Virus record (IMG/VR): IMGVR_UViG_3300022231_000047
Span: 1-7,720 of that record
Strand: one strand, 5' to 3'
Length of the DNA: 7,720 nucleotides
Origin: a virus
Positions 1-7,720 of the stretch are shown one piece after another. Positions within the stretch are counted from its first letter, which is position 1, and the number at the start of each line of letters is the position of its first letter. The notes beneath the pieces are model-generated. The model saw nothing but the letters and a program-made list of their open reading frames with translations. It did not search any database and had not been told where the DNA came from. Made by a program: the position numbers and the translations under genes.

Positions 1-44
1 ACGAGTCGGGCGAGTTGGCGCGGGATGCGTTTGCCGCAGGGCTG
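1..44. repeat. Terminal redundancy, copy A (identical to 7677..7720)
   Basis: The string acgagtcgggcgagttggcgcgggatgcgtttgccgcagggctg occurs at both window ends. The repeat is cut off by the window end, so 44 bp is a minimum length. Confidence 0.97.
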
Positions 45-293
45 ACGACGTTGGACGGGTACGGGGTAACGGCGCTTTCCGGCGTTCCTTCTGTTGATGG
101 GGTCGGGCAAGTTTCGTGGTCGGTGACGACGATGCCTTGGGCGACCGGGGTATCTGTCGCGCGGTCGGGCGTGACTCAGTTGCAGTCTTGCGCGCTGCCG
201 ACTTCTGCGCAGTATCCGGTTCAGTCGGTGCTGATCGTAGCGGCGCTGTTCTTCGCCATGGTGATGGGTTTTCGGTCGGGGTTCCGGGCATGA
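1..293 (+). CDS. C-terminal part of the junction-spanning 106-aa hypothetical membrane protein
   Basis: Same frame as the 15..293 ORF in the track. That track start is a TTG artefact of the window edge. Third codon positions are G/C-rich. The C-terminus is hydrophobic (SVLIVAALFFAMVMGF). Stop is TGA 291..293. Confidence 0.7.
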   Translation, partial: ESGELARDAFAAGLTTLDGYGVTALSGVPSVDGVGQVSWSVTTMPWATGVSVARSGVTQLQSCALPTSAQYPVQSVLIVAALFFAMVMGFRSGFRA

Positions 294-406
294 GTGGCGG
301 GGATGTGGTCGGTCTGGTGGGGTATCTGGTAGCGGCGTGGTCGGTCGGGTTTGGCGCGGGGTACATCCTCACCAAGTACCGCGAGGCCATGAATGCAACG
401 GGCTAG
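290..406 (+). CDS. 38-aa small hydrophobic protein, candidate pVII/pIX-like minor virion or assembly protein
   Basis: ATG 290 overlaps the upstream TGA (ATGA). The product MSGGDVVGLVGYLVAAWSVGFGAGYILTKYREAMNATG has a single TM helix. Its size and position just upstream of the coat gene match inovirus minor coat genes. Confidence 0.55.
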   Translation: MSGGDVVGLVGYLVAAWSVGFGAGYILTKYREAMNATG

Positions 407-487
407 ATGTCAGCCTGGGGTGCCTGCGCAAGCGGGCGCCCCAGGGTGCCATGTGGCGCTAACACTTCCCATGAAAGGGGAAAAATC

Positions 488-721
488 ATGAGCAAGACCA
501 AGCAAGCCCTTCTGGCGCGCGTCGCCCTTATCAACGCCGCGTTCATCGGGTCTGTTTCGTCCGCGCACGCTGCGTTGCCGTCCGAAGCGACCGCCGCGTT
601 CACGGCTGTGAGCGACAATGCTACGGCGGTTCTGGCCGCCGTCTGGCCGATCGTCGGTCTCGTTACCGGCGGTTTCATCCTCATTCGCCTGTTCAAGAAG
701 GGCGCGAACAAGGCCGTCTAA
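488..721 (+). CDS. Major coat protein precursor (pVIII-like), 77 aa
   Basis: AAGGGG (475..480) lies 7 nt before ATG 488. The signal peptide MSKTKQALLARVALINAAFIGSVSSAHA ends in an AHA cleavage motif. The 49-aa mature part has an acidic N-terminus (SEATAAFTAVSD), a hydrophobic core (VLAAVWPIVGLVTGGFILI) and a basic C-terminus (RLFKKGANKAV). Confidence 0.9.
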   Translation: MSKTKQALLARVALINAAFIGSVSSAHAALPSEATAAFTAVSDNATAVLAAVWPIVGLVTGGFILIRLFKKGANKAV

Positions 722-1018
722 ATGCCGGTCTGGTTCCTTCTGTCCGCTCTGCTGGTTGCACCGGCAGGGTGGGCTTCCCGGTCAATGCCTCCGGTCGGGT
801 GCCTCGAAACGGACGCGGGCGCGCGTTGGTGCGTCGGCGATGTGCGCTTGCGTCCCGGGGGTCCGGTGGTGGTTCCGTCCGGTCCGCATCCGGCCACGGT
901 GATTCAACCGGCTCGGCCTGTGTACTCGGTGGGCCAGGTGGTGCCAAGTTTGCCGGAGCTGCTGCCGGAACGTCGAAAGGGGCGCTATGAGCGCGCGGGC
1001 GAGTTTGTTGTGCGTTGA
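722..1018 (+). CDS. 98-aa hypothetical secreted protein
   Basis: ATG 722 directly follows the coat stop (TAA 719..721). The N-terminus is signal-peptide-like (MPVWFLLSALLVAPAGWA). Third codon positions are G/C-rich like neighbouring genes. The 3' end overlaps the pIII-like start by 32 nt in another frame. Confidence 0.5.
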   Translation: MPVWFLLSALLVAPAGWASRSMPPVGCLETDAGARWCVGDVRLRPGGPVVVPSGPHPATVIQPARPVYSVGQVVPSLPELLPERRKGRYERAGEFVVR

Positions 1019-2555
1019 GGTCTTGCGGTGGTTGTTCTGGCTTTCTGTCGCGTTGGTGGGCCTTGGGGGGTTCTCTGGTACCGTCGGCGCTGAAACGTGC
1101 TCGGGTGGGGTCTGCACGGAGCCTGCGACTTCATCGGGTGGGGCTGTCCCTCCCGTCAACTATTCCTGTTATTCCGGGATGCCTCCGGCAGACAAGCGGA
1201 CTAATCAGGCGGCCGCTGAATACTGGTGTTTGCAGTACTTCGTCGGCGAGTCTAATGCAGCGTTGCGGACACGTGACAGCAGGGAGTCGCGTTCTTATGG
1301 CTATATGCTCAACTGGAAATATACAAGCGGTGCGGGCGGGGTTGCTGGTGTCGGGATGACGTACAACTGCGCTGCGGGGCAGACGAAAGCGTACGTGGCG
1401 ACGGGTGATCTGTTCTGCACGGGTGGGACGGTCTATACGTGTCCGTCGACGGGCGGCTGGACGTTGAGCGGTACGAACTGCACGCGACCCGCCTGTGCGG
1501 CTGGCACCAGTCGTCAAGCTGACGGGTCGTGCTTGAAGGATTGCGGTGTGCCTGTCGATGAGCAAGTCGGCGCGGGCTCCATTTACCTCCGGCCGGGCGA
1601 CGGTGGCAAGGTCTGCGTTGAGGGCTGTAGCGCGTATATCGGGGGTCGGACCTATACTGAGGGGGGGCAAACGTACGGGCAAGCGTGGTCCTATGGCGTG
1701 TCTTGTACGGGCGGCACGGAAGCAAGCCCGACGCCGGCCGGTGAGGCTTCGCCTGCGGAGTCCGCCTGCCATGATCGCGGGATGTGCTCCGGCACGGTGA
1801 GCGGCGCGACCATCTGCGTCACGTGTGATTCAACGTCGAGCGAAACGAAAACCACGAAAACGGAAACGCCACCTGGTGCGGCGGGTCCGACAACCACCAC
1901 CACCACCACAACCACCACTTGCGTTGAGGCTGGATCGTGCTCGACGACAACCACTTCGACCACCAGCGGGCCAGGGGGCTCCGGAACGTCGAGCGAAACG
2001 ACGACAAAGCCGAGTGGCGCGGAGCCGGACGCGGGCGAAGAAAAGCCCGAGTCGAAACCGTTCTGTGAGGAAAACCCGGACAGTCCTATCTGCAAGGTGT
2101 CGTCTTTCTCCGGTACTTGCGGCGCGGAGCCGGCTTGTGAAGGCGATCCCGTGCAGTGTGCGCAGGCGCGCGAAGCGTTCAAGCTCCGGTGTGCGCTGAC
2201 TCCGAATGCGACAGATGACGGTCCGATAACCTCGGCGAAACATTCCGACGCGTCGAAGGATGCGCTTACCGAGCAACAGCAACAGGCCCTTGATCTCATC
2301 AACGGGGTAACGCCGGATCCGTCGTCGGCGTCGCGTTCTGCCTGGGATGCGGCGATGTCGTCGGGCTGGTTCGAGCCGATCACTATCGCGGGCTGCGCGC
2401 CGTTGCACATGGAGTTTGCAGGGCACTCCGTGACGTGGGACCACTGCCCGGTCGCTGCGAAAATCAGCGACATCGGGAGCTATGCGCTTTGGTTCGGTTT
2501 GTTGGTCGGCGGGTTCGTCTTTCTGACGGGCGGCCGTAATGCGGGAGTCTCGTAA
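987..2555 (+). CDS. pIII-like adsorption/minor coat protein, 522 aa
   Basis: AAAGGGG precedes ATG 987. The protein has a long N-terminal signal/hydrophobic segment and Cys-rich N-terminal domains. A Thr/Ser/Gly/Pro low-complexity linker includes T10. The C-terminal region is Cys-rich (CEENPDSPIC...CGAEPACEGDPVQCAQAREAFKLRC) and ends in a TM anchor (YALWFGLLVGGFVFLTGG). It is the largest gene and sits between the coat and pVI-like genes. Confidence 0.8.
   Translation: MSARASLLCVEVLRWLFWLSVALVGLGGFSGTVGAETCSGGVCTEPATSSGGAVPPVNYSCYSGMPPADKRTNQAAAEYWCLQYFVGESNAALRTRDSRESRSYGYMLNWKYTSGAGGVAGVGMTYNCAAGQTKAYVATGDLFCTGGTVYTCPSTGGWTLSGTNCTRPACAAGTSRQADGSCLKDCGVPVDEQVGAGSIYLRPGDGGKVCVEGCSAYIGGRTYTEGGQTYGQAWSYGVSCTGGTEASPTPAGEASPAESACHDRGMCSGTVSGATICVTCDSTSSETKTTKTETPPGAAGPTTTTTTTTTTCVEAGSCSTTTTSTTSGPGGSGTSSETTTKPSGAEPDAGEEKPESKPFCEENPDSPICKVSSFSGTCGAEPACEGDPVQCAQAREAFKLRCALTPNATDDGPITSAKHSDASKDALTEQQQQALDLINGVTPDPSSASRSAWDAAMSSGWFEPITIAGCAPLHMEFAGHSVTWDHCPVAAKISDIGSYALWFGLLVGGFVFLTGGRNAGVS
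1890..1919 (+). repeat. ACC/ACA trinucleotide tract encoding a run of 10 Thr in the pIII-like linker
   Basis: The sequence aca(acc)5 aca acc acc act is read directly in frame, with five perfect ACC units at 1893..1907. Confidence 0.9.
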
Positions 2556-2914
2556 TGCCTTTGCCTATTGCGGGTGGGTTCTTCGTCTGGTTGGTGGGTT
2601 TGGTCGGGTCGGCGGCGACGGCGGCGTTCACGTGGTTCGCGACGCATACCGCGTACAAGATGGCGCTGCACTATGCGCGCGTCGTCGCGTTCATCATCGT
2701 TGCCGGGTCGCTGTTCCTGGCGCTGTCGCTGGCTATCAAAGCGGCGATCTTGGCGGCGCGGGTGGCGATGCCTGAGTCGCTTGGACAGGCCACTTACTTT
2801 CTGCCGGGGAACATCAATACGATTTTCGCTCTGTTCGTGACTCTGCGAGTGTCGGCGGCGCTGTATCAGTGGACGCTGCGCAATGTGAAAATCATTACGC
2901 AAACGGTGTACTGA
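2555..2914 (+). CDS. pVI-like minor coat / membrane protein, 119 aa
   Basis: The start overlaps the pIII-like stop as TAATG. The protein is strongly hydrophobic with several TM segments (GGFFVWLVGLVGSAATAAF, VVAFIIVAGSLFLALSLAI, INTIFALFVTL). It sits in the canonical position between pIII and pI. Confidence 0.7.
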   Translation: MPLPIAGGFFVWLVGLVGSAATAAFTWFATHTAYKMALHYARVVAFIIVAGSLFLALSLAIKAAILAARVAMPESLGQATYFLPGNINTIFALFVTLRVSAALYQWTLRNVKIITQTVY

Positions 2915-3792
2915 TGGCCGACTACGCGATTACCGGGCGCAAGGGCTCCGGGAAAAGCCTGTTTGCGGTCGGGCTGATGCGCGACGCGTTGCGCGCGGGT
3001 CGGCGAGTGGCGACTAATCTGGATGTGCGCCTCGATGTGCTCTTGGGCGCACGCAGTCGCGCGACGTTGACGAGGCTTCCCGACAAGCCATGCGTGGATG
3101 ACTTGGAAGCCCTCGGCCGGGGCCAGGAAGGGCCAGTCGAGGATGAAAACGGGCTGCTCGTGCTGGACGAGACAAGCACGTTCTTCAATTCGAGGTCGTT
3201 CGGCGACAGGTCGCGTCAGCCGATGCTCGATTGGTTGGTGCACAGTCGTAAGCTCGGGTGGGATGTCTACTACATCTGCCAGGGGCTAGACCAGATCGAC
3301 AAGCAACTGCGAACGACGATGATCGAATATCACATATCCGTGAAACGTACGGACAAGTGGCCTATTCCGTTCGTGTCGTCGTTGACGGCGCTGCTTGGGT
3401 ATCGGGTCGGGTTTCCGCGGCTCCATATCGGGGTCACTCGGTACGGTGTCGAGCGCGACGGGCTTGTGTGCGGCCGGAAGTACTTCCGGGCGGAGGACCT
3501 TTATCCGGCTTACGACACGCAACAGCTTTTCTTGCCTCGCGAGCATCCGGCCGCGTGCGGGTTGCATACGGTTCTCTCTGGGTATCTGGTCCGGGGTCGG
3601 TATCTGCCGGAGCCGCCTGGGTACTGGCGTCGCTTCGTCTTGTCGCTGCTCGGCAAGTCCTGGGAAGCTGAAGTCAGGCCGCAGGCCGTCGAGCTCAAGC
3701 GCAAGCTTCCTGTGGTTGAGCGCCTGGGCCGTCTGCCACCAGATGAGGCCGTCCGGGTCTGGCATGGCCTTCAGCGGCGGGGCTTGATCTAG
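2914..3792 (+). CDS. Zot/pI-like assembly NTPase, 292 aa
   Basis: The start overlaps the pVI-like stop as TGATG (ATG 2914). Walker A is GRKGSGKS (nt 2935..2958). A Walker-B-like GLLVLDE follows. The N-terminus MADYAITGRKGSGKSLFAV is typical of the Zot/pI family. The upstream in-frame extension from 2869 was rejected. Confidence 0.85.
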   Translation: MADYAITGRKGSGKSLFAVGLMRDALRAGRRVATNLDVRLDVLLGARSRATLTRLPDKPCVDDLEALGRGQEGPVEDENGLLVLDETSTFFNSRSFGDRSRQPMLDWLVHSRKLGWDVYYICQGLDQIDKQLRTTMIEYHISVKRTDKWPIPFVSSLTALLGYRVGFPRLHIGVTRYGVERDGLVCGRKYFRAEDLYPAYDTQQLFLPREHPAACGLHTVLSGYLVRGRYLPEPPGYWRRFVLSLLGKSWEAEVRPQAVELKRKLPVVERLGRLPPDEAVRVWHGLQRRGLI

Positions 3793-3871
3793 CCGACCGG
3801 TGCCGTTGTAATCGCGAGCGAAGCGAGCGCGCGCTCGACAATGCACCATTTGAGTGCATCACAGAATGAGA

Positions 3872-3903
3872 CACTTATCCAGGTGCGCTTACCTGGTTAA
3901 GTG
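3872..3903. promoter_or_regulatory. Imperfect inverted repeat (11/12) cacttatccagg-N8-cctggttaagtg, operator-like
   Basis: The left arm 3872..3883 and right arm 3892..3903 are reverse complements with one mismatch. The repeat lies in an AT-richer intergenic stretch upstream of the 3970 gene. Confidence 0.6.
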
Positions 3904-3934
3904 TATCAACGCTTGACACAGTTATCCAGGTGCG
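3875..3934 (+). repeat. Two exact 13-nt direct repeats TTATCCAGGTGCG (3875..3887 and 3922..3934), 47 bp apart
   Basis: Exact identity read from the sequence. The second copy fills the spacer of the predicted promoter. Confidence 0.9.
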
Positions 3935-3941
3935 AGACAAT
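3913..3941 (+). promoter_or_regulatory. Sigma70-like promoter TTGACA-17-GACAAT for the wHTH regulator gene
   Basis: A consensus -35 TTGACA lies at 3913..3918, followed by a 17-nt spacer and GACAAT at 3936..3941 (4/6 to TATAAT). AGGAG at 3957..3961 lies 8 nt before ATG 3970. Confidence 0.55.
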
Positions 3942-3969
3942 ATCGTTTTCAACGACAGGAGTCTGCGCC

Positions 3970-4257
3970 ATGGATAACCCTCTGCTTCAGCAACTGGAAA
4001 TGGTCGAGCGTCTCGCTAAAGCCGGGACGATCGGTCTGTCTGCTGCCCGGCTCTGCGAGGATGCGGGCATATCGCTTGCGACCCTTAAACGCTACCTTGC
4101 GGAGCTGCGCCACCTCGGCGCGAGGATCGAATCGTACGGGGGTGGGCGCGGCCCGTGGCACTATCGCCTTCGGAACTGGCAACAGATTGAAAAGACTGTC
4201 ACCGCTTGGCTTCGCCTTGAACGTGCCAGGAGTTTCACGGAACTGGACTGCGGATAG
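3970..4257 (+). CDS. Small winged-HTH-type transcriptional regulator, 95 aa
   Basis: AGGAG RBS plus ATG 3970. The segment GLSAARLCEDAGISLATLKRYLAELRHLGARIES looks like a DeoR/HTH_11-style helix-turn-helix followed by a wing. Repeated motifs flank the gene. The GTG 3901 start in the track would run through the promoter and was rejected. Confidence 0.6.
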   Translation: MDNPLLQQLEMVERLAKAGTIGLSAARLCEDAGISLATLKRYLAELRHLGARIESYGGGRGPWHYRLRNWQQIEKTVTAWLRLERARSFTELDCG

Positions 4258-4742
4258 TCTCTACCTGGATACCCGACCGCCGCGTGTGGGTATCCCGGTC
4301 GGCGTCTGCTCTGCGCCGATCACTTCCTGCCGACCGCAGTGAAGCCGCGCCAATGTGCGCACGGCACAGCCGCCCCGTTGAGCACGTGCGGCGCGTTTTG
4401 TGCGCCGTGCGGGTGATTTACGGGGGCAAGGGGCGCGTTCTCTGCGCCCCTTGATGCGGGGGTCACCACAAGCCCCTCCAGGGCGCCGGACGAGGGTGCA
4501 CCGGGCGCGTGCGGTTTTCTCGGCTGACCTTCTGTAGCGTTTCTCGTGGTGCTCGGTCTTGGTCGCTGCCGTGCTCGGCACGCGATAAGCTCGCCTTGGC
4601 TACGCCCCACCCCGCCCCGACGGCTTGTGGACGGGGGGGACCCATTGCGGCAGCAATGGGGGGTCGGCCACGTTTAAGCCGTTGGCCCTCTTGGGCTGTG
4701 CTCCATAGCGGAATGGTTTTGTTCCCGATTGGCCATGATTTT
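4258..4742. other. Large structured intergenic region, candidate replication origin and/or packaging signal
   Basis: This 485-bp stretch has no credible ORF. It contains several GC-rich stem-loops. One is 4385..4411 (11 bp including G-U pairs), which competes with pairing between 4358..4365 and 4404..4411. Others are 4428..4452 (9-bp perfect stem, 7-nt loop), 4641..4660 (8-bp perfect stem, GGCA loop, flanked by G runs) and 4666..4687 (7 bp with a bulge). The position between the morphogenesis and regulatory modules matches inovirus intergenic regions. Confidence 0.5.
4263..4295. promoter_or_regulatory. Inverted copy of the TATCCAGGT motif (4263..4271), embedded in a stem-loop (ggataccc 4267..4274 / gggtatcc 4288..4295)
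   Basis: The reverse complement of 4263..4271 is TATCCAGGT, identical to the core of the two upstream repeats. An 8-bp perfect stem with a 13-nt loop starts 10 nt after the TAG stop at 4257. Confidence 0.55.
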
Positions 4743-5183
4743 TTATAATCGGTTTTCGCATTTCGATAAGCCGAAACTAACATAAACCCAAATTATGCGC
4801 ACCCAAGCTGCATAAAAAACCGCTGCGCTAGCGGTCAGAATTCCACCAAGCTGTGCGGCTTCGGTGCCTGAAGTGGCGATAAAACTCGATGCCAGCGTGC
4901 ACGCTATCAGCACCAGCAAAGCGGCACGCGACAGAAAAGACCGCCAGAATTCCGCGCGCGTCTTGTCTTTCTCTCTCTGGCTTTCCAGGTCGGCTAAAAC
5001 CCTTGCCGGGTCTAGCTTCAGGGTGATGGCTAGCTTCATGACGATGTAATTGTCGGGCCATTCTACGCCCTTCCTGTAGGCGCTGATTCGAAAGCGCGTG
5101 GTGCCGATTCGCTTCGCAAGTTCGTTGTCGGCCAGGATGCCAAGCTCGGCCTTGGCGGCGTCGAGATATTCGGCGGGTGTCAT
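4743..5183 (-). CDS. Divergent HTH (XRE/Cro-CI-like) repressor with two C-terminal TM helices, 146 aa
   Basis: ATG 5183 (minus strand) is preceded by AAGGAAGAG. The N-terminus NELAKRIGTTRFRISAYRKG is HTH-like. The C-terminus has AALLVLIACTLASSFIA and LGGILTASAAVFYAAWVRIIWVYVSF. It is the only minus-strand gene and faces the replication operon, which is the classic immunity-repressor position. The track start at 5246 lacks an RBS and was rejected. Confidence 0.7.
   Translation of the reverse strand: MTPAEYLDAAKAELGILADNELAKRIGTTRFRISAYRKGVEWPDNYIVMKLAITLKLDPARVLADLESQREKDKTRAEFWRSFLSRAALLVLIACTLASSFIATSGTEAAQLGGILTASAAVFYAAWVRIIWVYVSFGLSKCENRL
4775..4803 (-). other. dif-like XerC/XerD recombination site (candidate attP)
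   Basis: The minus strand reads GGTGCGCATAA-TTTGGGT-TTATGTTAGTT. E. coli dif is GGTGCGCATAA-TGTATA-TTATGTTAAAT. The XerC arm matches 11/11 and the XerD arm 9/11, but the central region is 7 nt rather than 6. The site lies in a locally AT-rich patch. Confidence 0.65.
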
Positions 5184-5218
5184 CGTTCTCTTCCTTCGGT
5201 GCTTGTGAATACCCTTCA

Positions 5219-5286
5219 AGATTAGTCCGATTTTCCGCACTTGCAATGTTCGAAAAACCGCACTAGATTGGCGGCTGTGCGGTTTT
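5219..5286. promoter_or_regulatory. Divergent promoter/operator switch
   Basis: The rightward promoter is TTGCAA (5241..5246)-17-TAGATT (5264..5269). The same palindromic TTGCAA could serve as a leftward -35, with TAATCT (reverse complement of 5219..5224) after a 16-nt spacer. A perfect 10-bp inverted repeat aaaaccgcac (5254..5263) / gtgcggtttt (5277..5286) brackets the rightward -10. A third CCGCACT half-site lies at 5235..5241. Confidence 0.5.
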
Positions 5287-5316
5287 CAGCACATAACCAA
5301 CAAGTGAGGTGAGGTG

Positions 5317-5625
5317 ATGCGAGTTCATGCCATAGGTGTCAAGCGTTTGTCGGGTGTTGGTAAGGAAACCGGTCGTCAATACGATTTCGCTCAACTGGAA
5401 ATCTTGCGGCCAATGGAGCCGGTTGCAAAGAAGGATTTCCGGCTGATGGGGTACGGGTTCGAGACTTCCAAGCTGGACCTTGCTCCGGATTGCCTGGAGA
5501 AGTTCCGGGATGTGCGCTTCCCCGCCCAGCTCGATCTGGCCGTCGAAACCGTACCGGGTCGGAATGGTCTCCGGTCCGTGGTCGTCGGTTTTCGCAATCC
5601 GGCCGACGTGAAGGCAGCCGCGTAA
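5317..5625 (+). CDS. Candidate gVp-like ssDNA-binding protein, 102 aa
   Basis: GAGG at 5306..5309 lies 7 nt before ATG 5317. The N-terminus MRVHAIGVKRLSGVGKETGRQYDFAQLE parallels Ff gVp (MIKVEIKPSQ..TTRSGVSRQGKPYSLNEQ). The size and beta-rich pattern are compatible with an OB fold. The assignment rests on by-eye similarity only. Confidence 0.4.
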   Translation: MRVHAIGVKRLSGVGKETGRQYDFAQLEILRPMEPVAKKDFRLMGYGFETSKLDLAPDCLEKFRDVRFPAQLDLAVETVPGRNGLRSVVVGFRNPADVKAAA

Positions 5626-5631
5626 TGCCAG

Positions 5632-5692
5632 CCGCCCGCATCTCTGTTGCGCTGGTCCGCGCGGAGTTGCGGTATTGCCTCCGTGCGGGCGG
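5632..5692. other. 9-bp perfect inverted repeat ccgcccgca / tgcgggcgg, 43 nt apart, in the 148-bp spacer between the gVp-like and 178-aa genes
   Basis: The arms lie at 5632..5640 and 5684..5692. In addition, the 8-mer CTGGTCCG is directly repeated at 5652..5659 and 5726..5733, each followed by GGAG. Confidence 0.5.
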
Positions 5693-5773
5693 TCATCGGT
5701 GCTCTGCCCTTCCGGCTCCGTTCTACTGGTCCGGGAGCTTCGCAATTTCCCGTTGTCGCGAGGGCTGGCTGTG

Positions 5774-6310
5774 ATGGCCTCGCAGGTGGCCGTGCTTTTC
5801 GCCCGCAAGCGGTCCGTGTATCACGGTCTGGCCGGGTGTGATGTTTGGACAGCTGAGCGGGACGCGCGGCGTTATGTGGGTTCGCATCCTGTCATCGCGC
5901 ATCCGCCGTGTCGCGCTTGGGGTCGCCTCAAGGGACAGGCCAAACCGCGATCGGACGAGCGCGAGCTGGCTTTCTTCGCTGTGGAACAGGTGCGGCGTTG
6001 TGGGGGCGTCTTGGAGCATCCGGCGTTTTCCAGTCTTTGGGGTGCGGCGGGTCTTGCTGGACCTGGCACGCGCGATCTGGCCGGGGGCTGGACGCTTCCG
6101 ATACTGCAAAGCTGGTTCGGTCATCGTGCGCCCAAAGCGACCTGGTTGTACCTGGTTGGCGTCGAGCCGTCAGATTTGCCGCTGATTCCGTTCGCTCTCG
6201 GTACTGCTCTCGGTCGTGTGGAAATGATGGGCCAAGCCGAACGGGAGAAAACGCCGTTAGAGCTTGCTACCTGGCTTGTTGCTGTCGTGCGTCGGGTGGG
6301 TCGGGTATGA
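5774..6310 (+). CDS. 178-aa hypothetical protein with a methyltransferase-core-like HPPC...LEHP motif pattern
   Basis: GAGGG (5760..5764) lies 9 nt before ATG 5774. Coding-type G/C-rich third positions are seen throughout. The motifs are PVIAHPPCRAWG (Cys46, nt 5909..5911) and GGVLEHPAFSSLW (Glu81, nt 6014..6016). The stop overlaps the next start (ATGA). Confidence 0.7.
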   Translation: MASQVAVLFARKRSVYHGLAGCDVWTAERDARRYVGSHPVIAHPPCRAWGRLKGQAKPRSDERELAFFAVEQVRRCGGVLEHPAFSSLWGAAGLAGPGTRDLAGGWTLPILQSWFGHRAPKATWLYLVGVEPSDLPLIPFALGTALGRVEMMGQAEREKTPLELATWLVAVVRRVGRV

Positions 6311-6507
6311 GCGGCACGTGTGGGAACTGCTCCGGCGGCAGGATTCTGCCGTGCGGCCCGATGGCGGGCGCGCTATGGTGTTTCGTCAAGCGTCAGGGGC
6401 GCGCGGATTCGTGGTGGTGTGACTCGTGGAAGCCCGCCCTCGGCGCGGCGCTCCCAAGGGTTACGGGACAGTTACACGTAACCAATCGCTCACTTTTGAG
6501 CAAATGA
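6307..6507 (+). CDS. 66-aa Cys/Trp-rich mini-protein, possible zinc-ribbon
   Basis: ATGA overlaps occur at both ends (6307..6310 and 6504..6507). The product begins MSGTCGNCSGGRILPCGPMAGALWCFVKRQGRADSWWCDSWKP, with Cys at positions 5, 8, 16, 25 and 38, including a CxxC pair. Confidence 0.5.
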   Translation: MSGTCGNCSGGRILPCGPMAGALWCFVKRQGRADSWWCDSWKPALGAALPRVTGQLHVTNRSLLSK

Positions 6508-7649
6508 GCGCATTTTTTAAGCAATCGGCGGCGTCGGCCGCGTCCGTCGAGGGCCATCCGGCTGCATGCCAAGTGGGTGCGGTCGTGTTCTGCGACTGGC
6601 TGACCATCTATCAGGACCATCATCAGGGCGGGCTGCCTGTTCTGAATGATGGGTATGTCGTGCGGTTCGAGTGCGACGCCTTCGGGCGTGCGGTCGATCA
6701 GGAAACCGGGGAAATCCGCCCGGTGTTCGATGCGTCGAAAGCAGAGTACACGGTCAGCCGTCGTCTTGAACACGAGGGGAGCTACGACACTCACTTAGCG
6801 GTGCGCTGCGATGGTATCCGGGTCGAGCTGTCCGGGAACGTCGGGCGCTTCGGGCGTCGGGATAACCTGTTCGGGCTGCCGGTGCTGGAAACCATCGCCA
6901 GGGCTAACGAAATCCTCGCGGTTCTCGGTCTGCCTCCGTTCACTCATGTCGAGGGCAATGGGCGCCTCGCGTTGAGCGATGGTTTCCACACTTCGCACAA
7001 TGCGGTGATCACTCGGGTTGATCTGACGGCGAATTACTCGGCCGGGTCTCGGGAGTCGGCTTATCGGGTGCTTCATTGGATGGGCGGTCAGGCGACCGTC
7101 AAGAAAGCGTCGCAGGGGCCGAAGGGGTACGGCAACGGTGTTACCTGGAATGAGGGCAGCAAGCGGCATTATGAGAAGCTGTATTACAAAGCTGATGAGC
7201 TTGGCAAGCATTGCTCGGATGAGGTCAGGGAGTATTGCGAATCGGCGGGAATACTCCGGTACGAGGTAAGTCTCAAATCCCGGCAACTGCTCCGGGATAA
7301 TCTTCAATCTATGGTGAGTTGGTCAAAGGTCGTCGGGGGTGAACGTATGGATAACGTGGTGTTTGGTCGGTTCGCTGAGGTTCTGACGCGCAATCAGGTA
7401 ACGGTAACGGACGTGCAGGATATTCCCGGCAAGCTCGGGCTTATCGCGCGGTCGTATCTCAACGGGGAAAACCCTTACAAGACTCTGCAAGCGGGCGCTT
7501 CCACGATTCGCCGTTGGCGTCGTGAGCTTCTCGCGTATGGGATCGACATTTCGCAACCGTGCGACATTCTGCGGGTGGGTGTGCGGGTCCGTCTTGTCGA
7601 ACTGCGTCCGGTCGCTGTTCCGGCGTGGTACTCGCGTGAGGCTGCCTGA
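6504..7649 (+). CDS. Rolling-circle replication initiator, gpII / RstA / Phage_CRI-like, 381 aa
   Basis: Family hallmarks can be read in the translation: CDWLT near the N-terminus, LSGNVGRFGRRDNLFG (GN...N-FG box), ITRVDLTANY, KLYYKADEL (Tyr-x-Lys region) and LRYEVSLKSRQL. The start at ATG 6504 is preferred because of the ATGA coupling. GTG 6426 is the alternative and would overlap the 66-aa ORF by 82 nt. Confidence 0.85.
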   Translation: MSAFFKQSAASAASVEGHPAACQVGAVVFCDWLTIYQDHHQGGLPVLNDGYVVRFECDAFGRAVDQETGEIRPVFDASKAEYTVSRRLEHEGSYDTHLAVRCDGIRVELSGNVGRFGRRDNLFGLPVLETIARANEILAVLGLPPFTHVEGNGRLALSDGFHTSHNAVITRVDLTANYSAGSRESAYRVLHWMGGQATVKKASQGPKGYGNGVTWNEGSKRHYEKLYYKADELGKHCSDEVREYCESAGILRYEVSLKSRQLLRDNLQSMVSWSKVVGGERMDNVVFGRFAEVLTRNQVTVTDVQDIPGKLGLIARSYLNGENPYKTLQAGASTIRRWRRELLAYGIDISQPCDILRVGVRVRLVELRPVAVPAWYSREAA

Positions 7650-7720
7650 TGGGCTACTCCTGGTCGGGGGTTTGCTACGAGTCGGGCGAGTTGGCGCGGG
7701 ATGCGTTTGCCGCAGGGCTG
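7649..7720 (+). CDS. N-terminal part of a junction-spanning 106-aa hypothetical membrane protein (continues at 1..293)
   Basis: The ATG at 7649 overlaps the Rep stop (TGA 7647..7649) as an ATGA junction. Mapping 7677 onto 1 puts this frame in register with the ORF ending at 293. The joined product is MGYSWSGVCYESGELARDAF...VLIVAALFFAMVMGFRSGFRA, with a C-terminal TM helix. Confidence 0.7.
   Translation, partial: MGYSWSGVCYESGELARDAFAAGL
7677..7720. repeat. Terminal redundancy, copy B (identical to 1..44)
   Basis: Exact 44/44 identity to 1..44, which implies a 7,676-bp circular or tandem unit. Confidence 0.97.

What the first reader, a model, noticed from the sequence alone, without database searches (positions are those of the whole stretch)
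4775..4803. Near-canonical dif-like XerC/D site embedded in the coding sequence of the phage repressor
The minus strand reads GGTGCGCATAA TTTGGGT TTATGTTAGTT. The left arm is identical to the 11-bp XerC arm of E. coli dif, and the right arm matches the XerD arm at 9/11. The central region is 7 nt rather than the canonical 6. No integrase gene is present, so XerCD hijacking is the obvious integration route, as known for CTXphi, VGJphi, Cf/XacF1-type and RSS-type phages. The unusual point is that the site is not intergenic. It encodes residues W127-S136 (WVRIIWVYVS) of the repressor's last predicted TM helix. Strand exchange in the central region (4786..4792) would replace roughly the last 15 codons and the stop of the repressor with host-flanking sequence. 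The integrated and episomal forms would then make different repressor C-termini, which could act as a built-in lysogeny/episome switch.
Basis: partly seen in the sequence, partly recalled or inferred. Interest (0 to 1): 0.75.

Follow-up and report, generated by a model that had tools for sequence, protein, structure and literature searches.

The report
Filamentous phage attachment site inside repressor gene
The 29-base motif is very probably the site this integrase-less filamentous phage uses to borrow the host XerC/XerD enzymes and insert at the chromosome's dif site, and its position inside the end of the repressor gene is already known from related Xanthomonas and Ralstonia phages.

Summary
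The minus strand at 4803..4775 reads GGTGCGCATAA TTTGGGT TTATGTTAGTT. That is 20/22 arm matches to E. coli dif, it is the only such site in the genome, and no randomised sequence scored above 17.

The main interpretation, a XerCD attP, is strongly supported by comparison. The window is a circular 7,676-nt inovirus. Four relatives carrying the homologous repressor are integrated in beta-proteobacterial contigs. In each, the repressor 3' end runs into a phage XerC arm joined to a canonical 6-nt-spacer dif. The far end carries a host XerC arm joined to a phage 7-nt spacer and a weak XerD arm.

This layout matches the VGJphi-type 29-bp attP class. Homology to host dif (nnnnCGCATAA TTTGTA TTATGTnAAnT) is confined to the XerC side (TTTG).

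The "unusual" overlap with coding sequence is not new. XacF1 ORF12, phiRSS0 ORF13 and Xf109 ORF10, all homologous regulators, contain attP.

The "switch" idea is weakly supported. Relatives read the XerC arm in all three frames, and about 40% of homologues stop at its TAA, so integration leaves those proteins unchanged. Here integration would swap 15 residues for "CIM", followed by a stop or host-encoded residues.

No fully integrated copy of this exact phage was found, only one candidate junction with 20 nt of flank.

Verdict: new member of a known kind.

The parts
4775..4803 (-). attP, a 29-nt dif-like site. XerC arm 4803-4793 GGTGCGCATAA, 7-nt central region 4792-4786 TTTGGGT, XerD arm 4785-4775 TTATGTTAGTT. 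The predicted XerC cleavage/crossover lies between 4793 and 4792 on the minus strand.
   Evidence: Sequence. Uniqueness and significance. Homologous sites at the same position in relatives, and the junctions of integrated relatives.
4743..5186 (-). Repressor-like XRE-HTH regulator of 146 aa. It has an N-terminal HTH and a conserved hydrophobic segment at about residues 79-107. Its variable C-terminal tail is encoded across attP (residues 127-137 overlap the site).
   Evidence: phrog_638 'transcriptional regulator' at 1.7e-18 and a weak HTH_3 match. 100% identical to P0001. 27-33% identity to phiSHP2, Xf109 ORF10 and RSS20 ORF13. Alignment A1. Hydropathy.
5246..5294 (.). Inverted repeat (18-nt arms, 83% complementary) in the divergent region between the repressor and the rstB-like gene. 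It is a candidate operator or promoter region of the lysogeny module.
   Evidence: The function is inferred from position only.
5314..7649 (+). Replication module transcribed divergently from the repressor. It comprises an RstB-like ssDNA-binding protein (5314-5625), a phrog_12600 ORF (5675-6310) and an RstA/pII-type rolling-circle initiator (6426-7649).
   Evidence: Pfam CTX_RstB, Phage_CRI and G2P_X_C; PHROGs 929 and 702.
407..3792 (+). Structural and assembly module: pVIII major coat (407-721), pIII-like protein (987-2555), pVI-like protein (2555-2914) and Zot/pI (2869-3792). No integrase is present.
3970..4257 (+). Small HTH_11 protein (95 aa), convergent with the repressor. In a prophage it would be the gene nearest the repressor-distal junction.
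1..44 (+). A 44-nt terminal direct repeat (identical to 7677-7720) produced by assembly. It shows the window is a closed circle of 7,676 nt, that is, the episomal or virion form and not a prophage.
   Evidence: Identical circles were recovered in three ENA assemblies (L006, L007, L008: 7817-141 and 7731-55 both give 7676).

Best explanation
The 29-mer is the attachment site (attP) of an integrative element that exploits the host Xer system (an IMEX). Its architecture is that of VGJphi: one site made of a good XerC arm, a 7-nt central region and a usable XerD arm.

Proposed mechanism (inferred by analogy with VGJphi):
1. The double-stranded replicative form pairs with the host chromosomal dif. 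In the likely beta-proteobacterial hosts this reads nnnnCGCATAA TTTGTA TTATGTnAAnT.
2. XerC exchanges one pair of strands at the boundary between the XerC arm and the central region. The shared TTTG next to the XerC arm stabilises the exchange.
3. The XerD-side bases and the spacer length differ, so XerD cannot complete the reaction. The Holliday junction is resolved by replication or repair.

The resulting prophage has two junctions:
- On the repressor side: phage XerC arm + host TTTGTA + host XerD arm, which regenerates a working dif.
- On the far side: host XerC arm + phage TTTGGGT + phage XerD arm.

The site overlaps the 3' end of the repressor gene because repressor and attP form one compact, horizontally exchanged lysogeny cassette. 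The DNA site is the constrained element, and the protein tail it happens to encode is largely free to vary.

Integration would change the repressor from ...AAWVRII-WVYVSFGLSKCENRL (146 aa) to ...AAWVRII-CIM. What follows depends on the host XerD arm: a stop if it is TTATGTAAA.., or a short host-encoded extension if it is TTATGTTAA.. or TTATGTCAA...
For: Shown directly:
- The site exists, is unique and is far above chance.
- No recombinase gene is present.
- The genome is a closed 7,676-nt circle.

Shown in relatives carrying the homologous repressor. Four prophages have both junctions:
- L002 (GCA_002470165.1): ACTTCGTATAA TTGGCCC CCTATGCAAAA ... prophage ... ACTTCGTATAA TTTGTA TTATGTTAAAT.
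- L005 (GCA_052035955.1): ATGGCGGATAA TGTGGCG TTACGTCTAAC ... GCGTCGGATAA TGTGTA TTATGTAAAAT.
- L017 (Azonexus sp. GCA_041905335.1): ATTACGCATAA TTTGACG ATTACGCAAAG ... AATACGCATAA TTTGTA TTATGTTAAAT.
- L169 (IMG/VR contig, RstA 60% identical): CGTGCGCATAA TTTGACG ATATGAAAACC ... GGTGCGCATAA TTTGTA TTATGTAAACT.

In all four, the repressor 3' end abuts the 6-nt-spacer site and the distal end has the 7-nt spacer. The repeat shared by the two junctions is the XerC arm plus 2-4 nt of central region.

L013-L016 are the closest integrated relative (RstA 68%, repressor 57%). They show the repressor-side junction AGTTCGTATAA TTTGTA TTATGTAAAAT followed by host isocitrate lyase.

Empty-site control: Dechloromonas sp. 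UBA6271 (L063) has the same flanking genes as L002, with a bare dif at the same distance from the left-flank homology (415 vs 422 nt). L002 and L169 share the DUF1178 gene next to dif.

Host dif: a truncated genome scan found nnnnCGCATAA TTTGTA TTATGTnAAnT in many Azonexus, Dechloromonas, Accumulibacter, Propionivibrio, Ralstonia, Herbaspirillum and other beta-proteobacterial genomes. One (L136) has the XerC arm GGTGCGCATAA, identical to the window's.

The DNA is constrained rather than the protein:
- Relatives read the XerC arm in all three frames: R-I-I, G-A-H-N, or ..A-stop.
- Central-region positions near the XerC arm are conserved (TTTGG), while positions 6-7 vary (TTTGGGT vs TTTGGAC) among near-identical phages.

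Candidate junction of this very phage: AATO01000879.1 (L139/L148) is 97% identical to window 1842-4802. It diverges exactly at the outer edge of the XerC arm (ctggccagatttcgccgcta AGTGCGCATAA TTTGGGT TTATGTTAGTT).

Literature:
- VGJphi attP is 29 bp and acts as dsDNA. XerC acts first, homology is missing on the XerD side, and the junction is resolved by replication (PMC4246890; PMC5357621).
- attP inside the regulator ORF is described for XacF1 and phiRSS0.
Against: - No copy of this exact phage with both junctions was found. A JGI metagenome scan for the predicted repressor-side junction gave 0 hits. All 13 contigs carrying the identical repressor show the free 29-mer.
- The single candidate junction has only 20 nt of non-phage flank. 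It could equally be the end of a different repressor allele, i.e. a cassette swap.
- The host species is not identified.
- The order of strand exchange and the way the Holliday junction is resolved are inferred by analogy with VGJphi and were not tested.
- The window's XerD arm (9/11) is much better than those of the integrated relatives (4-7/11), so XerD participation cannot be excluded.
Confidence: 0.85

Rival explanations
1. The overlap is a functional lysogeny/episome switch. The episomal full-length repressor (146 aa, tail WVYVSFGLSKCENRL) and the prophage-encoded form (tail replaced by dif- or host-encoded residues) have different activities, and selection maintains the overlap for that reason.
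For: - In this phage and in 44 of 86 homologues, the crossover does fall inside the ORF, so the two forms must differ.
- Integrated relatives do encode fused tails: P0049 ...RIICIMLNCVCARD..., and P0035/P0052 ...CIM-stop.
- Yamada proposed the same idea for phiRSS0 ORF13, which changes from 156 to 130 aa (PMC3816273).
- Deletion of the 5' part of XacF1 ORF12 destabilises the prophage (PMC5666396).
Against: - 34 of 86 homologues terminate at the TAA of the XerC arm, so integration leaves them unchanged. 4 stop inside the central region and 2 use a third frame.
- Tails after the arm range from 0 to 55 aa and are unrelated even among repressors that are 84-90% identical.
- The region after the first hydrophobic segment is not conserved.
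- The predicted prophage tail (RIICIM) keeps the hydrophobic character of the segment it replaces.
- The XacF1 experiment removed the HTH part of the protein, not the tail.
Confidence: 0.12
2. The site is a functional attP but works by another Xer pathway. Either XerD acts first as in TLCphi or GGI, or there is a complete two-step XerC+XerD exchange as at dif. A CTXphi-like folded single-strand mechanism is a third possibility.
For: - The XerD arm is good (9/11 to E. coli, 10/11 to some beta-proteobacterial arms), so XerD surely binds.
- The mechanism was not tested here.
Against: - TLC/GGI-type sites have a 28-bp layout in which the central region matches dif, plus a degenerate XerD arm. Here the spacer is 7 nt and only TTTG matches.
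- A CTX-type mechanism needs two inverted dif-like sites about 90 nt apart. The window has only one site, and the next best scores 15/22.
- In all four resolved prophages, the repeat shared by the two junctions covers the XerC arm plus 2-4 nt of central region, and the sequences diverge on the XerD side. This is the footprint of a XerC-side exchange.
Confidence: 0.08
3. The motif is a chance or protein-driven resemblance, or it serves only to resolve multimers of the replicative form (cer/psi-like) and has no role in chromosomal integration.
For: - Every recovered copy of this exact phage is episomal.
- Plasmids do use Xer sites for multimer resolution (established knowledge).
Against: - The score is far above the null distribution.
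- The DNA motif is conserved across three reading frames.
- The homologous cassettes sit exactly at prophage/dif junctions in four or five independent contigs.
- The homology breakpoint in AATO01000879.1 falls at the arm.
Confidence: 0.03

Closest known systems
VGJphi-type IMEX attP (Vibrio cholerae phages VGJphi/VEJphi; Das et al. 2011; reviewed in PMC4246890 and PMC5357621)
   Same: - A single 29-bp dif-like site made of an 11-nt XerC arm, a 7-nt central region and an 11-nt XerD arm.
- No phage integrase.
- Central-region homology to dif only next to the XerC arm.
- A prophage flanked by one regenerated dif and one hybrid site. This layout is seen in the relatives L002, L005, L017 and L169.
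   Different: - The host group differs (beta-proteobacteria rather than Vibrio).
- The dif central region is TTTGTA.
- The phage proteins are unrelated in sequence apart from the shared inovirus core.
- The site lies inside the repressor ORF.
- Catalysis was not tested here.
phiRSS0 / RSS20 / RSS-TH1 ORF13-attP element of Ralstonia solanacearum (Yamada 2013, PMC3816273)
   Same: - A homologous reverse-oriented XRE regulator, 31-33% identical.
- A dif-like attP at the 3' end of that ORF.
- Integration at dif by host XerCD, which shortens or changes the regulator's C-terminus (156 to 130 aa).
- The regulator+attP unit behaves as a gain/loss cassette (a 626-nt element absent from phiRSS1).
   Different: - In RSS20 the conserved part is the central region plus the XerD arm (TTTATC TTATGTAAAAT), and the XerC arm is poor.
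- Here the XerC arm is perfect and the spacer is 7 nt.
XacF1 ORF12 / Cf 'primary immunity determinant' / Xf109 ORF10 of Xanthomonas (Ahmad et al. 2017, PMC5666396; GenBank KX181651 annotation)
   Same: - attP lies within the coding region of the phage regulator, and integration at dif by XerCD splits the ORF.
- The regulator influences the stability of integration.
- Xf109 ORF10 is 33% identical to the window's repressor, and its annotated attP lies inside the ORF.
   Different: - In Xf109 the site is read in the opposite orientation (TATACA TTATGCGAA, the reverse complement of TTCGCATAA TGTATA).
- It has a 6-nt dif-identical central region and no recognisable XerD arm.
CTXphi attP(+)
   Same: - An integrase-less inovirus that uses XerCD at dif.
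- An RstA/RstB-like replication module with a divergent repressor.
   Different: CTXphi needs two inverted dif-like sites that fold in the single strand, and its integration is irreversible. Only one site exists here.

Membership tests
IMEX (integrative mobile element exploiting Xer) | Carries a dif-like site with recognisable XerC- and XerD-binding arms | tested here: met
   XerC arm 11/11 and XerD arm 9/11 to E. coli dif. It is the only such site, and the null maximum was 17/22 against 20/22 observed.
IMEX (integrative mobile element exploiting Xer) | Encodes no integrase/recombinase of its own | tested here: met
   No recombinase family hit in any ORF by Pfam, PHROGs, NCBIfam or PDB sequence search. 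The phrog_12600 ORF is of unknown function.
IMEX (integrative mobile element exploiting Xer) | Found integrated at the host chromosomal dif, with hybrid sites at both junctions | tested here: inconclusive
   Met for relatives that carry the homologous cassette: L002, L005, L017 and L169 with both junctions, L013-16 with one junction, and the L063 empty-site control. For this exact phage there is only a candidate junction with 20 nt of flank. A scan for the predicted repressor-side junction was negative.
VGJphi-type attP class | Single 29-bp site with a 7-bp central region | tested here: met
   The same 7-nt spacing is seen in 11 further free or reconstructed attP sites of the family. Class definition from PMC4246890 and PMC5357621.
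VGJphi-type attP class | Central-region homology with host dif restricted to the XerC side | tested here: met
   - In relatives, the shared repeat is the XerC arm plus 2-4 nt.
- For the window, TTTGGGT shares TTTG with the TTTGTA dif common in beta-proteobacteria.
- The actual host dif is not identified.
VGJphi-type attP class | dsDNA substrate, XerC-catalysed first exchange, Holliday junction resolved without XerD catalysis | not testable with these tools
   This needs in vitro or in vivo recombination assays with catalytic mutants.
Repressor-embedded attP cassette (phiRSS0 ORF13 / XacF1 ORF12 / Xf109 ORF10 type) | Reverse-oriented XRE-HTH regulator homologous to ORF13/ORF10, located next to the replication module | tested here: met
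   tblastn gives 31-33% identity to RSS20/RSS-TH1 ORF13 and Xf109 ORF10 and 29% to phiSHP2. phrog_638 at 1.7e-18.
Repressor-embedded attP cassette (phiRSS0 ORF13 / XacF1 ORF12 / Xf109 ORF10 type) | attP lies within the 3' coding region, so integration alters or splits the ORF | tested here: met
   The site covers codons 127-137 of 146, and the crossover falls within codon 131. Fused tails are seen in integrated relatives.
CTXphi-type attP | Two inverted dif-like sites forming a forked hairpin in the (+) ssDNA | tested here: not met
   Only one site is present, and the next best candidate scores 15/22.
TLCphi/GGI-type attP | 28-bp site with a dif-identical central region and a degenerate XerD arm | tested here: not met
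   The spacer is 7 nt, only 4 central bases match, and the XerD arm is 9/11.

The most novel reading that the evidence does not exclude
Xer-mediated integration deliberately remodels the membrane-proximal C-terminus of a membrane-anchored XRE repressor: 146 aa when episomal, about 134 aa ending ...RIICIM in the prophage. Under this reading the phage 'senses' its own integration state and sets immunity, replication or host-gene control accordingly. The many alternative tails in the family would then be exchangeable regulatory modules swapped by Xer recombination between co-resident elements.
Probability: 0.1. Interest if true: 0.55.

Novelty: new member of a known kind. Interest (0 to 1): 0.3.

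Why it matters
- It gives a well-supported integration site and likely host range for an uncultivated inovirus. That host range is beta-proteobacteria whose dif has the TTTGTA central region, such as Azonexus, Dechloromonas, Accumulibacter and Propionivibrio. The same circular genome was recovered from several metagenome assemblies.
- It extends the VGJphi-type 29-bp attP architecture, characterised in Vibrio, to a large family of beta-proteobacterial filamentous phages.
- It shows that the repressor+attP unit, known from Ralstonia and Xanthomonas phages, is a widespread and portable lysogeny cassette. In this cassette the DNA site, not the encoded peptide, is what is conserved.
- The exact predicted junction sequences make lysogens easy to look for in metagenomes or isolates.
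- It does not reveal a new mechanism.

Tried and rejected
- Megablast of the whole window against GenBank phages gave no match.
- Exact-protein look-ups with my own start-codon choices failed: repressor 147 and 167 aa including the stop-codon reading, and RstB-like at 103 aa. The look-up worked later with the database ids.
- A genome-contig scan with the single repressor protein gave 223 pattern hits, none confirmed.
- A metagenome scan for the predicted repressor-side junction TGGGTGCGCATAATTTGNNTTATGT gave 0 hits.
- A viral-contig scan for the 20-nt flank of the candidate junction gave 0 hits. The flank is not present in any fetched locus. It therefore remains undecided whether it is host DNA or the end of another repressor allele (a reading ...LARFRR-stop is possible).
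- None of the 120 sampled dif loci carries a relative of this phage.
- Rfam found no RNA family in the window. The G/C-run hairpin region at 4600-4700 does not fold significantly better than shuffles (z = -1.4).
- A CTX-type two-site attP was rejected because there is only one site.
- Chance was rejected.
- A protein-driven origin of the motif was rejected because three reading frames are used.
Full report
**What is in the window**

The window is an inovirus genome. Its genes are:
- pVIII coat (407-721)
- a pIII-like protein (987-2555)
- a pVI-like protein (2555-2914)
- Zot/pI (2869-3792)
- a small HTH_11 protein (3970-4257)
- a reverse-oriented XRE-type regulator (4743-5186, minus strand)
- a divergent replication module: RstB-like (5314-5625), a phrog_12600 ORF (5675-6310) and an RstA/pII-like initiator (6426-7649)

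No ORF matches an integrase, transposase or serine recombinase.

The first and last 44 nt are identical. Three independent ENA assemblies contain the same sequence as circles (7817-141 = 7731-55 = 7676 nt). The window is therefore the closed episomal or virion form and not a prophage. G+C is 61.5%.

**The observation**

The minus strand 4803..4775 reads GGTGCGCATAA TTTGGGT TTATGTTAGTT. The reference is E. coli dif, GGTGCGCATAA TGTATA TTATGTTAAAT (PMC3025954). Against it, the XerC arm matches 11/11 and the XerD arm 9/11, and the spacer is 7 nt.

A relaxed pattern is found once, against 0.00 expected. In a two-arm score scan of both strands the site scores 20/22. The next independent candidate scores 15. 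In 300 Markov randomisations the top score averaged 14.4 and never exceeded 17.

The site lies in the regulator ORF. With the ATG start the protein is 146 aa, identical to database protein P0001. WVRIIWVYVS is residues 127-136, and 15 codons plus the stop follow the XerC cleavage position.

**Is it a real Xer site? Evidence from relatives**

The regulator has 86 homologues in public data. Most are on 6-8 kb metagenomic contigs, that is, inovirus genomes. Several sit on long contigs, and these turn out to be integrated prophages. Four have both junctions resolved.

| Locus | Repressor-distal junction | Repressor-side junction |
|---|---|---|
| L002 (GCA_002470165.1) | ACTTCGTATAA TTGGCCC CCTATGCAAAA | ACTTCGTATAA TTTGTA TTATGTTAAAT |
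| L005 (GCA_052035955.1) | ATGGCGGATAA TGTGGCG TTACGTCTAAC | GCGTCGGATAA TGTGTA TTATGTAAAAT |
| L017 (Azonexus sp. GCA_041905335.1) | ATTACGCATAA TTTGACG ATTACGCAAAG | AATACGCATAA TTTGTA TTATGTTAAAT |
| L169 (IMG/VR contig; RstA 60% identical to the window's) | CGTGCGCATAA TTTGACG ATATGAAAACC | GGTGCGCATAA TTTGTA TTATGTAAACT |

The pattern is the same in every case:
- The regulator gene reads outward into a phage XerC arm joined to a canonical 6-nt central region and a good XerD arm.
- The other end of the prophage has a XerC arm joined to a 7-nt central region and a poor XerD arm.
- The repeat shared by the two junctions is the XerC arm plus the first 2-4 nt of the central region.

L169's phage XerC arm is identical to the window's. 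The closest integrated relative is L013-L016 (RstA 68%, RstB 65%, regulator 57% identical). It shows AGTTCGTATAA TTTGTA TTATGTAAAAT followed by a host isocitrate-lyase gene.

**That the target is the chromosomal dif**

- The 28-bp sites have canonical arms.
- L002 and L005 share left-flank synteny (yceG-tmk-holB-pilZ-tatD). L002 and L169 share the DUF1178 gene on the right.
- Dechloromonas sp. UBA6271 (L063) has the same flanks as L002, with a bare dif at the equivalent position. The distance from the left-flank homology is 415 nt, against 422 nt to the junction in L002.
One uncultured beta-proteobacterium (L136) has GGTGCGCATAA TTTGTA TTATGTCAACT.
- The window's central region TTTGGGT shares exactly the XerC-proximal TTTG with this dif type.

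**The DNA, not the peptide, is conserved**

Relatives read the XerC arm in all three reading frames:
- As R-I-I, which is the frame used in the window.
- As G-A-H-N (L169, P0056).
- As ...A followed by a stop, where the TAA of CGCATAA is the stop codon. This is the case for 34 of 86 homologues, including L001 and L017.

Among phages that share an identical HTH_11 protein with the window, the spacer is TTTGGGT or TTTGGAC. It varies only on the XerD side.

The protein alignment shows strong conservation of the HTH and of one hydrophobic segment (FWRSFLSRAA..LACTLA). Conservation collapses after that, apart from the arm-encoded R-I-I.

**A candidate junction of this very phage**

AATO01000879.1 (L139/L148; the same sequence appears in JGI as L149) is 97.2% identical to window 1842-4802. 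It then diverges at the outer edge of the XerC arm: ctggccagatttcgccgcta AGTGCGCATAA TTTGGGT TTATGTTAGTT.

The same metagenome assembly also holds the free form, AATO01008861.1 (L012). Only 20 nt of foreign sequence are available. I cannot decide between a host flank, which would make it a true distal junction, and the 3' end of a different regulator allele. Either way, a homology breakpoint at the arm is what Xer recombination would leave.

A scan of JGI metagenomes for the predicted repressor-side junction found nothing.

**Mechanism**

A single 29-bp site with a 7-bp spacer, homology to dif only beside the XerC arm, and no second inverted site together match the VGJphi class. That class is characterised by a dsDNA substrate, a XerC-catalysed first exchange, a Holliday junction resolved by replication, and a prophage flanked by two Xer-competent sites (PMC4246890; PMC5357621).

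The junction anatomy in the four relatives is the expected footprint. The catalytic details are inferred and were not tested.

A CTX-type attP is excluded because there is only one site. A TLC/GGI-type attP does not fit the 7-nt spacer or the good XerD arm.

**Consequence for the regulator**

The crossover after ...ATA A|TT leaves residues 1-131 unchanged. It replaces WVYVSFGLSKCENRL with C-I-M, encoded by TTTGTA TTATG. What follows depends on the host XerD arm:
- A stop if the arm is TTATGTAAA.., as in P0035, P0036, P0044 and P0052.
- Host-encoded residues if it is TTATGTTAA.. or TTATGTCAA.., as in P0049 and P0034.

The predicted prophage form keeps a hydrophobic C-terminal segment.

About 40% of homologues are untouched by integration. 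Tails range from 0 to 55 residues and differ even among repressors 84-90% identical. I therefore regard the tail change as a tolerated by-product of a compact cassette and not as a conserved switch. I cannot exclude a lineage-specific role.

**Comparison with what is known**

- phiRSS0: attP at the 3' end of ORF13, with integration shortening it from 156 to 130 aa. A free-versus-prophage functional difference is already hypothesised there (PMC3816273; PMC4471427).
- Xf109: the GenBank record annotates attP inside ORF10.

These regulators are detectable homologues of the window's protein, at 29-33% identity. The details differ. RSS20 conserves the central region and XerD arm with a weak XerC arm. 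Xf109 carries the site in the opposite orientation with a dif-identical 6-nt core.

The regulator+attP unit is also portable. An 86%-identical cassette sits on an unrelated inovirus backbone in L173, and a more distant one in L017. This echoes the 626-nt ORF13+attP element that distinguishes phiRSS0 from phiRSS1.

**Verdict**

The XerCD-attP interpretation is well supported at the family level, although integration of this exact phage has not been demonstrated. The "embedded in coding sequence" point is already known. The 7-nt spacer is the VGJ-class signature. The switch hypothesis is weakly supported.

This is a new member of a known kind. It extends the VGJ-type attP and the repressor-embedded attP cassette to uncultivated beta-proteobacterial (probably Rhodocyclales) filamentous phages.

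Noticed in passing
window 5246-5263 / 5277-5294: An 18-nt inverted repeat (83% complementary, ATGTTCGAAAAACCGCAC / GTGCGGTTTTCAGCACAT) lies in the divergent region between the repressor start and the rstB-like gene. It is a candidate operator.
   Followed up: no
window 4818-4836 (minus strand): A terminator-like hairpin plus T-run (GACCGCTAGCGCAGCGGTT TTTTATGCAG) lies inside the repressor coding sequence immediately 5' of the XerC arm. The GCTAGC-centred hairpin and T-run recur in relatives L143, L145 and L013. If it works as a terminator, it would end transcripts before attP and before the stop codon. It is not above chance on the scan alone (3 found vs 1.9 expected).
   Followed up: partly
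window 4371-4462; L013 270-361: A 92-nt non-coding stretch is 91% identical between the window and L013, although the two phages otherwise share no detectable nucleotide similarity. It contains inverted repeats 4358-4411 and 4427-4453. It may be an origin, a packaging signal or a regulatory element. There is no Rfam match.
   Followed up: partly
window ~4636-4668; L002 4190-4220; L013 ~170-200: A hairpin is flanked by G/C homopolymer runs (GGGGGGGACCCATTGCGGCAGCAATGGGGGGTC). Similar 'GGTCCCCCCC' hairpins occur at the equivalent position near the repressor-distal end of related prophages. Folding of 4600-4700 is not significantly better than shuffles (z = -1.4).
   Followed up: partly
L173 (1-600) and L017 (7631-8037) versus window 4700-5250: The repressor+attP cassette is 86% nucleotide-identical in L173. 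There it is attached to a quite different inovirus backbone (PF02303 ssDNA-binding protein, PF05356 coat, DUF2523, a 450-aa initiator). This indicates that the lysogeny cassette is exchanged between phage lineages.
   Followed up: partly
window 4743-5186 (repressor residues ~79-107): All 86 homologues of this HTH regulator carry a conserved hydrophobic, transmembrane-like segment (FWRSFLSRAA..LACTLA) after the DNA-binding domain. This suggests a membrane-anchored phage repressor. The second hydrophobic stretch is not conserved.
   Followed up: partly
window 4680-4745 (minus strand, just after the repressor stop): The sequence downstream of the stop remains in frame and similar in relatives whose ORF reads through. 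The window reads ...NRL*KIMANREQN...PRGPTA*, and P0010 reads ...IRLLEIMTNREQN...PRGPTA. The stop codon position has therefore been gained or lost recently, or a small conserved ORF or motif (AAATCATG) lies here.
   Followed up: no
window 1-44 and 7677-7720: A 44-nt terminal direct repeat is an assembly artefact of a circular genome. The true genome length is 7,676 nt, and the identical genome appears in at least three separate ENA metagenome assemblies.
   Followed up: yes
window 987-2555 (pIII-like ORF): A Thr-rich low-complexity linker, including a run of ten threonines (PTTTTTTTTTTC), lies in the putative receptor-binding protein.
   Followed up: no

Follow-up and report, generated by a model that had tools for sequence, protein, structure and literature searches.

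The question raised by this locus is whether a 178-aa protein that resembles a methyltransferase in its catalytic motifs, but not in its cofactor-binding loop, is an enzyme and, if so, what it modifies. The window (the whole stretch of DNA analysed, 7,720 nucleotides) is a complete circular inovirus genome of ~7.7 kb. It carries the 178-aa ORF on the plus strand at positions 5774–6310, with an ATG at 5774 and a TGA stop at 6308–6310. Gene calls for the identical protein exist on at least 21 metagenome contigs and its homologues number in the thousands; the gene is therefore genuine, and the ORF no accident of GC-rich DNA. An earlier interpretation made from the letters alone, here called the sequence-only reading, had placed this ORF in the replication operon; start, stop and contig gene calls bear this out. 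The residue numbers it quoted (VLFARKRS 7–14, HPPC 43–46, D61 and EHP 81–83) are all right when read from the sequence. The stretches WFGHRAPKATWLYLVGV and EKTPLELATWLV are residues 114–130 and 158–169 of the protein.

The operon runs rightward and its first gene (5314–5625, plus strand) encodes an RstB-like ssDNA-binding protein (Pfam CTX_RstB, E=2.5e-7; phrog_929). It is bounded by a divergent HTH repressor-like gene (4743–5246, minus strand) that matches phrog_638 'transcriptional regulator' at E=1.7e-18 and, weakly, HTH_3. A repeat search found an 18-nt inverted repeat, 83% complementary, in the divergent promoter region that precedes the operon (5246–5294), and this repeat appears operator-like. 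Downstream of the 178-aa gene, an ATG at 6307 overlaps its stop (ATGA) and starts a Cys-rich 66-aa ORF (MSGTCGNCSGG...; 6307–6507, plus strand) that is also called in public assemblies. The stop of this ORF in turn overlaps the ATG at 6504 of a 381-aa G2P-type rolling-circle initiator, Rep (6504–7649, plus strand; Pfam Phage_CRI and G2P_X_C; phrog_702 'replication protein'). The proposed translational coupling through the next ORF into Rep is therefore seen as two ATGA overlaps. The 66-aa ORF is not conserved beside family members; among the loci compared, a similar ORF occurs at one other only (L102), which rules it out as a conserved partner or surrogate DNA-recognition subunit. No dif/XerCD site or Rfam element was found in the window, and the window as a whole had no megablast match among deposited phages.

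The protein matches phrog_12600 at E=1.1e-66, with residues 4–152 on profile positions 3–151 of 203, and its distant relatives match the same profile at E=1e-46 to 1e-65. This family is annotated 'unknown function' and nearly all of its named members are labelled 'hypothetical'. It is a very large phage protein family: clustering at 90% identity yields at least 8000 clusters, and clustering at 50% yields 1825. It is absent from 72,556 plasmids, where conjugative-plasmid homologues that would parallel M.EcoGIX were sought and none were found. Searches of Pfam, NCBIfam, PADLOC and PDB sequences with the query and 53 relatives returned nothing relevant to the domain itself. PF00145 was not matched by the query, the 53 relatives or 4 distant relatives at E≤1 to 10, and neither PF01555 nor PF02086 matched the 178-aa domain itself.

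Structure prediction points to the C5-cytosine DNA methyltransferases (C5-MTases; PF00145, EC 2.1.1.37). The AF2 model of the 178-aa protein (model 1; pLDDT 93.5, pTM 0.90) has a six-stranded Rossmann-type core, and an independent model of a sister subfamily (model 2) has a pLDDT of 92.8. The Rossmann-type methyltransferase fold that had been put forward for checking with AlphaFold and Foldseek was recovered from both: C5-MTases made up 48 of the top 50 PDB matches of model 1 (probability at most 0.95, TMq at most 0.52), including M.HaeIII, M.HhaI, DNMT3A/B, DNMT1, ZMET2 and DIM2, and all 50 of the top 50 of model 2. These PDB matches are weak, with E only ~1e-2 and TMq of 0.4–0.5. Foldseek against BFVD gave viral models of 210–250 aa annotated as cytosine or SAM-dependent methyltransferases at E=1.7e-6 to 9e-4, probability 1.0 and TMq 0.54–0.68. 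The elements in the model follow the order beta1-beta2-PPC-E-hairpin-helix, that is, motifs I-IV-VI-VIII-X as in C5 enzymes, and the model is without strand 3 and motif III.

Column conservation was taken from 362 homologues: Cys46 (HPPC), Glu81 (EHP), Gln112, His117 and Lys121 are conserved in 97–100% of sequences. The motif IV-like catalytic loop H43-P44-P45-C46 (5900–5911, plus strand) follows the strand at residues 40–42, so that Pro-Pro-Cys stands after strand 4 in the model. It is 99–100% conserved, with Cys46 as the putative nucleophile, and in the sister subfamily it reads PPCQ-x-W-G, which is the C5 consensus. The motif VI-like element E81-H82-P83 (6014–6022, plus strand; cf. ENV) lies at the end of the strand at 78–83, with E81 100%, H82 98–100% and P83 100% conserved. 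On topology and spacing, Glu81 is probably the counterpart of M.HhaI Glu119, although profile alignment did not place EHP on ENV. The spacing from Cys46 to Glu81 is indeed 35 residues, compared with 38 from Cys81 to Glu119 in M.HhaI, the sequence of which was checked at 100% identity to PDB 10mh.

In the C-terminal half, residues Q112–G129 (QSWFGHRAPKATWLYLVG; 6107–6160, plus strand) form a motif VIII-like hairpin that hhalign aligns with the YGIPQKRERIYMICF stretch of M.HhaI. In this hairpin Q112 is conserved in 99–100%, H117 in 97–99%, K121 in 99–100% and T123 in 95–99%, G116 is also conserved, and Lys121 and Thr123 occupy the places of both arginines in the C5-MTase Q-x-R-x-R. Profile alignment puts the FGH..K.T.LY.VG stretch at the motif VIII position, where the sequence-only reading had it. 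Residues 130–153 (6161–6232, plus strand; pLDDT 75–86) are a short variable linker where C5-MTases have their target-recognition domain (TRD), and homologues carry insertions of variable length there. The sequence-only reading had found no room for a TRD, and this is true family-wide, with ~24 variable residues between the hairpin and the C-terminal helix. The segment R157–A170 (REKTPLELATWLVA; 6242–6283, plus strand), with a helix at 162–172 in the model, is probably equivalent to motif X. R157, T160 (97–100%), P161 (97–99%) and L168 are conserved in it, and the sister subfamily has E-A-x-A-T-P (cf. G-N-A-V-P). Three invariant histidines, H43, H82 and H117, flank the Cys and Glu and have no C5-MTase counterpart; they may point to a different chemistry.

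The N-terminal part departs most from the canonical pattern. Residues 5–16 (VAVLFARKRSVY; 5786–5821, plus strand) form strand beta1 (5–8 in the model) and a remodelled motif-I loop that reads L-F-A-R-x-D/N-S-x-Y instead of L-F-x-G-x-G-G. In this region L8 (98%), F/Y9, R11 (77%), S14 (90%) and Y16 (97–100%) stand out. Of the three motif-I glycines, two have given way to Arg/Gln/Glu and Asp/Asn, and only the last small residue is kept (position 14, which is Ser in 90% of the query's subfamily; in the sister subfamily it is Gly in 100%). Absence of the canonical F-x-G-x-G-G loop, as had been claimed for this one protein, thus extends across the whole family. With these two glycines replaced and neither strand 3 nor motif III present, it is doubtful that SAM is bound in the canonical way. 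The claim of a retained Cys with a lost cofactor loop nevertheless stands only in part: the Cys is retained and the loop is altered, but loss of the cofactor is not established, since the N-terminal subdomain is strongly conserved. Together with L8 and Y16, R29 (98%), D30 (91–100%) and A31 (97–99%) make this subdomain one of the best-kept parts of the protein. The near-invariant triplet R29-D30-A31 (5858–5866, plus strand) follows strand beta2 and may correspond to the acid that binds the cofactor ribose/adenine in motifs II/III. To our knowledge, the sole role of this subdomain in C5-MTases is cofactor binding.

Using hhalign, the family profile aligned to nothing in single M.HhaI but matched a diverse C5 profile, built from 42 IMG/VR sequences with M.HhaI and M.HaeIII, at P=0.003–0.007. 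(With M.HhaI as the query, a large-database search yielded no relatives below 71% identity, a poor basis for a profile.) In this alignment C46 lands on M.HhaI C81, the PCQ cysteine, and motif VIII is aligned collinearly. The score was 26.8 for the real profile, 24.1 for block-shuffled C5 profiles and 12–14 for reversed profiles. Since the block-shuffle control shows that almost all of the score comes from motif IV, we do not count this alignment as independent proof of homology. The resemblance to motif IV that had been read from the letters is consistent with the near-invariance of HPPC and with the placement of C46 on C81. Likewise, conservation of Cys46 (99–100%) and Glu81 (100%) among the 362 homologues is as that reading required. 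The C5-MTase interpretation is supported by two AF2 models, the BFVD matches, the alignment of C46 and motif VIII, and invariant Cys46 and Glu81. From the ORF, the profile match and the AF2 model, the feature at 5774–6310 (plus strand) is best described as a minimal TRD-less member of phrog_12600 with a predicted C5-cytosine-methyltransferase fold. We suggest that it is a minimal single-domain descendant of that fold; for the whole explanation of which this forms part, we put the chances at about even.

In this phage the gene stands directly upstream of a rolling-circle initiator, as it does in inovirus fSU1, the microviruses Ebor and Tortoise MV37, and PM2-like prophages. This arrangement was seen at ~20 of 79 bacterial loci and on 14 of 28 small viral contigs, and the downstream Reps span at least four families (Phage_GPA/REP_ORF2-G2P, Rep_trans, Phage_CRI and Rep_1). 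Such Rep linkage holds only in small rolling-circle phages. Among the 80 best viral contigs, 52 exceed 13.6 kb and are presumably from tailed phages; there the neighbours are an N6_N4 methyltransferase, NinG, integrase or terminase. Near the gene on these contigs Rep_trans, Phage_CRI, Phage_GPA and Rep_1 had no match, and one downstream ORF matched G2P_X_C. Across tailed phages the neighbours include N6/N4 methyltransferases, Dam, ParB, primase and terminase. Fusions of family members occur with a D12 Dam methyltransferase (two clusters) and with ParB_N (one cluster), and at the loci inspected the gene is always within early or replication modules. The Dam and ParB_N fusions and the adjoining Dam or N6_N4 methyltransferase genes of tailed phages form a modification context that favours methylation. 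Within the Microviridae, Inoviridae and PM2-like phages, which have the smallest phage genomes, the gene is an accessory one.

Our best explanation is that the gene encodes an autonomous, low-specificity DNA pyrimidine-C5 modifying, and probably methylating, anti-restriction enzyme, a proposal that we consider evenly balanced between right and wrong. In this proposal Cys46 would attack a pyrimidine (most likely cytosine) at C6 and Glu81 would protonate N3, after which a one-carbon group would be passed to C5. The donor would most likely be S-adenosylmethionine, held by the remodelled N-terminal subdomain (L8, F9, S/G14, Y16, R29 and D30). Little sequence specificity is expected because there is no recognition domain, and the enzyme may favour DNA whose target base is exposed beforehand, for example single-stranded DNA or DNA undergoing replication. 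The role would be an autonomous, early-expressed modification of phage DNA that counters restriction. Since the gene is co-translated with Rep in this inovirus, the mark would be placed on both the replicative form and the rolled-off plus strand during their synthesis, and the accessory spread of the gene among the smallest phage genomes fits a strong counter-defence benefit. Accessory methyltransferases of microviruses have been assumed to be anti-restriction (PMC9239249).

Several observations run against this main reading. There is no PF00145 match, the profile signal is dominated by motif IV, and the PDB matches have E of ~1e-2. In addition, the altered motif I and the missing strand 3 cast doubt on canonical SAM binding, the arginines of Q-x-R-x-R are lost, there are extra invariant histidines, and the family is missing from plasmids, unlike methyltransferases that act upon ssDNA entry. 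Nanopore calls on Ebor virion DNA were only 1.58% for 5mC and 11.5% for 6mA, and the authors could assign no observed methylation to Gp8, the family member in that phage (PMC11980548). The 1.58% of 5mC does not suggest promiscuous cytosine-5 methylation, with the caveat that this signal is not attributable to Gp8.

We therefore weighed other chemistries and substrates. On the same scaffold, the Cys46–C6 covalent intermediate might form without a methyl donor, giving a DNA cytosine deaminase or mutator, an enzyme that removes or exchanges C5 substituents, or a covalent DNA trap, with H43, H82 and H117 activating water or binding a metal. The missing glycine loop and motif III strand, the three invariant histidines beside Cys and Glu, which C5-MTases do not have, and the low Ebor 5mC calls all agree with this, and it is established enzymology that C5-MTases without SAM slowly deaminate cytosine and exchange at C5. 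We nonetheless regard cofactor-independent chemistry as unlikely, given the strong conservation of the N-terminal subdomain with its invariant Gly/Ser at position 14, the cost to a phage of deaminating its own tiny genome, and fusion and adjacent partners that are methyltransferases and not repair or glycosylase genes. A non-DNA substrate is very improbable. Here the protein would be a Dnmt2-like RNA (tRNA) cytosine-5 methyltransferase or a free-nucleotide enzyme that reprograms the host or evades nucleotide- or tRNA-targeting defences. Dnmt2-type tRNA methyltransferases share the fold (EhMeth, 3qv2, is among the fold matches of model 2, and 6fdf and 1g55 are related to M.HaeIII, itself used as a query), the DNA-recognition domain is absent, and the basic R11, K12 and R13 of the motif-I loop could bind phosphate. 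However, R11–R13 are only partly conserved, no context points to RNA, and neighbours and fusions are DNA methyltransferases, ParB and replication proteins. The sequence-only reading had offered a degenerate beta-class N6-adenine/N4-cytosine methyltransferase as its own alternative, with HPPC for DPPY and TP..LA.WL for the HP..KP..L helix. The xPPx shape and TP-helix resemblance, the high Ebor 6mA calls and a lone Dam structure (4rtn, at rank 36 for model 1) are in its favour. It is scarcely credible in view of top fold matches that are C5-MTases in two independent models, the failure of PF01555 and PF02086 to match the domain, an element order that is C5-type and not permuted, a chain that ends at the C-terminal helix with no glycine motif after it, and the C5-consensus PPCQ-x-W-G of the sister subfamily. 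We also know of no N-methyltransferase in which Cys replaces the stacking aromatic residue.

A different kind of alternative is that the protein is a replication accessory factor that partners the rolling-circle initiator at the origin or on the displaced strand at fixed stoichiometry, as the sequence-only reading had argued from the coupling into Rep. The gene's position directly upstream of Rep in ino-, micro- and PM2-like phages, at the frequencies given above and with at least four Rep families, is what such a role would predict. The same diversity counts against it, because a specific cofactor is unlikely where the partner tolerates four unrelated Rep families. The stoichiometric argument is also weakened by the small intervening ORF, which is unconserved, and by how common the gene is in tailed phages without a rolling-circle Rep; in the 52 larger contigs the initiator domains named above are not matched, and tailed-phage copies adjoin other methyltransferases, ParB or primase. 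Enzyme-like invariant residues favour catalysis, and small phages offer hardly any place other than the early operon for an early accessory gene. We consider an accessory role distinctly improbable and retain the C5-modifying enzyme as the preferred reading.

If it is active, this protein would be about the smallest known enzyme with a C5-MTase fold and would show what the C5 catalytic core is capable of when it has neither a recognition domain nor a canonical cofactor loop. If our explanation is true, it would give a function to a very abundant family presently without one and would explain how micro-, ino- and PM2-like phages, which have room for almost no accessory genes, handle restriction. 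A non-specific or single-strand-specific cytosine C5-methyltransferase would have practical value in footprinting and epigenomic labelling, where the non-specific adenine enzyme M.EcoGII already serves as a reagent. If independent of SAM, the protein would represent a new DNA-modifying or DNA-damaging activity in phage–host conflict. Tentatively, and with more doubt than confidence, we suggest a natural minimal TRD-free C5-pyrimidine enzyme acting on exposed bases of ssDNA or rolling-circle DNA. It would be either the first non-specific or ssDNA-specific cytosine C5-methyltransferase, with a non-glycine AdoMet site of a kind not seen before, or a cofactor-independent, His-assisted deaminase, demodifier or adduct-former used against host defences.

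As a comparison with known systems, the protein is like M.HhaI and M.HaeIII (PF00145) in its overall fold by structure search, in the Pro-Cys loop after strand 4 (PPC-x-x-W/F-G/S), in the invariant Glu that ends strand 5, and in the collinear motif-VIII-like hairpin and C-terminal helix. It differs from C5-MTases in being about half their size (178 versus ~330 aa), in lacking a target-recognition domain, strand 3 and motif III, in having F-A-R-x-D-S for F-x-G-x-G-G, EHP for ENV and Q...GH...K-x-T for Q-x-R-x-R, and in having no PF00145 match. Its best structural matches are the BFVD viral proteins A0A0A0RJX0, A0A6J5NZU5, A0A2P0VN45 (Tetraselmis virus 1) and C3U2K5 (Lactococcus phage P087), with which cytosine/SAM-methyltransferase domains inside polyvalent phage proteins are grouped. 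The 210–250-aa BFVD proteins share with the 178-aa protein a small size, a viral origin and the apparent lack of a full recognition domain; sequence identity is only 13–18%, and these small methyltransferase-annotated proteins are, as far as we know, uncharacterised. Gp8 of Rhodobacter microvirus Ebor truly belongs to the family (48% identical across 96% of the query, directly upstream of Rep), the 'putative DNA methylase' label of which comes from an HHpred match alone (E=2.3e-8, UniProt Q67472; PMC11980548).

Functional analogues are found among low-specificity methyltransferases of mobile DNA. M.EcoGIX and M.BceJIII are single-strand-specific promiscuous methyltransferases that protect incoming DNA (PMC7736820), and M.EcoGII is non-specific (PMC5778455). 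By analogy, the 178-aa protein would methylate mobile DNA that is single-stranded or newly replicated, with low specificity, and so block restriction on entry. These enzymes differ in being N6-adenine methyltransferases of another class, with normal SAM motifs and on plasmids or prophages; the 178-aa family, unlike the M.EcoGIX type, has no plasmid representative. DNMT3L and similar proteins show that the C5-MTase fold can persist when canonical motifs are lost, and can acquire altered roles. In DNMT3L the catalytic Cys and Glu are gone and a regulatory role remains, whereas the 178-aa family is the opposite case, with invariant catalytic residues and a changed cofactor loop.

The 7720-base window is the complete genome of a small filamentous phage (inovirus). 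At least 21 metagenome contigs encode an identical copy of the 178-aa protein of interest (ORF 5774–6310, +); the longest contigs (7.7–7.8 kb) are circular permutations of one gene order. The window is therefore a free circular genome. Its gene set also recurs, circularly permuted, across several independent assemblies (loci L004–L009 from ENA, Logan, and JGI), and a megablast search of 50,697 phage records found no near relative among deposited phages.

The window encodes a Gp8-type major coat protein (407–721), a 522-aa adsorption-like protein (phrog_4352; 987–2555, +), a g6p-like protein (2555–2914), a Zot/g1p assembly ATPase (2869–3792), and an HTH_11 protein (3901–4257). The adsorption-like protein had no match in Pfam; it contains many cysteines and a run of ten threonines within a Ser/Thr/Gly/Pro-rich linker. 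Just upstream of the HTH_11 gene and overlapping its start are two 38-nt direct repeats (3850–3887 and 3897–3934; 79% identical, 47 nt apart) that look like operator or iteron elements. A repressor-like HTH gene is divergently oriented (4743–5246, –), and the hydrophobic C-terminal stretch of its product (AALLVLIACTLASSFIATSG...AAVFYAAWVRIIWVYVSF) suggests a membrane-anchored regulator. Exactly between this gene and the RstB-like gene lies an 18-nt inverted repeat (5246–5294; 83% complementary, 13-nt spacer), predicted to be the likely operator of the replication operon. This operon runs rightward through genes for an RstB-like ssDNA-binding protein (5314–5625), the 178-aa protein, a 66-aa Cys-rich product (6307–6507, +; MSGTCGNCSGGRILPCGPMAGALWCFVKRQG...), perhaps a small zinc binder, and a G2P-type rolling-circle Rep (6504–7649). 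Re-reading the ORF and its translation bore out all coordinates and residue numbers of the sequence-only reading. It also confirmed the proposed translational chaining, with ATGA start/stop overlaps at both ends of the 66-aa ORF linking the gene to Rep. The small ORF is not conserved across the compared loci: a Rhodocyclaceae prophage (L102, 5518–5739) has a similar ORF (..SCLLCNSSRVPSSGPRAGSLWCLLKRAG..) at the equivalent position, and the remaining loci have either an unrelated ORF there or no ORF.

Searching one database at E≤1e-3 gave 2202 clusters of homologues of the 178-aa protein at 90% identity; a second database gave 1825 at 50% identity. A sister subfamily, which includes Caulobacter phage Jess A, Pseudomonas phage Persinger, and Ralstonia phage PQ43W, gave at least 8000 matches. 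Homology on this scale means that the ORF is no artefact of GC-rich DNA. Just 14 of the 50,697 deposited phage records (INPHARED) contain the family, against thousands of clusters in metagenomes, so it is heavily under-sampled in cultured systems. No homologue was found among 72,556 plasmid records (PLSDB). Searches of Pfam, NCBIfam, PADLOC, and PDB sequences gave no match, and the sole library match was phrog_12600, 'unknown function' (E=1e-66). Functional names are almost absent among homologues; the exception found is Gp8 of Rhodobacter microvirus Ebor, a 'putative DNA methylase' according to HHpred (PMC11980548). In phage MW202476 (77 kb; L001, 3306–4627), the homologue is unannotated and shares sequence with the end of a neighbouring gene annotated as 'DNA N-6-adenine-methyltransferase'; the name that the database attaches to the BLAST match is therefore that neighbour's.

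From 53 family members, AlphaFold2 gave a model with a mean pLDDT of 93.5 and a pTM of 0.90. When this model was compared with the PDB using Foldseek, C5-cytosine DNA methyltransferases made up 48 of the top 50 matches (M.HaeIII, M.HhaI, DNMT3A/B, DNMT1, ZMET2, DIM2), the others being a Dam structure (rank 36) and an unrelated N-methyltransferase (rank 50). The scores were weak (E~1e-2, probability ≤0.95, query-normalised TM ≤0.52). However, because the PDB holds many Rossmann-type folds, the near-exclusive matching to C5 enzymes outweighs the individual E-values. Matches to predicted viral structures were stronger (E=1.7e-6 to 9e-4, probability 1.0, TM 0.54–0.68); the targets are either compact proteins of 210–250 aa whose annotation is cytosine or SAM-dependent methyltransferase, or domains of this kind within giant phage proteins. 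For the sister subfamily, a second model made independently (pLDDT 92.8) matched C5-methyltransferases in all top 50 PDB hits. These models make it very probable that the protein has the fold and ancestry of C5-cytosine methyltransferases.

The model begins with strand 5–8, a short helix, and strands 22–25 and 40–42, followed by the H43-P-P-C46 loop. Helix 62–76 then leads to strand 78–83, ending in E81-H-P, a helix, the hairpin 106–111/122–128, a short variable linker, and the C-terminal helix 162–172. As modelled, this is the element order of C5 enzymes (I, II, IV, VI, VIII, X) minus strand 3/motif III and the recognition domain. We aligned the family profile with a diverse C5 profile that combined 42 viral genes with M.HhaI and M.HaeIII, the latter two sequences having been checked against the PDB; the M.HhaI residues cited in the sequence-only reading, Cys81 and Glu119, are correct (sequence matching PDB 10mh at 100%). 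Cys46 falls on the PCQ cysteine and FGH..K.T.LY.VG on Y-G-I-P-Q-x-R-x-R-h-h-h-G. The alignment score was 26.8, compared with 24.1 for block-shuffled and 12–14 for reversed controls. Since nearly all of the score comes from the motif IV block, the alignment is supportive of C5 homology, short of independent proof. The sister subfamily is nearer to the canonical motifs, with H-P-P-C-Q-x-W-G, and E-A-x-A-T-P where C5 enzymes have G-N-A-V-P.

Cys46 and Glu81, whose lack of conservation would have refuted the sequence-only reading, are both 98–100% conserved among 362 aligned homologues, as are H43, P44, P45, H82, P83, Q112, and K121; the reading withstands this check. In the same alignment G116, H117, T160, and P161 are conserved at 97–100% and T123 at 95–99%. 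The motif-I loop has the consensus L-(F/Y)-(A/V)-(R/Q/E)-x-(D/N/G)-(S/G)-x-Y. Compared with F-x-G-x-G-G of C5 enzymes, the first two glycines are gone across the whole family and the third, at position 14, is Ser in the query's subfamily or Gly in the sister subfamily, where it is invariant. The canonical glycine loop is thus absent, as had been claimed. The sole job of the N-terminal region of C5 enzymes is to hold AdoMet, and the N-terminal 35 residues of the 178-aa protein are among its most conserved parts (L8, Y16, R29, and A31 at 97–100%, D30 at 91–100%). Such conservation is unlike that expected of a vestige, and the pocket probably still binds something. Loss of the loop therefore stands, yet loss of cofactor binding is unproven.

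Small rolling-circle phages (the window phage, Xanthomonas inovirus fSU1, and microviruses Ebor and Tortoise MV37) carry the gene directly upstream of the initiator, as do PM2/corticovirus-like prophages of Burkholderia gladioli, Vogesella, and Pyruvatibacter. These prophages (L095, L098, and L096/L097, respectively) contain the closest bacterial-genome homologues; they have a P2_N/P2_C double-jelly-roll capsid protein and, in one case, a Zot-like ATPase, and their initiators are of the Phage_GPA or Rep_1 type. Three virus realms or families thus have the 'gene then Rep' cassette in common. A large ORF lies just downstream in 45 of 79 bacterial-genome loci, and about 20 of these 45 are rolling-circle initiators from at least four families (REP_ORF2-G2P/Phage_GPA 10, Rep_trans 5, Phage_CRI 2, Rep_1 2, RepSA 1). 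Among the best 80 IMG/VR loci, 28 are on contigs <13.6 kb, half of them (14) with Rep downstream. The remaining 52 come from longer contigs, presumably of tailed phages, where the downstream genes encode N6_N4 methyltransferase (4), NinG (4), integrase (6), terminase, and others; no Rep_trans, Phage_CRI, Phage_GPA, or Rep_1 domain and one G2P_X_C match were found in these downstream ORFs. In deposited tailed phages the gene adjoins Dam (MW202476), ParB (Persinger), primase (Jess A), helicase (PQ43W), or large terminase (Casadabanvirus Meltemi), and in sister-subfamily prophages it lies beside ParB-HTH, N6_N4 methyltransferase, and Prim-Pol. In rare fusions (clusters P0233, P0249, P0173, and P0258) its partner is D12 Dam methyltransferase (two clusters), ParB_N (742 aa), or HATPase_c_3 (811 aa), the last module being MORC/MutL-like. 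We read the gene as an autonomous accessory gene in the early module of phages, with a thematic tie to DNA modification, and its adjacency to Rep as a product of tiny-genome architecture rather than a specific partnership.

Addition of a cysteine to C6 of the pyrimidine, with protonation of N3 by a glutamate, is common to every enzyme of the C5-methyltransferase fold; here these roles would fall to Cys46 and Glu81. A one-carbon unit would then be added at C5, most plausibly from AdoMet held in the remodelled N-terminal pocket. Because it has no recognition or base-flipping domain, the enzyme would be nearly sequence-blind. It might require bases that are accessible beforehand, as on the displaced plus strand or in replication intermediates, and this would fit the enrichment in rolling-circle phages and the co-translation with Rep in the window. 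Its role would be to shield the replicative form and progeny DNA from restriction. Such protection is the usual assumption for microvirus accessory methyltransferases (PMC9239249; PMC11499846), and M.EcoGIX and M.BceJIII, adenine enzymes of conjugative plasmids that act specifically on single strands, have been shown to provide it (PMC7736820).

We put a methyltransferase with this anti-restriction role at close to an even chance. Against it, the protein departs from C5 enzymes in the glycine loop, in motif III, and at both arginines of motif VIII, and three invariant histidines beside the catalytic residues have no counterpart in those enzymes. Nanopore calls on Ebor DNA, which the authors were unable to attribute to Gp8, gave only 1.58% 5mC with 11.5% 6mA (PMC11980548), a further point against this reading. 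A cofactor-independent activity on the C5 scaffold (deamination, C5 exchange, or covalent trapping) seems unlikely. A true Rep accessory factor, in line with the stoichiometric link to Rep drawn earlier from translational coupling, is improbable; the presence of the gene in tailed phages and the variety of Rep families weaken this reading. Slightly less probable still is a substrate of RNA or nucleotides. The earlier alternative of a beta-class N-methyltransferase is disfavoured by both fold and motif order and has very little chance of being right.

Phage orphan DNA methyltransferase-like proteins are already known, one homologue having been so labelled. There is a modest chance that the protein will prove to be a non-specific or ssDNA-specific cytosine-5 methyltransferase, or else a SAM-independent enzyme. 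What is new is the predicted C5-fold core of 178 aa with invariant catalytic Cys and Glu and without a recognition domain, a family-wide non-glycine motif I alongside a strongly conserved putative cofactor subdomain, and a very large, unannotated, phage-restricted family that spans Inoviridae, Microviridae, PM2-like prophages, and tailed phages.
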